Source of the DNA: Escherichia virus TH57
Strand: one strand, 5' to 3'
DNA: 64,000 nucleotides
Sequence record: MT446422.1
Part shown: one piece after another, positions 1 to 64,000 of the stretch
Layout of the letters: the number at the start of each line of letters is the position of its first letter
Numbering within the stretch: position 1 is the stretch's first letter
The notes under the pieces: model-generated
What the model was told of the DNA's origin: nothing
Databases searched by the model: none
What the model saw: only the letters and a program-made list of their open reading frames with translations
Program-made: the position numbers and the translations under genes

Positions 1-80
1 ATCTGGAAGAATTTGCTAATCGATTTGATGAGAAAGAAAACGAATTAATAGCTTATGTGAATACGCTTTAAGAAGGTGAT

Positions 81-653
81 ATGGCGAGTTTAATTTATCA
101 TTACGCAGCAATGAATGCAGGCAAAACAGCTTCATTGCTGACTGCAGCTTATTCCTATAAAGAGCGTGGAATGAGTGTGCTTTTGCTAAAGCCTGTTATT
201 GATAATCGGGACTCGGAATCTGAAATTAAATCACGTATTGGTATTAGTCAGGAAGCAAACCTGGTAACGGCCGACATGAACCTGTTTGAATTCTATAAAT
301 GGGCCGAGTCTCAAAAGGATATCCATTGTGTCCTGGTCGATGAAGCTCAATTTTTGTTACCAGAGCAAATTGACCAGTTAGCTCAAGTGGTTGATAATTA
401 CAATATCCCCGTTATGTGTTACGGGCTAAGAACAGATTTTCGGGGTCAGTTATTTCCCGGTTCAGCCAGACTTCTGGCTATTTCGGATAAACTGGTTGAA
501 TTAAAGGGCGTCTGCCATTGCGGCCGGAAAGCAACCATGACCGCTCGAGTAATCGACGGTGCTGCTGTAAAGGACGGCGAGCAAGTATTGGTCGGTGGGA
601 ATGAATCGTACGTATCTTTATGCAGGAAACATTGGCTCGAATTGACAAGCTGA
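81..653 (+). CDS. tk: thymidine kinase
   Basis: 190 aa, P-loop NAGKT, strong match to recalled T4 Tk; followed by rI as in T4. Confidence 0.9.
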   Translation: MASLIYHYAAMNAGKTASLLTAAYSYKERGMSVLLLKPVIDNRDSESEIKSRIGISQEANLVTADMNLFEFYKWAESQKDIHCVLVDEAQFLLPEQIDQLAQVVDNYNIPVMCYGLRTDFRGQLFPGSARLLAISDKLVELKGVCHCGRKATMTARVIDGAAVKDGEQVLVGGNESYVSLCRKHWLELTS

Positions 654-660
654 GGTCCTT

Positions 661-936
661 ATGATATATAAGATTTGGACGTATATCTCTATTTTTGTTA
701 TTGCTGGAATTGCATTTATCCCCACACAAACAGATAGCGAGAGATATGAAAGGGAAATTGAAATAGTAGCAAGCACGTATCATTCTGTTAATAAAGAATG
801 CCCGAATAAAAATGGAATAAATTTACAAAAAGCACATTATATGCTGACTGTTACTAGTCCGGTGCAAAGAATATGGGTTGATAGCCATTTTTCTGATTTA
901 TTTGCAATATATTGTTTCAAGTTTAAAAGATTATAA
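661..936 (+). CDS. hypothetical small membrane protein (rI.1 position)
   Basis: 91-aa ORF with N-terminal hydrophobic segment, 8 nt after tk stop. Confidence 0.5.
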   Translation: MIYKIWTYISIFVIAGIAFIPTQTDSERYEREIEIVASTYHSVNKECPNKNGINLQKAHYMLTVTSPVQRIWVDSHFSDLFAIYCFKFKRL

Positions 937-1010
937 ATACAGTTACTAACTAGTATTCCGCTATGTTAAGGCTGCAAAGCGTAATCATGACCAACAATAA
1001 GGAGTCCTTT

Positions 1011-1304
1011 ATGGACCTTATTCGAGGACTTTCTCTAAGTCTATTACTAATGGGCTGTTTAGGCCCAAATCTGTCCTCTGCTACAGATGGTAAATTTACA
1101 CAGTATGCAGATAGTGCGATGCAAATCTATTCGCAATTCAAAGAACCTAGCGTCGAGCAGTCCGAACAATTTTGGGCTTTTATTAAAACCGAATGGAACA
1201 ATAAGAGTCAATGTGTAAATGAAATCACATGTCAAATTGATGGCCGTGCTGCTGCAGTCGAATACGCTAAATTAATGAAGGTAAAATTGGAAGATGAAAT
1301 TTGA
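1011..1304 (+). CDS. rI: lysis inhibition regulator rI
   Basis: 97 aa from internal ATG with AAGGAG SD; signal-anchor N-terminus; C-terminal half resembles T4 RI. Confidence 0.75.
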   Translation: MDLIRGLSLSLLLMGCLGPNLSSATDGKFTQYADSAMQIYSQFKEPSVEQSEQFWAFIKTEWNNKSQCVNEITCQIDGRAAAVEYAKLMKVKLEDEI

Positions 1305-1677
1305 TGATTTCGTAACGGGTCGTGGGTCTGAGGTGGATTCATATATTGGGTGGTTGTTAGTCTCTTTGGCTTATTTTAAATCCGCCCATCTTGAAACCAA
1401 AAGTTACGCCCGCCATAAAGCTTATGATTTCTACTTCACAGAAATCCAAGGTCCACTCGACCAGTTCAGTGAGCAATGGTTAGGTTACAGCGGGAAACAA
1501 TACAAAGCTGCATTACCGTCCGCCTCGGACTTGCCGAAAGATACAATTTTGTTTTTAGATGAAATGATTAAAAGCTCGGAAAGAGTCTATAAAGTTGTAC
1601 CCAAGGCTATTCAATCGACTCTGGACGATATCGTTGGAGTTTTCTTTCAGACTAAGTATCTGTTAACATTAGAGTAA
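1294..1677 (+). CDS. hypothetical protein (rI.-1 position)
   Basis: 127-aa ORF overlapping rI stop; synteny. Confidence 0.55.
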   Translation: MKFDDFVTGRGSEVDSYIGWLLVSLAYFKSAHLETKSYARHKAYDFYFTEIQGPLDQFSEQWLGYSGKQYKAALPSASDLPKDTILFLDEMIKSSERVYKVVPKAIQSTLDDIVGVFFQTKYLLTLE

Positions 1678-1682
1678 TTCAA

Positions 1683-1712
1683 AAGGTCTGCCTTCGGGTG
1701 GACCTTTTTTCA
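1683..1712 (+). terminator. rho-independent terminator-like hairpin with T-run
   Basis: GC hairpin with TTCG core followed by TTTTTT. Confidence 0.5.
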
Positions 1713-1720
1713 TTTAGGGG

Positions 1721-1778
1721 GTTTACATCCTCATCAAAAGGGTGTACTATTATCCCATCAACTACTGAGGAGAACACA
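1721..1778 (+). promoter_or_regulatory. early promoter cassette, CATCAACTACTGA leader type
   Basis: -35 GTTTAC, 18-bp spacer, -10 TACTAT, conserved leader TATCCCATCAACTACTGAGGAG, then ATG. Confidence 0.55.
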
Positions 1779-1982
1779 ATGAGAATTAAAAATATCAAGA
1801 TTGATGCAGTTAATACTGGTGATGAGGTTGTTATCTATCTTAATGATTATGCAATCTTTATGGACAGTGCCACTGATGAAGAAATGGTTGAACTCTTACA
1901 GAAAGCTCCATTTGAACTGTGTGAAGAAGATGCTACCCATCTTTCATCAGCAATTTTCTCATTATCATATGTGGTGGAATAA
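1779..1982 (+). CDS. hypothetical protein
   Basis: 67-aa ORF from ATG directly after the conserved leader with GAGGAG SD. Confidence 0.5.
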   Translation: MRIKNIKIDAVNTGDEVVIYLNDYAIFMDSATDEEMVELLQKAPFELCEEDATHLSSAIFSLSYVVE

Positions 1983-2218
1983 TGAAACTTACAAATACCA
2001 TGGTTTCATTGGAATATGAAACCAATAATCATATTCTTGAAATTAAGATATTTGATGACGGAAGCATATTTGCTGATTACCGCGGATATAGAATTCGCCT
2101 GGAAAAGGAACAGCTTAAAGATGTTGAGCTTTTTAAAGAAACATTAAAAAGTTGTGGGTGTAAACTGAAAAATACTCAAGTCCAAGAATTAATTTCTACC
2201 ATCAACAAATACTGGTGA
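1982..2218 (+). CDS. hypothetical protein
   Basis: 78-aa ORF, start overlaps preceding stop. Confidence 0.5.
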   Translation: MKLTNTMVSLEYETNNHILEIKIFDDGSIFADYRGYRIRLEKEQLKDVELFKETLKSCGCKLKNTQVQELISTINKYW

Positions 2219-2222
2219 TATT

Positions 2223-2405
2223 ATGTTAACTACTGAACAAATTGAAAAAATTATTAAACTCGCCTGGCATATTGAAAATGCATCTAATGACCTGGCAGTG
2301 GAATTATGTGAAGGCTATTCATATTCTGGAATAGAACAGTGTAAGCGTGATTTGAATAGTTCTAAAGCTAATTTGGTTGAATATCTGAATGGGTTGAAAG
2401 CATAA
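2223..2405 (+). CDS. hypothetical protein
   Basis: 60-aa ORF in operon tiling. Confidence 0.45.
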   Translation: MLTTEQIEKIIKLAWHIENASNDLAVELCEGYSYSGIEQCKRDLNSSKANLVEYLNGLKA

Positions 2406-2662
2406 TGGCTGTTGGATTTGCAAAAGATGGCGCTGAACAGTTAGAGATGGAAGCGGTTGTACAAGCCGCTATCACCCATGCGAGAGCACAGGTTGCAGTT
2501 GAAAGGGAGTCTGCTGAATTCTGTTTTGACTGCGACGAAAAAATTCCTGAAGCGCGGAGACAAGCGATTAAGGGTGTGATATATTGTGTTGGTTGTCAAT
2601 CAATGCATGATGAAATTTTTAAACGTGAGCCACGAAACTGTTGGCACAGGAGCATGAGATGA
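2405..2662 (+). CDS. DksA/TraR-family C4 zinc-finger protein
   Basis: 85 aa; C-F-D-C ... C-V-G-C with intervening IPEARRQA fits the DksA/TraR C4 signature. Confidence 0.6.
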   Translation: MAVGFAKDGAEQLEMEAVVQAAITHARAQVAVERESAEFCFDCDEKIPEARRQAIKGVIYCVGCQSMHDEIFKREPRNCWHRSMR

Positions 2663-2753
2663 TTTACTATCTTGAACCTTGGGCTTGGTTAATAATGGCT
2701 GTAGGGCCTGTTTTAATTGGTTTATTCTTTTCATGGTTAGCGAGGAAACTGTA

Positions 2754-2969
2754 ATGTTATATGACCCTAGTGGTAATTCTGAAAATGGTGTGATTGTTCT
2801 GGAGCCTGAGCATCCAGTTGGTGACGTATACCGCCCGGTTGAAGTGTGCGAATGTAATTTTGTTAAAGGTAATACTGGTGGTATTTCCATTGAGCAAGAT
2901 GATGATGTTATTTACCTGGATGCAAGCCAAGTAGAAGCGCTTTATAGTATTTTAAAACACAACCGGTGA
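2754..2969 (+). CDS. hypothetical protein
   Basis: 71 aa from ATG with GAGGAA SD; track ORF 2679 begins at an upstream TTG. Confidence 0.45.
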   Translation: MLYDPSGNSENGVIVLEPEHPVGDVYRPVEVCECNFVKGNTGGISIEQDDDVIYLDASQVEALYSILKHNR

Positions 2970-3167
2970 TTTATGAAAACTAAAGAAAAGCATTTAAAGC
3001 TTGAAGAGCTTATCGAGGCCTTATGCAGGTACAGTTGCTAGATTCGAAACAGCATTTTGTCACCAATACTCGGTTGATGATTGTACTAGGCTTTCTAAAG
3101 AAGAAGATAATGCCCTTAAAGAATTGCTAAATTTTATTAAACAAAATGTGAAATGAGGAAATAGAAA

Positions 3168-3728
3168 ATGATTATTGAAACGACTGAATTGTTTGGCGAA
3201 CTGACCGCTGAAGTAGTTAATAACGCAATTGAGCTTTGTCAAGAAGACGATAAAATCGTACTGACTATCGCTGATATTAAACCGCTTTATGATTTAATGG
3301 TTTTGGATAGACACGATTATCTTAATGGTCGTGCTAGTGCTCCTATTGATATCAATGATGATATGTATGCCTATATCTATAAAAATGAAGCTGGGTTTAA
3401 TCTGGAAAATGGTATTGAATGTCTGAGCATCAGCGATTCTGATAAATTCTTTGATTGTATTTTCAAACTCTTTCAGGAAGAATGTAAACCAGAAGTTGAA
3501 TGGAAAGTCCCAGGACAAGACGCACTGATTCGTTCTAGCGAAACGTTTGAAGGCGATGAAGAGGAATTAGATTATAACACTGAACTGACTGTGCATCAAC
3601 ATAACGGCCGTGACTTGTTGTCCATTGTCCAAAGACATGACGGCGAAAGTGAAGTAGTATTTACTAAGGACGAGCTAAAAGTTTTAGTCTCTTATCTGAA
3701 CTCTGTTATCCCAACTATGAACGCTTAA
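3168..3728 (+). CDS. hypothetical acidic protein
   Basis: 186-aa ORF with GAGGAAA SD, D/E-rich. Confidence 0.55.
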   Translation: MIIETTELFGELTAEVVNNAIELCQEDDKIVLTIADIKPLYDLMVLDRHDYLNGRASAPIDINDDMYAYIYKNEAGFNLENGIECLSISDSDKFFDCIFKLFQEECKPEVEWKVPGQDALIRSSETFEGDEEELDYNTELTVHQHNGRDLLSIVQRHDGESEVVFTKDELKVLVSYLNSVIPTMNA

Positions 3729-3738
3729 GGAAAATATT

Positions 3739-4191
3739 ATGATTATCAATACAAACTCATGGCACGCTCGTTTCCACGACCGTTTTTATGACCGCCATTC
3801 TCGACCACACTCTTTGTGTGCTTACTTTTGGAAAATTGTATGGGCCTGCTTTATTTGTTCTGTGCTTGCAGGTAGTACAATCTTCGCCTTATCTGCTGCA
3901 GGTGCTGGTATATTGGAGCAGTTCTTTGTATTAAGTATTCCTGTTGGTTTAGGGTTAGGGTTTATTTTAGGACTAGCTACAGTAGCTCTTATTCTGGCTG
4001 TAGCATTTGGTTTAATGTACGGTCTAATGAATTTATGGTCCTGGTACGATTTACATAAAGAAGAAAAAGAATGGAAACGTATTCAAGCTGAGCGTGAAGG
4101 CCGAGAAACTAAAGAAAACGTTTTCATTCAATATATCAAAGCTCGTAAATCTAAGATGTGTCCGGTAATCCATTTTGAGGCGAAGAAATGA
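3739..4191 (+). CDS. hypothetical membrane protein
   Basis: 150 aa, two long hydrophobic segments, basic C-terminus. Confidence 0.55.
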   Translation: MIINTNSWHARFHDRFYDRHSRPHSLCAYFWKIVWACFICSVLAGSTIFALSAAGAGILEQFFVLSIPVGLGLGFILGLATVALILAVAFGLMYGLMNLWSWYDLHKEEKEWKRIQAEREGRETKENVFIQYIKARKSKMCPVIHFEAKK

Positions 4192-5198
4192 GAACAGTTA
4201 TGAAAGGCTACTTCGGTAGCCATCTTTATGGAACAAGTACTCCTGAATCTGATGTCGATTTTAAGGAAATCTTTGTTCCACACCCACGTGATATTCTGTT
4301 AGGTACGGCTATGAACCATACCAACTTGAACACGAATAATACGGCATCCAAAAACACTAAAGACGATGTTGACCACGAGCTTTATAGTCTGAAATATTTC
4401 TTTAAACTGGCGGCTGAAGGCGAAACTGTTGCTCTGGACATGATTCACACTCCGGCTAACCTGGTAGTCAAATCCGATTTACCAGATGTATGGAAATTTA
4501 TCCAAGACAACCGTTCACGGTTCTATACAACTAACATGAAAGCCTATTTGGGGTATGTCCGTAAGCAAGCTTCAAAATATGGTGTTAAAGGTTCTAGACT
4601 GGCTGCTCTGCGTGGTGTACTGGCAATTGTTAACCAGATTCCTGAACAGTGGGTCGATTATCAAGAAGATGGTTCTGTTAAACAGCGTCGAACTAAGGTA
4701 GAAGATATTAAGCACCGACTCCCTGAAAACGAGTTCTGTGAATGGGTATTTCATAACCATGAGAAAACAGGTCCTCAAACGTTCTATACTGTCCTCGGTC
4801 GTAAATACCAAACCACTTTGTCGTTAATCGAGCTTAAGCAATCTCTGAATAAGCTTGATTCTGAATATGGTGAACGTGCTCGCAAGGCCGAAGCCAATGA
4901 AGGTATTGACTGGAAAGCTCTGAGCCACGCTTATCGTGCTGGATATCAGTTGAAGGAAATTTATATGACCGGTGACCTTCAATATCCTTTACGAACAGCC
5001 CCATTTATCCTTGAAATCAAACAAGGCCTACACGCTTTTAAAGATGTACAAGCTGAACTTGAAGCAATCGTCGATGAAGTCGAAACCAATGCCATCTGGG
5101 CGGCCAAGAACGGCATGCCAGACAAGGTAGACATGAAGTTCTGGGACAAGTTTGTTGAAGAGGTATATCTTGACAACCACAATTCCTATTATTGTTAA
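4188..5198 (+). CDS. putative nucleotidyltransferase-fold protein
   Basis: 336 aa; N-terminal GSHLYG...SDVDF resembles the minimal NTase motif; ATGA overlap with upstream ORF. Confidence 0.45.
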   Translation: MRTVMKGYFGSHLYGTSTPESDVDFKEIFVPHPRDILLGTAMNHTNLNTNNTASKNTKDDVDHELYSLKYFFKLAAEGETVALDMIHTPANLVVKSDLPDVWKFIQDNRSRFYTTNMKAYLGYVRKQASKYGVKGSRLAALRGVLAIVNQIPEQWVDYQEDGSVKQRRTKVEDIKHRLPENEFCEWVFHNHEKTGPQTFYTVLGRKYQTTLSLIELKQSLNKLDSEYGERARKAEANEGIDWKALSHAYRAGYQLKEIYMTGDLQYPLRTAPFILEIKQGLHAFKDVQAELEAIVDEVETNAIWAAKNGMPDKVDMKFWDKFVEEVYLDNHNSYYC

Positions 5199-5203
5199 AT
5201 TCT

Positions 5204-5229
5204 AAGGACCCTTCGGGGTCCTTTTTTTA
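5204..5229 (+). terminator. rho-independent terminator
   Basis: GGACCC-TTCG-GGGTCC hairpin followed by TTTTTTT. Confidence 0.75.
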
Positions 5230-5242
5230 TTTTAAAAAGTAG

Positions 5243-5311
5243 TGTACGACCAGATGGTTATGAGGCATAATGATTCCATACTGAGTTACCAAATAAAAAC
5301 TGGAGAATAAA
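5243..5311 (+). promoter_or_regulatory. early promoter cassette, CCATACTGAGTTACC leader type
   Basis: AAAAAGTAGTGTAC -35 region, 17-bp spacer, CATAAT, conserved leader GATTCCATACTGAGTTACCAAA..CTGGAGAATAAA ATG. Confidence 0.6.
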
Positions 5312-5518
5312 ATGTTAGAATTAATCAAAGCTGCTGGTGAAAAAGGTCTGATGGTTAACACTCGTGACCCTGAACAACGTCAAGCATTTGGTGAGTTAAA
5401 AGCCAAAGGTCTGGTTAAAGCATCCCTTGGTATTGGCAATGCTTTGCGTGTGACTTTGACCCCTGCAGGTAAAGCAATGTTCTTCCCTAAACCATTACCA
5501 AAACGTCGTCGCAAGTGA
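5312..5518 (+). CDS. hypothetical small basic protein
   Basis: 68 aa, C-terminal KRRRK, directly after promoter cassette. Confidence 0.5.
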   Translation: MLELIKAAGEKGLMVNTRDPEQRQAFGELKAKGLVKASLGIGNALRVTLTPAGKAMFFPKPLPKRRRK

Positions 5519-5524
5519 GGAATT

Positions 5525-5827
5525 ATGAAAAAGTATGAAATTGACATGATTGATGCATGTCTTAAATCTGCTGACCATTTTAAGTTGAAAATGCACAAGT
5601 TAAGAGGAATGGTCAAAACTCCAGAAGAGAAGAAACGTTATGCTCTGAAGGAGAAATGTAAAGCTCTTATCATGATGGATAAGTTGCAAATAGTCGCCGC
5701 AGAAGCTCACAGGACACGTAAAGCTGAGGCCCTTAGTGTTTATATGGCAGAACAGCTACAGCGCGCACAGCAAGCCGTTAAGAGCGCGTGGTTCAGTGGT
5801 GAAAATACTGAAAGAACTTTTAATTAA
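5525..5827 (+). CDS. hypothetical protein
   Basis: 100-aa ORF with GAGG SD. Confidence 0.5.
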   Translation: MKKYEIDMIDACLKSADHFKLKMHKLRGMVKTPEEKKRYALKEKCKALIMMDKLQIVAAEAHRTRKAEALSVYMAEQLQRAQQAVKSAWFSGENTERTFN

Positions 5828-5829
5828 AT

Positions 5830-5896
5830 GTGTACATAGTATGGGGATAGCCGTATAATGTTCCCATACTGAGTTACCAAATAACTGGAGAATAAA
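5830..5896 (+). promoter_or_regulatory. early promoter cassette, CCATACTGAGTTACC leader type
   Basis: GTGTAC, 18 bp, TATAAT, then TTCCCATACTGAGTTACCAAATAACTGGAGAATAAA ATG. Confidence 0.6.
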
Positions 5897-6421
5897 ATGG
5901 AAGCCAAATCAATCTTTAATCTGATTAATTACAATAATGGTAATTTTAAATCAGAAGCACAAAGTAAGTTCTTTAATGATGTTGCTTGTGTGGGTGAGAT
6001 TACAGTATCAGGTGGTCAGACTTATAAAAACGCCTGGAACTGGATTGTGACTGTTGATTCAGTTGGTATTGTTGATGTATATAAAAACACCAATAAAAAT
6101 CGCTCCTTGTTCTGGTCAAGAGAGACTAATGCTGAGTATCAGGCAACAAGAGCAAAGAAAAATATGCCTACTGAATCTGATGTACAGAACATCAAATCAG
6201 ATATCCAATATTATGATGGTCTGATTGCTGAACAACAAGCGGTGCTTGATAAGTTCAATGAAATCAAAGCATGTAAAGAGATTCCTGAATTCATGCGGGA
6301 ATCGGTTAATGAACAATACAATCTCACTTCAGAGCGTATTGAAACCTATACCAAACAAAGAGCAGAGCGCCAGGTACTCCTTCAGAAGTTTGAAGAGCGT
6401 TTAAAGACGGTTCACGCATAA
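5897..6421 (+). CDS. hypothetical protein
   Basis: 174-aa ORF after promoter cassette. Confidence 0.55.
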   Translation: MEAKSIFNLINYNNGNFKSEAQSKFFNDVACVGEITVSGGQTYKNAWNWIVTVDSVGIVDVYKNTNKNRSLFWSRETNAEYQATRAKKNMPTESDVQNIKSDIQYYDGLIAEQQAVLDKFNEIKACKEIPEFMRESVNEQYNLTSERIETYTKQRAERQVLLQKFEERLKTVHA

Positions 6422-6423
6422 AC

Positions 6424-6447
6424 GCTTTATACCAAGGATGGTATAAT
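6424..6447 (+). promoter_or_regulatory. putative middle-type promoter
   Basis: GCTTTAT MotA-box-like element about 12 bp upstream of TGGTATAAT. Confidence 0.4.
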
Positions 6448-6484
6448 GGTTCTGACCTTTGATTAATCTATTGAGGAAATTATT

Positions 6485-7333
6485 ATGTCACAAGCAATTA
6501 ATGAAATTCGTTCTGAAGTTAAAAAAGTTGTTAAATTCGGGCGTATTCCAAGCACTAAAGATGTGGTTTTAAATGTTCTATATATGATGTGGAATAAGTT
6601 CAATGTTTGTACTAATTCCGCTGAATTCACTAAAATCTTTGAAAAGACCAACGGTCTTCTTACATTAGAAGACCGAGTCATGAAATCTCTTCATCGTTCA
6701 GGTATGTTGTCTCGTGCTAATGCCAAAATTATTCTTAAAAAATATAACAAAGGTTACGACCTTTATGGTCGTGCGATTAGCACCATGACGTTTGATGAAG
6801 TGGTTAAAGACCTTTGGAAAAACCAGCGCCGTTTATTGGCATTAGGTGCTCGTTTAGCAAGCGGTCAAGATAAACAAATGACCTTTAAAACCAATAATTC
6901 TTTAGATTATAAACTATTTAATGTTATTAAAGGTCAAAATGAAGGCGAATACAGTATTTCTTCTTTTAGTGGATGTCAATACGAAAACTGGAAATTCCAC
7001 CTCCGTTTGGCTTTGTCTGAACTCGAATGTCACGGGGTTCTTACCTTTTATGATGTTAAAACTGGAGGCGTCCAGCGTATTAAATTATGTCAAATTAAAG
7101 ACCGAGTTGAAGTCGAGAGCCCCATTGAACAAGCTCCTAAAATGGAACCTGTTCCAGTGCGAAGCAATGAAAAATATTCAGAGCAAATTGAGCTTTTCAC
7201 TAAACAGATTGAAGAGCTCAACATCACCATCCAGCAGCAAGATGATGAAATTTTCCGTCTGTCGGGACTGAACAATGCAGCGAAAGCCGAACGTCAAAAA
7301 CTGATGAACGTTATTGAATTGCTTAAGGATTAA
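6485..7333 (+). CDS. hypothetical protein with C-terminal coiled-coil
   Basis: 282 aa; C-terminal ~45 aa heptad-like (QIEELNITIQQQDDEIFRL...). Confidence 0.55.
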   Translation: MSQAINEIRSEVKKVVKFGRIPSTKDVVLNVLYMMWNKFNVCTNSAEFTKIFEKTNGLLTLEDRVMKSLHRSGMLSRANAKIILKKYNKGYDLYGRAISTMTFDEVVKDLWKNQRRLLALGARLASGQDKQMTFKTNNSLDYKLFNVIKGQNEGEYSISSFSGCQYENWKFHLRLALSELECHGVLTFYDVKTGGVQRIKLCQIKDRVEVESPIEQAPKMEPVPVRSNEKYSEQIELFTKQIEELNITIQQQDDEIFRLSGLNNAAKAERQKLMNVIELLKD

Positions 7334-7334
7334 T

Positions 7335-7550
7335 ATGACCATTTTGATTATCAGTATTATTTTTGGTTATCTTTTGACGGGATTTATTACTACCCTGTTG
7401 CTCCACAAGTTTGATAGTCCCTACGAAAGTGGGGACGAGTATGATGCGGTGTTCACAACATTTTGCTGGCCTATATTCTGGGTAGTCGCTGTTATAATGT
7501 GTGTGACCTGGCCTTTTGCTAAACTCTATGAAAAATTACTTGGAATATGA
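7335..7550 (+). CDS. hypothetical small membrane protein (CWP-motif family)
   Basis: 71 aa from ATG right after upstream stop; two TM segments; CWPIFWVV motif shared with 10288..10455. Confidence 0.5.
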   Translation: MTILIISIIFGYLLTGFITTLLLHKFDSPYESGDEYDAVFTTFCWPIFWVVAVIMCVTWPFAKLYEKLLGI

Positions 7551-7551
7551 T

Positions 7552-8439
7552 ATGAACATTAAAACACGTAAAGAATATTCTCGATTTGAACAGCGTGAAG
7601 GTCGTGCGACTCGTCTTATCGCGATGAATTCTCTGGTTAACTTTGGCAAAATTAAATCAGGTTCTGCCACCCAGGGGTATGGACAACGTATTGTAAGAAT
7701 TAACTCTCTGAATGATTACTGCCGCCGCCCGGCGTTTTTGTTTGGTGCCACAGTTCGTAAGAGCATCAAGGAAATCCTGGCTGCTGGGCTTCGTATTCGT
7801 AAAGCTCCGGTTAACATCAAGAACTATAATTTCAATTCTAGTAACTTGATTATCAATATCAAGAATGATGGTGTGCAGATTAAGTTCAAGCCAACTACTA
7901 AAGGCGATGTTGCCCTTTGTGATACCTTTAAAGAGGTTATGGGTATTGCTCTGTTTTATATGCGTCATGCTGTTGAAGCATACACGTTTGAAGAAGATAC
8001 AAATTATATCCATCAAACAGAAAAATTCCTTAAAACTATAACCATTGATATTAAATTAACTAAAGAATATCTTTTGTCTTATGCTCCTTATCAAGAGAAA
8101 AATGAACCAGAAGAGAAAAAGGAATCAGAAATGGAACGTATCCCTACTGCATCATATGGCCCAGCATTTGCAGGTCAGTATAAAACACAACCTATTTCAC
8201 CACCGGACGTTAAAAATATGTACAAATGGAACGTCCAGCCATCCAGCTCTCTTGGAATCTTTAACCCATCAATGAAACCTATTGAGAGCCATCATGCTGA
8301 TGCTATCCAGGAATCAGTCAACCGCTTAAACGGTCTGATTGAAGATGAGAAAAAGGGTATTCAGGACGTCCTGAATCGCATCAAGAACATGGAAAAACAA
8401 CGCAATAAATTGCAAGCTGCAATCAAAGCATTAAAATAA
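7552..8439 (+). CDS. hypothetical protein with C-terminal coiled-coil
   Basis: 296 aa from in-frame ATG just after upstream stop; C-terminal heptad-like tail. Confidence 0.5.
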   Translation: MNIKTRKEYSRFEQREGRATRLIAMNSLVNFGKIKSGSATQGYGQRIVRINSLNDYCRRPAFLFGATVRKSIKEILAAGLRIRKAPVNIKNYNFNSSNLIINIKNDGVQIKFKPTTKGDVALCDTFKEVMGIALFYMRHAVEAYTFEEDTNYIHQTEKFLKTITIDIKLTKEYLLSYAPYQEKNEPEEKKESEMERIPTASYGPAFAGQYKTQPISPPDVKNMYKWNVQPSSSLGIFNPSMKPIESHHADAIQESVNRLNGLIEDEKKGIQDVLNRIKNMEKQRNKLQAAIKALK

Positions 8440-8440
8440 T

Positions 8441-8470
8441 GTTTACTTCCAAGGATGGAGGGAGTATAAT
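8441..8470 (+). promoter_or_regulatory. early sigma70-type promoter
   Basis: GTTTAC, 18 bp, TATAAT. Confidence 0.5.
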
Positions 8471-8496
8471 GAATTCCTACTTTTGAGGAGAACACT

Positions 8497-9489
8497 ATGA
8501 CACGTAATGAATATATCCGGGCCTTTAACACCACTATCGATGCAAAAGTAAAACCATTAATAGGTGAATCGGCTATCCTTTCGATTATCAATTTCTGGTT
8601 AAATCAGATTGACGCATCGATTGTTGCATCCGGTCGTTTTAAGAAAGACATCATGACTATTGCGAGTCGTGCTGGTAATGATGATATCAAGAAAACTTTT
8701 AAAGGTTCCCGAGTCCTGGCATACCTGGTTAATAAAGACCTTCTTAATAAGTTTGGTGTTGAATCCAGACGTGGTAAAGGTACAATTGGGTATCATTGGT
8801 TTGGTGATGTTGAAAAATACTACCTTGATACGCAAGGCTATACTGTTTCTGAATTCGCAAATTGTTGGGCTCGTGAATTCAGAGATAACAAAATGTCTAT
8901 CATCAAATCAGCGACAAAAATGATGGGTGGTGATTTTCGCACTATCTCCCATTTGGCTGAGCACATGATAAATGTTAAAGATTCTGGTGAAAACCAGGTA
9001 ATTATTGCAGTTAAGTATGAATTCTTTACGCCAGTGGCTACCCCAGAAAATGTCAAAAAGTATCTTGATGTTGCATGTGTTCTTACTCATCAGCTGCAGT
9101 GTGCCCTTAACTATATGCGTACTGTTGAAAAAATTAAAGTAGACCCTATCACCAGTACTCATGGTTGGAAGGGTTATAAAATTGTGGTAACATTACGCAA
9201 AGTTAAATGTGCAAAGCAACCAACTGTTGCAGAAATCCATAAAAAGAAAAGTGAGGAAATTATGAATGCACCGCAAGAAGTTACCACCCTTGAAGACCTG
9301 ATTGATAATCTGAATAATGAACCAGTGAAACAAAAAGCGCCTGAAATTGTTGCCCTGGAAACAGCGTATAATGAAGCTCTTGTTATTAATAAAAAGGCAA
9401 CTGAAGATTATACAAAAGCCAAGCGACTTTGGGAAGAATCAACCAATCGTCTGGATAAACTGGAACAGGCTCTGGAGCTGCTGAAATGA
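8497..9489 (+). CDS. hypothetical protein with C-terminal coiled-coil
   Basis: 330-aa ORF, GAGGAG SD; C-terminal heptad-like tail. Confidence 0.55.
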   Translation: MTRNEYIRAFNTTIDAKVKPLIGESAILSIINFWLNQIDASIVASGRFKKDIMTIASRAGNDDIKKTFKGSRVLAYLVNKDLLNKFGVESRRGKGTIGYHWFGDVEKYYLDTQGYTVSEFANCWAREFRDNKMSIIKSATKMMGGDFRTISHLAEHMINVKDSGENQVIIAVKYEFFTPVATPENVKKYLDVACVLTHQLQCALNYMRTVEKIKVDPITSTHGWKGYKIVVTLRKVKCAKQPTVAEIHKKKSEEIMNAPQEVTTLEDLIDNLNNEPVKQKAPEIVALETAYNEALVINKKATEDYTKAKRLWEESTNRLDKLEQALELLK

Positions 9490-9803
9490 AAAATCGTTTA
9501 AGAGAAGATATTGCTGCGGCCTCTAATACAGATTTATTGAAATTTATTAAAGAAGCCGAGCTCGATGAAGTTAAATTGAATGGAAAAATTCATGGCTGTG
9601 ATGATTATAGCCGAGATATTCCTGATTGGAATGCTATTATTAAAATTGTCGAACGTCGTGAAAAAGCTTCTAAGAACGTTCCTAACTGTCCTATGTGTGG
9701 AACTGAACAAGTCCAGTTGATTCAATGGCGACATAATCCGCTTCAGTATAAATGTCGCATGTGTAAACACAAATTTGAGCGAGATGAAAATGGCAAAGCG
9801 TAA
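9486..9803 (+). CDS. hypothetical zinc-ribbon protein
   Basis: 105 aa; C-terminal CPMCG...CRMC. Confidence 0.5.
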
Positions 9804-10035
9804 AGAATATGTTGAGACCGCCGAAAGGGTGGTCCGTGAATTAACTCTGGCCTATTATAAAGAACACGGCAAATTTCCGGATAGTTATTCGGTATTGAAA
9901 TCTGCTTTAACTCGTTCATATAATAATATCCTTACTGAAGTGCATGATATCAGAAATGCGCACCTTAAAGAAACCGGAACAGAGCTTGACCGCTCTGAAG
10001 TATTCAAACAAGTATTAGGAATTCAAGATGTTTAA
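9775..10035 (+). CDS. hypothetical protein (nrdC.1 position)
   Basis: 86-aa ORF; true start may be a downstream in-frame ATG. Confidence 0.45.
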
Positions 10036-10291
10036 AGTATATGGCTATGATTCAAACATTCATCGTTGTGTTTTCTGCGACAATGCAAAACGTCTACTTG
10101 ACGTTAAAAAACAGCCTTACGAATTCATCAACGTGATGCCTGAAAAAGGTGTGTTTGATGATGAGAAGATTGCTCAACTCCTGGCTGCACTTGGTCGCGA
10201 ATCCCAAATTGGTTTGACTATGCCACAAGTGTTTGCTCCTGACGGAAGTCATATTGGTGGCTTCGACCAACTGCGAGAATATTTCAAATGA
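10028..10291 (+). CDS. nrdC: thioredoxin/glutaredoxin NrdC
   Basis: 87 aa, CVFC active site, near-identical to recalled T4 NrdC. Confidence 0.9.
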
Positions 10292-10455
10292 TTGAATTAA
10301 TGTTGGGTGTTTTGTATCTTATCATTGGTATTGGTTATGCTAAGACCCTAGCTAAATTAGATGATTTCGGTGCAGGTGACTTTTGCTGGTGGCTGACGTC
10401 TATGATTTGTTGGCCTTTATTTCTGGTTGGTGCTTCATTCTGGAACTTTAAATGA
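10288..10455 (+). CDS. hypothetical small membrane protein (CWP-motif family)
   Basis: 55 aa, ATGA overlap with nrdC stop; CWPLFLVG motif; not in ORF track (below 60 aa). Confidence 0.4.
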   Translation: MIELMLGVLYLIIGIGYAKTLAKLDDFGAGDFCWWLTSMICWPLFLVGASFWNFK

Positions 10456-10477
10456 TTGACGAATTTATGGTGGAATT

Positions 10478-10786
10478 ATGATTGGATTAAATGAACAGAC
10501 TATTTTTCTAGGTGATGGTACCGAAGATGACCTAGAATATAAACTCTATGAATACATGGTAGCCCTGGCGAAAGAAGAAGGTATTGACTTTGCTGTGGCT
10601 AATCCATATGGCGAGAACACCGTTGTAATCGGTGGCACTGCTTATGAAGTCCAATGGCAATACGTTGGGCTTGAATCTGAAGAATATGAAGAAGATAAGC
10701 ATGGCGATTGGCATCCGGTTGGTCCTTGGTATTGGGACGACGGTGAGCCTGATTTTGAAGTATCAAGCTATTGGAGTGACCAATGA
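10478..10786 (+). CDS. hypothetical acidic protein
   Basis: 102-aa ORF. Confidence 0.5.
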   Translation: MIGLNEQTIFLGDGTEDDLEYKLYEYMVALAKEEGIDFAVANPYGENTVVIGGTAYEVQWQYVGLESEEYEEDKHGDWHPVGPWYWDDGEPDFEVSSYWSDQ

Positions 10787-11103
10787 CTATTGAAAATGAA
10801 TTAGATGTTGATGCTGTTTTAAGCGAAATCATTGAAGACCATGATGCGTTTACCGAATCATACGAGTTTGAATTTTCGGACTACCTGGTTCCGGTTGAAT
10901 TAGGCGAATGGACACAAACCGGCAAATACCAATATCGCCAGGCAATTTATTTCAGCAAAAAACATAATGTGCATGTGGCTGTAAACGAAACTCGTACCGG
11001 CTCTTATCATACCGATTGGGACTATATGGTCCCGACTGTTGAACTGGTTAAGCTCCAAGAACGTGTCGTAACCCAAACTATCAGAGAATGGATTACGCTA
11101 TAA
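10783..11103 (+). CDS. hypothetical protein
   Basis: 106-aa ORF, ATGA overlap. Confidence 0.5.
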   Translation: MTIENELDVDAVLSEIIEDHDAFTESYEFEFSDYLVPVELGEWTQTGKYQYRQAIYFSKKHNVHVAVNETRTGSYHTDWDYMVPTVELVKLQERVVTQTIREWITL

Positions 11104-11220
11104 AACCATGGTATACCGCTCGATGGGAAACTGTCGAGCCAGAGGAACCTGTTTACAACGATTCCGAAATAGATTATAATGAACCTTCAAACAATGATTT
11201 AATCGATATGGAGTTTGGAT

Positions 11221-11394
11221 ATGAGTACCAAAATTGAAGTTGGCCGCCACAAAGGTCGTTTAATTGAACATTCACTTTACGAATTGTCGGATTCTCGTAA
11301 GTTACCCGATGAAGAATCTGCTTTAATTTTTGCCGCGGCGGATTATATCCATTGGCTTGAAGCACAACTTCGCTTTTCTGATGAGGTCTTTTAA
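11221..11394 (+). CDS. hypothetical small protein
   Basis: 57-aa ORF whose stop overlaps the next ATG; not in track. Confidence 0.35.
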   Translation: MSTKIEVGRHKGRLIEHSLYELSDSRKLPDEESALIFAAADYIHWLEAQLRFSDEVF

Positions 11395-11663
11395 TGTTTT
11401 TAGAAATTGTTAATATTCATGCTGCTCAATCAGGTTTTATGAAAGAGCTTCAAGACGCAGGATTTAAAAATGGCGATGTTATCCAGGCGTTAAGACAACG
11501 TTTTGACCCTGATGTTGAATGTAATGTTTGGGACGTTGTTGAAACAGATGAATACCTTTTTGATACCATAGAAATTGAAGGGTCATGGACTTGTATCACT
11601 GAGTATATGATAATTGATAATGGTAACGTTGAATGCCATTATCCTTGTTTTAGGATTGTTTAA
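11394..11663 (+). CDS. hypothetical protein
   Basis: 89-aa ORF. Confidence 0.5.
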   Translation: MFLEIVNIHAAQSGFMKELQDAGFKNGDVIQALRQRFDPDVECNVWDVVETDEYLFDTIEIEGSWTCITEYMIIDNGNVECHYPCFRIV

Positions 11664-11839
11664 TGAAAACTAAATTAGTCTATACTGAAAAGTTAAATGG
11701 TGCCAAGGTCTGGAAACTTCTTATCAAAGGAAGTCCTACTGACCAGTTTATGGCCACCTGTGTGGGATTGTATACTCGCCCTACCAAAAAGATGATTCGT
11801 CAATTTAAACGGTTGCATCGCTCGTTCTATAATATTTAA
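11663..11839 (+). CDS. hypothetical small protein
   Basis: 58-aa ORF, TAATG overlap with upstream gene; not in track. Confidence 0.4.
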   Translation: MKTKLVYTEKLNGAKVWKLLIKGSPTDQFMATCVGLYTRPTKKMIRQFKRLHRSFYNI

Positions 11840-11844
11840 TAAAT

Positions 11845-11869
11845 ACCCTTATCTAATAATGGTAAGGGT
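11845..11869 (+). promoter_or_regulatory. 5' UTR hairpin sequestering the gene 49 ribosome-binding site
   Basis: 7-bp stem ACCCTTA/TAAGGGT with 11-nt loop; the AAGGG SD lies in the 3' arm 6 nt before the ATG. Confidence 0.5.
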
Positions 11870-11874
11870 TTATT

Positions 11875-12348
11875 ATGTTGTTGACTGGCAAATTATACAA
11901 AGAAGAAAAACAAAAACTTTATGATGCACAAGCTGGTAAGTGTCCAATTTGCCACCGTGATTTGGACTCTGATGTTCAGGCCAACCATCTTGACCATGAC
12001 CACGAATTGAACGGGCCAAAAGCCGGTAAGGTTCGCGGGTTACTATGCAATCTGTGCAATGGAACAGAAGGGCAAATGAAGCATAAGTTCAGCCGTTCGG
12101 GTCTGAAAGGTCGTGATGTTGACTACCTGGAATGGTTGGAGAGTTTGCTTGTCTATCTGAAATCTGATTATACCGAAAACAATATTCACCCCAATTTTGT
12201 AACAGACAAAGCCAAAGAGTTTGGCCGCCTGGGGAAAGAAGAAATGATTCGGGAAATGCTTTTGAATGGTATGACTTATAATGAATCTGACACCAAAACA
12301 CAATTAATGGCTTCATTTAAGAAGCAGCTTAGAAAGAGTTTAAAATGA
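11875..12348 (+). CDS. 49: endonuclease VII, Holliday junction resolvase
   Basis: 157 aa, near-identical to recalled T4 gp49 including Zn-binding cysteines. Confidence 0.92.
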   Translation: MLLTGKLYKEEKQKLYDAQAGKCPICHRDLDSDVQANHLDHDHELNGPKAGKVRGLLCNLCNGTEGQMKHKFSRSGLKGRDVDYLEWLESLLVYLKSDYTENNIHPNFVTDKAKEFGRLGKEEMIREMLLNGMTYNESDTKTQLMASFKKQLRKSLK

Positions 12349-14162
12349 CAATTGAAAACGAAATTGAAGGATTGATTCATAAAACTAATAAAGACCTTTT
12401 AAACGAGAATGCTAATAAAGATTCTCGTGTTTTTCCAACTCAACGTGACCTTATGGCTGGTATTGTATCTAAACACATTGCCAAAAATATGGTCGCGTCT
12501 TTTATTATGAAAGCACATGAAAGCGGAATTATTCATTTCCATGATATTGATTATTCCCCTGCTCTTCCATTTACTAATTGCTGTTTAGTAGATTTAAAAG
12601 GAATGCTTGAGAACGGATTTAAGCTTGGTAACGCACAGATTGAAACTCCTAAATCAATTGGTGTTGCTACTGCAATTATGGCACAAATTACTGCACAGGT
12701 TGCTTCTCACCAATATGGTGGAACGACTTTTGCTAATGTAGACAAAGTATTTTCTCCTTATGTTAAACGTACATACGCAAAACATATTGAAGACGCAGAA
12801 AAATGGCAAATCACTGATGCATTGAATTATGCCCAATCTAAAACAGAAAAAGACGTATACGATGCATTCCAAGCTTATGAATACGAAGTAAATACTCTCT
12901 TTAGTTCAAACGGACAAACGCCTTTTGTAACCATTACATTTGGTACGGGAACTGACTGGACTGAACGAATGATTCAGAAAGCAATTCTGAAAAATCGTAT
13001 CAAAGGTCTTGGTCGCGATGGGATAACTCCTATTTTCCCTAAACTTGTTATGTTCGTTGAAGAAGGTGTTAATCTTTATAAAGACGACCCGAACTATGAT
13101 ATTAAGCAGCTTGCTCTAGAGTGTGCAAGCAAAAGAATGTATCCTGATATTATTTCAGTTAAGAATAATAAAGCTATCACCGGTTCATCTATTCCTGTTT
13201 CTCCAATGGGTTGCCGTAGTTTCTTGAGCGTATGGAAAGATTCGACTGGTAATGAAATTCTTGATGGACGTAATAATCTTGGCGTTGTAACACTGAATCT
13301 TCCTCGTATTGCATTAGATTCTTATATTGGAACACAGTTCAATGAACAGAAATTTATCGAATTGTTTAATGAGCGAATGGATTTATGTTTTGAAGCATTG
13401 ATGTGCAGAATTAGTTCCTTAAAAGGAATTAAAGCGACTGTTGCTCCTATTCTTTACCAAGAAGGTGCGTTCGGGGTTCGTCTTAAACCTGATGATGATA
13501 TAATTGAGTTATTTAAAAACGGTAGAAGTTCAGTGTCTTTGGGATACATTGGTATTCACGAATTGAATATTCTTGTCGGTCGTGATATTGGGCAGGAAAT
13601 TTTAACTAAAATGAATGCTCGTCTTAAGCAGTGGACCGAAAGAACCGGTTTTGCTTTTAGCTTGTATTCTACTCCCGCTGAAAACCTTTGTTATCGATTC
13701 TGTAAACTTGATACTGAAAAATATGGAAGTGTAAAAGATGTTACCGATAAAGGATGGTACACTAACAGTTTCCATGTTTCAGTAGAAGAAAATATTACTC
13801 CGTTTGAAAAGATTTCTCGCGAAGCACCATATCATTTCATTGCGACAGGTGGTCACATTTCTTATGTTGAACTTCCTGATATGAAAAATAACTTAAAAGG
13901 TCTTGAGGCTGTATGGGATTATGCTGCACAACATTTAGATTATTTTGGTGTTAATATGCCAGTAGATAAATGTTTTACGTGTGGAAGTACCCATGAGATG
14001 ACTCCTACTGAAAACGGATTTGTTTGTTCTATTTGTGGAGAAACTGACCCTAAAAAGATGAACACAATAAGAAGAACATGCGGCTATCTTGGAAACCCGA
14101 ACGAACGCGGATTTAATCTCGGCAAAAATAAAGAAATCATGCATAGGGTTAAACACCAATGA
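12345..14162 (+). CDS. nrdD: anaerobic ribonucleoside-triphosphate reductase
   Basis: 605 aa uninterrupted; C-terminal CxxC Zn site; T4 NrdD-like. Confidence 0.92.
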   Translation: MTIENEIEGLIHKTNKDLLNENANKDSRVFPTQRDLMAGIVSKHIAKNMVASFIMKAHESGIIHFHDIDYSPALPFTNCCLVDLKGMLENGFKLGNAQIETPKSIGVATAIMAQITAQVASHQYGGTTFANVDKVFSPYVKRTYAKHIEDAEKWQITDALNYAQSKTEKDVYDAFQAYEYEVNTLFSSNGQTPFVTITFGTGTDWTERMIQKAILKNRIKGLGRDGITPIFPKLVMFVEEGVNLYKDDPNYDIKQLALECASKRMYPDIISVKNNKAITGSSIPVSPMGCRSFLSVWKDSTGNEILDGRNNLGVVTLNLPRIALDSYIGTQFNEQKFIELFNERMDLCFEALMCRISSLKGIKATVAPILYQEGAFGVRLKPDDDIIELFKNGRSSVSLGYIGIHELNILVGRDIGQEILTKMNARLKQWTERTGFAFSLYSTPAENLCYRFCKLDTEKYGSVKDVTDKGWYTNSFHVSVEENITPFEKISREAPYHFIATGGHISYVELPDMKNNLKGLEAVWDYAAQHLDYFGVNMPVDKCFTCGSTHEMTPTENGFVCSICGETDPKKMNTIRRTCGYLGNPNERGFNLGKNKEIMHRVKHQ

Positions 14163-14629
14163 ATTACGATAGAATATATCCTTGCGATTTTATTAATGGT
14201 CCTGGCTGCAGGGCCGTTCTTTTCGTTACAGGTTGTTTGCATAAATGCGAAGGGTGTTATAATAAATCAACATGGAATGCTAGAAATGGTGTTCCATTCA
14301 CTGGTGAAACACTAGAACAATTAATTGAATGTTTGAATAATGATTATATAGAAGGATTGACTATAACTGGAGGAGACCCTCTCTATCCCGATAACCGAGA
14401 TGTTATTCACTCTGTGGTTCAAACTATTAAAAATCTTTATCCCAATAAAAGCATTTGGTTGTGGACCGGATATAAGTTTGAAGATATTAAACAACTAGAA
14501 ATGCTTAAATATGTTGATGTTATTATTGATGGGAAGTATGAGAAAAATCTTCCGACCAAAAAACTGTGGCGAGGGTCAGATAATCAGCGACTTTGGTCAA
14601 ATACCGATGGGGTGTGGAAACATGATTAA
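14159..14629 (+). CDS. nrdG: anaerobic RNR activating protein (radical SAM)
   Basis: 156 aa; CxxxCxxC cluster motif near N-terminus; ATGA overlap with nrdD. Confidence 0.9.
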   Translation: MNYDRIYPCDFINGPGCRAVLFVTGCLHKCEGCYNKSTWNARNGVPFTGETLEQLIECLNNDYIEGLTITGGDPLYPDNRDVIHSVVQTIKNLYPNKSIWLWTGYKFEDIKQLEMLKYVDVIIDGKYEKNLPTKKLWRGSDNQRLWSNTDGVWKHD

Positions 14630-14743
14630 ATTTAATTATATTATGGACACTATAAATGATATGATTTTTCATTTTGGTCCAGAATTTTATTCGCAGTATA
14701 GTTTAGTGTTTATCAATGCTTGGTTAATCAATTAAGGGTAAAT

Positions 14744-14959
14744 ATGAATAAATTTCGTAATGCTACAGCAGATATTCTGGCAAACATAACGCTTGTGTTG
14801 TTCATCGTTTGTCTGCTTATTCTGGCTATCCCGTTTGGTTTACTGTTTGTTATCATCGGTTGGTTAAGCACCAATCCTGGCCTAGAAAGCTCTGAATTCA
14901 ACAAACGAATCCAGGCTATTCATAGTACCATTGCAAAAATGATGAAGGTGAAAGAATGA
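14744..14959 (+). CDS. hypothetical membrane protein
   Basis: 71 aa from ATG with AAGGG SD; one long TM segment. Confidence 0.45.
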   Translation: MNKFRNATADILANITLVLFIVCLLILAIPFGLLFVIIGWLSTNPGLESSEFNKRIQAIHSTIAKMMKVKE

Positions 14960-15255
14960 AACGTTTTGAAGAATATGTAGCTACTAATTGGACCGCGTGG
15001 GACAAATTCGGTGATGAATGGTACTTCCACGACTGTGACCTGGACCCGAAATTCTTTGCTGATAAAGAAGAAGACCTTAAAGATATCTATGCTCTATCTG
15101 AGATTCATGGAATCAAACCGACGGTTTATTTCTCTTTCAATGACACAGGTTTCCTTATTCAGGTTTATGTCCCGTATGCAACCGCCAGCGATGAAGAAGT
15201 TATTAAAACCTGGAACTACCAAGGAGTGATTTCCTGTGGGCCAAAACTCGACTAA
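14956..15255 (+). CDS. hypothetical protein
   Basis: 99-aa ORF, ATGA overlap. Confidence 0.5.
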   Translation: MKRFEEYVATNWTAWDKFGDEWYFHDCDLDPKFFADKEEDLKDIYALSEIHGIKPTVYFSFNDTGFLIQVYVPYATASDEEVIKTWNYQGVISCGPKLD

Positions 15256-15553
15256 GATTGAAATTTATGGTATCCCCGAAGAAGTCGGTCGATGCCCTGG
15301 TTGTATGCACGTAAGGAGCCTTCTGGGCTCCTTAAACCTTCCTTATACATTCTATTCAGTCCTTAACAAACAAGGCTCTGAAATCGCTTATGACAGGCCT
15401 TTAATCATGTCTTTGGCTAAGCGTGCTGGATATCCTACCCTTAACATTCGTTACCCAGTGATTTTTGTCAATGATGAAAAAATGACAAATATTCCTGCCT
15501 TTAAAACAAAACTGATATCCCTGGGGTACGACCAGGACTTAATTGAAGATTAA
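15236..15553 (+). CDS. glutaredoxin-like protein (nrdH-like)
   Basis: 105 aa from GTG with AAGGAG SD; CPGC dithiol motif; position matches T4 nrdH. Confidence 0.5.
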   Translation: MGQNSTKIEIYGIPEEVGRCPGCMHVRSLLGSLNLPYTFYSVLNKQGSEIAYDRPLIMSLAKRAGYPTLNIRYPVIFVNDEKMTNIPAFKTKLISLGYDQDLIED

Positions 15554-15620
15554 AAAGGGGTGTACAAGCCCCTTTGAACGGTGTATCATTATCCCATCAA
15601 CTACTGATGAGGAAAACAAA
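15554..15620 (+). promoter_or_regulatory. early promoter cassette with stem-loop, CATCAACTACTGA leader type
   Basis: AAAGGGG/CCCCTTT hairpin enclosing GTGTAC, then TATCAT and ATCCCATCAACTACTGATGAGGAAAACAAA ATG. Confidence 0.55.
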
Positions 15621-15803
15621 ATGGTTATTGAAGATAAAGAAATTAAACTTGACCATTATTATTCTGTAAATGGTTATCCTATACAAGTAACCAAAGTGAC
15701 TGACCAAGATGTATGGTATCGTCCTTTGAAATGGCCAGACGCTCCGTTGATGGTGTGCGACCGTAGCTTGTTCAATACAGTTGCGAAAGGACCTAAATTA
15801 TGA
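15621..15803 (+). CDS. hypothetical protein
   Basis: 60 aa from ATG right after conserved leader. Confidence 0.5.
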   Translation: MVIEDKEIKLDHYYSVNGYPIQVTKVTDQDVWYRPLKWPDAPLMVCDRSLFNTVAKGPKL

Positions 15804-16054
15804 GCCTGAAATTACACTCAATGAAAAATATCATTACCCTTAATCTGGATGATGAGCGCCTGATTTTTCTCACCGTCACTGATAAGAATATTGAAATTGC
15901 AAATGGTCCTAAGACTTATTGTTGCCCAGTGAAGAATTGGAAACATGTAACCTTTTTGACCCTGGGTGAACGCCTGAAAGACCTTAAGTTGGATTTGGAT
16001 GTCAAAGATATCCAGTACATTAAAAATCTTATTGGATACAAACTGTTGAGGTAA
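15800..16054 (+). CDS. hypothetical protein
   Basis: 84-aa ORF, ATGA overlap. Confidence 0.5.
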   Translation: MSLKLHSMKNIITLNLDDERLIFLTVTDKNIEIANGPKTYCCPVKNWKHVTFLTLGERLKDLKLDLDVKDIQYIKNLIGYKLLR

Positions 16055-16056
16055 CT

Positions 16057-16350
16057 ATGGGTAAAACTATCCGTCGTAAAGAATTGTCTGTAAAAGATTT
16101 TTATTATTCCGGACGTCGTAAAGCACCAGACGGTGTAAGTCAGGAACAAGTTGAAGAAAATATTTTCCGTTCAGACAAATGGAAGCGTATGCGTGGCGTT
16201 GATTCAGAAGTCAAGAATGAAATGAATCGTCAACTGCGCAAAGAAGTTCGCCAGTTGAAAAAAGATGTATACGTTGAGGATGATTTTGATTATAATACTT
16301 CTCACCGTGTTGCAAAGCGTAAATCAAATGAATGTTATCGTTACAGTTGA
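16057..16350 (+). CDS. hypothetical basic protein
   Basis: 97 aa, K/R-rich. Confidence 0.5.
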   Translation: MGKTIRRKELSVKDFYYSGRRKAPDGVSQEQVEENIFRSDKWKRMRGVDSEVKNEMNRQLRKEVRQLKKDVYVEDDFDYNTSHRVAKRKSNECYRYS

Positions 16351-16357
16351 GGAAAAT

Positions 16358-16489
16358 ATGAATATCAAACGTATGCTTTTTAAACAAGGGTTATACACTT
16401 TAAATTCTGCTCCAAAAGGCGATACAACCAAGTGGTCAGTAAATGACTGGATTGAATTTATTGATGAAAACGGTAACTGGAAAATTTAA
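16358..16489 (+). CDS. hypothetical small protein
   Basis: 43 aa from ATG with GAGGAAAA SD. Confidence 0.35.
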   Translation: MNIKRMLFKQGLYTLNSAPKGDTTKWSVNDWIEFIDENGNWKI

Positions 16490-16687
16490 ATGAACCCTGA
16501 ATCTAAATTATCACAGCGAATTGCTGAAGCTCGTCGCCAGTTTTTTGAAAATATGATAGCTCAAGGTATCGATGACGAAGTTTTTCTAAACTGGTTTTGG
16601 AATCACAAGTATTCAAGTTGTTCAGGAGCGATATTCATATCAGCCGCAATGATGTATGAAGGCTGGAAAGCGGCTAAAGCGCAATAA
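16490..16687 (+). CDS. hypothetical protein
   Basis: 65-aa ORF. Confidence 0.45.
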   Translation: MNPESKLSQRIAEARRQFFENMIAQGIDDEVFLNWFWNHKYSSCSGAIFISAAMMYEGWKAAKAQ

Positions 16688-16694
16688 AAACCAA

Positions 16695-16759
16695 CGGGGT
16701 CATGGTATAATGACCCTAGGATAATAAAATTTTAATTTAATGAGACTGAGGAATATATC
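16695..16759 (+). promoter_or_regulatory. early promoter with inverted repeat flanking -10
   Basis: GGGTCAT-GGTATAAT-GACCC. Confidence 0.45.
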
Positions 16760-17086
16760 ATGACTGCATCTATCACTAACATCATCGCTAATTTCGCATT
16801 TACTAAAGTTAACACTCTGATGAAATCTGGTTTTGTTACTCCTGAGATTCTGGACCAGTGGGAAGGCGATGTACAGAAACTGATTATTGCAGAAGGTCAG
16901 ACAATGGGTAAAGCGCGTATTCGTGAAAGCCTTGTCCAGTATATCCTGAATGAATTTGATGTAGTAGCGTTTGGTTTACCGCTTCTGCGTGAAAACAAAG
17001 AAGTTTCTGATAAAGCTATCAAGCGTATGAAGTCCCAACGCAAGAAGGGGTTTGTTGACCTGAAAATTGTTAAGGGTGCAAAATGA
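16760..17086 (+). CDS. hypothetical protein
   Basis: 108-aa ORF with GAGG SD. Confidence 0.5.
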   Translation: MTASITNIIANFAFTKVNTLMKSGFVTPEILDQWEGDVQKLIIAEGQTMGKARIRESLVQYILNEFDVVAFGLPLLRENKEVSDKAIKRMKSQRKKGFVDLKIVKGAK

Positions 17087-17346
17087 TGTGCCCTGCTATT
17101 GAATTACCTGAAGGTGTTGCGGTAATAGTATCCTACAAACATACGTATGCTAATGGAATTCGCCGAGCTCATAAAATTAGTCACGGTTACTATTTACAAA
17201 GGACTTTAAATTATTTCATTTCAATGGGATATGAATTCAGAATCTATCCTATGTGTACTAAAACCAAGTACACTAAAATCGATGCTTGGGAAGCTTGGGC
17301 GGAAGGCATGACATTAGACGAATTCCTGGACTACTTAAATGATTAA
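17083..17346 (+). CDS. hypothetical protein
   Basis: 87-aa ORF. Confidence 0.5.
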   Translation: MMCPAIELPEGVAVIVSYKHTYANGIRRAHKISHGYYLQRTLNYFISMGYEFRIYPMCTKTKYTKIDAWEAWAEGMTLDEFLDYLND

Positions 17347-17605
17347 AATAAAACTCTCTAATTACGATAAAAACCTGGAAATGATTACTATGAAAGAAGA
17401 ACTCCTGAATGATGTCCGCTTGACGGGTTATGCAGTTCAATTTAATGATGTTGGTGTCCTCCAGATTGAAGGCGACCACTTTATTATTGAATATGAATTC
17501 CATCAGTATTGGTTGTATGCCAAAGATGAAGTAGGTGGGATTGATTATGTTGACCAGTTTGATAAGCTTGACGATGTTTTAGAAGCTGCCCAGATGGTTT
17601 ACTGA
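17339..17605 (+). CDS. hypothetical protein
   Basis: 88-aa ORF; start uncertain (alternative ATGs at 17381 and 17390). Confidence 0.45.
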   Translation: MIKIKLSNYDKNLEMITMKEELLNDVRLTGYAVQFNDVGVLQIEGDHFIIEYEFHQYWLYAKDEVGGIDYVDQFDKLDDVLEAAQMVY

Positions 17606-17871
17606 TGCACATCAATCATACAATGATATCCGTCCAGGACCTGGGAACGTTTTGGGTGGATGAATTTATGAAAATAACATTCTTCCCGCATGCAGAAGGG
17701 TATGGCTCTTGGGAGTCTCATATCGGTATGCTGAATGAAGGACAATACCGCAACGAGCATGACCGTTTGATGGAATTCATTAGCGATGCCGAGGTTATTC
17801 CTTATATTGACATCCATGAATTTAAGGCAATTATGGAGAAGGTCTTTCAGGCTTACTGTTTACTTCGCTAA
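17605..17871 (+). CDS. hypothetical protein
   Basis: 88-aa ORF, ATGA overlap. Confidence 0.5.
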   Translation: MHINHTMISVQDLGTFWVDEFMKITFFPHAEGYGSWESHIGMLNEGQYRNEHDRLMEFISDAEVIPYIDIHEFKAIMEKVFQAYCLLR

Positions 17872-17896
17872 TGCTTTGTATTAAGGATGATATAAT
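17872..17896 (+). promoter_or_regulatory. middle (MotA-dependent) type promoter upstream of gene 55
   Basis: ATGCTTTG MotA-box-like element, 12-13 bp, TATAAT. Confidence 0.5.
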
Positions 17897-17919
17897 ATTC
17901 ATATACTAAGTGAGGCGAT

Positions 17920-18477
17920 ATGAACGAAATTAAATTAACCAAGAATAACTATGTAAATAATAAAGAGCTTTTGAAAGCTATTTCGGAGTGGAAACAGAAG
18001 CTGAATGCGAACACCGACCCGAACAAAATTATTCGCCAGAACGATGTTATTGGTCTGGCGATTATGCTTATAGCCGAAGGTCTTAGCAAACGTTTCAACT
18101 TCTCCGGATATACCCAATCCTGGAAGCAAGAAATGATAGCAGACGGAATTGAGGCCGCAATAAAAGGTCTTCATAACTTCGACGAAACAAAATACGATAA
18201 TCCACATGCTTACATAACAATGGCTTGCTTCAATGCTTTCGTTCAGCGTATCAAAAAAGAACGTAAAGAAATGGCAAAGAAATATAGCTACTTCGTCCAT
18301 AACGTATATGATTCACGTGACGACGATATGGTGGCTCTGGCTGATGAAACATTTATCCAGGACATCTACGACAAAATGACACAGTACGAATCCTCTTTAG
18401 TTAAAGCGCCAGGGTCTGATAAGAGCGCCAAAGATAAAGAAGGTGATTTGGATTTTTTATATGGAACATCAATTTGA
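17920..18477 (+). CDS. 55: late-transcription sigma factor gp55
   Basis: 185 aa; long stretches identical to recalled T4 gp55. Confidence 0.92.
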
Positions 18478-18694
18478 TATTACCGATTTTTTAGATAAAA
18501 TCGAGGAAGACTTTACTGCGCTCCCATATTTCATTAAACTTTATCTGCGAGACATAAAAGGTCTTCCAATTGATATCGACCCTTTAAACGTCCGGAATCT
18601 GGAATTTACTTCACCGGATAATAACGTTGATTACCGTTATCATGTGGATAATGCTAATCTATATTTTACAATTGAGTTAACTCCCAAGGATTAA
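18461..18694 (+). CDS. hypothetical protein (55.1 position)
   Basis: 77 aa from internal ATG; start uncertain. Confidence 0.4.
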
Positions 18695-18695
18695 T

Positions 18696-19007
18696 ATGCA
18701 AGCTCCAGATATTTCTCAACTGACCGATAAGCAGATTGAAGAAGCACAGGAACGTCTCGAAGAAGCGAACGCACTCGAAGCGCAGAGTCAAGCAGCAAAG
18801 ATTCTGAAAAAGAATGCTCGTGAAATTGCACGACTGAATAAGCATGCTCAAGGGGCAGTGCTGGAAAACAATTTTGAAGCATACAAATATGCTTTAGTTA
18901 AACTGCGTGGAATTTACCGCCAACCAGTTACGGAAGACCTGATTAAGTTGATGTGGGAAACTACTCGCAAACAAATTTGGGAAATCGTAAATGGCATTAG
19001 TAAATAA
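18696..19007 (+). CDS. hypothetical protein
   Basis: 103-aa helical ORF. Confidence 0.5.
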   Translation: MQAPDISQLTDKQIEEAQERLEEANALEAQSQAAKILKKNAREIARLNKHAQGAVLENNFEAYKYALVKLRGIYRQPVTEDLIKLMWETTRKQIWEIVNGISK

Positions 19008-19194
19008 ACCTTTTAAACGGCTTCTTGTTGGAGCCGCTTTCAGACTTCGCTCATACGGTAATATCTGTATCAAGCAGACCGAAACCGAATATAAAATGGT
19101 TGGTCAGTATTCTGATGGTATTTTTCAGATTGAGCCTGTGGCCAAGGTTTGGGTGGATTCACACCAACTTAAGAAATGGTGGCAACGATGGTAG
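18991..19194 (+). CDS. hypothetical protein
   Basis: 67-aa ORF. Confidence 0.4.
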   Translation: MALVNKPFKRLLVGAAFRLRSYGNICIKQTETEYKMVGQYSDGIFQIEPVAKVWVDSHQLKKWWQRW

Positions 19195-19284
19195 GATTTT
19201 ATGAAAGCGGATGTAACGAAGACGAACATCCGGATTTTTAAGCTTATGAACGACGAATAAGAAAAAGTTTAAGAGGTTTTATGA

Positions 19285-19458
19285 ATGACGAATTCGACGG
19301 ATTTTGATAAGATTAAATCTGGCAAAAATGAGATGATACTTCAATTTGAAGCCGCTCGTATTAAAGCAGAAAATGAAGGCACTATTACCCATAAGAAAAT
19401 CAAGTTCAAGTCTAATCGCGAACCTCTGTATGGTGTATTAATTGGAAAGGAAGCCTAG
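19285..19458 (+). CDS. hypothetical small protein
   Basis: 57 aa, AAGAGG SD, terminator overlaps its end; not in track. Confidence 0.35.
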   Translation: MTNSTDFDKIKSGKNEMILQFEAARIKAENEGTITHKKIKFKSNREPLYGVLIGKEA

Positions 19459-19470
19459 TGCTTCCTTTTT
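19446..19470 (+). terminator. rho-independent terminator
   Basis: AAAGGAAGC-CTAGT-GCTTCCTTT followed by TT. Confidence 0.65.
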
Positions 19471-19493
19471 GCTTTATATTCGGGATGATAAAA
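19466..19493 (+). promoter_or_regulatory. middle-type promoter upstream of 47
   Basis: TTTGCTTTAT MotA-box-like element, then GATAAAAT. Confidence 0.4.
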
Positions 19494-19514
19494 TGAACCA
19501 ACTGAGGAGAACAT

Positions 19515-19658
19515 ATGGAATTATTTTTAGGATATGTTGTGTTATTCATGGCATTCTACACATTCACACGAGCTTGTTGGATAGGATTCTTTTCTACTCC
19601 TGACGGGTTCATTTCAATAATTTTATTTTGCACTGCGATAACGGCGCTTGGCTTATGA
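19515..19658 (+). CDS. hypothetical small membrane protein
   Basis: 47 aa, GAGGAGAA SD, ATGA overlap with gene 47; not in track. Confidence 0.4.
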   Translation: MELFLGYVVLFMAFYTFTRACWIGFFSTPDGFISIILFCTAITALGL

Positions 19659-20674
19659 AAATTTTAAATTTAGGTGATTGGCACTTGGGTGTCAAAGCTG
19701 ACGACCCATGGGCTCAAAACATTCAACGTGATGGTATTTTACAGGCGATTGCATATTCCAAAGCGAATGGAATTAAAGTTTGGATTCAATATGGTGATAT
19801 TTTTGACGTCCGTAAGGCCGTAACGCATAAGACAATGGAATTCAGCCGCGAGATTATGGAACTCCTTCGTGAAGCAGGAATTACTATGCACACGATAGTC
19901 GGGAACCATGACATGAATCTGAAGAATAAGATTCATCCTAATGCTATCACCGAACTCCTGAATAAGTATGACCATGTTAAAATCTACGACAAGCCAACGA
20001 CTGTTGATTTTGACGGTTGTCAGATTGATATGATTCCATGGATGTGTGACGAGAACGCGACTGACATTCATCAACACATCAAAACTTCTGGTGCCGAATA
20101 TTGCATCGGTCACTGGGAATTAACCGGGTTTTATTTCTATAAAGGATTGAAATCCCACGGGCTTGAGCCTGATTTCCTTAAGAAGTACAAGCAAGTTTGG
20201 TCTGGGCACTTCCATACCATTTCAGAAGCTGCGAACGTTAAGTACATAGGAACGCCATGGACATTAACAGCAGGTGATGAGAATGACCCGCGCGGATTCT
20301 GGGAATTTGATACAGAAACCGAAGAGATGAAATTTATTCCGAATGAAACCACCTGGCATCGGAAGATTTTTTATCCAAACGAAACTATTAACTACGACGA
20401 CTTCAAAGACTTATCAGTCCGTGTTATTGTAGAAAAAGTCGATAAAGACCTGACCAAGTTCGAATCTGAATTAGAAAAGCGTGTACATGAATTGCGTGTT
20501 GTCAATAAGGTTGATAACAGTGTTGATACGACTGACTCCGAAGAAGAGTTAGACATAAAACGCTTAACTGATATGATGGCAGAATATATTGATGCATTAC
20601 CTGACACCAATGAGAAAGAATCAAAAGCTCTTAAAGCATTGGCCAACAAATTATATCTTGAGGTGCAACCGTGA
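19655..20674 (+). CDS. 47: recombination endonuclease subunit gp47 (Mre11/SbcD-like)
   Basis: 339 aa from MKILNLGDWHLG; phosphoesterase motifs GDxHLG, GDxFD, GNHD. Confidence 0.9.
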   Translation: MKILNLGDWHLGVKADDPWAQNIQRDGILQAIAYSKANGIKVWIQYGDIFDVRKAVTHKTMEFSREIMELLREAGITMHTIVGNHDMNLKNKIHPNAITELLNKYDHVKIYDKPTTVDFDGCQIDMIPWMCDENATDIHQHIKTSGAEYCIGHWELTGFYFYKGLKSHGLEPDFLKKYKQVWSGHFHTISEAANVKYIGTPWTLTAGDENDPRGFWEFDTETEEMKFIPNETTWHRKIFYPNETINYDDFKDLSVRVIVEKVDKDLTKFESELEKRVHELRVVNKVDNSVDTTDSEEELDIKRLTDMMAEYIDALPDTNEKESKALKALANKLYLEVQP

Positions 20675-20934
20675 GACTTTATGATTTTAATGAAGCGGGG
20701 CTTGAACATATCCGCGAATGTGATGTGGTTGACGACGATAATCAACCGAATACTATTAAGTATTGGTTTGAAGCTATCACTGACCGGGAAACCGGTCAAC
20801 TTATCAAAGTCTATGTAGTCACCGATTGGGCCGTAGAATTTAGTTTTAATGTAATGGAAGATGATACTCCAGAAACATTAATTCATATGGCTGAATCATG
20901 CATCAAGGATGCTTATAATGATGAAAATGTATAA
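20671..20934 (+). CDS. hypothetical protein
   Basis: 87-aa ORF, ATGA overlap. Confidence 0.5.
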   Translation: MRLYDFNEAGLEHIRECDVVDDDNQPNTIKYWFEAITDRETGQLIKVYVVTDWAVEFSFNVMEDDTPETLIHMAESCIKDAYNDENV

Positions 20935-21133
20935 ACATGATTTTCATATTGGCGATGGCTGGTTCGGTAATGTAGAATGGGACGTGGATGGTTCTTGGTA
21001 TACCGGAACTATGTATGTCACTTCTGAATATTCTGAAGGTGTTTCATGGGTCATGGAACTTGACGACGTGTTTGCTTCTTCCGAAGAAATGCTAGAATAT
21101 GCTGAACAAACAATTCGTGAGAACAATACATGA
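20927..21133 (+). CDS. hypothetical protein
   Basis: 68 aa from in-frame ATG; start uncertain (track gives 20909). Confidence 0.4.
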   Translation: MYKHDFHIGDGWFGNVEWDVDGSWYTGTMYVTSEYSEGVSWVMELDDVFASSEEMLEYAEQTIRENNT

Positions 21134-22812
21134 AAACGTTTAAGCTTAAGAAAGTTATCTATAAAAATATTATGTCGGTTGGTGCTCAACCGATTACTGT
21201 TGAACTGGATAAAGTCCAGAAAACTCTTGTAACTGGCAAGAATGGCGCAGGGAAATCTACGTTCCTTGAAGCGGTTACCTTTGCTATGTTCGGTAAGCCT
21301 TTCCGTGATGTAAAGAAAGGTCAGCTGATTAACTCGAGCAACAAAAAAGATATGCTCGTTGAATTGTGGATGGAATATGATGGAAAAGAATACTATATCA
21401 AACGCGGGCAAAAACCCAATGTTTTTGAAATCTCTTGTGGCGGTAAACGTCTTGATGAATCTGCCAGCAGTAAAGACTTCCAAGCGGAATTTGAACAGCT
21501 TATCGGAATGTCATACGCAAGCTTCAAACAAATTGTCGTACTCGGCACAGCTGGATATACCCCTTTTATGGGCCTATCCACTCCTGCCAGAAGAAAGCTT
21601 GTCGAAGACCTTTTAGAGGTTTCTGTACTGGCCGATATGGATAAGCTGAACAAATCTCTTATCCGCGAAGTCAATAGCCAAATCCAGGTGATGGATGTAC
21701 AGCATGACGGTATCGTTCAACAGATTAAAATCTATCAGGACAACGAAGACCGTCAAAGAAAATTGTCAGGCGATAATCTGTTGCGACTGCAAACGATGTA
21801 TGATGAACTTGCCACAGAAGCACGTGGAATCAAGGCAACTATCGAAGAAGCAACGACAAGACTGACCGAGATAATCTTGGGAGAAGACCCTGAGCACGAA
21901 CTCACAAAGTTAAAGCAGGAATCATTCCTGATTAAATCGAAGATTGACGATTATCGAAAGGTTGTTGGTCTGTACGAGAAAGGTGGTTGTTGTCAGACCT
22001 GTGCCAGTCAGTTGCATCCAGGAGACCCTATTGTCGCCAGGATTGAGTCAAAGATTGAAGAATGTAATGCATCGGCTGATAAGCATAAAGCTCGCCAGAA
22101 TGCTGTTCAGGAGCAATTTGATGCGTATACCAAGGCAAGACAAAACCAGCGTACAATAGCTCAAGACATTCAAACTAAGAAACAAACCTTAGTCCAGACT
22201 GTCGAAAAAGCTAAAAAGGTTAAAGCATTAATCGAGCAAGCCAAGTCAGAATTCATTGACCATGCAGCAGACATTAAAATGCTTCAAGACCAGCTTGATA
22301 AAATAGTCAAACAGAAATCTGACCTTGTGATGGAAAAATATCAACGTGGTATCCTAACGGATATGTTGAAAGATTCTGGTATCAAGGGCGCGATTATTAA
22401 GAAATATATTCCTATCTTTAATAAGCAGATAAACGCTTATCTTAAAGTTATGGAAGCTGATTATAGCTTTACGTTAGATGAAGAGTTCAACGAAACGATT
22501 AAATCTCGTGGACGTGAAGACTTTAGCTATGCATCATTTAGCCAGGGTGAAAAAGCTCGTATAGATATTGCATTGCTGTTTACATGGCGCGATATTGCTG
22601 CGAAAGTATCTGGTGTTAATATTAACACATTGATTCTGGATGAAGTTTTTGACTCGGCCACTGATGTAGAGGGTGTTAAAGCAATTGCTACCATCCTGAA
22701 CAAATTGGAAGACACCAACATTTTTATTATCAGTCACCGAGACCATGACCCGGAAGCATACGGGCAACATCTCCAGATGAAAAAAGTTGGTCGATTCACC
22801 GTTATGGAATAA
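21130..22812 (+). CDS. 46: recombination endonuclease subunit gp46 (Rad50/SbcC-like)
   Basis: 560 aa; Walker A GKNGAGKST; CxxC zinc hook; strong match to recalled T4 gp46. Confidence 0.92.
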   Translation: MKTFKLKKVIYKNIMSVGAQPITVELDKVQKTLVTGKNGAGKSTFLEAVTFAMFGKPFRDVKKGQLINSSNKKDMLVELWMEYDGKEYYIKRGQKPNVFEISCGGKRLDESASSKDFQAEFEQLIGMSYASFKQIVVLGTAGYTPFMGLSTPARRKLVEDLLEVSVLADMDKLNKSLIREVNSQIQVMDVQHDGIVQQIKIYQDNEDRQRKLSGDNLLRLQTMYDELATEARGIKATIEEATTRLTEIILGEDPEHELTKLKQESFLIKSKIDDYRKVVGLYEKGGCCQTCASQLHPGDPIVARIESKIEECNASADKHKARQNAVQEQFDAYTKARQNQRTIAQDIQTKKQTLVQTVEKAKKVKALIEQAKSEFIDHAADIKMLQDQLDKIVKQKSDLVMEKYQRGILTDMLKDSGIKGAIIKKYIPIFNKQINAYLKVMEADYSFTLDEEFNETIKSRGREDFSYASFSQGEKARIDIALLFTWRDIAAKVSGVNINTLILDEVFDSATDVEGVKAIATILNKLEDTNIFIISHRDHDPEAYGQHLQMKKVGRFTVME

Positions 22813-22836
22813 TGCTTTAAACAAGGATGTTATAAT
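22811..22836 (+). promoter_or_regulatory. middle-type promoter
   Basis: AATGCTTTAA MotA-box-like element, 12 bp, TATAAT. Confidence 0.5.
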
Positions 22837-22846
22837 AGAGGCTATT

Positions 22847-23038
22847 ATGGCTGACTTCTTAACCGGGCAGCATTTACTGGCTGTCCCTGAAATTAAACGG
22901 TATGTGTTAGTTAATACCTTTTCGAAAGATGAACACCTTGTCACTGAACGTGACTTGCAAAACGCTTTCGGTGAAGAATATGTTAAAATAATCGCGAACA
23001 GACACAATGCCTGGTTCGCATATGAATACTTTGATTAA
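22847..23038 (+). CDS. hypothetical protein (45.2 position)
   Basis: 63 aa from ATG after middle promoter. Confidence 0.4.
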   Translation: MADFLTGQHLLAVPEIKRYVLVNTFSKDEHLVTERDLQNAFGEEYVKIIANRHNAWFAYEYFD

Positions 23039-23062
23039 TTGATAATGAATAGAGAGAATATT

Positions 23063-23470
23063 ATGAACAACGTAACTGCTAAAGATATCCAAGTTAAAAC
23101 CATCCGCACTGACGCTAACCCGCATAACCAAAACCGTGTGCGCAAATCCTGGGTTCTGGCCTGTGATGAAGCATCTGCTACCCGTCTGCAGTCTCTGCCG
23201 CAAGAAATTAAATTCATGCTGTACGGTGTGATTGATACTGATGTATCTGATAAGTGGATTGAACTGATGCGTAATCACTACAACGATTCACTGGCTGCTG
23301 GTGCTAAACTGGTTATCGACCGTGATGGTTCCGAACGTCTTGAAGATGATTATTGTGTTAACTCGGACGACCATCTGGTGCAAGCCGGTTCTATTATTGC
23401 TGCGCAACTTCCAGAGTATATTGAATCTCTTCCGGAAGCTATCCGCAAACAAATGGCAGTTGTTGCTTAA
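23063..23470 (+). CDS. rpbA: RNA polymerase-binding protein RpbA (positional)
   Basis: 135 aa from ATG after GAGAGAA SD; position between 46 and 45 as in T4. Confidence 0.55.
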   Translation: MNNVTAKDIQVKTIRTDANPHNQNRVRKSWVLACDEASATRLQSLPQEIKFMLYGVIDTDVSDKWIELMRNHYNDSLAAGAKLVIDRDGSERLEDDYCVNSDDHLVQAGSIIAAQLPEYIESLPEAIRKQMAVVA

Positions 23471-23500
23471 TTAATTTTGATTTGAATAAAAGGTAATTAA

Positions 23501-24196
23501 ATGAAATTCTCTAAAGACACTATCGCAGTTCTGAAAAACTTCACCTCCATCTACTCTGGCATTATGCTTAAGCCAGGTAATACCATCCTGACCCGTTCTG
23601 TAACTGGAGCGTCATATGGCGAAGCCGAAATCAATGATACAATTGACTTTGAAGCTGCGATTTATGACCTGAACGGCTTCTTAAGTATCCTGGGCCTGGT
23701 AACTGACCAAGCTGAAGTATCTCTGGCTGAAGATGCATCGAATATCATTATCAAAGACCAACGTTCAACGATTCACTGGCCTGCAGCAGACCCGAGCACT
23801 ATCGTGTTCCCTGCTAAGAAGATTCCTTTCCCGGTAGCTAAGGTTATCTTCGACCTGAAAGGCAGTGACCTGCAGCAGCTTCTGCGTGTGGCTGGTGGTT
23901 TGTCTCTGGATACTTTTGCAATCACCAACAAAGACGGTAAGATTGTTATCCATGGTTATAACCAGCTCGAAGATAAAGAATTAGCGCGTCCATTGTATTC
24001 CCTGGTGTGTGGTGATTACGAAGGTGATGCAGCGTTTAAATTTATCATTAACAAACTGAACATGAAAATGATTCCGGCTGATTACCGTGTTATGCTTTGG
24101 GCAAAAGATGATAAATTTGCTACGAAGTTTGAAGGTACACAAGCAAGCTATGTGATTGCAATGGAACAAGGCTCTAGCCACGAATTCCAAGATTAA
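23501..24196 (+). CDS. 45: sliding clamp gp45
   Basis: 231 aa; extensive identity to recalled T4 gp45. Confidence 0.93.
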   Translation: MKFSKDTIAVLKNFTSIYSGIMLKPGNTILTRSVTGASYGEAEINDTIDFEAAIYDLNGFLSILGLVTDQAEVSLAEDASNIIIKDQRSTIHWPAADPSTIVFPAKKIPFPVAKVIFDLKGSDLQQLLRVAGGLSLDTFAITNKDGKIVIHGYNQLEDKELARPLYSLVCGDYEGDAAFKFIINKLNMKMIPADYRVMLWAKDDKFATKFEGTQASYVIAMEQGSSHEFQD

Positions 24197-24254
24197 TAAA
24201 TGGGGCTTCGGCCCCATGGAGTACAAAGTAGAAACTAATATGAGGAAAATAATA

Positions 24255-25232
24255 ATGGCAACAGTAATTAACGGTCTAACAGTCAACGAATCCGACTTCA
24301 TGTGGGAACAAAAATACCGCCCAGGCACATTATCAGAGTGTATTCTGCCGGCTCATGATAAAGAAACGTTAGAGGCGATTGTTAAAAAAGGTTTGATTCC
24401 TAACTTGATTCTGGTCAGTAGTTCCCCTGGCACCGGTAAGACAACAGTTGCGAAAGCTATGTGTGCGGATACGAATTCTGATATGTTGTTTGTTAACGGC
24501 TCCGATTGTCGAATTGACTTTGTGCGTAATGAATTGACTCGCTTTGCATCATCCAAATCAATCGAAGGGCGCCGTAAGGTAATCGTTATCGATGAGTTTG
24601 ACCGTGCAGGTCTGGCAGAATCCCAGCGACATCTTCGTAGTTTCATGGAAGCTTATTCGAGCAACTGTTCAATCATTATGACCGCGAACAACATCGATGG
24701 TATCATCACTCCATTGCAGTCCCGTTGCCGTGTGATTAAATTCGGTGAGTCAACCGATGAAGACCGTACCTCCATGCTTAAACAGATGATTCATCGTTCA
24801 GTGGCTATCTGTAAGAACGAAGGTGTTGAAATCGAAGACCTGAAAGTTGTTGCTGCCCTGGTTAAGCATAACTTCCCGGACTTGCGTAAGACAATTAACG
24901 AGCTTGACCGTTACTCTGCGAAGGGTGTTATCGATTCTGGTATCTTAAGTATCGTGACAAATAATCGCACTCCAATCGATGATGTGATTGATGCCCTTAA
25001 GGACCGTAACTTTAAAGTTCTCCGTGGCCTGGCACCGAAATTTGCAAATGATTATTCAAACTTCATTGCCAAGCTCGCTGATGAAATGTACGGCAAACTG
25101 ACTGGTGCAAGCATCATCCGTATGTATGAGATTGTGGGTGAGAACAATCAGTATCACGGGCTGGCAGCGAACACCGAAGTTCACTTGACTTATCTGTTTG
25201 CTCAACTGGCTGGGGAAATGAAATGGCTGTAA
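24255..25232 (+). CDS. 44: clamp loader large subunit gp44
   Basis: 325 aa from ATG with GAGGAAAA SD; Walker A SPGTGKTT; track ORF extends upstream in frame. Confidence 0.9.
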   Translation: MATVINGLTVNESDFMWEQKYRPGTLSECILPAHDKETLEAIVKKGLIPNLILVSSSPGTGKTTVAKAMCADTNSDMLFVNGSDCRIDFVRNELTRFASSKSIEGRRKVIVIDEFDRAGLAESQRHLRSFMEAYSSNCSIIMTANNIDGIITPLQSRCRVIKFGESTDEDRTSMLKQMIHRSVAICKNEGVEIEDLKVVAALVKHNFPDLRKTINELDRYSAKGVIDSGILSIVTNNRTPIDDVIDALKDRNFKVLRGLAPKFANDYSNFIAKLADEMYGKLTGASIIRMYEIVGENNQYHGLAANTEVHLTYLFAQLAGEMKWL

Positions 25233-25801
25233 GTCTCTTTGATGATGACGTTCAATTAAACGAACATGAGGTTGCGTGGAAATCACGTGACTTTAACAAA
25301 ATTCAGGAATTGTCCGATTCATACAAAGAGAAAGCAGAAAATGAATTGTTCGCGATTCTTAATGACATAACCGTTAGCAAAAAACCACGGAACCTGATTC
25401 AATCGGAAAACTACAATAAATTCTGGTTGGAAAACGCATTGAGCCAACATGTCGATTGCATTATGCAGGTGAACGTGATGAACTTAATCGGTTCCGGGTT
25501 AACAGACCAACAGCATTATAATTATTTGCTGCATGCGGTTCCACAAGGCAAACGTTATGGTAAATGGGCAAAGGCTGAGCCGGATGCGGTCAACGTCCAG
25601 CTTGTGTTAAAGCTTTTAATGAAATATTATACAATTAATGCAGATGATGCTTTGATGTATATGGAAACATTGAAAGTCAAAGGTAGTCTTAAAGATGTTT
25701 TGAAAAAGACAAAAGGTCTGGTAACGGATGAATTCTTAAAGACCGTTACCAGTAATGTGAAAGAACAAAAAGAAATTAAAAAACAAATATTGGAATGGTA
25801 A
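25223..25801 (+). CDS. 62: clamp loader small subunit gp62
   Basis: 192 aa, overlaps gene 44 end; synteny. Confidence 0.85.
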   Translation: MAVSLFDDDVQLNEHEVAWKSRDFNKIQELSDSYKEKAENELFAILNDITVSKKPRNLIQSENYNKFWLENALSQHVDCIMQVNVMNLIGSGLTDQQHYNYLLHAVPQGKRYGKWAKAEPDAVNVQLVLKLLMKYYTINADDALMYMETLKVKGSLKDVLKKTKGLVTDEFLKTVTSNVKEQKEIKKQILEW

Positions 25802-25802
25802 A

Positions 25803-26171
25803 ATGATTGAAATTACATTAAAGCAACCTGAAGACTTCCTGAAAGTTAAAGAAACTCTGACCCGTATGGGCATCGCAAATAATAAAGACCGTGTGCTGTA
25901 CCAGAGCTGCCACATCCTCCAGAAGCAAGGTCGTTACTATATTGTTCACTTCAAAGAAATGCTGCGTATGGATGGTCGCCAGGTAGATATTGATGGTGAA
26001 GACTATCAGCGCCGTGATTCCATTGCTCAACTGCTCGAAGACTGGGGCTTAATCACTATCAAAGAAGAAGAGCATAATGAATTGTTCGCAGTAACAAACA
26101 ACTTCCGTGTTATCTCCTTTAAACAAAAAGACGACTGGAAGCTCGTAGCCAAATATACAATTGGTAATTGA
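25803..26171 (+). CDS. regA: translational repressor RegA
   Basis: 122 aa, near-identical to recalled T4 RegA. Confidence 0.92.
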   Translation: MIEITLKQPEDFLKVKETLTRMGIANNKDRVLYQSCHILQKQGRYYIVHFKEMLRMDGRQVDIDGEDYQRRDSIAQLLEDWGLITIKEEEHNELFAVTNNFRVISFKQKDDWKLVAKYTIGN

Positions 26172-26172
26172 T

Positions 26173-26388
26173 ATGAAGCATGAAATTGAAACATGCGAAC
26201 GCCTTAAAGAAATATATGGACTTTCCCCAACTCAAACTATTTTTGACCTTTCCGAAGAACTTCAAATAGAATTTCAAAAGGAACTCAAGAAATTATTGCA
26301 TCCTGGGCAGAGAGTCTTCCAGGCTATGGTTAGAACTAAAGATGAAAAGGGGAATCCGACCATCGAACGTCGTACAATAGAAATTTAA
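26173..26388 (+). CDS. hypothetical protein
   Basis: 71 aa between regA and the gene 43 control region; start uncertain. Confidence 0.4.
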   Translation: MKHEIETCERLKEIYGLSPTQTIFDLSEELQIEFQKELKKLLHPGQRVFQAMVRTKDEKGNPTIERRTIEI

Positions 26389-26391
26389 AGC

Positions 26392-26413
26392 AAAGGGACT
26401 TCGGTCCCTTTTG
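26392..26413 (+). terminator. rho-independent terminator
   Basis: AGGGAC-TTCG-GTCCCT followed by TTT. Confidence 0.65.
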
Positions 26414-26416
26414 TAG

Positions 26417-26473
26417 TATAATAGCGTCAAGTCATAAAACAAAAGTCAATCACTCGACTATAAAGGAAACCAA
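26417..26473 (+). promoter_or_regulatory. gene 43 promoter and putative translational operator hairpin
   Basis: TATAAT at 26417-26422; hairpin AGTC-AATCACTC-GACT (26444-26459) then AUAAAGGAAACCAA AUG, like the T4 gp43 operator layout. Confidence 0.4.
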
Positions 26474-29188
26474 ATGCAAGAATTTTATTTAACTATCGAA
26501 CAAATCGGTGACAATCTGCTTGAACGATACATTGACAAGAACGGTCATGAACGTGTTCGTGAAATCCCTTATGCTCCATGCTTGTTTATGCATGCCCGTG
26601 AAGACCAGGCTGCAAAGTATACAGACATCTATAATAAAGGTTGTGTGAAAAAAGAATTCGATTCCATGCGTGATGCATCCCAGTGGATGAAGCGAATGAA
26701 TGACATGGGTCTCGAAGCTATGGGTATGGATGACTTTAAACTCGCATACTTGTCCGACCGTTACCCGCACGAAATCAAATACGATTCAAGTAAAATCCGT
26801 GTGGCTAACTTCGATATCGAGGTGACATCTCCTGATGGGTTCCCTGAGCCGTCTGAAGCACGTCACCCTATTGATGCCCTGACGCACTATGATTCGGTAG
26901 ACGATAAATTCTATGTCTTTGACCTTTTGAGCTCACCATACGCCACTGTGGAGCAATGGTCTATCGATATTGCTGCTAAGCTGCAAGAAGATGGCGGCGA
27001 TGAAGTCCCCGAAGAAATCCTGGAAAAAATTGTTTATATGGCCTTCGATTCAGAAGAAGAAATGCTCCAGCAGTATTTGGTATTCTGGAACGAGAAAACT
27101 CCGGTTATGTTGACTGGTTGGAACATCGAGAAGTTTGATATTCCATATATCTACAACCGCCTTAAAAATGTGTTTGGTGAAGCTACGGCAAAACGTCTGA
27201 GTCCACATCGTCGTACAAAAGTTAAGGTCATTAACAACGGATTCGGTGAAGAACAAGAAATCATTCAGATTCTGGGTATCTCTGTTCTGGATTATCTGGA
27301 CCTGTATAAAAAGTTCAGCTTCACAAACCAACCATCTTATTCGTTGGATTATGTTGCAGAATCTGAGCTGGGTGTTGGTAAACTCCCGTATGATGGTCCG
27401 ATTTCTAAACTGCGTGAATCAAATCACCAACGGTATATTTCTTATAACATCATCGACGTTTATCGTGTTGTGCAGATTGACCGTAAGCGACAGTTTATTA
27501 ACCTAAGCCAGTCAATGGGTTATTATGCAAAAATGCAGATTCAGTCTGTATTCAGCCCAATCAAAACTTGGGATGCGATTATCTTTAACAGCCTGAAGAC
27601 GCAAAACAAAGTCATTCCGGAAACCAAATCGCATGTTCGCCAATCGTTCCCTGGTGCATTTGTTAAGGAACCGATTCCGAACGCATACAAATACGTTATG
27701 AGCTGTGACTTAACATCTCTGTATCCGAGCATCATCCGACAGATTAACATCAGTCCAGAAACGATTGCCGGGTCATTTGCACCTGCGCCGATGTACGAAT
27801 ACATTGCAGGAACTGCTGACCGTCCATCTGATACATTTAGTTGTGCTCCAAACGGTATGATGTATTTTAAAGATGTTGCGGGTATTATTCCGACAGAAGT
27901 CACCAAGGTGTTTAATCAGCGTAAAGAACACAAAGGCTATATGCTTGCGGCTCAACGTAATGGTGAACTGATTAAGGAAGCTCTGCGTAATCCAGGAACT
28001 GGTACAACCGAGCCTGAAGTTGATTATCGTTATGACTTTGATGACAATATGAAAACAACCTTGCATGGTCTGAATCAAACAGTCCTGAATGGTATGTTGT
28101 ACAAAGCGCAGATGGAAGAAGTTGCTGGTATGACCGCACAGATTAACCGTAAACTGCTTATCAACAGTTGTTATGGTGCTCTGGGTAATATCTGGTTCCG
28201 TTACTTTGACCTGCGAAATGCAACCGCGATTACATCTTTCGGGCAACTTGCATTGCAGTGGATTGAGCGTAAAGTTAACGAATATTTTGATAGTGTTTGT
28301 GGTACAAGTGGTGAAACATATGTATTCTATGGCGATACTGACTCCATTTATATCCAGTGCGATAACCTGATTAAAAAGGTTGGTGGCGAATCTAAATTCC
28401 GCGATACAAACCACCTGGTTGACTTCATGGACAAGTTTGCGAAAGACCGTCTGGAACCAGCAATCGATAAAGCTTTCCGTGAACTAGCTGAATACATGAA
28501 CAACAAACAGCACCTTATGTTTATGGACCGTGAAGCGATTGCATGTCCTCCACTTGGTTCTAAAGGTGTTGGTGGATTCTGGACGGCGAAGAAGCGTTAT
28601 GCTCTGAACGTGTACGATATGGAAGGCACACGATATGCTGTTCCGAAACTGAAAATCATGGGTCTGGAAACTCAAAAGTCGAGCACACCAAAAGCATGTC
28701 AGAAAGCTCTGAAAGAATGTATCCGCCGTATGTTGCAAGAAGGTGAAGAATCTCTGCAGACGTACTTCAAGGAATTCAACAAGGAATTTAATGAGCTTAA
28801 TTACATGACCATCGCAGGTGTATCATCGGTTAACAACATCCAGAAATATAATGAGGGTGGTTTCCCTGGATTTAAGTGTCCGGCTCATATCAAAGGCGTG
28901 CTTGCTTACATGCGTGCAACCAAAGGGCTGAAGACTGTTCCACAAATCATGGAAGGGGAAAAGGTGTATGTGCTTCCTCTTAAAGTTGGTAACCCGTTTG
29001 GCGAAACCGTGATTGCGTGGCCATCAGGGATTGAACTCCCGATTGAAATTCGTGACCAAGTCTTGCAGTGGATGGACTACAACACACTGTTCCAGAAGAC
29101 TTTTGTTAAGCCATTGACAGGGTTCTCTGAAGCAGCTAAGGTTGATTACGAGAAAAAAGCATCTCTTTTTGATATGTTTGACTTTTAA
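26474..29188 (+). CDS. 43: DNA polymerase gp43 (family B)
   Basis: 904 aa, uninterrupted; exonuclease and polymerase motifs (FDIE, YGDTDS). Confidence 0.95.
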   Translation: MQEFYLTIEQIGDNLLERYIDKNGHERVREIPYAPCLFMHAREDQAAKYTDIYNKGCVKKEFDSMRDASQWMKRMNDMGLEAMGMDDFKLAYLSDRYPHEIKYDSSKIRVANFDIEVTSPDGFPEPSEARHPIDALTHYDSVDDKFYVFDLLSSPYATVEQWSIDIAAKLQEDGGDEVPEEILEKIVYMAFDSEEEMLQQYLVFWNEKTPVMLTGWNIEKFDIPYIYNRLKNVFGEATAKRLSPHRRTKVKVINNGFGEEQEIIQILGISVLDYLDLYKKFSFTNQPSYSLDYVAESELGVGKLPYDGPISKLRESNHQRYISYNIIDVYRVVQIDRKRQFINLSQSMGYYAKMQIQSVFSPIKTWDAIIFNSLKTQNKVIPETKSHVRQSFPGAFVKEPIPNAYKYVMSCDLTSLYPSIIRQINISPETIAGSFAPAPMYEYIAGTADRPSDTFSCAPNGMMYFKDVAGIIPTEVTKVFNQRKEHKGYMLAAQRNGELIKEALRNPGTGTTEPEVDYRYDFDDNMKTTLHGLNQTVLNGMLYKAQMEEVAGMTAQINRKLLINSCYGALGNIWFRYFDLRNATAITSFGQLALQWIERKVNEYFDSVCGTSGETYVFYGDTDSIYIQCDNLIKKVGGESKFRDTNHLVDFMDKFAKDRLEPAIDKAFRELAEYMNNKQHLMFMDREAIACPPLGSKGVGGFWTAKKRYALNVYDMEGTRYAVPKLKIMGLETQKSSTPKACQKALKECIRRMLQEGEESLQTYFKEFNKEFNELNYMTIAGVSSVNNIQKYNEGGFPGFKCPAHIKGVLAYMRATKGLKTVPQIMEGEKVYVLPLKVGNPFGETVIAWPSGIELPIEIRDQVLQWMDYNTLFQKTFVKPLTGFSEAAKVDYEKKASLFDMFDF

Positions 29189-29190
29189 GT

Positions 29191-29257
29191 GTTTACAACG
29201 GCAAAGGACTGCCGTATGATTACTCCATCAACTGATGAATAACTTAAGGATATTAAA
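29191..29257 (+). promoter_or_regulatory. early promoter, CATCAAC leader type, upstream of imm
   Basis: GTTTAC, 18 bp, TATGAT, TACTCCATCAACTGATG leader. Confidence 0.5.
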
Positions 29258-29500
29258 ATGGAAACATTAATTGCGGGTACTGTTGTTCTGGGTGCTGGCT
29301 CTTTCTTCCTGGCTGCACTGGCATATTTTCTGCCGTGGATTATCGCACTACTGCGAGGAACCAAAAGTAATTGCGGAATCTTCTTTGTTAACCTCCTGTT
29401 AGGTTGGACAATGGTCGGATGGTTTATTGCATTTATCTGGGCACTCGTTGCTGAGCGTAAATCAAACGCACAAGTAATTATCATCAAGGAAACCAAATGA
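29258..29500 (+). CDS. imm: superinfection immunity protein Imm
   Basis: 80-aa two-TM protein with YFLPWIIA motif; downstream of 43 as in T4. Confidence 0.8.
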   Translation: METLIAGTVVLGAGSFFLAALAYFLPWIIALLRGTKSNCGIFFVNLLLGWTMVGWFIAFIWALVAERKSNAQVIIIKETK

Positions 29501-29640
29501 AGATAATTACAATTATTATACTGATTGCATTTTTTAGTATGTCAATCTATTGGGCAATAATGACTCCGCATATGATTCCAACTTTAATTTTGGGTTGGGT
29601 ATTTTTGGGGCTCCAAGCTCGCTATGAATGTTTTAATTGA
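29497..29640 (+). CDS. hypothetical small membrane protein (imm.1 position)
   Basis: 47 aa, ATGA overlap with imm; not in track. Confidence 0.4.
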   Translation: MKIITIIILIAFFSMSIYWAIMTPHMIPTLILGWVFLGLQARYECFN

Positions 29641-29650
29641 GGAAAATACA

Positions 29651-30154
29651 ATGAAAAAGTTAGCTATCGCAGCTGTTATGCTGCTATCTGGTTGTGCTTA
29701 CCAGGGCGATGTAGTTAATGTCAGTGAAATTGGTAAAGCGCGAATTGCTGCAGACCGTCAGGTGCATAATGGTTCCTTTGATTTCAAAGGTGGTACTGGA
29801 CTTATCTACAAACGCGACAACAATCAATGTGGAAACAACTGCGCAAAATATGCTCAACAAGAAATTGAGTACAAACGCGAGCAAGCTGCAAAGCATGACG
29901 AAATCATTGCCAAGCTGGAAGCAGAAACTAAGCGACAAAATGACTTGGATACTGTTAACCAGATTTCACAGGTCTGCATGTCATACATCAATATGCAGAT
30001 AAACATCATGCGCGCGGAAGCTTATCAGGCAGCGGAGACGGGTTCTCCAAAAGCCAATGAGTATCGCGATATGTATCAGCGGTCTGCTCAAAATCGTCTG
30101 AGCTATATTAATAAATGTGTGGCTAAAGAGAAAGCCCGCCAAGGTATTAACTAA
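29651..30154 (+). CDS. hypothetical lipoprotein
   Basis: 167 aa from ATG with GAGGAAAA SD; signal peptide plus lipobox LSGC; sits where T4 has 42 and beta-gt. Confidence 0.55.
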   Translation: MKKLAIAAVMLLSGCAYQGDVVNVSEIGKARIAADRQVHNGSFDFKGGTGLIYKRDNNQCGNNCAKYAQQEIEYKREQAAKHDEIIAKLEAETKRQNDLDTVNQISQVCMSYINMQINIMRAEAYQAAETGSPKANEYRDMYQRSAQNRLSYINKCVAKEKARQGIN

Positions 30155-30177
30155 CATTAATTGCTCTAAAAATACAG

Positions 30178-30186
30178 TGATATAAT
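30178..30186 (+). promoter_or_regulatory. extended -10 promoter element upstream of uvsX
   Basis: TGATATAAT. Confidence 0.35.
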
Positions 30187-30239
30187 TATCCTATCTTAAA
30201 CCTGTGAGAAAAATATAATGGTGCCTATGGAAAAAATGA

Positions 30240-31418
30240 ATGTCTATTGCAGATTTGAAATCCCGTTTGATTAAAGCTTCTACATCCAAAATGACTGCGA
30301 CTCTTACTAAGTCCAAGTTTTTTAATGATAAAGATGTAGTTCGTACAAAAATCCCGATGCTGAACATTGCAATCAGCGGTGCACTAGATGGTGGTATGCA
30401 GTCAGGTTTGACTATTTTTGCTGGTCCGTCAAAACACTTTAAATCCAATATGGGTTTAACGATGGTCTCTGCATATATGAACAAATACCCCGAAGCAATC
30501 TGTTTGTTCTATGATTCAGAATTTGGTATCACAGAAGCCTATCTGCGTGCAATGAAAGTAGACCCGGAGCGTGTTATCCACACACCAATCCAGTCGGTTG
30601 AACAATTGAAAGTTGATATGGTTAACCAGCTTGAAGCAATTGAGCGTGGTGAAAAAGTCATTATCTTTATTGACTCAATCGGTAACATGGCGTCAAAAAA
30701 AGAAACAGAAGATGCGATGAACGAAAAAGTCGTTGGCGATATGACTCGTGCTAAATCCCTGAAATCTCTGTTCCGTATTGTTACCCCATATTTTAGTATC
30801 AAGGATATTCCTTGTGTCGCGGTTAACCATACAATCGAGACGATTGAGATGTATAGCAAAACCGTTATGACCGGTGGTACAGGTGTTATGTATTCTGCGG
30901 ACACCGTATTCATTATCGGCAAACGCCAGATTAAAGAAACTGGTAAAGAACTTGAAGGTTTCCAATTTGTTCTGAATGCCGAAAAATCTCGTATGGTCAA
31001 AGAGAAAAGTAAATTCTTCATTGATGTAAAATTCGATGGTGGTATTGACCCGTATTCTGGCCTGCTTGATATGGCAATGGAAATCGGATTTGTAGTGAAA
31101 CCGAAAGTTGGTTGGTATAACCGTGAATATCTTGATGTTGAGACCGGTGAAATGGTCCGCGAAGAAAAATCATGGCGTGCAAAAGATACTAACTGTACTG
31201 AATTCTGGGGCCCGTTGTTTAAGCACGAACCTTTCCGTGACGCAATCAAACGCCATTACCAACTGGGTGCAATCGATAGCAATGCTGTTGTTGATGCCGA
31301 AGTTGATGCGCTTATTGCCTCCAAGGTTGAAAAATACTCTGCCCCTGAAGGTAAGGCAAAACCATCTGCGGCAGATATCGAAAACGATTTAGATATGATG
31401 GAAGACCTTGATGAATGA
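30240..31418 (+). CDS. uvsX: recombinase UvsX (RecA-like)
   Basis: 392 aa; Walker A GPSKHFKS; high identity to recalled T4 UvsX. Confidence 0.95.
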   Translation: MSIADLKSRLIKASTSKMTATLTKSKFFNDKDVVRTKIPMLNIAISGALDGGMQSGLTIFAGPSKHFKSNMGLTMVSAYMNKYPEAICLFYDSEFGITEAYLRAMKVDPERVIHTPIQSVEQLKVDMVNQLEAIERGEKVIIFIDSIGNMASKKETEDAMNEKVVGDMTRAKSLKSLFRIVTPYFSIKDIPCVAVNHTIETIEMYSKTVMTGGTGVMYSADTVFIIGKRQIKETGKELEGFQFVLNAEKSRMVKEKSKFFIDVKFDGGIDPYSGLLDMAMEIGFVVKPKVGWYNREYLDVETGEMVREEKSWRAKDTNCTEFWGPLFKHEPFRDAIKRHYQLGAIDSNAVVDAEVDALIASKVEKYSAPEGKAKPSAADIENDLDMMEDLDE

Positions 31419-31752
31419 TATCGATTTATCTGATTTAGATAATTTCGAGAAAGATGCGGAGGGAGCTAAGGCTCCTTCTGTGCCTTACTACGAAAAAAGT
31501 TTGGAGATTATCCGGCAATCCATGGGAACCGTACGACAGGAAATTCTGTTATCACTCCCTGATGGGTCCAATCACATTGTGTACGTAACCGGAATTAAAA
31601 TTGAACCATCTGGAAAAGTTTCCGTTGATTTCGGCACCCCTTCTGAAGACCGCAAAGCGGAGCTTGCAGTGCATGTAGAAAAGTGTGTTACAATGCAAAT
31701 ACAAGATGAAATTGATAAGATTAAAATGAAAAAGAGGTGGTGGAAGTGGTAG
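31408..31752 (+). CDS. 40: gp40-like protein (positional)
   Basis: 114-aa ORF between uvsX and 41 as in T4. Confidence 0.5.
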   Translation: MMNDIDLSDLDNFEKDAEGAKAPSVPYYEKSLEIIRQSMGTVRQEILLSLPDGSNHIVYVTGIKIEPSGKVSVDFGTPSEDRKAELAVHVEKCVTMQIQDEIDKIKMKKRWWKW

Positions 31753-33176
31753 AAACTATTTTATCCCAGCTACTCTTTAACAAGGAATATTTTGTTAAAG
31801 TCTGGCCATATCTTAATAACACATATTTTGAAAAGGGTCCAGCAAAGACCCTTTTTAATACGATTAACGAACACGTAAAAGAATATCAAGCGGTACCAAC
31901 TAAGACTGCACTTGATATCGCGCTCGACAGTTCTGACCTTTCTGAAGTCGAATATGAAGGCACAAAGAAACTCTTAGGAGTCCTGGCCGATACTCCAGAA
32001 GACCAGGAATGGTTGGTCAAAGAAACCGAGAAGTATGTACAGAAGTCTGCGATGTTCAATGCCACATCCAGGATTATCGAAATCCAGAGTAATGCCGAAC
32101 TTCCAAAAGATAAACGTGATAAACGAATCCCAGATATTGGGGCTATCCCTGACATCATGCGCGATGCATTGTCCATCTGTTTTGACTCTGCTCTGGGGCA
32201 TGACTGGTTAAACGATTACGAAGCTCGATTCCAGACTTATCTGAACAAATCGAAGAAGGTTCCGTTCCGTATTAACATCCTGAATAAAATCACGAAGGGT
32301 GGAGTTGAGTACGGCACAGAGAACGTTTTACTGGCCGGGACAAACGTCGGCAAATCCCTTGGACTTTGTTCGTTAGCGGCTGACTATCTTCAGACTGGTC
32401 ATAACGTGCTTTATATAAGCATGGAAATGGCTGAAGAAGTATGTGCCAAACGTATTGATGCCAACTTGTTGGATGTATCTCTGGATGATATTGATGAAGG
32501 TCATGTGTCATGGGCAGAATACAAAAGTAAGATGGAAAAATGGCGTGCTTCCGGGACTCTCGGGACTCTGAAGATAAAACAATATCCAACTGGGGGCGCG
32601 CATGCGGATACCTTCCGTGCATTACTGAACGAGTACAAACTGAAGCAAGGATTTGTACCGGATGTGATTATTGTTGACTACCTGGCAATCTGCGCAAGCT
32701 CAAGACTGAAAACGTTTACCGAAAACAGTTACGGCCTGATTAAGATGGTTGCAGAAGAACTTCGTGGTCTGGCGGTCGAGAAAAATGTGGTCCTGTGGAC
32801 TGCAGCACAGACAACCAGGGGCGCAAACGTTGCAGCTGAGATTGACATGGCTGACATCGCAGAATCCTTTGGTATTGCTCACACGGCTGACTTTATGTTG
32901 GGTGTTGTTGAGACCGAAGAATTCGCTCAAATGGGACTGCAGTTAATCAAACAGCTTAAGTCTCGTTATGGCGATAAGAACTACTATAATAAATTCAAGA
33001 TGGGTGTTAAGAAAGGTAATCAACGCTGGTATGAGGTTGATGATGATTCAGCTCCTAAACAAGGCCCTACGGTGAAAGAAGCCACTGGTGAGATGAATCG
33101 TCAGGCTGAAATGAATAGACAAACCAGGGTCAACAGGAGCGACCTGGATGACCTTGCCGCTCAAATGAAATTTTAA
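31746..33176 (+). CDS. 41: replicative DNA helicase gp41
   Basis: 476 aa from GTG with GAGGTGG SD, N-terminus aligns with T4 gp41; Walker A GTNVGKS. Confidence 0.9.
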   Translation: MVETILSQLLFNKEYFVKVWPYLNNTYFEKGPAKTLFNTINEHVKEYQAVPTKTALDIALDSSDLSEVEYEGTKKLLGVLADTPEDQEWLVKETEKYVQKSAMFNATSRIIEIQSNAELPKDKRDKRIPDIGAIPDIMRDALSICFDSALGHDWLNDYEARFQTYLNKSKKVPFRINILNKITKGGVEYGTENVLLAGTNVGKSLGLCSLAADYLQTGHNVLYISMEMAEEVCAKRIDANLLDVSLDDIDEGHVSWAEYKSKMEKWRASGTLGTLKIKQYPTGGAHADTFRALLNEYKLKQGFVPDVIIVDYLAICASSRLKTFTENSYGLIKMVAEELRGLAVEKNVVLWTAAQTTRGANVAAEIDMADIAESFGIAHTADFMLGVVETEEFAQMGLQLIKQLKSRYGDKNYYNKFKMGVKKGNQRWYEVDDDSAPKQGPTVKEATGEMNRQAEMNRQTRVNRSDLDDLAAQMKF

Positions 33177-33184
33177 AATATTTT

Positions 33185-33209
33185 AAAAGGGGCTTACAGC
33201 CCCTTTTTC
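33185..33209 (+). terminator. rho-independent terminator
   Basis: GGGGC-TTACA-GCCCC followed by TTTTT. Confidence 0.7.
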
Positions 33210-33215
33210 TTATGT

Positions 33216-33247
33216 TATAATGACCCTATCAACTACTGGAGAATAAA
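33216..33247 (+). promoter_or_regulatory. early promoter cassette, CATCAACTACTG leader type
   Basis: TATAAT, then GACCCTATCAACTACTGGAGAATAAA ATG. Confidence 0.55.
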
Positions 33248-33565
33248 ATGAAAACTATTGATTGCAAAGCGGAATACAAAGTTTATTATCATGGCTCAAG
33301 CTCTAATGCTGGAATCCAAAATATGCTTTGCCCTCCTGATGCAACTGGTGTTCTGTCAGAAGTTGGGCGCAAGAAAAATTTAGGGCGTGTGTTTTTTACT
33401 GAAGATATTGGTTTGGCCCGTATCTATGCAGGAAGAGCAGCTCGCTCGTATGGAGGAGAACCCCGTCTTTATCGTGTGATTGCACCTGTTGACGTGGTTT
33501 GTTTAAATGATACTAAAGGTGCTACAGTTTATCACGCTGACTGGGCCTTCTGTGAGGAAATCTAA
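33248..33565 (+). CDS. hypothetical protein
   Basis: 105-aa ORF directly behind a terminator-promoter cassette, between 41 and dmd. Confidence 0.5.
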   Translation: MKTIDCKAEYKVYYHGSSSNAGIQNMLCPPDATGVLSEVGRKKNLGRVFFTEDIGLARIYAGRAARSYGGEPRLYRVIAPVDVVCLNDTKGATVYHADWAFCEEI

Positions 33566-33778
33566 ATGTATAAATTAGAGAACGTAGTGTTTATTGGTTG
33601 GTTTGAAAATGGTAATATGTTTACCAAAGAAACTGCACTAGATGTTAGCGACCAAAATATGATTGAATGGGTCACAGTGCAGTATGCAGAAGTGAATAAT
33701 GCGCTGGTGAAAGCCTTTGTTAATGACAATAAAGTTTTTGAATATGATTATCGTATCCACTTATCTGAGGAAATCTAA
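33566..33778 (+). CDS. dmd: Dmd antitoxin (inhibitor of RnlA/LsoA-type toxins)
   Basis: 70 aa; VVFIGWFENGNMFTKE...YAEVNNALVKAFVNDNKV closely matches recalled T4 Dmd; position downstream of 41. Confidence 0.75.
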   Translation: MYKLENVVFIGWFENGNMFTKETALDVSDQNMIEWVTVQYAEVNNALVKAFVNDNKVFEYDYRIHLSEEI

Positions 33779-34120
33779 ATGGCTTTTAATCCAGAAGACC
33801 GCGTAAAAGTAACAATCAAAGTGAGTGCTGTTGGTGTACCATCTTTTGAACGTTCTAGCATGTTCCACCCAGCAGGTATTCACTGGTATGTCCAGAAGAC
33901 TGCTGATAACTATAATGCACTGGTTGAAGCTTTTGTTGATGACAAGCTAATTCATAAAGTAGACATGCGTAAGGGTACTGCATTGCGTAATCTGATTTTG
34001 ACCGTTGAAGCTCAACTGGTAAATGAAGAAATCTGCCTTACTGATATTGAAGCAGCTCTTCATATTGCGCGTGCTGAATATTACAACTTGACTGGTTTTT
34101 CAGTTGAAGGCGAAAAATAA
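33779..34120 (+). CDS. Dmd-like paralog
   Basis: 113 aa; shares the NALVEAFVDDKLI core with the adjacent Dmd. Confidence 0.5.
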   Translation: MAFNPEDRVKVTIKVSAVGVPSFERSSMFHPAGIHWYVQKTADNYNALVEAFVDDKLIHKVDMRKGTALRNLILTVEAQLVNEEICLTDIEAALHIARAEYYNLTGFSVEGEK

Positions 34121-34178
34121 GTGTACAACAAAGGGATAATGCTGTATATTATCCCTATCAACTACTGAGGAGATTGAA
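34121..34178 (+). promoter_or_regulatory. early promoter cassette with inverted repeat, CATCAACTACTGA leader type
   Basis: GTGTAC; AGGGATAAT...ATTATCCCT inverted repeat around -10; TATCAACTACTGAGGAG leader. Confidence 0.55.
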
Positions 34179-34472
34179 ATGAAAAAGTTATTAATTGCAG
34201 CAATTCTTACCGTAGCATCATGTGGTACAGCTCCAGTTACTGCTGGGCTTGATAAAGACCTTTGTGAGTGGTCTATGACCGCTGACCAGACTGATGTTGA
34301 ACATCAGATTTATGCTGATATCATGAACATAACTAAACGTGACCGTCCTGATATGGTTAAAGAAGTGTCTGACCAACTGGCTTCTGGTGACGTTATGCAG
34401 TATAACTATGTTCTGTATTGCGATGCTTCATTCGACAACAGCAAAATTGTTCAATGGGTTACAGGTGAATAA
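34179..34472 (+). CDS. sp: spackle-like periplasmic protein Sp
   Basis: 97 aa, signal peptide with lipobox-like VASC; size and position match T4 sp; CEWSMTADQT motif. Confidence 0.6.
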   Translation: MKKLLIAAILTVASCGTAPVTAGLDKDLCEWSMTADQTDVEHQIYADIMNITKRDRPDMVKEVSDQLASGDVMQYNYVLYCDASFDNSKIVQWVTGE

Positions 34473-34473
34473 A

Positions 34474-34911
34474 ATGATTAACAGAAATTTGGTTATCAAA
34501 AAACTTCGCTGTAAAAATCCAAATGCGCAAGCATACAGAGTGTTTTGGAGCGACGAGATTCAATATCTGGGTTATTTTCTTGTTGACAGTGATAATAGAA
34601 TTACGTTTGCTCATAAGCTTCTTAACAAAGAATTAAACCATTGGCAAGAACTTATTGCAGTCAAGTCTAAATTATTTTCATGCAATGCAATGCACCAATT
34701 GGTTTATTTTTTCGCTGATGGTATTCCTGACAAGGTTGAGTTTGAAGGGTTTGAATTTAAAGACATCAATCCAGACAATGAATTGAATAATGATGTTGTT
34801 AATATGGGTATCCCTGGTAAGTACATCAAAAACAGTCTTTTGAAAATTCTGGAAAATCCTGTTTATTCAGTTGACGACCAAATTTTTAATGCCTTTATGA
34901 AGCGAGATTAA
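34474..34911 (+). CDS. hypothetical protein (61.2 position)
   Basis: 145 aa from in-frame ATG after sp stop; C-terminus DDQIFNAFMKRD. Confidence 0.5.
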   Translation: MINRNLVIKKLRCKNPNAQAYRVFWSDEIQYLGYFLVDSDNRITFAHKLLNKELNHWQELIAVKSKLFSCNAMHQLVYFFADGIPDKVEFEGFEFKDINPDNELNNDVVNMGIPGKYIKNSLLKILENPVYSVDDQIFNAFMKRD

Positions 34912-34912
34912 T

Positions 34913-35269
34913 ATGAGTTATTATAATTTTCTGAATTTTGAACTGGCCAGCAATAATGATGGTAATGCTCGTTATGAATTTCGTGAGCCTCGGTTTAATC
35001 AGGCGATTGGTTATATTATCGTTAAAGATGATGTTATCATAAAGGCTCGCTCATTTATGGTAATGGATGGACCTTATGAAGATACTCGTGGATACCCATT
35101 TGATAAAAAGAATGTGCGCGATTGCGCAATCTGGATAACTGGGAACCCTGAAATTGGGGTCATGATATCTACTGAAGCGAATGACATTCTGGAAGGGGTA
35201 GCCAAAGCTCAAGAACCGCCTACTGATATTGATGACCAGATTTTTAATGCCTTCATGAAGCGAGGTTAA
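34913..35269 (+). CDS. hypothetical protein (61.1 position)
   Basis: 118-aa ORF; C-terminus DDQIFNAFMKRG repeats the upstream gene tail. Confidence 0.5.
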   Translation: MSYYNFLNFELASNNDGNARYEFREPRFNQAIGYIIVKDDVIIKARSFMVMDGPYEDTRGYPFDKKNVRDCAIWITGNPEIGVMISTEANDILEGVAKAQEPPTDIDDQIFNAFMKRG

Positions 35270-35270
35270 T

Positions 35271-35492
35271 ATGTTTGTTTTGACCCAATTCTCTAAAGCA
35301 ATATATAGTTACTCTTGCCAGTGGGAAGTCTTTATTGATACTCCTTCGCCTAAGTATGGTGTTTTTGGACGAGTAACTACTCAAGCTTATGTTGCACGAC
35401 CGACTAAACGTCAGATTCGTAAACTTAAAAAGGCACATCGTCAATTGATTAAAAGAAGGGAACAATATGAGTGCAATGTGTACGGGCTCTAA
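35271..35492 (+). CDS. hypothetical basic protein
   Basis: 73-aa ORF. Confidence 0.45.
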   Translation: MFVLTQFSKAIYSYSCQWEVFIDTPSPKYGVFGRVTTQAYVARPTKRQIRKLKKAHRQLIKRREQYECNVYGL

Positions 35493-35658
35493 GATTTCGG
35501 TCTTCCAGATTTTTGAAGAATATGAAATCGTGTCGCAAGACCAAGAAGCAATCCATGTTATCGCTGATGATGGTGTTACCTGGATTATTCCGTTGTATCA
35601 TGAAGACACTTATGAAGTGACTGATGCAAATGGTGATAAAGCTATCTTCGTTGTATAA
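35467..35658 (+). CDS. hypothetical protein
   Basis: 63-aa ORF. Confidence 0.45.
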   Translation: MSAMCTGSKISVFQIFEEYEIVSQDQEAIHVIADDGVTWIIPLYHEDTYEVTDANGDKAIFVV

Positions 35659-35661
35659 ATA
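35654..35661 (+). promoter_or_regulatory. late promoter TATAAATA
   Basis: exact TATAAATA 17 nt upstream of the 35678 ATG. Confidence 0.5.
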
Positions 35662-35677
35662 GCGGAAAGGGGGTGTT

Positions 35678-35845
35678 ATGAAAACATTCAAAGATTTTAT
35701 AAACGAAGATATGGTTGCCGGTGATGCAGGTGGAAACCCAACTAATATCGCAACAGGTACCACTTCCGGGGCAGTTGTCAATAAAGGCCCTGAACAAATC
35801 CCATCAAAAAAGCGTAAGAACAAAGACGATAAACCTACAGTATAA
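35678..35845 (+). CDS. hypothetical small protein, possibly late-expressed
   Basis: 55 aa, AAAGGGGG SD, K/R-rich tail, followed by GGTCCC-CC-GGGACC hairpin; not in track. Confidence 0.4.
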   Translation: MKTFKDFINEDMVAGDAGGNPTNIATGTTSGAVVNKGPEQIPSKKRKNKDDKPTV

Positions 35846-35877
35846 TGGTCCCCCGGGACCATTGAAATGAGGAAACT

Positions 35878-36906
35878 ATGTCATATATTGATAAAGAATT
35901 TGCGGTCAGAGCTTTATCGTATCAACCACGTTATAGAGAAGTCACCGGGAGCACATTTAAAGCAAACTGTCGTTGTAAGGTTTGCGGGGACTCCCAGAAA
36001 GATTCACATAAGGCTCGATTCTGGGCGTATACCAATCCGTCTGATGGTGCGGTTTACGTGAAATGTTTTAACTGTGACTACTCCACGCATATAAGCAAAT
36101 ACATAAAAGAGTTTGAGCCGGATTTGCACCGGGAATATATGGTTGAGAAGTACAAGGAAAATGCCTTCGGTCGACAACGTAATGAAGTTGCAGAAACTCC
36201 GAAAGAACCAGAAAAAACTCCGGTTATTGAAGAGCTTGCTTTTTGCGAAAGAATCGATACTTTACCAGAAGCACATCCGATAGTTAAGTATGTGAAAAGT
36301 CGGTGTATTCCGAGCAATGTTTGGAACCGGTTATGGTTTACAAACAAATGGCCTGCATTAGTTAACTCCGTTAATCCTGGGACGTATAAGAATGAAACGA
36401 ATGAACCACGCTTGGTTATTCCTATCTTCAACGGCAAAAAAGAAATCGAATCTTTCCAAGGACGAGCTCTTCGCAAAGATGCACCACAAAAATATATCAC
36501 AATCAAAGCTCACCCAGAAGCTTCCAAAGTCTATGGCGTAGACAAGATTGATGAGCGCAAGCGCGTGTGGGTAATGGAAGGTCCGATTGATAGTTTGTTT
36601 ATCCCTAACAGCATTGCGATAACCGGTGGAACATTAGCATTGGAAGCCGTTCCTTATGCTGAAACCCGAGTATGGGTAATGGACAACGAGCCAAGACATC
36701 CGGATACGATTAAACGTATGAAGAAACTCGTTGAAGCTGGCGAAGCTGTTATGTTCTGGGACAATGCACCATGGCATACGAAAGACATAAATGAGATGGT
36801 TAAATCGGAGGGTGCAACCCCTGAACAAATCGAATCATATATGGCCGATAACGTTGCTCAAGGGCTGATGGCGAGAATGCGACTTTCGAAGTACGCAAAA
36901 GTTTAG
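35878..36906 (+). CDS. 61: DNA primase gp61
   Basis: 342 aa; N-terminal zinc ribbon CRCKVCGDS...CFNC; same length as T4 gp61. Confidence 0.9.
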   Translation: MSYIDKEFAVRALSYQPRYREVTGSTFKANCRCKVCGDSQKDSHKARFWAYTNPSDGAVYVKCFNCDYSTHISKYIKEFEPDLHREYMVEKYKENAFGRQRNEVAETPKEPEKTPVIEELAFCERIDTLPEAHPIVKYVKSRCIPSNVWNRLWFTNKWPALVNSVNPGTYKNETNEPRLVIPIFNGKKEIESFQGRALRKDAPQKYITIKAHPEASKVYGVDKIDERKRVWVMEGPIDSLFIPNSIAITGGTLALEAVPYAETRVWVMDNEPRHPDTIKRMKKLVEAGEAVMFWDNAPWHTKDINEMVKSEGATPEQIESYMADNVAQGLMARMRLSKYAKV

Positions 36907-37014
36907 GAAGGGATTCCGGTAAAGTAACCGATGATGGAATGGATATGTTCCATTGTGACCTGAGGTAAGTGTACCCCTTGTGATGCAGCGATAGGCATAA
37001 CCAGTAAGTTCTAC

Positions 37015-37212
37015 CTATATAAGGCCGATTAATGCCAGTGAAACATCTACAACTGATTCGAGTGCGATGACTGGCAATATAACGCCATGTGCCAATGCAA
37101 CAGGGGCAACAATGAAATTCCAGAGTAGAACTAAACAGAGTATCGAAAGGACTAGAATCGTTCGCTTACGACTGCCTTTGATGGCTTGAATTAGACTAGA
37201 TAGTTTTAGCAT
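37015..37212 (-). CDS. hypothetical small membrane protein on opposite strand
   Basis: 65 aa from ATG with AAAGGAGG SD; two hydrophobic segments; only minus-strand ORF with a strong RBS inside the early block. Confidence 0.5.
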   Translation of the reverse strand: MLKLSSLIQAIKGSRKRTILVLSILCLVLLWNFIVAPVALAHGVILPVIALESVVDVSLALIGLI

Positions 37213-37296
37213 ATATCCTCCTTTCTTGTATTTATGCTTCAAACCAATATGATATAATTAACATACAAACAACATGAATTGATAAGGAAAAATATA

Positions 37297-37815
37297 ATGG
37301 CTCATTTTAATGAATGTTCACAACTGATTGCTGGTGTTGACAAAGCTGAAGAAGCTTATGACAATGCAATTATCGAAGGCACTGACCCGCTGCAGATTAT
37401 GCTTGATATGCAGAAATCATTGCAGGTCCGTTTGGCTACTGAAAAACCAGAATACAACTCACATCCAGACGAATTGGCTACCGCCGGCGATGTTGTTGCA
37501 TGGCTTCGTAACCAGAAAGATTATGTTGATGATGAATTCCGTGAACTTCTAACTTCTCTCGGTGGTATGTCTAATGGCGAGAAAGCTGCATCTAGTGTAT
37601 GGAAGCCTTGGAAAGCCCAACATGCTGAATTCCGTAATCGTCGTATTGATGAGTTGTCTCCTGAAGACCAGCTCGAAATTAAATTTGAGATGATTGACAT
37701 CCTGCACTTTGTTCTGAACATGTTCCATGGTCTTGGCCTGTCGGCAGAAGAAATCTTTAAATTGTATTACCTGAAAAATGCTGAAAACTTTGCTCGTCAA
37801 GACCGAGGTTATTAA
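37297..37815 (+). CDS. 56: dCTPase-dUTPase gp56
   Basis: 172 aa from MAHFNEC; strong match to recalled T4 gp56. Confidence 0.9.
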   Translation: MAHFNECSQLIAGVDKAEEAYDNAIIEGTDPLQIMLDMQKSLQVRLATEKPEYNSHPDELATAGDVVAWLRNQKDYVDDEFRELLTSLGGMSNGEKAASSVWKPWKAQHAEFRNRRIDELSPEDQLEIKFEMIDILHFVLNMFHGLGLSAEEIFKLYYLKNAENFARQDRGY

Positions 37816-38096
37816 TGGCTCGTTTAAATAAACGACAGCTTAAGAAAGCTCGTAAGAAGCATATTAATGATATAATTGAAAACGCTAATGTTGAAATCTT
37901 TGTAGAACTTTTAGCCAATCAACTAAAAAATTTATCTAAACAAGAAATTGCTATGAATACTGAAAATGCTAAAAATGTAATCGAAACTCATAATGTTTTT
38001 GCCCAAGCTACTGCTGAATACATTGCTAATCCTACTGCTGAAAATCTAGCTAAAATGACCGAAGCCAATAAAGCAGTCCAAGCCGCCAAATTGTAA
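37815..38096 (+). CDS. hypothetical protein
   Basis: 93-aa helical basic ORF, ATGA-type overlap. Confidence 0.5.
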   Translation: MARLNKRQLKKARKKHINDIIENANVEIFVELLANQLKNLSKQEIAMNTENAKNVIETHNVFAQATAEYIANPTAENLAKMTEANKAVQAAKL

Positions 38097-38098
38097 GT

Positions 38099-38106
38099 TA
38101 TAAATA
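38099..38106 (+). promoter_or_regulatory. late promoter TATAAATA upstream of soc
   Basis: exact TATAAATA about 30 nt upstream of soc ATG; soc is a late gene in T4. Confidence 0.6.
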
Positions 38107-38137
38107 CACCTGTAATTAAACATCAAAGGAGTTTATT

Positions 38138-38371
38138 ATGGGTGGTTTCGTTAATATCAAAACCTTCACGCATGCAGCTGGTGAAGGTAAAGAAGTTAAA
38201 GGTACTGAGGTTTCAGTTCCATTTGAAATCTATTCTGATGCGCATCGTATTGCTAATGCTCATTATCAGACTTTCCCTTCGGCCGTTGCAGCCTATTCTA
38301 CCGTAGTGACTGATGCTGCTGACTGGAAGACCAAGAACGAGGCAATGTTTACGCCGACCGATATTGTTTAA
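38138..38371 (+). CDS. soc: small outer capsid protein Soc
   Basis: 77 aa; VNIKTF...YSDAHRIANAHYQTFPS matches recalled T4 Soc. Confidence 0.85.
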   Translation: MGGFVNIKTFTHAAGEGKEVKGTEVSVPFEIYSDAHRIANAHYQTFPSAVAAYSTVVTDAADWKTKNEAMFTPTDIV

Positions 38372-38375
38372 TTAT

Positions 38376-38401
38376 AGGGAACCTTCGGGTTCCCTTTTTG
38401 C
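38376..38401 (+). terminator. rho-independent terminator
   Basis: GGGAACC-TTCG-GGTTCCC followed by TTTTT. Confidence 0.75.
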
Positions 38402-38422
38402 TTTTAATAGAAGCGGTATAAT
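38397..38422 (+). promoter_or_regulatory. middle-type promoter
   Basis: TTTGCTTTT MotA-box-like element, 11 bp, TATAAT. Confidence 0.45.
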
Positions 38423-38447
38423 TATTTCAATTACAGAGGAGAATACT

Positions 38448-38645
38448 ATGTTAAACCGTTGGATTAAACCAAATAAAGCTTTAGATGAAATTATTGCTCA
38501 TGATGTCCATTTTAAGTACGGATTGGGTGTGTTTGATGAGGTTATCGTACATTCATTCATGATGCATGACGATGACTCTTTAGAATTCAATATTGAAATC
38601 CGTTATGATGATGGTCAAGTTGAATTTAAACGAGGTTTCCTATGA
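38448..38645 (+). CDS. hypothetical protein
   Basis: 65 aa from ATG with GAGGAGAA SD. Confidence 0.45.
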   Translation: MLNRWIKPNKALDEIIAHDVHFKYGLGVFDEVIVHSFMMHDDDSLEFNIEIRYDDGQVEFKRGFL

Positions 38646-39001
38646 TTAGTTGGCTCAAGAATTTGTTCAAGACCAAACCAAACGAGGGTGTGGTTCCGGT
38701 TAGCCTGCCGGATGTTAAGCTAAGAGAATATGTTTACATGGGTGACGGCATGATGGAAGAAGTTCGTCGACGTCCAGAAAAAGCCGGTAATGTCGGGCCA
38801 GGTGCATTACCATTGAATTCGAAAAAGTTAAAAGAGCATCTGGATTCAAGACGTCCTGCAAACCATATTAATACCACTCCAGTTATCGATACTACTTCGA
38901 TTGTGGTTACGGCCGCTGCAGTCAGTTCCTGGACCGGTGATTCGTCTTATTCCTCCTATGATTCGGGAAGCTGTGATTCGTCTTCCAGCTCGTGTGATTA
39001 A
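38642..39001 (+). CDS. hypothetical protein with Ser-rich C-terminus
   Basis: 119 aa; tail SSYSSYDSGSCDSSSSSCD. Confidence 0.5.
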   Translation: MISWLKNLFKTKPNEGVVPVSLPDVKLREYVYMGDGMMEEVRRRPEKAGNVGPGALPLNSKKLKEHLDSRRPANHINTTPVIDTTSIVVTAAAVSSWTGDSSYSSYDSGSCDSSSSSCD

Positions 39002-39196
39002 ATGAGAATTACAAGTTGGCTTAAAGATTGGTTGGTTACTCCAGGGATTGATGATTCCTGGGTGGCCAGAGCCGAGGAAGAAATGCAACGCGAAGCCGAA
39101 GAATGGGCTGTTAACGGGCTTAAAGCCATGCAGGAAAAGAAGACTGAACGAGCAGCGCTTAAACTGATGCGTGATATCTACGGAGATAAATCATGA
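39002..39196 (+). CDS. hypothetical protein
   Basis: 64-aa ORF. Confidence 0.45.
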
Positions 39197-39342
39197 CACA
39201 AGAAGATGCTGAACGCCGAGCAAAAGAAGCACTGGATTTGCTTTTGAAAATTGGCAGTAAAATGATGGAAGAAAACGAAAAGTACATCAAGGAAAATAAA
39301 GTTCCTGATGGTCCATTAGTCGGTAAGAGGAAAACATTATGA
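39193..39342 (+). CDS. hypothetical small protein
   Basis: 49 aa, ATGA overlaps on both sides; not in track. Confidence 0.35.
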
Positions 39343-39827
39343 AAGTATATGAATTAGAATTCTATGTCCGTGATTCGGCAGGTCAAACACGACCTTACGA
39401 TGCTACCGCATGCCTTATCATGGTTTACAATGGCATGGATTCGGTTACTGAGTTAGAAACAAAATTAATGAACCTGACGATGCCAGAAAATGTCATGATG
39501 AAGGTATTTCATAACAAAAACGTTAATGTGGCTGAAGGGTGTCCGTTTACTGTTTCTGAAGCTCTGCACATCAAAGGCTATCGTCACCCGGACCCTTATG
39601 CAGAAGGTACTGCGGATATTTTCTATAAAGATACCGATAGAATTTCAGAAGAACGCCTTAAAGGTCGCACATATCTGATTTCCACTACCGACGACCTTGC
39701 TGAAGTTGAACGTCAGATTTGGAAGCACTTTGATATTGGCTTACGCTTTACTTTAACAGAAGAAGCTATTCAAGATACTAAAATGCGTGCTCATATGTAT
39801 GGTTACGGTCCGATTGGTGGTTACTAA
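39339..39827 (+). CDS. hypothetical protein (possible mrh by position)
   Basis: 162-aa ORF upstream of the modB/modA-like pair. Confidence 0.5.
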
Positions 39828-40006
39828 TGGATTTATTTGAACTTTTTGAAGAGCCTAAAGCTCATACGGAAGCCCGTGTGGACCTAGTTGACGAACTTGA
39901 TGCGATTATACAGAAGCACGGTTTTAGTCTCCCAATGGAAGTTCTACGCGACCTGGCCTCATATTACGACGACCCACCTCCATGGGCACCATGGGTGAAA
40001 CAATGA
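39827..40006 (+). CDS. hypothetical small acidic protein
   Basis: 59 aa; not in track. Confidence 0.35.
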   Translation: MDLFELFEEPKAHTEARVDLVDELDAIIQKHGFSLPMEVLRDLASYYDDPPPWAPWVKQ

Positions 40007-40236
40007 ACTGGTTAACAAATATCCCCACATCGGCACTGGATATCGACCGTAAACATGCTCATAAGGAAATTGAGCAACAAAAAATTAATCGTTTACAAAG
40101 GCTTAAGACTGAATCCGAGACAATTAAAGTCAAACGCCCGACAGAATCGAAAAGTTCTTACTCATCATATCAATCTCCGATTGGCATGGCCGTAGACATT
40201 GCAGTCTTTGGCACCCCACTTGGAGTATTTAAGTAG
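40003..40236 (+). CDS. hypothetical protein
   Basis: 77 aa from in-frame ATG; contains SSYSSY. Confidence 0.45.
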   Translation: MNWLTNIPTSALDIDRKHAHKEIEQQKINRLQRLKTESETIKVKRPTESKSSYSSYQSPIGMAVDIAVFGTPLGVFK

Positions 40237-40292
40237 TTTACTTACTCCCCTCCTAATGACATAATGGTCTTTCTTACAACAGAGAGGCCATT

Positions 40293-40853
40293 ATGAACAT
40301 CATCAAATCTGATACCGAACCCAACCAGTTAAAATTTAGTGAAATGGAGATAGCTTCATTATTTGAGTGCCGTACAGCAAAGGTTGATAAGACCTTGCAT
40401 TCAAATGTCAACTCAATCATCAAGTCAAGGTTATCTATACCCGATACAGTCTTGTATCGTGGGGTAACCCAGCAAGAGATTGATTTATTAGATGAAGCAA
40501 AAGAATCAATGCAACCTTTTGAATTTGGAAGGATAACCTCCTTTACAGAAGACTATGGTATTGCCAGGGATTTTGCTGCAATGGAATATGTATCAAGGAC
40601 TATCATCAGATTGAATCATACAAAAGCTTTTTGTTACCATGATGCGATGCGCAAAATTGCGCTTGATGTTCCACTGGAATTCTTCAATACTGCTTCTGGT
40701 TCCGAACAGGCGGCAACGTTAAGACGTGAAGAATATATGGACATGATTGATTCTGAGCTTGAATGGTTTGTTCCAGCTGACCAGAAATTCGTGATAGTTG
40801 ATGCTGGATTTGTTGGTGATTATTATGTTCTTGACTGTGTACAAGAGCAATAA
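40293..40853 (+). CDS. modB: ADP-ribosyltransferase, ModB-like
   Basis: 186 aa; R (LYRG), S-x-T (TSFTED) and E-x-E (SELEWF) motifs; synteny with srd and dda. Confidence 0.6.
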   Translation: MNIIKSDTEPNQLKFSEMEIASLFECRTAKVDKTLHSNVNSIIKSRLSIPDTVLYRGVTQQEIDLLDEAKESMQPFEFGRITSFTEDYGIARDFAAMEYVSRTIIRLNHTKAFCYHDAMRKIALDVPLEFFNTASGSEQAATLRREEYMDMIDSELEWFVPADQKFVIVDAGFVGDYYVLDCVQEQ

Positions 40854-40897
40854 GACACGTTAATATGTTCCTATCAACTACTGATGAGGATAATAAA
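40837..40897 (+). promoter_or_regulatory. early promoter cassette, CATCAACTACTGA leader type
   Basis: GTGTAC inside the upstream gene's 3' end, 18 bp, TAATAT, CTATCAACTACTGATGAGGA leader. Confidence 0.5.
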
Positions 40898-41512
40898 ATG
40901 CTGTACACTGATGATGTTTTGAATGGAATTATTGACACTGCTGCTTCTAGTGAGTCTTTTCGTGACCAATGTCAAGCGGAGATTGATGCTCTTTATACAG
41001 ATGAAGAGCAATCGGTACTCTGGCAGTGTATGGAAAATAAACCCGACTTGATTCAAGAAGACTTAACCAGGATTATCCGCAACAATCTGAATACTGCACC
41101 GCCTGCGGCATTGTTCCGTGGTATATCAAAGAAAACTATGGAATACCTGGAAGATTTAAGATATGTTGGTGCGACAATTGAGTTCAACCGTGTAATGAGT
41201 TTTTCCAGGGACTGGCAGGTTGCAAGAAATTTTGCATCATACAGTTTCTATGGCACAAGGAACATTTTCTGTATAAACAATGCACCATATGCGTATAACT
41301 ATCAGGAAGCAATCTTCAAAATGATTTGCGGTGCTCCTCCTGAAGAGTTCAATGGTGCATATCCAGAAGCAACCAGGAAGTCAAACTTGCACCTGGTTAA
41401 TGATGAAGATGAGTTTATGTTTCCCGCTGGGACTACGCTCCGCGTAGACTTGATTGAAACACACCCATTGAATAACCTGTATACTGTTTGGCATTTAACT
41501 GTTTTGAACTAA
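40898..41512 (+). CDS. modA: ADP-ribosyltransferase, ModA-like
   Basis: 204 aa; R (LFRG), S-x-S (MSFSRD), E-x-E (DEDEFMF). Confidence 0.6.
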   Translation: MLYTDDVLNGIIDTAASSESFRDQCQAEIDALYTDEEQSVLWQCMENKPDLIQEDLTRIIRNNLNTAPPAALFRGISKKTMEYLEDLRYVGATIEFNRVMSFSRDWQVARNFASYSFYGTRNIFCINNAPYAYNYQEAIFKMICGAPPEEFNGAYPEATRKSNLHLVNDEDEFMFPAGTTLRVDLIETHPLNNLYTVWHLTVLN

Positions 41513-41572
41513 CCAAAGACCTTAGAACCATTATACACAGTAAAAATAAAAGCGTTAAAGGTGAAAAAGTAG

Positions 41573-41645
41573 TGTACATAAAAGATGAATAGTATATAAT
41601 GATTCCGTACTGAGTTATTCACGTCCGTAAGATGAGAAAAATATC
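41573..41645 (+). promoter_or_regulatory. early promoter cassette, CCATACTGAGTTA leader variant
   Basis: AAAAAGTAGTGTAC, TATAAT, GATTCCGTACTGAGTTATTC leader. Confidence 0.55.
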
Positions 41646-42392
41646 ATGACTTTATCAAAAACCAAAACACTGAAAGTTAAACGTCGTCTGGAACACACTC
41701 AAGCTTCTGCTAAACGTCGTGGTAAGGACTTTAACCTGGATTTCAATTACCTGGTTAACATTCTTGACCAAAAAGTTTGTGCTTATTCTGGTGAAGCATT
41801 TAATAACTCTGTTGAAGACGAGAAGTTATCATTAGAACGTTTTAACAATGATATTGGTTATATCAAGGGTAATGTTATTCCTGTTAAAAAGAAATACAAC
41901 ACCATGCGTTCTGATTGGTCCCTGGATGAGCTTAAACAACGTCGTGATGATGTTGCTGTAAAAATTGCTCGCCCGTCCGCCAAGAAGATTGAAAAGTTAA
42001 ATCTGACTTCAGAGAAATGGGAACAGATTAAAAAGGCATATAACCATATAAAGAACATTCAGCACAAACGTGAGAATCGCGTTAAGCATTATGCTCAAAT
42101 GAGTAAATCAGAACAGTCCAAAGAAAACCAATTAAAAATGGTTGCTTTGAAGGCTCGCATTGATGGTTCCCGTGTTGCGGAAGGTCATGAGCTTACTAAA
42201 TTGAATGTTTTGCTCAAAGGCAATGACTGGAAAGTTACCAAGAAATTAACTGATGCTGAAACGCTTTTTGATTGCTATGATAAAATCATTCAAGGTCTTG
42301 AGCGTTTTGAGAAGATTGGTTTTATTGGTAAATTAAAACTGAAACGTGGTTTGCCTTTGAACGCGTCAATTTTTAAACTGATTAGAGGTTAA
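41646..42392 (+). CDS. srd: Srd-like protein (positional)
   Basis: 248 aa basic helical protein; position next to dda.1 and dda; size matches T4 Srd. Confidence 0.5.
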   Translation: MTLSKTKTLKVKRRLEHTQASAKRRGKDFNLDFNYLVNILDQKVCAYSGEAFNNSVEDEKLSLERFNNDIGYIKGNVIPVKKKYNTMRSDWSLDELKQRRDDVAVKIARPSAKKIEKLNLTSEKWEQIKKAYNHIKNIQHKRENRVKHYAQMSKSEQSKENQLKMVALKARIDGSRVAEGHELTKLNVLLKGNDWKVTKKLTDAETLFDCYDKIIQGLERFEKIGFIGKLKLKRGLPLNASIFKLIRG

Positions 42393-42393
42393 T

Positions 42394-42693
42394 GTGATGT
42401 ACTACGCATATGTGCTGGTCCACAAAGATAAAGATGGTTTTGAACACCCATTGGAGTATGATGGAAAGGTGACCTTATACACCACAAAAGCTGGCGCAGA
42501 TTATGAACTTGCCAACTATTCATATACTACAAACCGCTATTTACGCATGGGACGTATTGAAACACGGTATATTCCCAGGAAGTGGTGGTTTGATAAGCGT
42601 GAAACAAAAACTGTTTTTCCTACTGAAGAACGCGCACGAGAATTGAAATTAGTTTTAGATACTTTATATGTTAAGCGAGTAAAATTGGCATGA
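42394..42693 (+). CDS. hypothetical protein (dda.1 position)
   Basis: 99-aa ORF. Confidence 0.5.
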   Translation: MMYYAYVLVHKDKDGFEHPLEYDGKVTLYTTKAGADYELANYSYTTNRYLRMGRIETRYIPRKWWFDKRETKTVFPTEERARELKLVLDTLYVKRVKLA

Positions 42694-44018
42694 TTAAATT
42701 TGAAGACTTGAACACAGGACAAAAAGAAGCTTTTGATTATATCACTGAAGCTATTCAGCGACGTTCAGGGGAATGTATCACTCTGAATGGCCCAGCTGGC
42801 ACAGGTAAGACCACTCTGACAAAATTTGTCATTGACCACTTAGTGCGTAATGGAGTTATGGGAATTGTGCTCGCTGCACCAACTCACCAGGCGAAAAAAG
42901 TTTTATCTAAATTGTCTGGTCAAACAGCGAATACAATCCATAGTATCCTGAAGATTAACCCGACCACATATGAAGACCAAAACGTTTTTGAACAGCGCGA
43001 AATGCCTGACATGTCAAAATGTAATGTTCTGGTTTGTGATGAAGCAAGTATGTATGACGGGTCTCTGTTTAAGATTATTCTTAACTCTGTTCCCGAATGG
43101 TGTACTATTCTTGGGATTGGTGATATGCACCAGCTGCAGCCAGTTGACCCAGGAAGCACACAACAAAAGATAAGCCCATTCTTTACGCATCCTAAGTTCA
43201 AACAGATTCATCTGACTGAGGTCATGCGAAGTAATGCTCCTATCATTGAAGTGGCGACAGAAATTCGCAATGGTGGTTGGTTCCGTGACTGCATGTATGA
43301 AGGCCATGGCGTGCAAGGTTTCACCTCACAAACCGCTTTAAAGGATTTCATGATAAACTATTTCAGTATTGTAAAAGATGCTGATATGTTGATGGAAAAC
43401 AGGATGTATGCATACACGAATAAATCAGTTGAAAAACTGAACAATATTATTCGTCGCAAGCTATATGAAACGGACAAAGCATTTTTACCGTATGAAGTCC
43501 TGGTTATGCAAGAGCCACACATGAAAGAGCTGGAATTTGAAGGTAAGAAATTCAGCGAAATTATTTTTAACAATGGTCAGTTAGTTCGCATCAAGGATTG
43601 CAAATACACTTCCACCATTCTCCGCTGTAAAGGCGAATCGCACCAGTTAGTGATTAATTACTGGGACCTGGAAGTTGAGTCAATTGATGAAGATGAAGAA
43701 TATCAGGTTGACCGCATTAAAGTTTTACCAGAAGACCAGCAACCAAAATTCCAGGCATATCTGGCGAAAGTTGCTGACACATACAAACAGATGAAAGCCG
43801 CTGGTAAACGTCCAGAGTGGAAAGACTTCTGGAAAGCGCGCAGGACCTTCTTGAAAGTTCGTGCTCTTCCGGTCAGTACAATCCATAAGGCACAGGGCGT
43901 TTCAGTGGACAAAGCATTCATCTATACTCCATGCATCCATATGGCCGAAGCTTCATTAGCGAGCCAGTTGGCTTATGTAGGAATCACACGAGCGAGGTAC
44001 GACGCATATTATGTATAA
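42690..44018 (+). CDS. dda: DNA helicase Dda (SF1B)
   Basis: 442 aa; Walker A GPAGTGKTT; extensive identity to recalled T4 Dda. Confidence 0.93.
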   Translation: MIKFEDLNTGQKEAFDYITEAIQRRSGECITLNGPAGTGKTTLTKFVIDHLVRNGVMGIVLAAPTHQAKKVLSKLSGQTANTIHSILKINPTTYEDQNVFEQREMPDMSKCNVLVCDEASMYDGSLFKIILNSVPEWCTILGIGDMHQLQPVDPGSTQQKISPFFTHPKFKQIHLTEVMRSNAPIIEVATEIRNGGWFRDCMYEGHGVQGFTSQTALKDFMINYFSIVKDADMLMENRMYAYTNKSVEKLNNIIRRKLYETDKAFLPYEVLVMQEPHMKELEFEGKKFSEIIFNNGQLVRIKDCKYTSTILRCKGESHQLVINYWDLEVESIDEDEEYQVDRIKVLPEDQQPKFQAYLAKVADTYKQMKAAGKRPEWKDFWKARRTFLKVRALPVSTIHKAQGVSVDKAFIYTPCIHMAEASLASQLAYVGITRARYDAYYV

Positions 44019-44256
44019 GGTACATAAAGAAGATTTAGATAATCTTATCTATGGTATTCAGGACGCGGTTGAATTTTTCGAAGATAATCCAACTATCGTC
44101 GTGCAGGGTAATTACGTTTTGCTGGAACTGAATCTTATTCGGAAACGTATGGCCGCGATTGAATATTTTAACAATGAAGAGCCAGGGATTTTTATCTCCG
44201 ACTATGTTGCTGGTGAAATTCAGAAATTAAAAGAGATGTGCGATGGTTGCTGGTGA
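44011..44256 (+). CDS. hypothetical protein
   Basis: 81-aa ORF whose last 17 codons run into the 40-bp tandem duplication. Confidence 0.45.
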   Translation: MYKVHKEDLDNLIYGIQDAVEFFEDNPTIVVQGNYVLLELNLIRKRMAAIEYFNNEEPGIFISDYVAGEIQKLKEMCDGCW

Positions 44257-44285
44257 AATTCAAAAATTAAAAGAGATGTGCGATG
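44206..44285 (+). repeat. 40-bp direct tandem duplication (2 copies, 1 mismatch)
   Basis: GTTGCTGGTGAAATTCAGAAATTAAAAGAGATGTGCGATG at 44206-44245 and again at 44246-44285 with G to A at unit position 18. Confidence 0.9.
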
Positions 44286-44966
44286 ATTGATGCTATTATT
44301 GACTTTGAAACTCTAGGAAACGGCTCGAAGGGAGCCGTTATTGACCTGGCTCTGATTACATTCGAATCTGACCCTGCTATTGTGGAATCATTCGAAACTC
44401 TGGTTAATCGCGGCAAACGTATTAAGTTCAGCCTCGAATACCAAAAAGGTAAGCGGTTGTTCGACACAACAACCATGGGTTGGTGGAAAAAACAATCACC
44501 AGAAGCTCGTGTTAACCTGACTCCTTCTGCGCATGATGTTGATACTCTGACCGGTATCCAACAGGCGATTGACTATCTGAATGGCAATGGAATTAACAAA
44601 TACGAAAGCCTTATGTGGTGCCGTGGAATGTCTTTTGACTTCCCGTTGTTTGTCGACCTTATCCGCGACCTACAGCGCAATGAGGGGATTCCTGAGCGTG
44701 AATTGAATACCTACGGTCTGGAGCCGGTTGTATTCTGGAATCAGCGAGATATCAGGACAGCCATCGAAGCCTTATCACTCGTCCGTAAGATGTGTGAAAC
44801 CCCATTACCGAAAGGGACTTTAGATGGATTTGTGGCGCACGATTCGGTACATGACTGCGCGAAAGATATTTTGATGTTGAAGTACGCCCAACGCTATGCT
44901 CTTGGTTTGGATGAAGTTCCTTCCGAAGAAGATGCAGACCCGTTATCTTTACCGAAAAAACGATAA
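44283..44966 (+). CDS. dexA: exonuclease A DexA
   Basis: 227 aa; DFET exonuclease motif; strong match to recalled T4 DexA. Confidence 0.9.
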   Translation: MIDAIIDFETLGNGSKGAVIDLALITFESDPAIVESFETLVNRGKRIKFSLEYQKGKRLFDTTTMGWWKKQSPEARVNLTPSAHDVDTLTGIQQAIDYLNGNGINKYESLMWCRGMSFDFPLFVDLIRDLQRNEGIPERELNTYGLEPVVFWNQRDIRTAIEALSLVRKMCETPLPKGTLDGFVAHDSVHDCAKDILMLKYAQRYALGLDEVPSEEDADPLSLPKKR

Positions 44967-44973
44967 AAAGTAG

Positions 44974-45033
44974 TGTACAAGGCCAATAGAAAGAGACATA
45001 ATCATCTCATCAACTACTGATGAGGATAACAAA
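44974..45033 (+). promoter_or_regulatory. early promoter cassette, CATCAACTACTGA leader type
   Basis: AAAAAGTAGTGTAC, CATAAT, CATCTCATCAACTACTGATGAGGA. Confidence 0.55.
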
Positions 45034-45291
45034 ATGATTACTTCTTTTGAAATTGGCCAACAATATGAAATGTCTGCTCTTCAAGCTGCTGAAGCAGGTC
45101 TGACTAAAGCGTTTGAATGTGCATTTGCAAATATTCGTGGTAAAATCTTTACTGTCAATAAAATTGCGGTATATGATAAAGAAACAGACATGAACAAAGG
45201 CATCTACCTGAACGTGTCAAATGCAAAAGGCCGTCGTGAAATTATGGTTGTACAACCTAATCAACTGGCGATGTTCAATAAGGTTGCATAA
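45034..45291 (+). CDS. hypothetical protein
   Basis: 85-aa ORF after promoter cassette. Confidence 0.5.
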   Translation: MITSFEIGQQYEMSALQAAEAGLTKAFECAFANIRGKIFTVNKIAVYDKETDMNKGIYLNVSNAKGRREIMVVQPNQLAMFNKVA

Positions 45292-46046
45292 TGAAACCAG
45301 AATTTATTGACTTTGATGTTGTAAGCACTTATGTGTGTCCAATTAAACCATTAAAACTTGAGAAACAAAATATGACTATTGAAATTAACAAAACTTATCA
45401 ACTGATTGAACCTATTATTCAAAACGCAGCTATGATTTCTGGGTATAATACTTTGACTGATGCTTTAGGTGAAGGTGAATTTGTTGTTGAAACTTTTGTA
45501 AAAAGTAACTGGTTTGATAAAGCATATATTTTGCATGCCCGTCGTCTGGATACTAATGAAGTGGAAAAAATTATGGTTTATGAAGCTGAGATTGAACTTT
45601 TCAAAGAAGTTGAAGAAACTCCTATCAAAGTTGGTAAAACATATCAGCTTATTGAAGATGGTAGTCAGTTTGATAATGCTATCGCACTGCATGCAGGCTG
45701 GCGTGTGCTGAAAGGTATTTTTGGCTTTGCTCCATTTACCGTTGAAACAGTTAAGTACCACAATCACTTAAATATCTTTGAATTTACTGCAATTAATGAA
45801 TCAGGTGACAATCTTGAAGCTATCCTTTATCCGCGTGAATCTGTACTGTTGGAAGAAGTTAACGAACTGGGTGACCCTATTGACTTGTTATGTAAACCAG
45901 TTCAAATCAAACGCCCATTTAACAGTTCCATTTGTGGTTGGGTAACAGACCAGTGGATTGAAGATGGGGTTGAACTCCTGAACGTCGTCCATGCTGGTGA
46001 ATTTACTGTTGTCCCACGTTCCATGGTTGTTCAAATTTTTAATTAA
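45291..46046 (+). CDS. MotB-like paralog with internal duplication
   Basis: 251 aa; two KTYQLIE-containing segments; C-terminal region similar to the next ORF. Confidence 0.5.
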   Translation: MKPEFIDFDVVSTYVCPIKPLKLEKQNMTIEINKTYQLIEPIIQNAAMISGYNTLTDALGEGEFVVETFVKSNWFDKAYILHARRLDTNEVEKIMVYEAEIELFKEVEETPIKVGKTYQLIEDGSQFDNAIALHAGWRVLKGIFGFAPFTVETVKYHNHLNIFEFTAINESGDNLEAILYPRESVLLEEVNELGDPIDLLCKPVQIKRPFNSSICGWVTDQWIEDGVELLNVVHAGEFTVVPRSMVVQIFN

Positions 46047-46052
46047 GTTTAG

Positions 46053-46123
46053 TGTACAAACTCTTGGGGTCGGAGTATAATGACCCCACTGGAGAATAAA
46101 CTTATTAACCAAGAGAGAAAATT
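46053..46123 (+). promoter_or_regulatory. early promoter cassette with inverted repeat around -10
   Basis: GTGTAC; GGGGTC-GGAGTATAAT-GACCCC; CACTGGAGAATAAA leader. Confidence 0.55.
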
Positions 46124-46615
46124 ATGAAAGTTGAAGCTGGTGATATTGTACGTGTTTCTAAAGAATCTCGTTCCAAAGCTGCTGGTCGTTTTGTTGAGGT
46201 TGTGGGTCTTCGCACTAATTTAGCAGGTGGAATTAAAGAAGTTAAAGTGCGCATCATTCCTAAAAATGGTCAGACTGAAACTCAATTGGCTTATGTGCAT
46301 CCTAAATTCCTGGAATCAACCGAATTTACTGGGTACATCGCTCCTGTGGCCGAAGAAGTTGAAACTATTGACCAGTCTCATGTTGGGGTTGATTTTAAAT
46401 GGAAATTGGGCAAAGGTGTCTTTTTTGTTTCACCTAAACCGTTTGAATATAATTGTCAGTATGGTCCGACTTATGAAACCACTAGCATGTCTGGTTATAT
46501 CACAGACCAATGGGTTGAAGAAGGTGTCAAACTGTATAATATCGTGTTCCTTGGAACCTTTAAGGTTGTTCCTGAGAGCTTTATTGTCGAGTATGCTGAT
46601 ATTCATTTTGCCTAA
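46124..46615 (+). CDS. motB: MotB-like protein (positional)
   Basis: 163 aa; position between dexA and 39; size as T4 MotB. Confidence 0.5.
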   Translation: MKVEAGDIVRVSKESRSKAAGRFVEVVGLRTNLAGGIKEVKVRIIPKNGQTETQLAYVHPKFLESTEFTGYIAPVAEEVETIDQSHVGVDFKWKLGKGVFFVSPKPFEYNCQYGPTYETTSMSGYITDQWVEEGVKLYNIVFLGTFKVVPESFIVEYADIHFA

Positions 46616-46662
46616 ATTATAAAAATGATAGGGTAATTTGCCCTATCAATGAGGAGAATATT

Positions 46663-46887
46663 ATGTTTAATGAAGATTGTGTGACCACTTCCCTGACTGC
46701 TGAAGAGTTTTGGGATACTGCTGAAAGTGATAAAGTGATTGTGAAGAAAAACATCAATGAATTTCTTTGCACCACTGATATCATTTATGTGTATGCAGAC
46801 AAAGACGCAGAACTACCTAGCTATGCGTTGTTCCGTGAAGAATCAGAAGATGGTACAGATTTTTGGAAGGAGATTTATAATGTCTAA
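46663..46887 (+). CDS. hypothetical acidic protein
   Basis: 74-aa ORF with GAGGAGAA SD. Confidence 0.5.
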   Translation: MFNEDCVTTSLTAEEFWDTAESDKVIVKKNINEFLCTTDIIYVYADKDAELPSYALFREESEDGTDFWKEIYNV

Positions 46888-47239
46888 ATTTGAAACTGAT
46901 AAGTGGTATTATTTTAAAGATAATGTTGCTGAAAGCAGATTCCGTTTGTTATGCACAGATAATGATAATATAGCCAATGCTATAATCAATGGCGAGGGAT
47001 TTAGACCAGTCAGAATTGAAGATGGTGATGTGTGTAAAATGGAATTATCAACTGGTGAATTTGTGAGCCTATTCATAAAGGAAGATGAATTCCGTTTCTT
47101 TGAAGAAGAAAAAGATGACGGCGATGAAGAAACTGAAGCTCCAGAAATCACTGCATTCCCATTGACTAAAATCACCATTAGTAATAATGAAGAAGCCTGG
47201 TCAGTTTTCCAGATGTTGAAAGCACACTTTAAGGAATAA
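46880..47239 (+). CDS. hypothetical acidic protein
   Basis: 119 aa from in-frame ATG with GGAAGGAG SD. Confidence 0.5.
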   Translation: MSKFETDKWYYFKDNVAESRFRLLCTDNDNIANAIINGEGFRPVRIEDGDVCKMELSTGEFVSLFIKEDEFRFFEEEKDDGDEETEAPEITAFPLTKITISNNEEAWSVFQMLKAHFKE

Positions 47240-47246
47240 TTTAGAG

Positions 47247-47420
47247 ATGCCACTTTATGATTACAAATGCCAATCTGAAGACTGCGCAAAAGAATACGAA
47301 AAAATCAAGAAAATCTCTGAAAGAGATAATGATGTTTGTCCTGATTGTCATCGGCTGGCTGTTCGGCTAGTCTCGGCCCCCAAACATGTTAATGGTGGGG
47401 TTTACGACCTGCTTAAATGA
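47247..47420 (+). CDS. FmdB-family zinc-ribbon protein
   Basis: 57 aa; MPLYDYKC..C ... CPDC fits the FmdB pattern; not in track. Confidence 0.5.
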   Translation: MPLYDYKCQSEDCAKEYEKIKKISERDNDVCPDCHRLAVRLVSAPKHVNGGVYDLLK

Positions 47421-47426
47421 GGAAAT

Positions 47427-47687
47427 ATGAAATATATTAATCGTTCTATTGCCGCGCTGGTTTTGGCAGTTTCATTGACTGGTTGTACTGATGCAGATAA
47501 TGCTGTTCGCGTATTAGATGCAAACGGCTATGAGCAAATCCAAATCACCGGATATAACTGGTTTGGATGCTCTAAAGATGATTTCCAGCATACTGGTTTT
47601 ACAGCAGTGGGTTCAACTGGTAAGAAAGTTGAAGGAACTGTTTGTTCTGGATTGTTGTTCAAGAATTCAACCATCCGATTTGAATAA
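47427..47687 (+). CDS. hypothetical lipoprotein
   Basis: 86 aa; signal peptide plus lipobox LTGC. Confidence 0.55.
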   Translation: MKYINRSIAALVLAVSLTGCTDADNAVRVLDANGYEQIQITGYNWFGCSKDDFQHTGFTAVGSTGKKVEGTVCSGLLFKNSTIRFE

Positions 47688-47705
47688 GGCCTTCGGGCCT
47701 TTTTG
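47686..47705 (+). terminator. rho-independent terminator
   Basis: AGGCC-TTCG-GGCCT followed by TTTT. Confidence 0.7.
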
Positions 47706-47728
47706 CTTTAAAATATGTGACTTATAAT
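47702..47728 (+). promoter_or_regulatory. middle-type promoter upstream of gene 39
   Basis: TTTGCTTTA MotA-box-like element, 12 bp, TATAAT. Confidence 0.5.
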
Positions 47729-47750
47729 ACCTCCATACACAAGAGGAAAG

Positions 47751-49583
47751 ATGATGATTAATAATGAAATTAAAGTACTCTCGGACGTCGAGCATATCAA
47801 AAAACGTTCCGGGATGTATATTGGTTCCAGTTCAAATGAAGCGCATGAGCGATTCTTGTTTGGTGAATATAAGTCCGTAAGCTATGTTCCTGGTATTGTA
47901 AAACTGATTGATGAAATTATTGATAACTCTGTTGATGAAGCAATTCGCACCAGTTTTAAATTTGCCAATAAAATTGATGTCCAAATTAAAGATAATCAGA
48001 TTTCGGTTTCTGATAATGGCCGTGGTATTCCACAGGCAATGGTTACAGACCAAAACGGTGAACAAATCCCTGGCCCTGTTGCAGCATGGACTATTCCAAA
48101 AGCAGGTGGCAACTTCGGCGATGATGCTGAACGTAAAACTGGCGGGATGAATGGCGTCGGGTCTTCTCTGACCAATATTTTCTCCGTATTGTTCACCGGG
48201 ATTACCGCTGATGGGGCGAACGAAATTACTGTTAACTGCTCCAACGGTATGGAAAACAAATGTTGGTCGACTAAGAAATCAAAGGGTAAAGGTACGACTG
48301 TTATATTTATTCCAGATTTTAGTCACTTTGAAGAAAATAGTCTGTCCCAGATTTATCTGGATATTACATTGGACCGTCTGCAGACTCTTGCTGTTGTTTA
48401 TCCGGATATTCAGTTCACCTTTAATGGTAAAAAGGTTGATGGCAACTTCAAGAAGTTCTCCAAGCAATTCGGAACCGAAGTTGTTATTCAGGAAACTGAT
48501 ACAGTATCGATGGCCTTTACGACCAGCCCAGACGGTTTCCGTCAGTTGACTTATGTCAACAACATTCATACAAAGAATGGCGGACACCACGTTGAATGTG
48601 TTATGGATGATATCTGTGAACACCTTCAGCCGGCGATTAAGCGCAAATATAAAGGCATTGAGGTGACCAAGGCACGAGTTAAAGAATGTCTCACCATGCT
48701 TATGTTCATCCGCGATATGAGCAACATGCGATTTGATTCCCAAACCAAGGAGCGATTGACTTCTCCGGCTGGTGAAATCCGAAATCACATTAAGATTGAT
48801 GCTAAGAAAATCGCGCAAGCTATTCTGAAAAATGAACCGCTGATTATGCCGATTGTTGAAGCTGCATTAGCCCGTAAATTGGCTGCAGAGAAAGCAGCAG
48901 AGACTAAGGCAAATAAGAAAGCTTCAAAGGCCAAGGTACAAAAGCATATCAAGGCCAACGAATGGGGCAATGATAAGTTGGAAACGACTCTATTCCTGAC
49001 CGAAGGGGATTCTGCAACTGGCCCATTTATCAAGGTTCGCGACCGTGAATTGCAGGGTGCTTATCCATTACGGGGCAAGTTTAAAAACACATGGGGCCTG
49101 AAAGCTATTGACGTTATGAAGAACGCTGAAGCCTTTGATGTGTGTGCAATTACTGGATTAACGATTGGACAACCGGCCGAGAATATGAATTACCGAAACA
49201 TTGCTATCATGACAGATGCGGATGTGGATGGTGTCGGTAGTATCTATCCATCGTTATTGGCGTTTTTCAGTAACTGGCCAGAGCTGTTCCATGAAGGACG
49301 AATTCGCTTTGTGAAAACTCCTGTTATTATTGCGCAGCTCAAAGATAAACAAGAATGGTTCTATTCTCTTCCTGACTATGAAGAAGCTAAGGATAAACTT
49401 CCGAAGCACACCATCCGATACATCAAGGGACTTGGTTCTCTGGAAGATGCCGAGTACAAACGCGTATTGCTCGAACCGGTATTCGAAGTTGTTCAATTGC
49501 CTGACAACTGGAAAGAACTGTTTGAAATGTTATTCGGTAAAGATTCCCAGCAGCGCAAAGATTGGATGAATGCGACGCTATAA
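47751..49583 (+). CDS. 39: DNA topoisomerase II large subunit gp39 (ATPase), unsplit
   Basis: 610 aa continuous ORF covering the region that T4 splits into genes 39 and 60. Confidence 0.92.
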   Translation: MMINNEIKVLSDVEHIKKRSGMYIGSSSNEAHERFLFGEYKSVSYVPGIVKLIDEIIDNSVDEAIRTSFKFANKIDVQIKDNQISVSDNGRGIPQAMVTDQNGEQIPGPVAAWTIPKAGGNFGDDAERKTGGMNGVGSSLTNIFSVLFTGITADGANEITVNCSNGMENKCWSTKKSKGKGTTVIFIPDFSHFEENSLSQIYLDITLDRLQTLAVVYPDIQFTFNGKKVDGNFKKFSKQFGTEVVIQETDTVSMAFTTSPDGFRQLTYVNNIHTKNGGHHVECVMDDICEHLQPAIKRKYKGIEVTKARVKECLTMLMFIRDMSNMRFDSQTKERLTSPAGEIRNHIKIDAKKIAQAILKNEPLIMPIVEAALARKLAAEKAAETKANKKASKAKVQKHIKANEWGNDKLETTLFLTEGDSATGPFIKVRDRELQGAYPLRGKFKNTWGLKAIDVMKNAEAFDVCAITGLTIGQPAENMNYRNIAIMTDADVDGVGSIYPSLLAFFSNWPELFHEGRIRFVKTPVIIAQLKDKQEWFYSLPDYEEAKDKLPKHTIRYIKGLGSLEDAEYKRVLLEPVFEVVQLPDNWKELFEMLFGKDSQQRKDWMNATL

Positions 49584-49586
49584 ATA
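49579..49586 (+). promoter_or_regulatory. late promoter TATAAATA overlapping the gene 39 stop
   Basis: exact TATAAATA. Confidence 0.45.
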
Positions 49587-49591
49587 GATGT

Positions 49592-49607
49592 GGGAGAATA
49601 TTCTCCC
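49592..49607 (+). repeat. perfect 16-bp palindrome
   Basis: GGGAGAATATTCTCCC between the late promoter and the next ATG. Confidence 0.9.
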
Positions 49608-49623
49608 GCTACTAGGAGACAAT

Positions 49624-49776
49624 ATGACTAAATACTGGATTACACTCGCTACCGGTGAATATGGTTTTCTCTGGGCAGAGAAAAAGCCTTTGTTTGCAGA
49701 ATTTGTAACAATCACGTGCGAAACCTGGGAAGGTGAAACTTTCATGGCGTATGGTCAAGTCTATAAAGTAGAATAA
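49624..49776 (+). CDS. hypothetical small protein
   Basis: 50 aa from ATG with AGGAGA SD; followed by terminator. Confidence 0.4.
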   Translation: MTKYWITLATGEYGFLWAEKKPLFAEFVTITCETWEGETFMAYGQVYKVE

Positions 49777-49780
49777 AATT

Positions 49781-49806
49781 TGGTCTCCTTCGGGAGACCT
49801 TTTTAT
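49781..49806 (+). terminator. rho-independent terminator
   Basis: GGTCTCC-TTCG-GGAGACC followed by TTTTT. Confidence 0.75.
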
Positions 49807-49854
49807 TATGTACAAGCCACAAAAATTGTGTTAAGATGTCTTTGAGGTGAAAAT

Positions 49855-50139
49855 ATGATTATGTCTGACGGAAGTTTAGTTAATCTGCAAAATGTTGCAC
49901 GGTGTATTATGGAAGCAGGTCTAAGGAAGGTGCAGGGGCTCCCAGATAACGACAGGAAGCGAAGTTACTTGTTAGCTGTAAGAACAACAGCCATGAGCAT
50001 TAAGGCTGGCCAGAAGGTCCCTGAGGAGCGAATTGAAGCACTCCTTGCATTGATATACCATGACCAAGAACATAAAGCTACCATGCGTAGTATGAGAAAA
50101 ATATTACAGGAGATTGGAAATGACGAACTTCAAAGTTAA
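49855..50139 (+). CDS. hypothetical protein
   Basis: 94-aa ORF. Confidence 0.5.
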   Translation: MIMSDGSLVNLQNVARCIMEAGLRKVQGLPDNDRKRSYLLAVRTTAMSIKAGQKVPEERIEALLALIYHDQEHKATMRSMRKILQEIGNDELQS

Positions 50140-50323
50140 TATGGAACTGTTTGATAAGGCTATCCATAAAGAGTACCGTGTTATCCAACGATTTTTTGAT
50201 ATAAGAGAAGCTGAAGAGTTTAAAGAACGCTTCAAAGAAATCCGTATTAAAATAGCTTCTGACGCCGCAACAAAGGATGAACTTCTTGAAGTTGCAGAAT
50301 TAATCAAACGTAACATAAAGTGA
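50114..50323 (+). CDS. hypothetical protein (rIIA.1 position)
   Basis: 69-aa ORF; start uncertain. Confidence 0.45.
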   Translation: MEMTNFKVNMELFDKAIHKEYRVIQRFFDIREAEEFKERFKEIRIKIASDAATKDELLEVAELIKRNIK

Positions 50324-50330
50324 GAAAAAC

Positions 50331-52565
50331 ATGATTTTAGAAACTGAAAAGGAAACAATCCTTGGTAATGGTGCCAAGGCATCAGCATTCACAATCCAGG
50401 CATCTCCAAAGGTGTTTAAGATTCTGACCAGCGACCTTTATACAAACAAGGTGCGCGCGGTTGTTCGTGAGCTGATTACCAATATGATTGATGCTCATAT
50501 GCTCAATGGTTGTCAGGATAAATTCATTGTGCAAGCTCCTGGTGAACTGGACCCACGTTTTGTATGTCGTGACTTTGGTCCGGGTATGAGTGATTTCCAG
50601 ATTCGTGGTGATGAAAATACTCCAGGTCTGTATAACAGTTTCTTTGCATCATCCAAGGCTGAATCCAACGATTTTATTGGTGGCTTTGGCCTGGGTTCTA
50701 AATCTCCGTTCAGTTATACCGAGACGTTTAGCCTGATTTCATATCATGATGGTCAAGTTAACGGTTATGTCGCTTATATGGATGGCGATGGCCCACAGAT
50801 TAAGCCAACCTTTAGCGAACCAATGAAACCTGGTGACCGCACAGGGATTGAAGTTGTTGTCCCGGTTGATAGTAATGATTTTGGTAAGTTCCGCTACGAG
50901 ATTGCGTATATCATGCGTCCATTTGCTGGACTGGCTGAAGTGCAAGGCGTAGGCGAAATTAATTACTTCCCAGAATTTGATGATTATTATGCTCCAGCGC
51001 GTATTGATTATAGCAGCCCAGAACGTTATGGACTTTATGCAATTTACGGCGGTATTGTTTATCCGATTGGTGACGGTTATACAAAGAAAACCTGGATGAC
51101 TGCCAAAAATGATGTTGTCTTTATTAAGTTCCCGATGGGTTCGTTGGATATTGCACCTTCTCGCGAAGCATTATCACTGGACAAACGTACGGTCGCAAAT
51201 ATCGTTGAACGTATTGAATCGCTTGATAAGAAGGTCATGGAAGATGATTGTAAGAAATGGCAGGAATCAGAATGTATCCGCCATACGTATCGCGAATTGC
51301 AGAGTCTGAGTTATGAAGCTCGTAATTTTCTGAAAGCTCGTAATGCTGAAACGAAATTTACAAAATCACAATTGACTTTTAACCAGATGTACGAAATGTT
51401 CGAGCTGGACAAAGACCTTATTAATGCCGGGGTTGTCTATGATATCTATAGCACCACCCGTCTGAAACGTCTGCGTAACTCAAGCTCGAACACGAATACT
51501 GCAAGCCTGACAAGCATGTTTGGTATTCATAATGATACCTTGAATATTGTTATTGACGATGCTAAAGGGCGAATTGCGATGATTCGTGGTATCAGTTCAA
51601 TGCTGTATGACACCAGCGCGAAAGCCAAAAAGCTCAAAGCATCTGGTAAAGTTCCGACTGTGCAGGGTAGTAGTCTATTGTTCGTTGACCCAACCAGCGA
51701 AATTCAAACACGTCTGATGGTTCAACTTCAAGAACGATTTAAAGGCGATACAGTTAATATCTATCGTACGTCTGAACTGACCGCCCTTGTAAAAGACTGG
51801 ATTCCGGTTGCGGACCCGAAAGAGCGTGTTAAGTCAAAGACTCCATCGGTGATTCGTTGGACTAAAACCAATGGTCGATGGCAGGCTGTTGAAGAATTTA
51901 CATGCGCTGCTGATGCAGAGGAAATCGATGGTTATGCTGTATTCATTAACCGTAGCAACATTTCCCCGTTGAATCAGGATTATGGCGTCACGAACTTCGG
52001 GACCCAGACATTGTGCAAACTGGCAAACCTGTTGGAAATCAATGAATTCTGTGTTATTCGTCCACAGCTTCAGAAAAAGGTTACCAAGCTGGCGCAGTGT
52101 GATTGTCTGATTGAAGCTGCAGTCAATCGTTATGTGGAATTGATTGATTCAGTTGATGCGGACCAGTACATTGCCGCTTCAAGCCGTTCGCGTTATTATA
52201 TTCCTATCCTGTCTGAATATGCAGAACTGAATTTTATGTTCAAGTATTTTTATGCAAAAGATGTTCAGAAAGATGTGAACACTGACTATGCCGAACTAAT
52301 GCAGTTCAATAAGTTCTTTGCTTATAACGCATATAACAGTGGAACAGTTGATAAGACCATGCAGGAAACTCTGGTCCTTTGTAATAAGATTTATGACGAC
52401 CTGACCAAAAACGCTTCGGTAACAAGCGATAAAATGGTTTTTGAATTTGAAAAGAATCACCCGATTGTTTCACACTTTTTATATAACCGTAACGCCATGT
52501 CAACTGAACAAGTACAGAACGTTGCTCAAATCATGAAGGCCGTGGAAGCGGCCAATAAGGAATAA
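50331..52565 (+). CDS. rIIA: rIIA protein
   Basis: 744 aa; N-terminal region matches recalled T4 rIIA. Confidence 0.93.
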   Translation: MILETEKETILGNGAKASAFTIQASPKVFKILTSDLYTNKVRAVVRELITNMIDAHMLNGCQDKFIVQAPGELDPRFVCRDFGPGMSDFQIRGDENTPGLYNSFFASSKAESNDFIGGFGLGSKSPFSYTETFSLISYHDGQVNGYVAYMDGDGPQIKPTFSEPMKPGDRTGIEVVVPVDSNDFGKFRYEIAYIMRPFAGLAEVQGVGEINYFPEFDDYYAPARIDYSSPERYGLYAIYGGIVYPIGDGYTKKTWMTAKNDVVFIKFPMGSLDIAPSREALSLDKRTVANIVERIESLDKKVMEDDCKKWQESECIRHTYRELQSLSYEARNFLKARNAETKFTKSQLTFNQMYEMFELDKDLINAGVVYDIYSTTRLKRLRNSSSNTNTASLTSMFGIHNDTLNIVIDDAKGRIAMIRGISSMLYDTSAKAKKLKASGKVPTVQGSSLLFVDPTSEIQTRLMVQLQERFKGDTVNIYRTSELTALVKDWIPVADPKERVKSKTPSVIRWTKTNGRWQAVEEFTCAADAEEIDGYAVFINRSNISPLNQDYGVTNFGTQTLCKLANLLEINEFCVIRPQLQKKVTKLAQCDCLIEAAVNRYVELIDSVDADQYIAASSRSRYYIPILSEYAELNFMFKYFYAKDVQKDVNTDYAELMQFNKFFAYNAYNSGTVDKTMQETLVLCNKIYDDLTKNASVTSDKMVFEFEKNHPIVSHFLYNRNAMSTEQVQNVAQIMKAVEAANKE

Positions 52566-52566
52566 T

Positions 52567-53541
52567 ATGTTTAATATTAAAGCTTTATCCAAATTTGACC
52601 AAAACCAGGTAGTTTCTCTTTATAAAACTGGTAATTATACCCAACAGGAACTAGCAGATAATTTCGGTGTATCGGTTGACACCATTCGCCGTGTTTTGAA
52701 AAATGATAAAGAATCAAAATTATCTAAAACCATTTCTGCATCACTGAAAGCAGCTGTTGGTGTGGCGATTAATGCTCCGGTGACAGTAACGGTTGAAGTC
52801 CCGGTTGTTGAAGATACAATCGGCGGGAGCCGCCCGGAAATCGTATGGAATGCATCAAGCAAATTCGTTTCCATCACCGAAGGTCGTACGGTCTGGAACG
52901 CAACAAAAGACCATAAACACTTTAATGATATTATTCAGGCATTGATTGAATCTCGTTTTGATGATGCTATCGAGTTTATCTCAATCAAAGCTGCAGTACA
53001 AAAATATGTGAAAGGCGATGTGCGTATTGAAGGTGGTAGTTTGTTCTATCAGGGAATTGAACTGCGCTCTGGCCTGGTTACTCGTATCATTGATTCAATG
53101 CAAAATGGCGAAGACTTTGAATTCTATCTGCCGTTCCTTGAGAATCTCCTTGAGAACCCGAGTGAGAAAGCTGTACAGCGTTTGTTTGACTTCCTGGTTG
53201 CAAACGATATCGAAATCACCGAAGATGGCCATTTCATCGCCTGGAAAATGGTTCGTTCAACCTACAAAGATTGCCACTCAAACACATTCGACAACAGCCC
53301 TGGCCAATATGTTAAAATGCCGCGCTCTCGTGTGAATGACAATGACGAACAGACCTGTTCAACTGGGCTGCACGTTTGTTCTAAAGGTTATATCGGAAGT
53401 GGCTTTGGTCATGGTGATGGGCGCATCGTATCCTGTAAAGTTCACCCGCGCGATGTTGTAAGCATCCCGGTGGATTATAATGATTCCAAAATGAGGGTAT
53501 GTGGTTATCTGGTCCTTGATGATGTAACTGAACAATTCTAA
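52567..53541 (+). CDS. rIIB: rIIB protein
   Basis: 324 aa immediately downstream of rIIA. Confidence 0.85.
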   Translation: MFNIKALSKFDQNQVVSLYKTGNYTQQELADNFGVSVDTIRRVLKNDKESKLSKTISASLKAAVGVAINAPVTVTVEVPVVEDTIGGSRPEIVWNASSKFVSITEGRTVWNATKDHKHFNDIIQALIESRFDDAIEFISIKAAVQKYVKGDVRIEGGSLFYQGIELRSGLVTRIIDSMQNGEDFEFYLPFLENLLENPSEKAVQRLFDFLVANDIEITEDGHFIAWKMVRSTYKDCHSNTFDNSPGQYVKMPRSRVNDNDEQTCSTGLHVCSKGYIGSGFGHGDGRIVSCKVHPRDVVSIPVDYNDSKMRVCGYLVLDDVTEQF

Positions 53542-53574
53542 ATGAATCGGGGCTTCGGCCCCTAATGAGGCTTT

Positions 53575-53772
53575 ATGTTAGGTTTCCAAGCACGTGTAGT
53601 TGAAGAATATGACCAGCTGGTTTTGAAAATCAATGCTCTTGAAGAATTTATTAAGGGCGGTGTTTTTGAAACTCTCGATGCTCGTCAACAAGGTCTTTTG
53701 ATTGCCCAGTTAGATGCAATGGGTGCTTATGCTCATGTACTGGCAATTCGTATCTCTTATTTTGGTGAATAA
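53575..53772 (+). CDS. hypothetical protein
   Basis: 65-aa ORF. Confidence 0.45.
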   Translation: MLGFQARVVEEYDQLVLKINALEEFIKGGVFETLDARQQGLLIAQLDAMGAYAHVLAIRISYFGE

Positions 53773-53775
53773 ATT

Positions 53776-54045
53776 ATGATTAAGCATTTCAATGTGTCAG
53801 ACCGTGACATCAAAGTTTCAAATCTCCGGGGTCACCATTACGCAGGAATAGTTTACTGTGGCAAGCTCATCAAGCATGAAGGTGATGTTCACTATGGCTG
53901 GTTGGAATGTGATGAAGTAGTTGTTGGGGAATTCCCTGACCCGGATTCTGATACATTTGATGCTAATGACCGTTTGTATTATGGCGAGCTTCATATCCGG
54001 GGAATCGTCGGTATCGATGAGGTAAAAGATGATTCAGAAGAGTAA
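53776..54045 (+). CDS. hypothetical protein
   Basis: 89-aa ORF. Confidence 0.5.
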   Translation: MIKHFNVSDRDIKVSNLRGHHYAGIVYCGKLIKHEGDVHYGWLECDEVVVGEFPDPDSDTFDANDRLYYGELHIRGIVGIDEVKDDSEE

Positions 54046-54622
54046 AACATGGGAGCATCTGAAAAAGATGCCCTCCTTTCTTTATACAAAGGAAGACTTA
54101 ACACCTGAATCCCTACAAAAGATTGTAGACACGGCCAGGTATTCATTGCGTAAAGACCCAGGTCAAGACCGTGAGCAAGTCATGCAAAGATGTATGGTGG
54201 CTACAATGGCAGAACAAGCTATTGCTAAATGGACCTCCGGCTTTTTATGCGGCGGTGATGAAGATTACGATAATCCTTATTCCTTTGCATTTGATGTAGT
54301 TTCGAAGGAAGGGGTAAGAATCGAAGTCAAGACCCACCAGTCTGGTTCCAAATGGATATCCGTGCATACTGGTAGTCAGGGCGATTATCCACATGGTTAC
54401 GGGATTAATCTTGGTCCTTTTATGCAACACAAGCTTGCTGACCTTATGATTATGTTTAATGTAAAAGAGACTATCAAAGGTTATAGATTTAAACCAAAAT
54501 TCCTTGCTGGGCCTGGGGCTTTTGTTCCTGAGTCCGGTCTTGTGCAGAAGTCACAAGGGGATGGCTGGTACCTCCGTTCTTGTTCAGAAGAAAAATTCCC
54601 CTATCACCGGTTTACAAGCTGA
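54029..54622 (+). CDS. hypothetical protein (possibly denB-like by position)
   Basis: 197-aa ORF between rIIB and ndd; no motif recognised. Confidence 0.45.
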   Translation: MIQKSKTWEHLKKMPSFLYTKEDLTPESLQKIVDTARYSLRKDPGQDREQVMQRCMVATMAEQAIAKWTSGFLCGGDEDYDNPYSFAFDVVSKEGVRIEVKTHQSGSKWISVHTGSQGDYPHGYGINLGPFMQHKLADLMIMFNVKETIKGYRFKPKFLAGPGAFVPESGLVQKSQGDGWYLRSCSEEKFPYHRFTS

Positions 54623-54669
54623 ACCAACCATGTAATAATGTCCTCACACCAACAAATGAGGACATTATC

Positions 54670-54945
54670 ATGGACCACGTTACTACTCACAACATTAAAC
54701 AAATTCTTATTCAAGCACTCAAAAACAACAACATCAATTTTCCAACCCATGAAATTTTTGATGTGGTATTCAACGAAGTCCAGGGTCAAGTTGCATATTA
54801 TGACGTTATCGTTTATCTTTCAGAATTTGAAGTCTACCACCTGACTGAAATCGCTTTCTATCTCTATCGTGGAACAGCAGATTTTACTGGTGTCGTGAAT
54901 GCAGTTGGCGCATATAAAGAAGTTAAAGAACAAATGCACAATTAA
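54670..54945 (+). CDS. hypothetical protein
   Basis: 91 aa from in-frame ATG. Confidence 0.45.
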   Translation: MDHVTTHNIKQILIQALKNNNINFPTHEIFDVVFNEVQGQVAYYDVIVYLSEFEVYHLTEIAFYLYRGTADFTGVVNAVGAYKEVKEQMHN

Positions 54946-54955
54946 TTAAAAAGTA

Positions 54956-55019
54956 GTGTACATCAGTATGGAGTCTATGTATAATGATTCCATACTGAGT
55001 TACCAAACTGGAGAATAAA
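54956..55019 (+). promoter_or_regulatory. early promoter cassette, CCATACTGAGTTACC leader type
   Basis: AAAAAGTAGTGTAC, 18 bp, TATAAT, GATTCCATACTGAGTTACCAAACTGGAGAATAAA ATG; AGTATGGA...TCCATACT inverted repeat around -10. Confidence 0.6.
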
Positions 55020-55175
55020 ATGAAACCTGCTCAATATGCAATGACTTTATACCTTGAAGTTAATGGCGATATTACTGAATTTTTTAAATTAATGCAACAG
55101 CGTGGAAAAAGTTTTGCAGTTACTGAGCGTCAATTTTACGCTTGCCGTAAAAATACATACAATCGTTATGCATGA
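55020..55175 (+). CDS. hypothetical small protein
   Basis: 51 aa directly after conserved leader; not in track. Confidence 0.4.
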   Translation: MKPAQYAMTLYLEVNGDITEFFKLMQQRGKSFAVTERQFYACRKNTYNRYA

Positions 55176-55185
55176 GGAAAATAAA

Positions 55186-55452
55186 ATGGATATTAAATTA
55201 TACTACGCCAAACACAAAGTTACAGGTATGGTTGTTGCCGCTATGTATGATGCGTCAGGTGATGGTGATGATGTTACCACAGAATTGTCTCTTTCTGATT
55301 GTAAATTTCTTCGTCCATTGATTGCATCAAAGGAAGATTTGGAAAAGCTTATTGATGGAAAACTGGATAATGTTGATGGCATAGATATTCTTTATGACCT
55401 TCGCACCGCATTGCACAGGGGTCTGATTGAAATAAAAGAGGTGATATTTTGA
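55186..55452 (+). CDS. hypothetical protein
   Basis: 88 aa from ATG with GAGGAAAA SD. Confidence 0.45.
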   Translation: MDIKLYYAKHKVTGMVVAAMYDASGDGDDVTTELSLSDCKFLRPLIASKEDLEKLIDGKLDNVDGIDILYDLRTALHRGLIEIKEVIF

Positions 55453-55542
55453 GCAGCAAAACCTGGTGTCTTATCTGGATGCTGTGTATCCCAGTAATTT
55501 GCGTTTGTTTTAGTTTATTATTAATGAAACTTGCATAAAAGA

Positions 55543-55597
55543 GTGTACATCTCCGGTGGTTGTAGTATAATGAACCTATCAACTACTGGAGATGATT
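55543..55597 (+). promoter_or_regulatory. early promoter cassette, CATCAACTACTG leader type
   Basis: GTGTAC, 17 bp, TATAAT, GAACCTATCAACTACTGGAGATGATT ATG. Confidence 0.55.
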
Positions 55598-55714
55598 ATG
55601 AAAAAGTTACTTAAAGCCATTTGGAACATGTTTGTATTGTTTGTTGTCCTGAGCATTTTCCCAATTGTTTTTATGATTGACCATGTGCGCGTTTACTTTA
55701 ACTATTTCTTTTGA
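55598..55714 (+). CDS. hypothetical small membrane protein
   Basis: 38 aa, one TM segment; not in track. Confidence 0.35.
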   Translation: MKKLLKAIWNMFVLFVVLSIFPIVFMIDHVRVYFNYFF

Positions 55715-55724
55715 GGATAATATT

Positions 55725-55931
55725 ATGAATTACAATTCACAATTTCAGAAATCCAATCGTCGCTTTGACTTTATGTTCAAGTTTATTGTGGCGATGATTA
55801 TCCTGATTTTCATTGGTGCCATTGCAATGATTAGTTTCCAGCTCTGGATTGCTGCTGAAGTGTTCACACAAATCCAGGATAATGGTTTGAAGTCTGTTGT
55901 TGATGTAATTTGGAATGGAGCTAAGCAATGA
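55725..55931 (+). CDS. hypothetical membrane protein
   Basis: 68 aa from ATG with GAGGATAA SD. Confidence 0.45.
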   Translation: MNYNSQFQKSNRRFDFMFKFIVAMIILIFIGAIAMISFQLWIAAEVFTQIQDNGLKSVVDVIWNGAKQ

Positions 55932-56173
55932 AACTTTTTAAAGACATTGCAGTTGGTGAAAAATTTGTCCTGGGTAATGGTCAACAACTGATTCGCATTT
56001 CGCCTTTAATGGATAACAGCGAGCGCCCCGTGCGCACTGAAAACTGTTTGGATTATCCTTTTTATCAGAAGCGTTTTGCAATTGAAAATAATACTGAGTG
56101 CTTCACAGTTGATGAACTGATGGAATCATCAGAAGAAGTTGACTTGTGGGATGGCGCAGTAGACCCTGAATAA
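55928..56173 (+). CDS. hypothetical protein
   Basis: 81-aa ORF, ATGA overlap. Confidence 0.5.
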   Translation: MKLFKDIAVGEKFVLGNGQQLIRISPLMDNSERPVRTENCLDYPFYQKRFAIENNTECFTVDELMESSEEVDLWDGAVDPE

Positions 56174-56188
56174 ATTGAGGAAATCATT

Positions 56189-56530
56189 ATGTCTAAATTA
56201 TTTTTTGGTAATGCCAATGTTATGTTCTTTAAGAACCTTAGTCTCCAAGATGCAGCTTTATGTAATCAAGGGCAGATTCCAGGGTTACATTTAAAAACTG
56301 TAATGAGCACAGATTTTGTTTTTGTTCAAGACCCTGATACAGGTTTTTACAGATTTATTAAATTCCGTATGTGCATGGACCCCGACTATCGCAATGCTTA
56401 CTATGTAAGTTATGAAAATGTTATTAAAGAATTACGTAATACCTATGGATATGCTTTGATAAACCTGAATAAGGTGTATAACGCTACTTGTTACACCCCC
56501 GAATTTATTTTAGAACAACTTCAAAAATAG
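56189..56530 (+). CDS. hypothetical protein
   Basis: 113-aa ORF with GAGGAAA SD. Confidence 0.5.
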   Translation: MSKLFFGNANVMFFKNLSLQDAALCNQGQIPGLHLKTVMSTDFVFVQDPDTGFYRFIKFRMCMDPDYRNAYYVSYENVIKELRNTYGYALINLNKVYNATCYTPEFILEQLQK

Positions 56531-56603
56531 TGTACAAACTCATGGGGTCAGAGTATAATGACCCCACTGGAGCACAAAACTTTAACTTACTGAGGAAATT
56601 AAT
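56530..56603 (+). promoter_or_regulatory. early promoter cassette with inverted repeat around -10
   Basis: GTGTAC; GGGGTCA-GAGTATAAT-GACCCC; CACTGGAGCACAAAAC leader. Confidence 0.55.
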
Positions 56604-57053
56604 ATGACTACTTACATGACCCGTCGTGACGTACTGAATGCTGGCGCTACCACTGTTGCTCACATCCATAATGGCAATTATGTTGTAGGGCGTCCAACTA
56701 AAGAAGCTATCACCCAACCAGGTTTTTATTTCGTGGTTAAAGGTGAAGGCGAATCACGTATTGTTGCTGCACGTTTTTACGTTGGTAACCAACGTTCACA
56801 ACAAGGGTTTGACACTGTATTAAGTCACATCCGCAAACAGCGTTCACAACTGTCGCGCACAATGGCGAACAATGGTGTTATCTATGAAGTCCTGTTTGTT
56901 CCAGTTTCTAAAATGAAACCTTTGACAACTGGTTATGGTAAAGGTCAAATTGCGATGGCGTTCACACGCTCACATAGTTCTGATTGTCAGACCCTTTCAG
57001 AAATGAATCGCATGCTTGCTGATAACTTTAAATTCATTTTGCAGAGCTATTAA
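56604..57053 (+). CDS. ndd: nucleoid disruption protein Ndd
   Basis: 149 aa; [14 protein letters not shown]...[12 protein letters not shown]...[11 protein letters not shown] matches recalled T4 Ndd. Confidence 0.9.
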
Positions 57054-57054
57054 T

Positions 57055-57135
57055 ATGAGTAATTTCCATAATGAACATGTGATGCAATGGCATCGTCATA
57101 ATCTGAAATTAACCGGCGTCTTTGGGCGCCCTTGA
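57055..57135 (+). CDS. stp: Stp peptide (PrrC anticodon-nuclease activator)
   Basis: 26 aa [26 protein letters not shown], near-identical to recalled T4 Stp; not in track. Confidence 0.8.
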
Positions 57136-57142
57136 GGAAAAT

Positions 57143-57298
57143 ATGAATAAATTTGTTTATAGTGTAGCTTTTTTCTGTTGGTCATTTGTATTTGTTGGAA
57201 CATTATTAACTGGAGAAACTTCAGTATTTTCACAGGCGATTGCTCAAGGTACCGTAGCGGTTTTATCACTATTTAAATTATTGGATAAAAATGATTAA
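57143..57298 (+). CDS. ac: Ac-like small membrane protein (positional)
   Basis: 51 aa, membrane; position between stp and 52; same length as T4 Ac; not in track. Confidence 0.5.
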   Translation: MNKFVYSVAFFCWSFVFVGTLLTGETSVFSQAIAQGTVAVLSLFKLLDKND

Positions 57299-57431
57299 GA
57301 AAATCTTGGGCTACTCATTAGCCCTTGCTACCTTATTGGTGGCGCTGTATTATGGAGTTGTATTTGCATTAGTGCAGGTTGTGCTTTTTATTTCTGATGC
57401 TATAATGGCAGTACATTCGTTAATCTGGTAA
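57291..57431 (+). CDS. hypothetical small membrane protein (52.1 position)
   Basis: 46 aa; not in track. Confidence 0.4.
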   Translation: MIKKILGYSLALATLLVALYYGVVFALVQVVLFISDAIMAVHSLIW

Positions 57432-57439
57432 GGTGATAT

Positions 57440-58819
57440 ATGTCTGACGTTTTAAGTATGATGTCCAAACAGTTCAGTGATTCCATGGGGTCCCTTAACC
57501 CACGCAGTCTAAAAGACATTATTGATGTGGAAGCATTGTCATATGCTATCTACACTGTGGAAGGTCGTGCCATCCCAAACATGATTGATGGTTTTAAACC
57601 AGTTCACAGATTTGTTATGGCGAGAGCATTAGACCTGGCTCGTGGCGATAAGAATAAATTCCATAAGGTTGCCTCCATTGCAGGTGGCGTAGCTGATTAT
57701 GGTTATCACCATGGCGAAGCATCAGCGGAAGAAGCAACTTCTGGTCTGGTCGCAACATATAAAAATGAATACCCCATGTTTGATGGGCAAGGCAACTTTG
57801 GTTCCAGAATGGTGCCAGAAGCATCATCAGCTCGTTATGTATTCGCAAGGGTTTCAAAGAACTTTTATAACTTGTTTAAGGATACAGAATATGCTCCGGT
57901 CCATCCTGATGAAGAACATAAGCCTCCTGCTTTTTATCTTCCTGTTATTCCTACTGTATTACTTAACGCCACTTCTGGGATTGCTGTTGGCTTCGCTACT
58001 GATATTCTTCCTCATTCGTTCCAGGACGTCAAGGAAGCTGTTAAAGCTATCGTGGAAGGTCGTGAGCCGGTTGCTCCGAAAGTAAAATATCCAGAATTCC
58101 GTGGTGAAGTTGTTGAGCTGGAAGAGCCTGGTAAGTATGAGCTTCATGGCACGTACAAAATGACTTCCAGGACTCAAATGGAAATTACTGAAATCCCGGT
58201 CCAATGGAACCTGGAAAAGTATACAAGTAAAATCCTGGACCCACTGGAAGAGAAAGGTTTTATCACCTGGAAAGATAACTGTGGCGAGCATGGTTTTGGG
58301 TTTAAGATTAAATTCCGTAAGGAATACAAGCTGGATGGCACTGAAGAAGAAAATCATGAGAAAATCATGAAAGACTTTGGTCTGATTGAGAAGCTCTCCC
58401 AGAACTTAACTGTACTTAATCACAAAGGCAAATTGGCTGAATACACCAACACGCTTGACCTGATTCGCGATTTCGTTGATGTCCGTAAGACTTATGTCCA
58501 AGTGCGAATTGACAGTAAGATTAAAGAAACTGAAGCCGCGTTTAAACTGGCCCGAGCAAAAGTCTTCTTTATTAAAGAAGTGATTGATGGTAAGGTTGTT
58601 ATCCAGGGGAAACCTCGTAAGAAGTTGATTGAGGAGCTCCAGGCGAGTGAAATATATGGCGATTATGCAGAGAAGTTAGTGGCGATGAACATCTACCATA
58701 TGACCTCTGATGAAGCCAAGAAGCTTGCAGACGAAGCAAAGGCTAAGAAAGCCGAGCATGAGTACTGGAAGACAACTGATGTTAAAACTGAATACCTTAA
58801 TGATTTGGAGGCTCTATGA
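57440..58819 (+). CDS. 52: DNA topoisomerase II medium subunit gp52 (GyrA-like)
   Basis: 459 aa; matches recalled T4 gp52. Confidence 0.9.
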   Translation: MSDVLSMMSKQFSDSMGSLNPRSLKDIIDVEALSYAIYTVEGRAIPNMIDGFKPVHRFVMARALDLARGDKNKFHKVASIAGGVADYGYHHGEASAEEATSGLVATYKNEYPMFDGQGNFGSRMVPEASSARYVFARVSKNFYNLFKDTEYAPVHPDEEHKPPAFYLPVIPTVLLNATSGIAVGFATDILPHSFQDVKEAVKAIVEGREPVAPKVKYPEFRGEVVELEEPGKYELHGTYKMTSRTQMEITEIPVQWNLEKYTSKILDPLEEKGFITWKDNCGEHGFGFKIKFRKEYKLDGTEEENHEKIMKDFGLIEKLSQNLTVLNHKGKLAEYTNTLDLIRDFVDVRKTYVQVRIDSKIKETEAAFKLARAKVFFIKEVIDGKVVIQGKPRKKLIEELQASEIYGDYAEKLVAMNIYHMTSDEAKKLADEAKAKKAEHEYWKTTDVKTEYLNDLEAL

Positions 58820-58914
58820 GTTTTGGAGTTGAGTTTGCATTGCTTTGTATTTTCGCGGCAATCGCGGGTGTGATTGTTGGTATGTTTATTGGTAATAAGA
58901 TAGATAAAGACTAG
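58816..58914 (+). CDS. hypothetical small membrane peptide
   Basis: 32 aa, ATGA overlap with gene 52 stop; not in track. Confidence 0.3.
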   Translation: MSFGVEFALLCIFAAIAGVIVGMFIGNKIDKD

Positions 58915-58936
58915 GGCCCTTCGGGGTCCTTTTTTA
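58913..58936 (+). terminator. rho-independent terminator
   Basis: GGGCCC-TTCG-GGGTCC (one mismatch) followed by TTTTTT. Confidence 0.65.
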
Positions 58937-58948
58937 TTTTAAAAAGTA

Positions 58949-59027
58949 GTGTACAAGTCCCTTGACCCGATGCATAATGATTCCATACTGAGTTACACAC
59001 TGAATCATAAAAATTTTGGAGAATAAA
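58949..59027 (+). promoter_or_regulatory. early promoter cassette, CCATACTGAGTTAC leader type
   Basis: AAAAAGTAGTGTAC, CATAAT, GATTCCATACTGAGTTACAC...GGAGAATAAA ATG. Confidence 0.55.
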
Positions 59028-59243
59028 ATGTTTACTGCACAACAGAATGAAGGTCAAGAATACATCAACGCCAAATTCAAATCTAACAAAGAAGCTTGTT
59101 ATTACTACTTTGACATGTTCAAACTGGCAAACTCTAAAGAAGAACGTAAACAAGCGATTGATGTTATTGTTTCTACTTCCCATATGAAACGTACTGTGGT
59201 ACAATCATATGCATCAAATTATATGAAATCTATTAAGGGATAA
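59028..59243 (+). CDS. hypothetical protein
   Basis: 71 aa from ATG after leader (track ORF begins at upstream TTG). Confidence 0.5.
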   Translation: MFTAQQNEGQEYINAKFKSNKEACYYYFDMFKLANSKEERKQAIDVIVSTSHMKRTVVQSYASNYMKSIKG

Positions 59244-59245
59244 TT

Positions 59246-59854
59246 GTGAACAAGTTAAATTATATCGTTAAATGCTCCCAGAACGCCTTACATGAGACTG
59301 ATGTCAATGCCCTGGTGTTTGTATACAAAAACAACTTTGTGCGTCCAGAGGTTGTTTTAAACCAGCAGAACACATCAATTGATAGTGTGCAGACATTGTT
59401 GAATAACAACTATGTTGAAGCTTCTGGTGATGGTTTGATGGTTACAGAAAAAGGTGTTGACCTTATTCTGGATGCAGCTGAACTTTGGGCAAATGAAAAT
59501 AATCCTGACCTTCTGGAAGTGAAGAAGACAAGAACAAAACGCGGTGTGACTGATGAAATGGAAGCGACTGCAGAATATATCAAAGAGCAATTGTTGTCTA
59601 TTGGTATTGACTTTAAGAGCATTTCAGAAGACCGCAGCAATCTGATTGTGAAGTTCAAGCGTGTCAAGACATTAAAACAGATTGATGTACGTCGTGATGG
59701 TCAGATTCGCGTGCATGCGTATAATACTGAACAAAAGATAGTAAAACAGTTTACAGACGTGGGATTTAGCGTTAAAGTGGGTGGATTAAATACCTACATT
59801 GACAACGTTATGTCAACTGAAAACATTCAACATGTTATTAACATCTTAAAGTGA
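59246..59854 (+). CDS. motA: middle-transcription activator MotA
   Basis: 202 aa from GTG; SGDGL and NIQHVI regions align with recalled T4 MotA; adjacent to gene 52. Confidence 0.8.
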   Translation: MNKLNYIVKCSQNALHETDVNALVFVYKNNFVRPEVVLNQQNTSIDSVQTLLNNNYVEASGDGLMVTEKGVDLILDAAELWANENNPDLLEVKKTRTKRGVTDEMEATAEYIKEQLLSIGIDFKSISEDRSNLIVKFKRVKTLKQIDVRRDGQIRVHAYNTEQKIVKQFTDVGFSVKVGGLNTYIDNVMSTENIQHVINILK

Positions 59855-59864
59855 GGAAATTGTT

Positions 59865-60041
59865 ATGAACATCTATCTGATTAAGTACCTAAAAGATGGT
59901 AAAGAACGTGATTACCAAATCCCCGCAAAAAATGAATATGATGCGTGTGTTCGCCTTGGTCAGATTCATGGTGATGACCGTGAATATCGCAATGATGTTG
60001 AAATTGAAATCCAATCTGTAACTTTGAAAGTGAGAGGCTAA
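59865..60041 (+). CDS. hypothetical small protein (motA.1 position)
   Basis: 58 aa with GAGGAAA SD; not in track. Confidence 0.4.
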   Translation: MNIYLIKYLKDGKERDYQIPAKNEYDACVRLGQIHGDDREYRNDVEIEIQSVTLKVRG

Positions 60042-60043
60042 TC

Positions 60044-60376
60044 ATGAATAAGCTGAATATTGTTAATGAATTGCGTGCTTGCGTAGAACCTACTCAAGAG
60101 GGTTGGGATGTTTGGTATCATGGCGCTTACCTTGGGACTATTGTCAAGGTCAAAGCTGGTCAGTATCTTATTCACCGCCAGGATGATGCAACAGCACCGT
60201 TTGGCGTCCGCAAGAACTTCATGGCAGCGATTGGCGCCTTTGTTCCAGCAGCATATGAAGTCTATAAAGCTGACTATAAGGAATACCAGGAATCACAACC
60301 AGTTATTCGCTCAATTGGTGTCAATAAAGCTCAACAGAAAAGTCTGTGGCAACGTGTTAAAGGTTGGTTCAAATGA
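60044..60376 (+). CDS. hypothetical protein
   Basis: 110-aa ORF. Confidence 0.5.
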   Translation: MNKLNIVNELRACVEPTQEGWDVWYHGAYLGTIVKVKAGQYLIHRQDDATAPFGVRKNFMAAIGAFVPAAYEVYKADYKEYQESQPVIRSIGVNKAQQKSLWQRVKGWFK

Positions 60377-60711
60377 TTCCTATGGAGCTAAATTGGGATG
60401 GCGAAGGTCATTCCCTTAAATTGATTGAAGAGCAACGTAACGCTTGGGATGAGCGTTGTGCCCTGGTGAATGGTATTAAGGTAATTTATAACCTTCATCT
60501 CCAAATTGATAATATTCCTCTTGAGTTTGGTATGCAGTTATCACGTTTTCTTGAGATTATTACTATAGAAAAAGTATCCATAACTTCATTTGGTGTATGT
60601 CAAACAGTTGATATCAAATTGGCTTCTTCTGATAAAGGCGAGTTGATTGGTATTGGTGATAAAATTCATGAATTCGTGAAATATAATGGTTATAAGGTGA
60701 TTATCAAATGA
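60364..60711 (+). CDS. hypothetical protein
   Basis: 115-aa ORF. Confidence 0.5.
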
Positions 60712-61196
60712 ATCCATTAAAAGGTAAAGAATTATCTTTTAAAGACCGTATGGCTTTATTGGATAAAGCTCTTTCTCGTGAGACACCTGAAAGTCTAGCG
60801 GCTAAATTACAGGCATCCGGTGACTATACAGAATATACAGAAGAAGATGTTTTAGAAGAAGTCCCAGAAATCTGTTGGCAGATTGCTCATTGGAACAACA
60901 ATGAAAAATATCAGCGACGAATTGTATGCGCTGCCAACCGCTTTAGATTAAAAGATGGCGGGACTTTGGTTATTCCTGGCGCCAGACATTATTCAAAAGA
61001 TATGGCAGAAGTGCTTGACCAGGTAAGTGATAAACTTGTATCAGACCATGTTTGTGGTGATAATCAAGGATTCATTGACCAATACAGCAATTACTGGACC
61101 CGTGAAGAAGCAATGATTATTGCGACTTATGCAAATCAAGTGCGTATTGAACGTGGTGGTAGTGAAAAAGAACTTTACTCTGAGGACCTTTACTAA
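60708..61196 (+). CDS. hypothetical protein
   Basis: 162-aa ORF, ATGA overlap. Confidence 0.5.
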
Positions 61197-61477
61197 TGAA
61201 TCTTAAACAACTCCAGATTGATGCAATCGAAGCCCATATTAACCATATTAAACGTCTGAATGTTATGCTGGAAGACAACTGGGGAACTTATGTCAACCAA
61301 CCGGCCTGGGATGCATTAGACCATGAATATATAAAGAATATTAGTTCCAAGACAATTCATGGAAATATGGAAGGCCTAAAGCCATTCTTGCGTGATATGT
61401 ATATTGCTACTAATAAAGAAATTATTGGCTCTTTGGAATATCAATTAAGGAAATTGCATGAACAATCTGGTAGCTAA
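61196..61477 (+). CDS. hypothetical protein
   Basis: 93-aa ORF. Confidence 0.5.
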   Translation: MNLKQLQIDAIEAHINHIKRLNVMLEDNWGTYVNQPAWDALDHEYIKNISSKTIHGNMEGLKPFLRDMYIATNKEIIGSLEYQLRKLHEQSGS

Positions 61478-61577
61478 ACACGATTTCAATAAGGCATCTG
61501 TCCATAAGGACAAGAAGAAAAATTTTAAAGAGTCCAATCGCAAACAGAAACATAAGGGTAAAGGCTATGATTACTAA
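61458..61577 (+). CDS. hypothetical small basic protein
   Basis: 39 aa, K-rich; overlaps neighbours; not in track. Confidence 0.25.
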   Translation: MNNLVAKHDFNKASVHKDKKKNFKESNRKQKHKGKGYDY

Positions 61578-61857
61578 ACTCCATACATATCAAGCAACTG
61601 AATTGGTTATTCTTATTGATGAGCTTTTTAAAATCCATGCTTCAGTTCCAGCCGAAATCTATGCAGAAATTCTTTGTGATTTGGATAGCAGCTTTGGCTA
61701 TATTCAACCGGAATATACAATTAGATTCTCTAGTGAACGACCTGGCTACGCTAAAGTGGTTTTTGGTCCTGGATTAGATGAAGAACAAGTATTAAGAGAA
61801 ATTCAAGAAGAAATTGATGATTTTGGTTTAGAAGATTACATCGAGGAATCACTATGA
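61567..61857 (+). CDS. hypothetical acidic protein (possible Arn-like by position)
   Basis: 96 aa, strongly acidic, two ORFs upstream of asiA where T4 encodes Arn. Confidence 0.4.
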   Translation: MITKLHTYQATELVILIDELFKIHASVPAEIYAEILCDLDSSFGYIQPEYTIRFSSERPGYAKVVFGPGLDEEQVLREIQEEIDDFGLEDYIEESL

Positions 61858-62018
61858 GTCATAACTTAGAGAACACCATCACTGGCCAACGTACACACGA
61901 ATCGACTTGCTTTGATGAATTCCTGGGAGCCGATTTTAAGTTCCAGGAACCAGTTGAACAGATGTATCAGGAATATGTTGTACAGATGGAAAATCATGTG
62001 TACAACCCAGAGGAATAA
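61854..62018 (+). CDS. hypothetical small protein (asiA.1 position)
   Basis: 54 aa, ATGA overlap; not in track. Confidence 0.35.
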   Translation: MSHNLENTITGQRTHESTCFDEFLGADFKFQEPVEQMYQEYVVQMENHVYNPEE

Positions 62019-62076
62019 TAGTACAATATCCTTACTGAATAATTGAATGTCTTATTGAATACTTGAGTAAATTAAA

Positions 62077-62352
62077 ATGACTAAATTTGAAATTGTTTCT
62101 GAAATTGTTACTATAACTTCAATTTTGATTAAAACCGACCGGGAAGATATTACGATGAAGCGTGATGTGTTTATCGCGTTTTTGAATGAGTTGGGATTAA
62201 GGAATGAGAATGGTAATGAGTTAAACAATGTATCGTTTAACAAGTTGTTTAAAAGTTTATCTGAAGATGAAATTGAACAAATCATTGAACAATTTAACGA
62301 AGGATTCGAAGATATACACCGATATCTGATGATGTATACCTCCGGATTCTAA
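62077..62352 (+). CDS. asiA: anti-sigma70 factor AsiA
   Basis: 91 aa; ITSILIK..REDI...FIAFLNE...EQFNEGFE..HRYL matches recalled T4 AsiA. Confidence 0.9.
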   Translation: MTKFEIVSEIVTITSILIKTDREDITMKRDVFIAFLNELGLRNENGNELNNVSFNKLFKSLSEDEIEQIIEQFNEGFEDIHRYLMMYTSGF

Positions 62353-63002
62353 CGTGTACGCCCGAGCGTACGACCTGCTTGCCCACACATAGCAGAAAGC
62401 CTATCAAAACTAAGGTCGGGTTTTTGCTTATACCAGTACAGCGAGACTGTACCTGCATAAACGTTTTCCAAATTAAAGAATGGGCAGCTGAACATATATT
62501 CGAAGCTGCTTTTTTTCTTTGTTGGTAAGAATACAGATTCCGTGCCGGATTCAAAATAATTACCATTAACCCCCGCCAAATATTCCGCTGAAGTTTTATC
62601 TATTGGAAACCCACCCAAGTTTTTTTCGTCGACTGTATCAGGTAATATCCCCTCATAACCCACCATATCCACGAAGTAGTTAAGGTTAGTTGGTCTAAAA
62701 GAATATATTGCTGTAAAGTCTGCCCCACTTGATGAGTGAACTATCTGGATTTGCTCGATAGCTGCAATTTTAAATCTGTTATCCTGGTCTTGCCTTATCA
62801 TTTCTGTGTACGAGGCATATGAAGCATCCCTATACGCATCTAAAATTGCATCACCTTTATACCAGATTACCGCCATTAAAAATAATAGAACAATAACTAG
62901 TACCCGGGAAAAAACAACTTTCCCGGTTGCATTATCTTTAAAAATTCTATCAAGAAGTCCAAAAAGTAGGTCGGGTATTGAGATTCCTACTTTTGGTTCC
63001 AT
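62349..63002 (-). CDS. t: holin T
   Basis: 217 aa; N-terminal LLFGLLDRIFKDNATGKV and TM segment match recalled T4 holin; stop overlaps asiA stop. Confidence 0.9.
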   Translation of the reverse strand: MEPKVGISIPDLLFGLLDRIFKDNATGKVVFSRVLVIVLLFLMAVIWYKGDAILDAYRDASYASYTEMIRQDQDNRFKIAAIEQIQIVHSSSGADFTAIYSFRPTNLNYFVDMVGYEGILPDTVDEKNLGGFPIDKTSAEYLAGVNGNYFESGTESVFLPTKKKSSFEYMFSCPFFNLENVYAGTVSLYWYKQKPDLSFDRLSAMCGQAGRTLGRTR

Positions 63003-63020
63003 ACTTTTCTCCTTTAAAGA

Positions 63021-63028
63021 TATTTATA
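63021..63028 (-). promoter_or_regulatory. late promoter TATAAATA for gene t
   Basis: TATAAATA on minus strand about 18 nt upstream of the t ATG, with AAAGGAG SD. Confidence 0.6.
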
Positions 63029-63042
63029 ATGCTTTTGCGTTA

Positions 63043-63588
63043 TTATTTTTTAAACAATCCTTTGAAGAATGATTTTTTCTCTTTCTCTGGCCAAGCCGGG
63101 AATTCACCACCAAGGTGTTCGTGTTTTTCTAAAAGAGCAAAGAAACGTTTAAGATTCTGGTGATAGAATTTTTCTTTCTTATCGGCGACTGAGGCTTCAA
63201 CCATATTACTTAATACCTGGAATTCTTTATACAAATCGTCAATTTTTCGATTACGAATTAAAACGCGTTTATAGGTTTCGTCTTCTTTCCAGCCATCGTC
63301 GGTCCACACATCAAATTCACCAGGCTCGTCAAAAGATATACCGACTGGGCTTCCTATGTCATTTATTAAGATTTCTTCTTTATTAAAAGTCCATGCACGT
63401 TTGCCTCGATGGTCTTCTTCATAAATCCAATCTTGAACGCGTTCATCAAATACAACGGCGAAACCTTCTTTAGGTTCCAATGGTTCCTTTGTGGTTGAGT
63501 GAGCCGGGAGACCAAGACCTTTAATGGGTTTATAATTTTCTTCTTTGTAAAATTCTTTTGTGTCAAAATAAAAATGATAAATTTTCAT
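63043..63588 (-). CDS. 38: tail fibre assembly protein gp38 (T4-type)
   Basis: 181 aa from MKIYHFYFDTKEFYKEENYKP, near-identical to recalled T4 gp38 (track ORF starts at upstream TTG). Confidence 0.9.
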   Translation of the reverse strand: MKIYHFYFDTKEFYKEENYKPIKGLGLPAHSTTKEPLEPKEGFAVVFDERVQDWIYEEDHRGKRAWTFNKEEILINDIGSPVGISFDEPGEFDVWTDDGWKEDETYKRVLIRNRKIDDLYKEFQVLSNMVEASVADKKEKFYHQNLKRFFALLEKHEHLGGEFPAWPEKEKKSFFKGLFKK

Positions 63589-63592
63589 ATTC

Positions 63593-63615
63593 AAAAGGGG
63601 CCGAAGCCCCCTCTC
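63593..63615 (-). terminator. terminator-like hairpin between 37 and 38
   Basis: minus-strand GGGGGC-TTCG-GCCCC followed by TTTT. Confidence 0.5.
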
Positions 63616-63616
63616 C

Positions 63617-64000
63617 TTATGCTAAACGAACGATATAGTTAAAAGCAATGTTTTTAACCGTGTTTTCTGTATTACCTGTACTATTTACAGTGATAGTATG
63701 ACCGTGCGAACCAATTGCTACCGAGTGGGTATGAGCACCAATACCTACAGTATGTGTATGGGCACCAATACCTACAGTATGCGCGTGGTTACCTGTGGTA
63801 CTTGTGGTTCCTGACCAAGAGTGGGTATGAGCACCATCATTTGATGTTTTACCAATAGAGCTACTAATACCGATAACACTGGTTGAATTAAATCCAGTCA
63901 TACCAGACGAGGCAGATACTGAATTAACACCGTCTGGAAATAACCCGTTTGGATTATTTCCACTCGAATATCTAGGACCTGAACGAGCGTGCTGGTGAGC
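63617..64000 (-). CDS. 37: long tail fibre distal subunit gp37, C-terminal part (partial)
   Basis: frame stays open to the window edge; ends NIAFNYIVRLA like T4 gp37; His-box repeats GAHTH. Confidence 0.85.
   Translation of the reverse strand, partial: AHQHARSGPRYSSGNNPNGLFPDGVNSVSASSGMTGFNSTSVIGISSSIGKTSNDGAHTHSWSGTTSTTGNHAHTVGIGAHTHTVGIGAHTHSVAIGSHGHTITVNSTGNTENTVKNIAFNYIVRLA
63735..63788 (-). repeat. 27-bp tandem repeat (2 units) encoding the gp37 His-box motif
   Basis: GCACCAATACCTACAGTATG core repeated; encodes two copies of TVGIGAHTH. Confidence 0.8.

Follow-up and report, generated by a model that had tools for sequence, protein, structure and literature searches.

What kind of locus lies between rIIB and ndd in Escherichia virus TH57? 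We analysed a 64,000-nt window of this phage (MT446422.1), in which a sequence-only reading had marked positions 53575–56530 as a block of unassignable small ORFs with three inserted promoter cassettes. The window matched 137 phage records, and the comparison set comprised the 16 relatives for which loci were fetched and a genus label was present, all of them Gaprivervirus with 92–97% identity. Gene order in the window is rIIA-rIIB-...-ndd-stp-ac-52.1-52, as in T4, and the block is very probably the Gaprivervirus form of the classical non-essential T4 region from rIIB to gene 52, with eleven small genes on one strand (Table 1). Overall, we read it, with a probability of roughly 0.85, as an ordinary variable accessory stretch of a T4-like coliphage, composed of known kinds of parts and of promoter-early stem-loops (PeSLs).

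Table 1. Genes, predicted promoter-hairpin units and boundary features of the rIIB–ndd block (positions in the window)
Feature	Position	Strand	Properties
UUCG tetraloop hairpin, GGGGC-UUCG-GCCCC	53549..53562	+	rIIB/denB.1 spacer; fold -11 kcal/mol
O1, DenB.1	53575..53772	+	65 aa; PF21825 E = 1.6e-19, 69.9 bits (cut-off 24.8)
O2, DUF7418 protein	53776..54045	+	89 aa, net charge -11; PF24193 E = 3.4e-33
O3, DenB, endonuclease IV	54029..54622	+	197 aa; phrog_1360 E = 2.4e-80
Possible fourth promoter-hairpin unit (O4 unit)	54610..54672	+	GTTTACA-N17-TGtAATAAT; 10-of-12 promoter match with TG
O4	54670..54945	+	91 aa; phrog_17571; dN/dS 0.09
PeSL-A	54946..55022	+	A-rich upstream stretch; -35 GTGTACA (54956); -10 TATAAT (54980-54985); then CTGGAGAATAAAATG
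O5	55020..55175	+	51 aa; orphan cassette gene directly behind PeSL-A
O6	55186..55452	+	88 aa; phrog_2390 E = 1e-36; dN/dS 0.11
O6b, Ndd.6 homolog	55449..55538	+	29 aa, one hydrophobic span; 46% to T4 Ndd.6, E = 2e-10
PeSL-B	55537..55600	+	-35 GTGTACA (55543); -10 TATAAT (55566-55571)
O7, Ndd.4 homolog	55598..55714	+	38 aa, one hydrophobic span; 61% to T4 Ndd.4; phrog_3098; dN/dS 0.08
O8, DUF7248, Ndd.2a-like	55725..55931	+	68 aa, one hydrophobic span; PF23906 E = 2e-24
O9, Ndd.1 homolog	55928..56173	+	81 aa, net charge -9; 51% to T4 Ndd.1; phrog_2183; dN/dS 0.12
O10	56189..56530	+	113 aa; phrog_10053
PeSL-C	56524..56606	+	-35 GTGTACA (56530, overlaps O10 stop codon); -10 TATAAT (56554-56559); then ndd ribosome-binding site TGAGGAAATTAATATG
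ndd	56604..57053	+	149 aa, right boundary gene; 61% to T4 Ndd, E = 4e-66

Correspondence with the T4 region

The T4 deletion sa-delta-9 removes the rIIB–gene 52 region and is viable, but without the region phospholipid synthesis is no longer stimulated after infection (PMC6071114). TH57 resembles this T4 region (denB.1, denB, ndd.6 to ndd.1, ndd, stp, ac, 52.1) in its flanking genes, strand and order, with stp, ac-like and 52.1 genes following ndd. BLASTP against T4 identified orthologs for six of the eleven ORFs (DenB.1, DenB, Ndd.6, Ndd.4, Ndd.2a, and Ndd.1), whereas O2, O4, O5, O6, and O10 had no T4 counterpart; the TH57 window, in turn, contains no homologs of ndd.2, ndd.3 (as a separate ORF), or ndd.5. 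The block is not simply a set of T4 orthologs of known function: five ORFs lack an ortholog, and among the six that have one, two have a known function (the DenB nuclease and the anti-Thoeris sponge) and four have none known. T4 also carries a GGC-UUCG-GCC hairpin at the equivalent position of the rIIB/denB.1 spacer; in VR7, TH54, MN01, and 212, an HNH endonuclease gene stands in place of this spacer.

Promoter-hairpin cassettes

The pattern GTGTACA-N15-18-TATAAT occurs six times in the 64 kb, always on the plus strand, compared with 0.03 expected occurrences, and matches lie exactly at 54956, 55543, and 56530, where the three cassettes had been proposed. Each of the three agreed with the sigma-70 consensus at 10 of 12 positions, and their sequences identify them as PeSLs, each combining a predicted sigma-70-type promoter with a hairpin. 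No MotA-box or late promoters were found inside the block, and host sigma-70 RNA polymerase would transcribe all eleven genes right after infection.

The cassette idea is not new but is the published PeSL concept, described in RB49/phi1 (Arbiol et al. 2010, PMC2839356) and in T4/PST and KVP40/nt-1 (Comeau et al. 2014, PMC4122927). Like the published elements, those of TH57 combine a predicted sigma-70-like early promoter, preceded by an A-rich stretch, with a stem-loop that either overlaps the -10 box or sits between the -35 and -10 boxes, and they end in a Shine-Dalgarno sequence and ATG; they are likewise numerous, cluster among small accessory ORFs and are associated with indels between close relatives. 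The -35 box differs, being GTGTACA in TH57, TTGACA in RB49, and TTTACW in T4/PST.

Folding placed the -10 box of PeSL-A in the loop of a 13-bp hairpin (54963–54975 with 54986–54998; -22.8 kcal/mol, z = -4.9) and that of PeSL-B in the loop of an 18-bp hairpin (55548–55565 with about 55576–55594; -24.8 kcal/mol, z = -6.5), the 3' arm of which contains the O7 Shine-Dalgarno sequence GGAG (55588–55591). PeSL-C has an 8-bp hairpin (56543–56550 with 56559–56566; z = -2.3) with the -10 box between the arms and a one-base overlap with the 3' arm. In PeSL-A and PeSL-C, the main stem does not include the Shine-Dalgarno sequence. The possible fourth unit forms a 12-bp hairpin (54635–54646 with 54657–54668; -16.9 kcal/mol, z = -5.4) that sequesters the O4 Shine-Dalgarno sequence GAGGA and the ATG; both arms are invariant in 15 genomes, and the loop and promoter spacer are variable. 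A 7-bp core of the stem, enclosing the -10 box, was paired in 98.7% of cells, compared with 32–52% when the partners were slid; four of its seven pairs change on both sides, and its covariation score was reached by 0 of 500 shuffles.

The T4 genes for lysozyme (e), soc, 49, and I-TevI provide a precedent for control by such hairpins: in read-through transcripts the hairpin masks the ribosome-binding site, which becomes accessible when transcription begins at a promoter within the hairpin. PeSL-B and the O4 unit share this arrangement: the predicted promoter sits inside or beside the hairpin, the start site follows the 5' arm, and the 3' arm includes the Shine-Dalgarno sequence; the classical cases, however, unmask via late promoters, whereas the predicted TH57 promoters are of the early sigma-70 type. 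If transcription starts at the PeSLs as their sequences suggest, then, because the -10 box lies in the loop or between the arms, a cassette-started transcript would lack the 5' arm and a read-through transcript would contain the whole hairpin. Read-through RNA would be attenuated and/or untranslated at PeSL-B and before O4, so each gene group would be expressed mainly from its own promoter. The geometry supports translational masking at two of the four units only, PeSL-B and the O4 unit.

We consider it rather unlikely that the hairpins act only as terminators or attenuators of upstream transcripts, as first proposed for PeSLs, with no translational part. One PeSL stem-loop of RB49/phi1 did lower the expression of a downstream lacZ to the same extent as the rrnB T1 terminator, and in other cassettes of the window a GC hairpin with a T-run after it stands beside the promoter (5205–5237, 58913–58945, 15551, 33183). 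The hairpins of PeSL-A, B, and C, however, differ from published PeSLs in that none is followed by a U-tract; none was called terminator-like, and the terminator role is therefore not evident in the block. Furthermore, the Shine-Dalgarno sequence itself forms the 3' arm at PeSL-B and the O4 unit, and in T4, JS98, and TH57, despite differing stem sequences, the ndd.4 Shine-Dalgarno sequence is paired with the 5' arm located in the promoter spacer.

Cassette age and gene exchange among relatives

Each cassette is a member of a repeat family with copies scattered across the window. PeSL-A is part of a four-copy family, with 81%, 77%, and 69% identity to the copies at 5232, 58939, and 5820, the family of PeSL-B has up to seven copies, and PeSL-C shares 92% identity with a copy at 46050. 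These levels of identity to other copies would fit three recent mobile insertions, each bringing its downstream micro-ORF and together assembling the block in recent times, as would an extra, fourth PeSL between O9 and O10 (in 6 of 16 relatives, absent from the TH57 window), the presence of O5 behind PeSL-A in only 7 of 16 relatives, and the mini-circles demonstrated for RB49/phi1 PeSLs. Such a history is nevertheless improbable, and the description of the cassettes as inserted does not hold: PeSL-A, B, and C occupy equivalent positions in all 16 Gaprivervirus relatives, and promoter-hairpins of the same build but with other stem sequences precede ndd.4 in T4 and JS98 (as PeSL-B) and ndd in RB69 and JS98 (as PeSL-C), so these positions predate the genera. 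In addition, the O5 junctions are at start codons downstream of PeSL-A and do not lie within the cassette.

The proposed hyperplasticity was borne out. Comparison of the 16 same-genus genomes, which share approximately 93% DNA identity, revealed nine sets of junctions that mark insertions, deletions, or replacements: 53545/53575, 53783/54029, 55022/55176–55187, 55427, 55712–55728, 55727 to 56159–56178, 56176–56191, the optional PeSL between O9 and O10, and 57146/57290. In all nine, the distance to a start codon is at most about 25 nt. Of two ribosome-binding-site motifs, one is found 14 times in the window (0.18 expected) and the other 7 times (0.37 expected). Gene content changes by cassette replacement, the junctions falling on cassettes and on ribosome-binding-site motifs that are nearly identical (TGAGGAWAATATTATG, CTGGAGAATAAAATG); selection would leave junctions at gene borders under any recombination mechanism, so this microhomology model is not proven. 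A PeSL-associated swap of ndd.4 and ndd.5 between T4 and PST has been described in this same region (PMC4122927). Most TH57 junctions depart from the published pattern: instead of lying between two cassettes, they coincide with ribosome-binding-site motifs that follow a cassette or are at a distance from one.

This placement also bears on whether the stem-loops act in DNA, as cruciforms or single-strand hairpins at which recombination occurs, their conservation reflecting recombination and not RNA. The region is highly recombinogenic, and crossovers in RB49/phi1 were mapped in or beside PeSL stem-loops, but most junctions here are at ribosome-binding sites and not in stems. Several stem positions are G.U and switch among G.U, A-U, and G-C, which would leave C.A mismatches on the opposite DNA strand; G.U pairs and G.U to A-U changes, including one in the stem of PeSL-B (present in 16/16 relatives), were seen only in the sense-strand reading. 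A role confined to DNA has, in our view, little chance of being correct.

Gene products and anti-defence candidates

All ten ORFs of 38–197 aa that the sequence-only reading listed between rIIB and ndd are present on the plus strand; it overlooked O6b, an eleventh, because this ORF is shorter than 30 aa. For O4, an ATG with a Shine-Dalgarno sequence at 54670 replaces the listed TTG at 54580. All of the ORFs behave as real genes under purifying selection, with pooled dN/dS of 0.00–0.35 against up to 16 Gaprivervirus genomes. Frames were intact in all ungapped orthologs except for 3/15 (O6b) and 3/16 (O7), cases in which simple gap-free coordinate extension failed. That the micro-ORFs of 29, 38, and 51 aa are chance frames in leader or spacer sequence is extremely improbable: their very small size, the lack of a PHROG or Pfam family for O5 and the TTG start of O6b speak for it, but their dN/dS values are 0.21, 0.08, and 0.00, two of the three have T4 homologs, O6b keeps a Shine-Dalgarno sequence and a valid start codon (TTG, ATG, or GTG, always overlapping the preceding stop) across 17 genomes, and O5 has full-length homologs, 53% identical, in unrelated phages (Deseoctovirus, e.g. 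C1).

O6b, O7, and O8 are predicted single-span membrane peptides homologous to T4 Ndd.6, Ndd.4, and Ndd.2a. O7 and O8 had already been proposed as short membrane peptides, in agreement with their maximum Kyte-Doolittle 19-residue means of 2.43 and 2.94, and O6b is likewise strongly hydrophobic (2.75). The C-terminal 40 aa of O8 showed 42% identity to T4 Ndd.2a, and the gene is replaced in 212, RZ, and PSD2001. Homologs of O9 carry PF26909. Structure prediction failed for both proteins tried; the AlphaFold2 model of O9 was unusable (pLDDT 47).

The view that no ORF was confidently assignable is contradicted by the profile matches of DenB and DenB.1 (Table 1). O3 showed 47% identity to T4 DenB over 178 aa (E = 1e-56), is annotated denB in relatives and has a dN/dS of 0.05; by homology, it would cut cytosine-containing single-stranded DNA during host DNA breakdown.

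O1 is predicted to be a Sequestin-family anti-Thoeris sponge, orthologous to T4 DenB.1, with 52% identity over 63 aa (about half of the residues differ) and a dN/dS of 0.10. T4 DenB.1 is Y16O, as identified from primers in the paper that showed experimentally in 2025 that this Sequestin sponge binds 3'cADPR and blocks Thoeris; in the same study, 3 of 13 tested members of the family (PF21825) gave no Thoeris inhibition (10.1101/2025.07.12.664507). O1 resembles Y16O in its 65-aa size, PF21825 match, and position between rIIB and denB, and by inspection all four SequestinB pocket residues (R7, E11, Q45, and R59) are kept at equivalent positions. By homology, an O1 dimer would sequester 3'cADPR, the Thoeris alarm nucleotide. 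The suggestion that anti-defence genes reside in this region is supported by this orthology.

None of the ORFs is unique to TH57; each also occurs in other phages, including those without a T4 counterpart. O2, the last 17 nt of which overlap the start of denB, has homologs in 673 phage records, with DenB annotated alongside in several of those listed; it is swapped for an unrelated 106-aa ORF in 7/16 relatives (dN/dS 0.07). O4 was found in 34 phage records, each at least 92% identical and none beyond Gaprivervirus, and had no match in Pfam, NCBIfam, PADLOC, or PDB. O5, flanked by GGAGAATAAAATG and GGAAAATAAAATG, showed no non-synonymous changes in seven orthologs. O6 has homologs in 659 phage records, including six with an organism name starting with Tequatrovirus (weak matches, 28–35%), and is replaced in SP18 and PSD2001. 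Within a single genus, O10 falls into allele classes with amino-acid identities of 98%, 73%, and 57%, with saturated dS (1.2–1.4, compared with about 0.15–0.2 in flanking genes) and omega of 0.1–0.2, and only seven relatives were found among 1.84 billion representatives; its variants are old, strongly diverged alleles that have been exchanged between phages. O2, O4, O5, O6, and O10 are reasonable anti-defence candidates.

Gene content of the rIIB–ndd block

The block between rIIB and ndd, together with its flanks, matched 137 phage records, the best of them with 90–100% query coverage and 92–97% identity. The genus-labelled records among the 16 relatives fetched for comparison belonged to Gaprivervirus (the VR7/SP18 group of T4-like coliphages), and the closest record in the phage collection was TH54, at 97% identity, with no identical record there. 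The genes around the block follow the T4 order, on the + strand throughout: rIIA, rIIB, block, ndd, stp, ac-like gene, 52.1, and gene 52. In T4, the block corresponds to the classical dispensable region missing from the sa-delta-9 deletion mutant (52.1, ac, stp, ndd, ndd.1–ndd.6, and denB); this mutant still produces roughly half the usual yield and no longer stimulates phospholipid synthesis after infection (PMC6071114). Because genes for a Stp homolog, an Ac-like peptide, and gp52.1 directly follow ndd, the variable block extends as far as gene 52. In T4, Stp activates the host PrrC anticodon nuclease. A MotA-box-like middle promoter (TGCTT-N14-TATAAT, 57382–57406) lies within the 52.1 coding sequence, upstream of gene 52 (start 57440).

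All ten ORFs listed between rIIB and ndd in the sequence-only reading were present in the window, with ATG 54670 (91 aa, with a Shine-Dalgarno sequence) being a likelier start for O4 than TTG 54580. An eleventh, O6b (29 aa), had been overlooked, its length being under 30 codons. It starts with a TTG that overlaps the stop codon of the preceding gene, and across 17 related genomes the start codon is TTG, ATG, or GTG, always with AGAGGTG or a variant upstream. Pooled dN/dS against up to 16 relatives was 0.00–0.35 for all eleven ORFs, indicating purifying selection, and all eleven are genes rather than chance frames. The sole broken copy of the Ndd.6 homolog among 17 genomes was that of the Yersinia phage P8 (~3129–3215 of fetched locus L006), where a 1-nt deletion shifts the frame after residue 19. 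The two peptides previously named as membrane peptides (O7 and O8) were strongly hydrophobic, as was the O6b peptide.

The earlier observation was thus real and well above chance, and its interpretation was right in outline; it erred on two points, namely that the three cassettes had been inserted, which is taken up with their conservation below, and that none of the ORFs was confidently assignable. Pfam, PHROG, and T4 comparisons identified homologs of DenB, DenB.1, Ndd.6, Ndd.4, Ndd.2a, and Ndd.1, and none of the ORFs is unique to this phage. Everything identified is of a known kind: the T4 rIIB–52 accessory region, promoter-early stem-loop cassettes (PeSLs), DenB, and Sequestin.

Features of the rIIB–52 region, in window coordinates (for PeSLs, the position of the -35 element GTGTACA)
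Feature	Coordinates	Strand	Description
O1	53575-53772	+	DenB.1, Sequestin family; PF21825, 69.9 bits (cut-off 24.8)
O2	53776-54045	+	DUF7418; 673 phage records, several listed ones with DenB annotated alongside
O3	54029-54622	+	DenB, endonuclease IV; phrog_1360, E = 2.4e-80, residues 1-196
O4 unit	54610-54672		Possible promoter-hairpin before O4; 12-bp hairpin, z = -5.4
O4	54670-54945	+	Gaprivervirus only
PeSL-A	54956	+	Before O5; 13-bp stem, -22.8 kcal/mol, z = -4.9
O5	55020-55175	+	No family; shared with Deseoctovirus
O6	55186-55452	+	phrog_2390; 659 records
O6b	55449-55538	+	Ndd.6 homolog, 46% identical to T4
PeSL-B	55543	+	Before O7; 18-bp stem, -24.8 kcal/mol, z = -6.5
O7	55598-55714	+	Ndd.4 homolog, 61% identical to T4
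O8	55725-55931	+	Ndd.2a-like, DUF7248; 42% identical over C-terminal part
O9	55928-56173	+	Ndd.1 homolog, 51% identical to T4
O10	56189-56530	+	Narrow family
PeSL-C	56530	+	Before ndd; 8-bp stem, -18.5 kcal/mol, z = -2.3
Stp homolog	57055-57135	+	26 aa, directly 3' of ndd
Ac-like membrane peptide	57143-57298	+	51 aa, 40% identical to T4 Ac
gp52.1	57291-57431	+	85% identical to T4

O1 is a stand-alone protein of 65 aa, of which residues 4–61 align to positions 3–60 of the 61 in the PF21825 profile, and it is 52% identical over its full length to T4 DenB.1, encoded at the same locus. The PF21825 family has been named Sequestin, with members that bind 3'cADPR and cancel type I Thoeris (10.1101/2025.07.12.664507, a 2025 preprint). 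In that work, the 64-aa T4 protein Y16O cancelled type I Thoeris when placed in phage SBSphiJ, three of 13 family members tested were inactive, and mutating the E, Q, and second R of the pocket residues R, E, Q, and R abolished activity. Y16O is T4 DenB.1, since the cloning primers encode MLAYQARVK...LEKRIAQFK (10.1101/2025.07.12.664507). Inspection of the O1 and T4 DenB.1 sequences, compared with SequestinB by its stated positions, found the SequestinB pocket residues R7, E11, Q45, and R59 at those positions in both proteins. O1 is therefore a predicted anti-Thoeris sponge of the Sequestin family, with 3'cADPR binding and Thoeris relief assigned by homology, and the expectation that the block houses an anti-defence gene is borne out to that extent. 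O3, which lies between denB.1 and the ndd.x genes and is 47% identical to T4 DenB over 178 aa (E = 1e-56), is by homology DenB, the T4 endonuclease IV; dC-specific cleavage of single-stranded DNA is a property of the T4 enzyme (review PMC6071114).

Five genes, O2, O4, O5, O6, and O10, are without T4 counterparts. O6 is widespread in T4-like phages, including records named Tequatrovirus, with weaker matches 28–35% identical. O5 was found in 15 Gaprivervirus records at ≥98% identity and otherwise only in Deseoctovirus, at 53% (e.g., phage C1), a distribution suggesting that an early gene has moved horizontally between unrelated coliphages. In Escherichia phage C1, the sole genome examined of Deseoctovirus (~47-kb phages), the equally long homolog (3001–3156 of fetched locus L018) follows a gap of 530 nt and is the first in a series of small hypothetical genes. 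Exhaustive HMMER searching of 1.84 billion representatives with an O10 profile returned 7 proteins, none annotated. The matches included three small relatives; three long ones were judged spurious because a short profile stretch was repeated several times, and in P0030, the only long match whose sequence was read, the matched stretch was a repeated DPDTGFYR-like motif.

Structure-based searches added little. AlphaFold2 gave a model of O9 (10 homologs) too poor for comparison, with a pLDDT of 46.6, and a marginal one of O10 (17 homologs; pLDDT 59.4), for which the best Foldseek match in the PDB had an E of 0.93 and a TM-score of 0.33. PDB sequence and profile searches with O2, O4, O6, O9, and O10 returned nothing or chance matches at E ~0.3, the O9 profile finding nothing; NCBIfam and PADLOC searches with all ORFs gave nothing relevant, and Rfam found no family in 53000–57600. 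Several labels carried by related database records were rejected. For the Tad2/DUF2829 label on the Ndd.1 ortholog of EAWsc9, neither O9 nor its 10 homologs matched PF11195 at E up to 10, and for the KTSC label on the O10 ortholog of the same phage, neither O10 nor its remote relatives had a Pfam match. The labels MafI, YopX, and COesterase in EAWsc9, and "clamp loader small subunit" and "naphthalene dioxygenase" in P8 and ESCO10, could not be reproduced.

The comparison also bears on T4 annotation. The start of the window Ndd.4 homolog corresponds to Met6 of the T4 protein (fetched locus L001). T4 ndd.4 may be annotated five codons too early, as its annotated start (ATGGAGGAACAG) resembles a Shine-Dalgarno sequence plus hairpin arm. 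Likewise, O8, one DUF7248 protein of 68 aa, resembles T4 Ndd.2a in its C-terminal part, and ndd.3 and ndd.2a, which overlap in T4, may represent one gene in split form.

Gene exchange within the block

Comparison with 16 genomes otherwise ~93% identical revealed nine sets of junctions, in agreement with the earlier description of the region as hyperplastic. In four genomes, the spacer between rIIB and denB.1 has given way to an HNH endonuclease gene (set 1, 53545/53575), and an unrelated 106-aa gene stands in place of O2 in seven (set 2, 53783/54029). O5 is present, absent, or replaced (set 3, 55022/55176–55187), O6 is replaced in two genomes (set 4, right junction 55427), and O8 and O9 are replaced in three (set 6). 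A 48-aa gene is inserted before O8 (set 5, 55712–55728) and before O10 (set 7, 56176–56191). Set 8 is an optional fourth PeSL between O9 and O10, which six relatives have and the window lacks, and in set 9 (57146/57290) the ac-like gene is replaced in several relatives. The HNH homing-endonuclease gene (953–1444 of fetched locus L003 in VR7; also in TH54, MN01, and 212) displaces a UUCG-hairpin spacer kept in the window; with it, mobile elements of two distinct kinds act on the block.

All junctions lay at most ~25 nt from a start codon, most of them at ribosome-binding sites and not in cassettes. Inserted units were bracketed by near-identical ribosome-binding-site motifs, GGAGAATAAAATG with GGAAAATAAAATG or TGAGGATAATATTATG on both sides, and the window has 14 and 7 copies of such motifs where 0.18 and 0.37 would be expected, every one of them on the + strand. 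Cassette-linked changes comprised the O5 indel just 3' of PeSL-A, the optional O9/O10 cassette, and the swapping of O10 alleles upstream of PeSL-C. The usual exchange point here is thus the ribosome-binding site, itself the PeSL 3' end, rather than paired flanking cassettes. Junctions at gene borders are also expected from selection for intact genes, which would enrich them there whatever the mechanism.

For O10, a single genus contains three or four classes of allele (amino-acid identities of 98%, 73%, and 57%). The dS of O10, 1.2–1.4, is saturated, compared with ~0.15–0.2 in neighbouring genes, and its divergence falls at both gene ends. Positive selection was rejected, as omega was 0.1–0.2 with saturated dS; the pattern indicates that the O10 alleles are old and moved by recombination, not fast-evolving.

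Structure and conservation of the promoter cassettes

The positions given earlier for the three promoter cassettes were exact. Each consists of an A-rich stretch (aaaaagta, cataaaaga, and caaaaata, immediately 5' of the respective -35 elements), the -35 element GTGTACA, the -10 box TATAAT, and a hairpin around the -10 box, and each matches the sigma-70 consensus at 10 of 12 positions with a spacer of 16–17 nt. The pattern GTGTACA-N15-18-TATAAT matched six times in the 64 kb, always on the + strand, where 0.03 matches were expected. The -10 box sits in the loop of PeSL-A and PeSL-B and between the arms of PeSL-C, where its last base forms the first pair of the 3' arm. The 3' ends carry the Shine-Dalgarno sequence and start codon: CTGGAGAATAAAATG (O5), CTGGAGATGATTATG (O7), and TGAGGAAATTAATATG (ndd).

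The cassettes belong to dispersed repeat families, D4 (4 copies), D1–D3 (5–7 each), and D10/D12 (3 copies) in the window. The PeSL-A family has further copies at 5232, 5820, and 58939; the PeSL-B family has five to seven copies with the motif CC(C/T)ATCAACTACTG; and the PeSL-C family (D10/D12) recurs at 16685 and 46050, PeSL-C being 92% identical to the latter. Cassettes of families D1–D3, to which PeSL-B belongs, also occur at 1712, 15551, 33183, 34138, 40828, and 44964; in those at 15551 and 33183, a GC hairpin with a T-run on its 3' side carries the -35 element in its loop. At 5205–5314 and 58913–59030, a terminator-like GGGCCC-UUCG-GGGUCC hairpin with a T-run directly precedes a PeSL-A-family promoter and CTGGAGAATAAAATG or TTGGAGAATAAAATG; these copies, with the 5' arm of the -10 hairpin degraded, are half PeSLs. 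The window thus holds several PeSL architectures. Elsewhere, a 40-nt unit (GTTGCTGGTGAAATTCAGAAATTAAAAGAGATGTGCGATG) forms a tandem direct repeat at 44206–44285, its two copies 98% identical.

PeSLs were described in RB49 and phi1 in 2010 (PMC2839356) and extended to T4/PST and KVP40/nt-1 in 2014, one of the examples being an ndd.4/ndd.5 exchange that falls in the region considered here (PMC4122927). As judged from sequence, the window cassettes are PeSLs of this published type, sharing the predicted early sigma-70-like promoter with an AT-rich upstream stretch, the stem-loop, the 3' Shine-Dalgarno sequence, the repeated copies, and the association with indels.

PeSL-A, -B, and -C occupy the same positions in 16/16 relatives, which contradicts the earlier view of them as insertions. 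Differences were limited to point variants, namely CATAAT in four genomes (PeSL-A) and GTATACA in two (PeSL-B) and one (PeSL-C). The promoter before ndd.4 in T4 and JS98 has the PeSL-B build with other stem sequences: its hairpin has a 5' arm within the promoter spacer, a loop holding the -10 box, and a 3' arm that includes the Shine-Dalgarno sequence. PeSL-C-like units, likewise differing in their stems, precede ndd in RB69 and JS98. A further promoter-hairpin unit, not in the earlier list, likely precedes O4: GTTTACA-N17-TGtAATAAT is followed by a hairpin that buries the O4 Shine-Dalgarno sequence and ATG; the loop and spacer vary among 15 genomes, whereas the arms do not.

Eleven distinct cassette versions from the window, the relatives, and RB69 were aligned for covariation. 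A 7-bp core stem was paired in 98.7% of cells, compared with 32–52% when partners were slid by 1–3 columns; four of its seven pairs change on both sides, and 0/500 shuffles reached the covariation score. Several stem pairs are G.U, interchanging with A-U and G-C, which fits pairing in the sense-strand RNA rather than in DNA.

A possible role for the -10 hairpins

Neither MotA-box middle promoters nor TATAAATA late promoters were found inside the block, which suggests purely early expression. Transcription initiated at a cassette would begin a few bases after the -10 box and hence give an RNA without the 5' arm, while a read-through transcript from upstream would carry the whole hairpin. On the reading we favour, the hairpins attenuate or translationally silence read-through RNA, which would make each gene group (O5-O6-O6b; O7-O10; ndd onwards) dependent on its own promoter. 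Such silencing would resemble that of the T4 late genes e, soc, 49, and I-TevI, which are comparable known cases. We tentatively suggest, at a probability of roughly 30%, that the -10 hairpins are RNA switches that mark transcript origin and not terminators, acting by masking the ribosome-binding site, which forms the 3' arm in PeSL-B and the O4 unit, or by marking the RNA for decay. Masking cannot be the whole story, because the ribosome-binding sites of PeSL-A and PeSL-C lie outside the main stem. That the hairpins act as terminators is a live alternative, such a role having been demonstrated for one RB49 PeSL; none of the three main hairpins has a U-tract on its 3' side or was called terminator-like.

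The Shine-Dalgarno sequence is GGAG for O5 and O7 (55008–55022 and 55585–55600) and GAGG for O8, O10, and ndd. The T4 RegB endoribonuclease cuts GGAG in early ribosome-binding sites, and by analogy the two gene groups might differ in the speed of their shut-off.

As small early genes beside a predicted anti-defence gene, under purifying selection and swapped between phages, O2, O4, O5, O6, and O10 are sensible candidates for anti-defence or host-takeover screening, and the phospholipid phenotype of sa-delta-9 offers a lead for the role of the membrane peptides. The comparison refines the PeSL picture in that exchange junctions here fall mostly on repeated ribosome-binding-site motifs and the hairpins bear marks of RNA-level selection. 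If the hairpins are indeed switches of transcript origin, each cassette gene would be expressed solely from its own early promoter, compensatory change would have preserved the ndd.4 arrangement across T4, Dhakavirus, and Gaprivervirus, and the travelling of promoter and hairpin together as one cassette would be explained.

Follow-up and report, generated by a model that had tools for sequence, protein, structure and literature searches.

The stp locus and its predicted transcription unit

The 64-kb stretch of DNA analysed here (the window) belongs to a T-even-type phage of the genus Gaprivervirus (Tevenvirinae). A short ORF lies on the plus strand at 57055-57135. It begins with ATG, ends with TGA and has 26 codons plus the stop, and its translation is the stp product. 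No open frame was found on the reverse strand at these positions. The gene order ndd-stp-ac-52.1-52 is the same in the window, in T4 and in Gaprivervirus VR25. T4 Stp also resembles the window gene in its position between ndd and ac, its strand and its operon context upstream of gene 52. The features of the locus are listed in Table 1.

Table 1. Genes and predicted transcription signals around stp in the window
Feature	Position	Strand	Evidence and remarks
Early-promoter-like site TGTACA-N17-TATAAT	56531..56559	+	Promoter scan; 45 nt upstream of the ndd ATG
ndd, nucleoid disruption protein, 149 aa	56604..57053	+	PF06591 232 bits; phrog_1102 E 5e-60; 61% identity to T4 Ndd
stp, 26 codons + TGA	57055..57135	+	PF08133 55.3 bits; phrog_6763 E 2e-19
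ac homologue, 51-aa membrane peptide, acridine resistance	57143..57298	+	phrog_2501 E 2e-21; 47% identity to T4 Ac, equal length
52.1 homologue, 46-aa membrane peptide	57291..57431	+	PF24129 DUF7396 72.6 bits; 85% identity to T4 gp52.1
Gene 52, DNA topoisomerase II medium subunit, 459 aa	57440..58819	+	PF00521 260 bits; phrog_551 E 1e-201; 67% identity to T4 gp52
32-aa hydrophobic ORF MSFGVEFALLCIFAAIAGVIVGMFIGNKIDKD	58816..58914	+	Overlaps the gene 52 stop (ATGA); last ORF before the terminator
Intrinsic-terminator-like hairpin AGGGCCCTTCGGGGTCCT then TTTTTATTTT (T-run)	58913..58940	+	Terminator scan

The ATG at 57055 is the sole start codon common to the window and T4. A TTG at 57016 would give a 39-aa product, but this alternative start was rejected because it falls within ndd and because the T4 frame is closed by a stop 7 codons 5' of the ATG.

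A single nucleotide separates the ndd TAA from the stp ATG, and just a weak GAG is present 8 nt upstream of the latter; stp is therefore probably translated by coupling to ndd. The junction is slightly different in T4, where the ndd stop and the stp ATG overlap (TAATG). At the other end of the gene, the ribosome-binding site of ac (GAGG) overlaps the stp stop codon.

The promoter-like site upstream of ndd is one of a set. On the plus strand of the window, TGTACA-N16-18-TAWAAT is present at six positions (5831, 41573, 46053, 54957, 55544 and 56531), where 0.16 occurrences are expected. Both strands together hold seven matches, a total reached by 0/100 shuffles. Several of the sites are alike beyond the motif, for example TGTACAAACTC.TGGGGTC.GAGTATAAT at 46053 and 56531. 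The motif is probably the early-promoter type of this phage, and the site at 56531 is likely to start the transcription unit that contains stp. The hairpin at 58913-58940 is likely to end the ndd-stp-ac-52.1-52 unit; the next early-promoter-like site, a near-match to the motif, is at 58950. In this arrangement stp would come second among the genes of an early unit consisting of the 56531 site, ndd, stp, ac, 52.1, 52, the 32-aa ORF and the terminator at 58913. T4 stp has been classed as a delayed-early gene (PMC3014915).

The 32-aa hydrophobic ORF that follows gene 52 is 100% identical in VR25 and Escherichia virus TH54, 97% identical in VR20 and 43-65% identical in other T-even contigs. VR25 RefSeq has no feature annotated at its position.

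Identification of the stp gene

The peptide was compared with protein family profiles. Residues 1-25 aligned with profile positions 1-25/26 of Pfam PF08133, the 'Anticodon nuclease activator family', with a score of 55.3 bits (E 4.4e-15); the curated gathering cut-off of this family is 25 bits. The peptide also matched positions 1-26/26 of phrog_6763, 'activator of host PrrC lysyl-tRNA endonuclease' (E 2e-19). A tblastn search with the peptide matched 969 phage records, and in 39 the identity was 99% or above. A reading of the letters without database searches (the sequence-only reading) had placed a 26-codon stp gene at this site, and the exact translation, both profile matches and the breadth of the tblastn matches bear this out.

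TH54 is the nearest record to the window, with 97.6% and 95.7% DNA identity in the two large pieces compared. VR25, VR20, VR7 and SP18 have about 93-94% DNA identity to the window. The Stp peptides of Gaprivervirus VR25, VR20, VR26 and TH54 and of a 170,523-bp IMG/VR T-even contig are 100% identical and have the same flanking genes. The window phage does not differ from VR25, VR20, VR26 and TH54 in its Stp protein and is a distinct isolate by DNA.

In the RefSeq record of VR25 (NC_028925) the identical 26-aa peptide is annotated as 'activator of host PrrC lysyl-tRNA endonuclease'. Because this annotated peptide is the same and stands in the same gene order, the stp gene of the window is an ordinary, known gene that is already annotated in close relatives. 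Several GenBank relatives list a 'hypothetical protein' or nothing at the stp position. The identification is useful for annotation, as genes of 81 nt are often missed.

Nucleotide substitutions in stp were counted by the Nei-Gojobori method. Between the window and T4, pS is 0.63 and pN is 0.15, values that are indicative only with 26 codons. Between the window and the stp copy of the Kagunavirus siphophage RP180, described below, pS is 0.74 and pN is 0.17. Because synonymous sites are near saturation relative to T4 and replacement sites are not, the substitution pattern indicates that the Stp peptide is under purifying selection. By HMM match, synteny and selection, the ORF at 57055-57135 is identified as the orthologue of T4 stp.

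Comparison with T4 Stp

The Stp peptides of the window and T4 (NP_049878) are both 26 residues long, and 20/26 residues (77%) are identical. Residues 1-11, 14, 16-18 and 21-25 are the same in the two peptides, and the six differences are F12W, Y13H, N15H, T19L, K20T and Q26P.

The location of the substitutions can be compared with genetic data on T4 Stp. Both activities of the T4 peptide are carried by the N-proximal 18 residues, and removal of the last 8 codons lowers both only moderately (PMC3014915). T4 loss-of-activation mutations cluster at residues 4-14, and the first 18 residues were almost absolutely conserved in the nine T4-type phages then known (PMC3014915). In the window 15/18 of these residues are the same as in T4. 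F12W, Y13H and N15H are the exceptions, and the first two fall inside the 4-14 cluster of loss-of-activation (suppressor) mutations. The description of the peptide as near-identical to T4 Stp in the sequence-only reading is therefore overstated, given 77% identity and three changes in the functional N-terminal segment. The flanking genes provide a scale for this divergence. Ndd, Ac, 52.1 and gp52 span a wide range of identity to their T4 counterparts (Table 1), and by that measure the divergence of Stp from T4 is ordinary orthologue divergence, within the range of the neighbouring genes.

The peptide with W12, H13 and H15 is the same in 39 GenBank records and 5 IMG/VR contigs. Its distribution marks W12/H13/H15 Stp as an allele fixed in Gaprivervirus-type phages and not drift. 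Position 12 is aromatic (F or W) in all variants recovered, in a survey that used a DNA pattern forcing residues 3-10 to be invariant, so that variation at those residues was invisible to it.

Repair and DNA modification genes

In T4, polynucleotide kinase (Pnk), along with RNA ligase 1 (Rnl1), repairs the tRNA that is cut by PrrC (PMC3014915; PMC2610378). The sequence-only reading held that this pair, encoded by pseT and rnlA, probably lies elsewhere in the genome. A tblastn search with VR25 PseT and RnlA found no match in the window, which ends about 7 kb past stp. Their absence from the window is expected, because T4 synteny puts both genes about 26-30 kb beyond the window end. In VR25 both repair genes are annotated, with pseT at 135.8-136.7 kb, rnlA at 139.1-140.2 kb and stp at 166.4 kb. 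TH54 has an intact 301-aa PseT and an intact 378-aa RnlA, which are 77% and 92% identical to the VR25 proteins. From these relatives, the window phage itself very probably carries pseT and rnlA. The proposal thus finds backing in TH54 and VR25, and the window itself yields no copy of either gene.

The sequence-only reading also argued that retention of stp implies that this phage meets Prr-type defence. That argument is unsound. Far from defending against PrrC, Stp triggers it. Because Stp sets PrrC off, exposure to PrrC would select against stp or for the repair enzymes, so retention of stp says nothing direct about PrrC exposure. Indeed, what defined T4 stp was a set of mutations rescuing pnk- or rli- phage when the host is prr+ (PMC3014915). 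The benefit that keeps stp is presumably anti-restriction, or some other role. Complete resistance to type I enzymes has been ascribed to T4 (PMC3874165), which makes an anti-restriction benefit of Stp puzzling even in T4.

The window was examined for genes of T4-style DNA modification. T4 gp42 (dCMP hydroxymethylase), beta-gt and alpha-gt all lack a homologue in the window, where the flanking genes are nevertheless present (gp43, an imm-like ORF, uvsX, gp47 and gp55). Neither gp42 nor beta-gt is found at 29189-30240, between the imm-like ORF (29258-29500) and uvsX (30240-31418). A 176-aa lipoprotein-like ORF (29624-30154) occupies the imm-uvsX interval. Likewise there is no alpha-gt at 18462-19655, between gp55 and gp47. 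The gp56 dCTPase (37297-37812) and denB (ending at 54619) are present. No thymidylate-synthase-family ORF was found anywhere in the window. Gaprivervirus has been described as lacking the hmC synthase, and a 2025 paper calls the base modification of the genus unknown (PMC12115623). If the DNA is not hypermodified as in T4, an inhibitor of type I enzymes could be of real use to this phage, and restriction inhibition by Stp may matter more.

Two neighbouring ORFs on the plus strand of the window match Dmd, the T4 antitoxin against RnlA/LsoA, 33566-33778 with 57% identity and 33821-33970 with 34% (E 1.5e-5). This result suggests a tandem Dmd paralogue.

Stp-like peptides in siphophages

The core SN[FY]HNEHVM is also encoded by Kagunavirus and Webervirus siphophages. 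The Kagunavirus peptides (25 aa) and the Webervirus/Rtp-type peptides (35-37 aa, phrog_28068) have the slightly longer core SN[FY]HNEHVM[QR][FW] in common with Stp of the window. They differ from it in phage family and in genomic context. An Stp-encoding T1-like phage (Rtp) was noted earlier (PMC2610378).

Raoultella phage RP180, a Kagunavirus, encodes an unannotated 25-aa Stp at 43056-43133 of MK737937.1, and 24/25 residues are identical to T4 Stp. The gene is preceded by a terminator-like hairpin, a promoter-like TTGACT/TATTAT pair and a GGAG ribosome-binding site. Between the T4 and RP180 copies pS is 0.74 and pN is 0.04 (Nei-Gojobori). Because synonymous sites are saturated, RP180 stp is not a recent transfer. 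The same peptide was found in four further IMG/VR contigs, of which the two full-length ones are 43-44 kb.

Webervirus and related T1-like phages encode 35-37-aa peptides of the form MSKKNPYST-SNYHNEHVMRWHWQKLKERYLARQGK, which, in Stp numbering, have W12-H13 as in the window. This form differs from Stp of the window by an N-terminal extension of 9-11 residues and an unrelated C-terminal half. The extended type is present in Klebsiella phage KW1.2 (piece L006, 2926-3084) and in about 20 IMG/VR contigs, mostly of 46-51 kb. In KW1.2 the peptide is annotated as a 52-aa hypothetical protein with an upstream start.

A homologous three-gene cassette was observed in both Stp-bearing siphophage genomes examined, at 13561-15727 (-) of piece L045 and at 9733-11967 (+) of piece L046. 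It consists of a 376-aa metallophosphoesterase (41% identity between the two genomes), a HAD_PNKP phosphatase (58%) and a P-loop kinase-like protein (43%). The HAD_PNKP phosphatase shares 27% identity with the PseT C-terminal domain. No RnlA homologue was found in these two genomes. The cassette may be an RNA- or DNA-end healing module.

The core motif was also sought in 185,579 representative bacterial and archaeal genomes. There were 2 matches, both in unrelated contexts, where about 2 are expected by chance. A motif at chance level gives no evidence of carriage on chromosomes or plasmids.

Proposed function of Stp

T4 Stp relieves EcoprrI and EcoR124I restriction. Both of these enzymes are type IC; type IA restriction is not relieved, and modification is unaffected (PMC3014915; PMC2610378). 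In prr+ cells T4 Stp unmasks PrrC, a tRNA-Lys anticodon nuclease that the Hsd complex keeps latent (PMC3014915; PMC2610378). The statement in the sequence-only reading that T4 Stp inhibits EcoprrI and releases PrrC agrees with this literature (PMC3014915; PMC12707154). How T4 Stp inhibits EcoprrI was still called unknown in a 2025 review (PMC12707154). A sequence search of the PDB found no Stp structure; the only matches, to plant complex I subunit B15 (E 0.3-0.7), were at chance level.

Because the window peptide belongs to the same family and has 15/18 identical residues in the active segment, the T4 mechanism can be provisionally carried over to it. The free 26-residue peptide would bind the type IC Hsd complex through its N-terminal 18 or so residues. 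Binding would block DNA restriction and still permit modification. Where the type IC locus contains prrC, the same binding would unmask the PrrC anticodon nuclease, and tRNA-Lys would be cut. Healing and sealing of the tRNA would then fall to two phage enzymes, the polynucleotide kinase/phosphatase encoded by pseT and the RNA ligase 1 encoded by rnlA. Since F12W, Y13H and N15H lie within the N-terminal 18 residues, the potency or specificity of the window peptide might differ from that of T4 Stp.

As a whole, the data are best explained by a Gaprivervirus stp orthologue with probable early-unit expression and a predicted T4-like Hsd/PrrC mechanism, a reading that we hold with good confidence.

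Alternative explanations

Because the substitutions at residues 12, 13 and 15 lie in the functional N-terminal segment, and two of them in the 4-14 mutation cluster, we considered whether the gene is a true stp orthologue whose W12/H13/H15 allele has altered binding or triggering. Such a peptide might keep type I inhibition without activating E. coli PrrC, or it might be tuned to a different Hsd/PrrC variant. The invariance of the allele over 39 GenBank records and 5 IMG/VR contigs would fit this explanation, as would the occurrence of W12-H13 in the Webervirus peptides. However, the change from F to W remains aromatic, as does position 12 in every variant. Furthermore, the residues of T4 Stp required for PrrC activation are mostly also required for EcoprrI inhibition (PMC3014915), so that the two activities are hard to separate. 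Retention of pseT and rnlA in the relatives would also be expected if PrrC-type damage persists, although both enzymes have other roles too. We therefore think it unlikely that the allele is a specificity variant, and equally unlikely that it arose in an arms race with type I/PrrC systems in which restriction inhibition was kept and PrrC activation was changed or lost. W12/H13/H15 Stp is a natural allele with three substitutions in the active N-terminal region, and as such a reagent that already exists for telling restriction inhibition and PrrC activation apart.

Another explanation is that Stp is conserved for a different primary function on another conserved host target, with incidental effects on EcoprrI and PrrC. 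T4 DNA is said to resist type I enzymes completely (PMC3874165), yet the peptide is very strongly constrained. T4 Stp and the Kagunavirus Stp remain 24/25 identical despite saturated synonymous sites, and the core SN[FY]HNEHVM is found in phages of Escherichia, Klebsiella, Salmonella, Raoultella, Yersinia and Citrobacter. Against this, Stp expressed from a plasmid relieves EcoprrI and EcoR124I experimentally and is type IC specific (PMC3014915). Anti-restriction would be of direct benefit to siphophages with unmodified DNA, and an alternative Stp target is not reported in the literature consulted. A separate primary target thus seems very improbable.

Finally, a length of only 26 codons, the lack of a strong Shine-Dalgarno sequence upstream and the frequent lack of annotation in GenBank might suggest that there is no gene between ndd and ac, but the HMM E-values (4e-15 and 2e-19), the great excess of synonymous over replacement changes and the genetic and biochemical definition of the T4 orthologue leave this idea almost no probability, and because synonymous sites are near saturation while the peptide has barely changed, the comparison rules out both a short ORF that arose by chance and a spacer that is conserved but non-coding.

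Comparison with other anti-restriction systems

An stp orthologue with a T4-like Hsd/PrrC mechanism would have functional parallels in two other systems, T7 Ocr with PARIS and anti-restriction proteins with Ronin. Both follow the same logic, in which sensing of a phage protein that inhibits restriction-modification leads to the release of an abortive-infection effector (PMC12409349; bioRxiv 2023.04.06.535777). The proteins themselves are unrelated to Stp: Ocr, at about 116 aa, mimics DNA, and Stp is a peptide of 26 residues. The likeness is one of functional analogy only, and not of family membership.

Follow-up and report, generated by a model that had tools for sequence, protein, structure and literature searches.

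The question raised by this locus is whether the interval between motA and asiA in a Gaprivervirus-like phage (97.7% identity with phage TH54) encodes a counterpart of T4 Arn (anti-restriction nuclease), a DNA mimic that inhibits a host restriction enzyme, and on what such a protein would act. In T4 the gene order is motA, arn.4, arn.3, arn.2, arn.1, arn, asiA.1, asiA, in agreement with the earlier note, which had located T4 arn in this interval. Within the window (the whole 64,000-nucleotide stretch of DNA analysed), eight small ORFs (O1–O8; 59865–62018, + strand) are tightly packed between the two genes; all eight that the earlier note had counted were recovered at their coordinates and on the + strand.

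Organisation of the motA–asiA cluster

Upstream, motA (59246–59854, + strand; GTG start) encodes a middle-transcription activator of 202 residues (phrog_1345, 3.4e-71; PF09114 and PF09158) with 42% identity to RB69 MotA and 33% to T4 MotA. Downstream, asiA (62077–62352, + strand) encodes an anti-sigma-70 factor of 91 residues (phrog_1166, 4.2e-37; PF09010, 1.7e-20) with 52% identity to T4 AsiA. Every one of O1–O8 matches a conserved phage protein family (PHROG; E-values from 5e-23 to 1e-72) and has a GAGG/AAGG-type ribosome-binding site 6–10 nt upstream; most adjacent genes abut or overlap (ATGA and TAATG junctions, and overlaps of 11 and 20 nt). The family matches, ribosome-binding sites and overlapping junctions together identify O1–O8 as real genes rather than chance ORFs.

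A terminator-like hairpin with a T-run is present at 58913–58940 (+ strand), 3′ of gp52 and a 32-residue ORF; its 7-bp stem contains five GC pairs and is followed by TTTTTATTTT. This hairpin is likely the upstream limit of a transcription unit comprising a 71/75-residue ORF, motA and O1–O8, and a scan from 58941 to 62450 revealed no terminator-like sites. Promoter-like sites between 58800 and 62450 are not in excess (15 vs 12.6 ± 3.7 in shuffled sequences), and the sole Mot-box-like match within the cluster lies inside O4 (61012–61036); given the outcome of these scans, the transcriptional organisation of the cluster is one that we infer. The spacing between motA and O1 is 10 nt, compared with a 133-nt gap in T4, so that there is no separate promoter gap of the T4 kind. 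The T2 arn operon is reported to be a middle transcript, with an RNase E site placed in the arn.2–arn.1 intergenic region (bioRxiv 10.64898/2026.06.19.733364). Compared with the T2/T4 operon, the window lacks both arn.1 and this intergenic region, and has O1, O3 and O6 interleaved as additional genes.

O7, a divergent member of the Arn family

The ORF that the earlier note had proposed as a positional candidate for Arn is O7 (61567–61857, + strand), and the proposal is now supported by sequence, profile, synteny and fold. Its 96-residue product is acidic, as had been stated, with 21 D+E vs 6 K+R, a pI of 4.11 and a net charge of -15; it is more acidic than T4 Arn (16 D+E vs 7 K+R, pI 4.55, net charge -9), and the RB69 protein in the same slot, RB69ORF259c, has 22 D/E vs 10 K/R.

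Alignment with T4 Arn, which the earlier note had suggested as a check, gave similarity by BLASTP, phmmer, hhalign and PHROG. The BLASTP match has 36% identity across the C-terminal 36 residues, with an overall identity to T4 Arn of only about 24–26%. A phmmer search of PDB sequences at E ≤ 10 retrieved nothing but T4 Arn itself (3WX4; E 0.03, residues 13–93 vs 11–92). O7 also matches phrog_3151, annotated as ‘inhibitor of McrBC restriction’ (E 9.1e-6, residues 14–91), and in hhalign the O7/RB69ORF259c and Tequatrovirus Arn families align colinearly (10–90 vs 8–91), with an E-value of 4e-4 and a probability of only 34%. When 3,926 six-frame ORFs are scored with an HMM built from Arn alone, O7 comes out on top; with the metagenomic protein P0023 (91 residues) added to the HMM, O7 is again the best of these ORFs, with an E-value of 1.2e-5.

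Neither O7 nor RB69ORF259c matches the Pfam family DM_Arn (PF22134), even at E ≤ 10. Against a gathering score of 26 bits for this model, T4 Arn scores 186.7 bits and P0023 16 bits; since all the Arn homologues on which PF22134 is recorded here are near-identical Tequatrovirus proteins (alignment A2; 89% mean column identity), the model may be narrow. O7 has no match in Pfam, NCBIfam or PADLOC, a word-indexed homologue search with it returned four close relatives only, and an exhaustive search of 1.84 billion representative proteins with the O7-family profile yielded no more than three clusters, T4 Arn not being among the matches at E ≤ 0.001. As the direct searches with O7 stop short of T4 Arn, the link between the two is drawn through P0023, PHROG, hhalign and the predicted fold. 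P0023 was found by the O7-family profile in the 1.84 billion proteins with an E-value of 3.7e-11; it has 33% identity to T4 Arn over the full length and 29% to O7, and in the phage collection it matches both RB69ORF259c (1e-7) and Tequatrovirus Arn (3e-4). Its contig presents the same slot as that of O7 (O6-like, P0023, AsiA.1-like, AsiA, t), and, judged by sequence, P0023 bridges the O7 and Arn groups. The gene order of the window, arn.2/(O6)/O7/asiA.1-like/asiA/t, corresponds to arn.2/arn.1/arn/asiA.1/asiA/t in T4, where, unlike at the O7 locus, the gene preceding arn (3WX4, PF22134, phrog_3151) is not an overlapping 39-residue DUF7230 gene.

Structure prediction, also suggested in the earlier note, led to the same protein. 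The AF2 model of O7 (pLDDT 87.6, pTM 0.76) has the Arn fold, i.e. the alpha/beta domain of about 92 residues seen in 3WX4, and a Foldseek search of the PDB places 3WX4 first (E 2.5e-4, TM 0.72/0.71), the runner-up having an E-value of 0.087 and a TM of 0.35. The PDB entries on which AlphaFold2 was trained include 3WX4, so this match, although obtained without a template or an Arn sequence as input, is not fully independent. The phi25-307 homologue has a BFVD model that can be superposed with a TM of 0.85, and the acidic residues are clustered on the same helices throughout the O7/Arn family. O7 is thus an ordinary member of the known Arn family, not a new kind of system; that the resemblance arose by chance, with O7 an unrelated small acidic protein in the same hypervariable slot, is close to refuted.

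RB69ORF259c and its Mosigvirus homologues (phrog_8202, ‘hypothetical protein’) are in the same PHROG family as O7 (7.5e-41), with 31–36% full-length identity to it, the same slot, and a trio of O6-like, Arn-like and AsiA.1-like genes common to both loci. A 2026 preprint describes Mosigviruses as being without Arn; on the sequence comparison, RB69ORF259c belongs to the diverged Arn branch of O7, despite this reported absence. About 166 records of the phage collection have a member of the RB69ORF259c family, and virtually all of them are of the RB69 (Mosigvirus) type, whereas in Gapriverviruses and Dhakaviruses the O7-type gene is a minority accessory cassette. It is cleanly present or absent, occurring in about 12 of 85 related genomes (for example VR20, VR25, TH54 and IME341), most related phages, including SP18 and UPEC01, being without it. 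No second Arn paralogue was found in the window or in TH54. These genes extend the Arn DNA-mimic family past the Tequatroviruses to two large groups of therapeutic-candidate coliphages, one being the Mosigviruses and the other a subset of the Gapriverviruses and Dhakaviruses.

O7 evolves under purifying selection (dN/dS 0.08 vs the VR25 orthologue). Its identity to the RB69 and T4 counterparts is 33–36%, compared with 38–76% for the neighbouring Arn.4, Arn.3 and Arn.2; this fast divergence and the presence/absence pattern are traits typical of counter-defence genes.

DNA modification and the possible targets of O7

The earlier note had argued that an McrBC inhibitor would be especially important if the phage lacked glucosylation. 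The glucosyltransferases are indeed missing, but the importance does not follow, since dCMP hydroxymethylase, the enzyme that makes hmC (PMC8056088, PMC12115623), is missing as well; the phage DNA therefore need not be an McrBC substrate at all. Genes for gp42, a-gt, b-gt and the RB69 5hoC/arabinose cluster are absent from the window and from the whole TH54 genome, so that, unlike in T4, the Arn-type protein is encoded here by a phage without hmC or glucosylation genes. In tblastn searches of TH54 with T4 gp42, a-gt, b-gt and dam, and with RB69p045-055, only a canonical thymidylate synthase was found, and PHROG and Pfam scans of 20 unassigned ORFs in the window gave no candidate for a cytosine-modification enzyme. 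On this gene content, the known substrate of McrBC, hmC DNA, may be absent from the phage; we found no literature linking Gaprivervirus and McrBC.

T4 Arn, in the work of Ho et al. of 2014, is said to be a dimer with surface charges that mimic the phosphate backbone of B-DNA. T7 Ocr and ArdA, other phage DNA mimics that counter restriction, are likewise small, highly acidic and expressed early, and have been proposed as decoys for DNA-binding defence proteins. We lean towards the reading that O7, as positional orthologue and remote homologue of T4 Arn within the operon, is most likely a DNA-mimic decoy directed against a type IV nuclease. It would be the product of a translationally coupled operon that spans motA to asiA.1. 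By analogy with T4 Arn, it would be a small acidic DNA mimic, presumably dimeric, which fills the site where a host DNA-binding defence protein would bind DNA and thereby keeps this protein off the phage DNA. Modification-dependent (type IV) restriction nucleases, of which McrBC is one, would be the most probable class of target. As the phage is without the hmC pathway, the nuclease is not fixed to McrBC; McrBC, some other modification-dependent nuclease and H-NS are all candidate targets.

A possible, if doubtful, form of this proposal is that the Arn-fold mimic has been retargeted to another host DNA-binding defence, e.g. a type IV nuclease that recognises a Gaprivervirus cytosine replacement, the Tequatrovirus, Mosigvirus and Gaprivervirus/Dhakavirus branches each being matched to their own DNA chemistry. 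Under such retargeting, the hmC pathway would have disappeared from the lineage, or never have been present in it, whilst dCTPase, DenB and Alc-type functions were kept. Mosigvirus DNA contains arabinosylated 5-hydroxycytosine (PMC13326640). The question is thereby sharpened to the nature of the Gaprivervirus base, and to what an Arn-type decoy protects in a phage without hmC.

For T4 Arn, H-NS has been reported as a second target, as the 2014 work is cited in PMC7827196, and O7 might mainly sequester H-NS, relieving silencing of an AT-rich phage genome independently of cytosine modification. Such a modification-independent target fits a phage without the hmC pathway and an AT-rich window, with a GC of 0.34–0.43 around the cluster. 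All the hosts have H-NS, whereas O7 is restricted to the minority of related genomes noted above and evolves fast between genera, a pattern better explained by a variable defence target; we consider H-NS as the principal target rather unlikely.

It is also conceivable that O7 retains the Arn fold whilst its function has drifted from DNA mimicry, for example to another host-takeover interaction like that of Arn.4/Emp on MreBCD. The low identity to T4 Arn and the few strictly conserved acidic positions (no more than three acidic columns are common to all four subgroups) would permit this, the genes for making the known McrBC substrate are missing, and the functions encoded in the cluster are heterogeneous, Emp being an example (bioRxiv 10.64898/2026.09.14.751387). 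High net negative charge is, however, kept and even raised across all four subgroups, and the proteins agree in size, fold and genomic slot, making such drift distinctly improbable. The decoy reading provides a concrete counter-defence hypothesis for a gene which, like its homologues, is annotated ‘hypothetical’ everywhere in the databases, and for which natural pairs of phages with and without O7 exist.

The neighbouring genes

O2 (60044–60376, + strand) encodes a basic (pI 9.4), full-length Arn.4 of 110 residues (phrog_1594, 9.6e-53), with 75% identity to RB69 Arn.4 and 74% to T4 Arn.4 over the shorter 68 residues of the latter. It also has 76% identity over 110 residues (E 1e-67) with a 109-residue product encoded beside motA in the Mosigvirus AV110, which we equate with Gp94 from its length and its position beside the MotA-like gp95; on this basis, O2 is by sequence a homologue of Gp94 (‘Emp’), the elongasome-modulating peptide reported to bind MreB/C/D (bioRxiv 10.64898/2026.09.14.751387). 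O5 (61196–61477, + strand; 93 residues, phrog_1844, 1.7e-40) is the Arn.2 homologue, with 62% identity to the RB69 protein and 38% to that of T4, and the 3′ end of arn.2 in the window differs from that in T4. O8 (61854–62018, + strand; 54 residues, acidic, phrog_5245, 5e-33) is the AsiA.1 homologue and the equivalent of RB69ORF258c, to which it has 33% identity; it has an N-terminal MSHNLE motif in common with T4 AsiA.1, and its family is seen in 85 phage records.

O6 (61458–61577, + strand) encodes a very basic (pI 10.1) DUF7230 peptide of 39 residues (PF23876, 5.9e-13; phrog_1359, 4.9e-23) and has its stop codon 11 nt within O7. An assignment of O6 as Arn.1 is ruled out, as O6 belongs to DUF7230 and VR25 has Arn.1 in addition to a copy of O6. 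O6-like peptides are also encoded upstream of the Arn-like gene in AV110, RB69, VR25 and contig L013, the copies in RB69 and VR25 being unannotated; a search for additional copies of O6 returned none.

O1 and O3 are accessory genes. O1 (59865–60041, + strand; 58 residues, phrog_20740, 2.4e-38) is not represented in T4; UPEC01 and VR25 have it, whereas SP18 and the closest relative, TH54, do not, the alignment of TH54 to the window skipping 59862–60039. O3 (60373–60711, + strand; phrog_14178, 3.1e-68) encodes 112 residues from the ATG at 60373, or 115 from a TTG at 60364; the ATG is the more likely start from sequence comparison, since the PHROG match (from residue 4 of the TTG form) and the annotated homologues begin there. 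O3 is present in SP18 and UPEC01 and missing from VR25, has no counterpart in T4 or RB69, and gave no match in Pfam, NCBIfam or PADLOC.

O4 (60708–61196, + strand) encodes an Arn.3 homologue of 162 residues (phrog_839, 1.2e-72), with 71% identity to T4 Arn.3 and 76% to RB69 Arn.3. An N-terminal stretch of 27 residues (9–35) of O4 resembles component B of PD-T4-9 (CmdTAC) (PADLOC PDLC04070, PD-T4-9_B; E 1.7e-8).

Relationship of O7 to T4 Arn

O7, the 96-residue acidic ORF at 61567–61857 (+ strand), belongs to phrog_8202 (7.5e-41), a family of unknown function; its residues 14–91 also match phrog_3151, ‘inhibitor of McrBC restriction’ (E 9.1e-6). A phmmer search against all PDB chains returned the T4 Arn crystal structure (3WX4) as the sole match at E ≤ 10, with a colinear alignment (13–93 versus 11–92; E 0.03). 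An earlier note had proposed O7 as an Arn candidate on position, without verifying similarity; alignment with T4 Arn does reveal it, both by BLASTP (36% identity over the C-terminal 36 residues) and in a full-length hhalign comparison (E 4e-4) of A1, a family alignment of O7 and proteins of the Mosigvirus RB69ORF259c type, with A2, a Tequatrovirus Arn alignment. The hhalign probability is only 34% because both profiles are shallow. Run on the window and Escherichia virus TH54 in six frames (3,926 ORFs), an HMM of Tequatrovirus Arn alone ranked O7 first (E 0.02); an HMM of Arn plus the bridge protein P0023 gave O7 an E of 1.2e-5, with the second-ranked ORF approximately 4,000-fold worse. Neither the window nor TH54 has a second Arn-family ORF. 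Pfam DM_Arn (PF22134) gives no match to O7; this model may be narrow, since among the records examined it appears solely on Arn homologues from Tequatrovirus that are nearly identical to one another.

P0023 (91 residues, metagenomic) is one of three clusters in total found by an exhaustive HMM search with A1 of 1.84 billion cluster representatives (E 3.7e-11). Pairwise comparison gives it 33% identity to T4 Arn along its entire length (E 7e-11) and 29% to O7 (1e-8); within the phage collection it matches both RB69ORF259c-type genes (E ~1e-7) and Tequatrovirus ‘inhibitor of McrBC restriction’ genes (3e-4). On its contig P0023 follows an O6-like C-terminus, with an 11-nt overlap, and precedes an AsiA.1-like ORF (MSHNLE...), AsiA and holin t; it occupies the slot equivalent to that of O7.

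The AlphaFold2 model of O7, calculated with A1 as the input alignment and with neither Arn sequences nor templates, has a pLDDT of 87.6 and a pTM of 0.76. In a Foldseek search of the PDB, 3WX4 was the sole match at E ≤ 0.001 (2.5e-4, TM 0.72/0.71, 94 columns), with the caveat that it is part of the PDB on which AlphaFold was trained; the runner-up has an E of 0.087 and a TM of 0.35. BFVD matches to the model (E 1e-3 to 8e-2, TM 0.6–0.8) are uncharacterised proteins of 86–92 residues from Klebsiella phages KP179 and AmPh_EK29 and from E. coli phage EcS1, which hints at a wider occurrence of the fold in the Straboviridae. The net charge of O7 is −15, compared with −9 for T4 Arn, and its acidic residues are concentrated on helix 2, the beginning of helix 3 and the C-terminal helices; the sole positions that are acidic across all four subgroups are D38, D90 and E93.

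The proposal of an Arn candidate at this position is thus supported as remote homology: O7 resembles the Arn family in fold, profile similarity, charge and synteny and falls short of the Pfam threshold, and on this sequence and model evidence would be best filed as a diverged member. The O7-type gene is labelled ‘hypothetical protein’ in all GenBank records examined. One survey states that groups I–III possess Arn, giving no detail (PMC8056088), and according to a preprint of September 2026 Arn is one of the T4 early proteins without a homologue in Mosigvirus AV110 (bioRxiv 10.64898/2026.09.14.751387), although AV110 does carry an RB69ORF259c-type gene. Given that label and that report, recognising the homology usefully improves the annotation, without adding a new type of system.

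Distribution and possible targets of O7

O7 and its VR25 orthologue have a dN/dS of 0.08. SP18 and UPEC01 lack O7, with O6 joined straight to O8, so that the gene behaves as a clean presence/absence cassette (window 61553–61580 and 61840–61870). Its end points are two similar RBS/start junctions (...GGNAA..CTATGA.T.A.TAA...; 2900–2935 in L001 and 2718–2753 in L002, the loci of these two phages), and the O6 stop codon lies 11 nt inside the next gene, with or without O7. A close homologue (≥80% identity) is present in 12 phage records, compared with 85 Gaprivervirus and Dhakavirus records for O8, making O7 accessory (roughly 14%). The RB69ORF259c type is found in ~166 phage-collection records, essentially all of RB69 (Mosigvirus) type.

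Arn is annotated in T4 as an inhibitor of McrBC, a nuclease which cuts hmC or 5mC DNA (bioRxiv 10.64898/2026.06.19.733364), and, as Ho et al. 2014 is cited in PMC7827196, is a structural DNA mimic which also binds H-NS's DNA-binding domain. By analogy O7 most likely decoys a host DNA-binding protein by mimicking DNA, since the size and fold of Arn are kept and the negative charge is even stronger. McrBC is one possible target, and so are other modification-dependent nucleases and H-NS; given that O7 is accessory and has diverged fast between genera, a variable defence nuclease is favoured over a target with a housekeeping role.

The earlier note had argued that an McrBC inhibitor would be especially important if glucosylation were lacking. 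No glucosyltransferase was indeed found, but the rationale is weakened, as the hmC synthase is missing too. In T4, b-gt and gene 42 are located between uvsX and imm, and a-gt between 47 and 55; the window covers both of these sites, and tblastn found none of b-gt, gene 42 (dCMP hydroxymethylase gp42), a-gt, dam or the RB69 5hoC/arabinose cluster in it. The first site holds gp43, imm, a 47-aa ORF, a 176-aa ORF and uvsX (26474–31418), and the second runs from gp55 to gp47 (17920–20674). The gp56 dCTPase (37279–37815) and DenB (54029–54622) are present. The whole TH54 genome equally lacks these modification genes, its sole ThyA homologue being a canonical thymidylate synthase, and PHROG and Pfam scans revealed no candidate modification enzyme among 20 unassigned window ORFs. 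The phage DNA may therefore not be an McrBC substrate. Two reports independently describe Gapriverviruses as lacking the hmC synthase yet having dCTPase, denA, denB and alc, and flag the DNA base as unknown (PMC8056088; PMC12115623); the DNA of Mosigvirus RB69 contains arabinosylated 5-hydroxycytosine (PMC13326640).

Neighbouring genes and their counterparts

In T4 the gene order is motA, arn.4, arn.3, arn.2, arn.1, arn, asiA.1, asiA. O2 (60044–60376) corresponds to Arn.4 (75% identity to RB69, 74% to T4), O4 (60708–61196) to Arn.3 (76% and 71%) and O5 (61196–61477) to Arn.2 (62% and 38%); O7 occupies the arn slot and is 33% identical to RB69ORF259c, and O8 (61854–62018), with its MSHNLE start, corresponds to AsiA.1 and RB69ORF258c (33% to RB69; 43% over 28 residues to T4). 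O1 (59865–60041) and O3 have no T4 or RB69 counterpart; O1 is a second variable cassette, missing from TH54 and SP18. O6 (61458–61577), a very basic 39-residue DUF7230 peptide, has no T4 counterpart. It was considered as Arn.1 and rejected, as VR25 carries both; arn.1 is missing from the window. In AV110 and RB69 the Arn-like gene likewise has an O6-like ORF ahead of it. The 39-aa DUF7230 homologue (MNNLVAKHDFNKASVHKDKKK...) is unannotated in RefSeq in both RB69 (L005 2392–2511) and VR25 (L003 about 2652–2771), and its first ~25 residues also match four other small-protein PHROG families.

O2 (110 residues) has the same form as the RB69 and AV110 versions, whereas T4 Arn.4 comprises the C-terminal 68 residues only. 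It is 76% identical to AV110 Gp94 ‘Emp’ (109 residues, adjoining motA), which appears from its length and position to correspond to this full-length form; Emp perturbs MreBCD-dependent wall synthesis and is reportedly toxic to E. coli through MreBCD (bioRxiv 10.64898/2026.09.14.751387). Residues 9–35 of O4 (60732–60812) match positions 2–28 of 77 in PADLOC PD-T4-9_B (E 1.7e-8). PD-T4-9, or CmdTAC, is a toxin-antitoxin-chaperone system that defends against T4 (PMC9519451); with a module in common with one of its components, the phage early protein O4/Arn.3 could be a decoy or antidote.

A June 2026 preprint reports the T2 arn operon as a middle transcript stabilised by pairing of the host sRNA ArcZ at the arn.2 3′ end, and places an RNase E site in the region corresponding to the T4 arn.2–arn.1 intergenic region (bioRxiv 10.64898/2026.06.19.733364). 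The window conserves neither the arn.2 3′ end nor the intergenic region after it, and a counterpart of the T4 intergenic region is altogether missing. On alignment, this 70-nt T4 ‘intergenic region’ (L004 2007–2076) corresponds to 5′ coding sequence of RB69 arn.1 (L005 2199–2260), which is longer, so T4 arn.1 may be an N-terminally shortened form.

Organisation of the cluster

The final 7 kb of the window is a T4-like gp52 - motA - asiA - t - gp38 - gp37 region. All eight small ORFs described in the earlier note lie between motA (59246–59854) and asiA (62077–62352) on the + strand, with the coordinates it gave; every one matches a conserved phage protein family (E 5e-23 to 1e-72) and is preceded by a GAGG/AAGG ribosome-binding site. 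The segment 59246–62352 is 97.7% identical to TH54 and 90–94% to VR20, UPEC01 and SP18 (all Gaprivervirus); over the entire window, identity to TH54 is mostly 95–99%, with 87–92% in a few segments.

Gaps of 10 nt (motA/O1) and 2 nt (O1/O2) are followed by ATGA overlaps at O2/O3, O3/O4 and O7/O8, a TAATG common to O4/O5, and overlaps of 20 nt (O5/O6) and 11 nt (O6/O7). The PHROG match and SP18 annotation indicate that O3 (60364/60373–60711) most likely starts at ATG 60373 (112 residues) rather than TTG 60364. A good terminator-like hairpin lies upstream (58913–58940); the terminator scan found none inside the cluster, and the promoter scan no enrichment of promoter-like matches across the region. 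We infer that O1–O8 are transcribed together with motA and that their translation is coupled. The sole Mot-box-like match of the cluster (TGCTTGA, 12 nt, TAAACT) is within O4 at 61012–61036 (+), where it could act as an internal middle promoter for arn.2 and the genes after it; over the whole window there are 13 occurrences of the pattern, compared with an expectation of 5.2.

Further downstream, the C-terminal part of the gp37 homologue (long tail fibre; 63617–63901, − strand) contains repeated HxH motifs resembling the metal-binding needle of T4 gp37, which we take to be ordinary.
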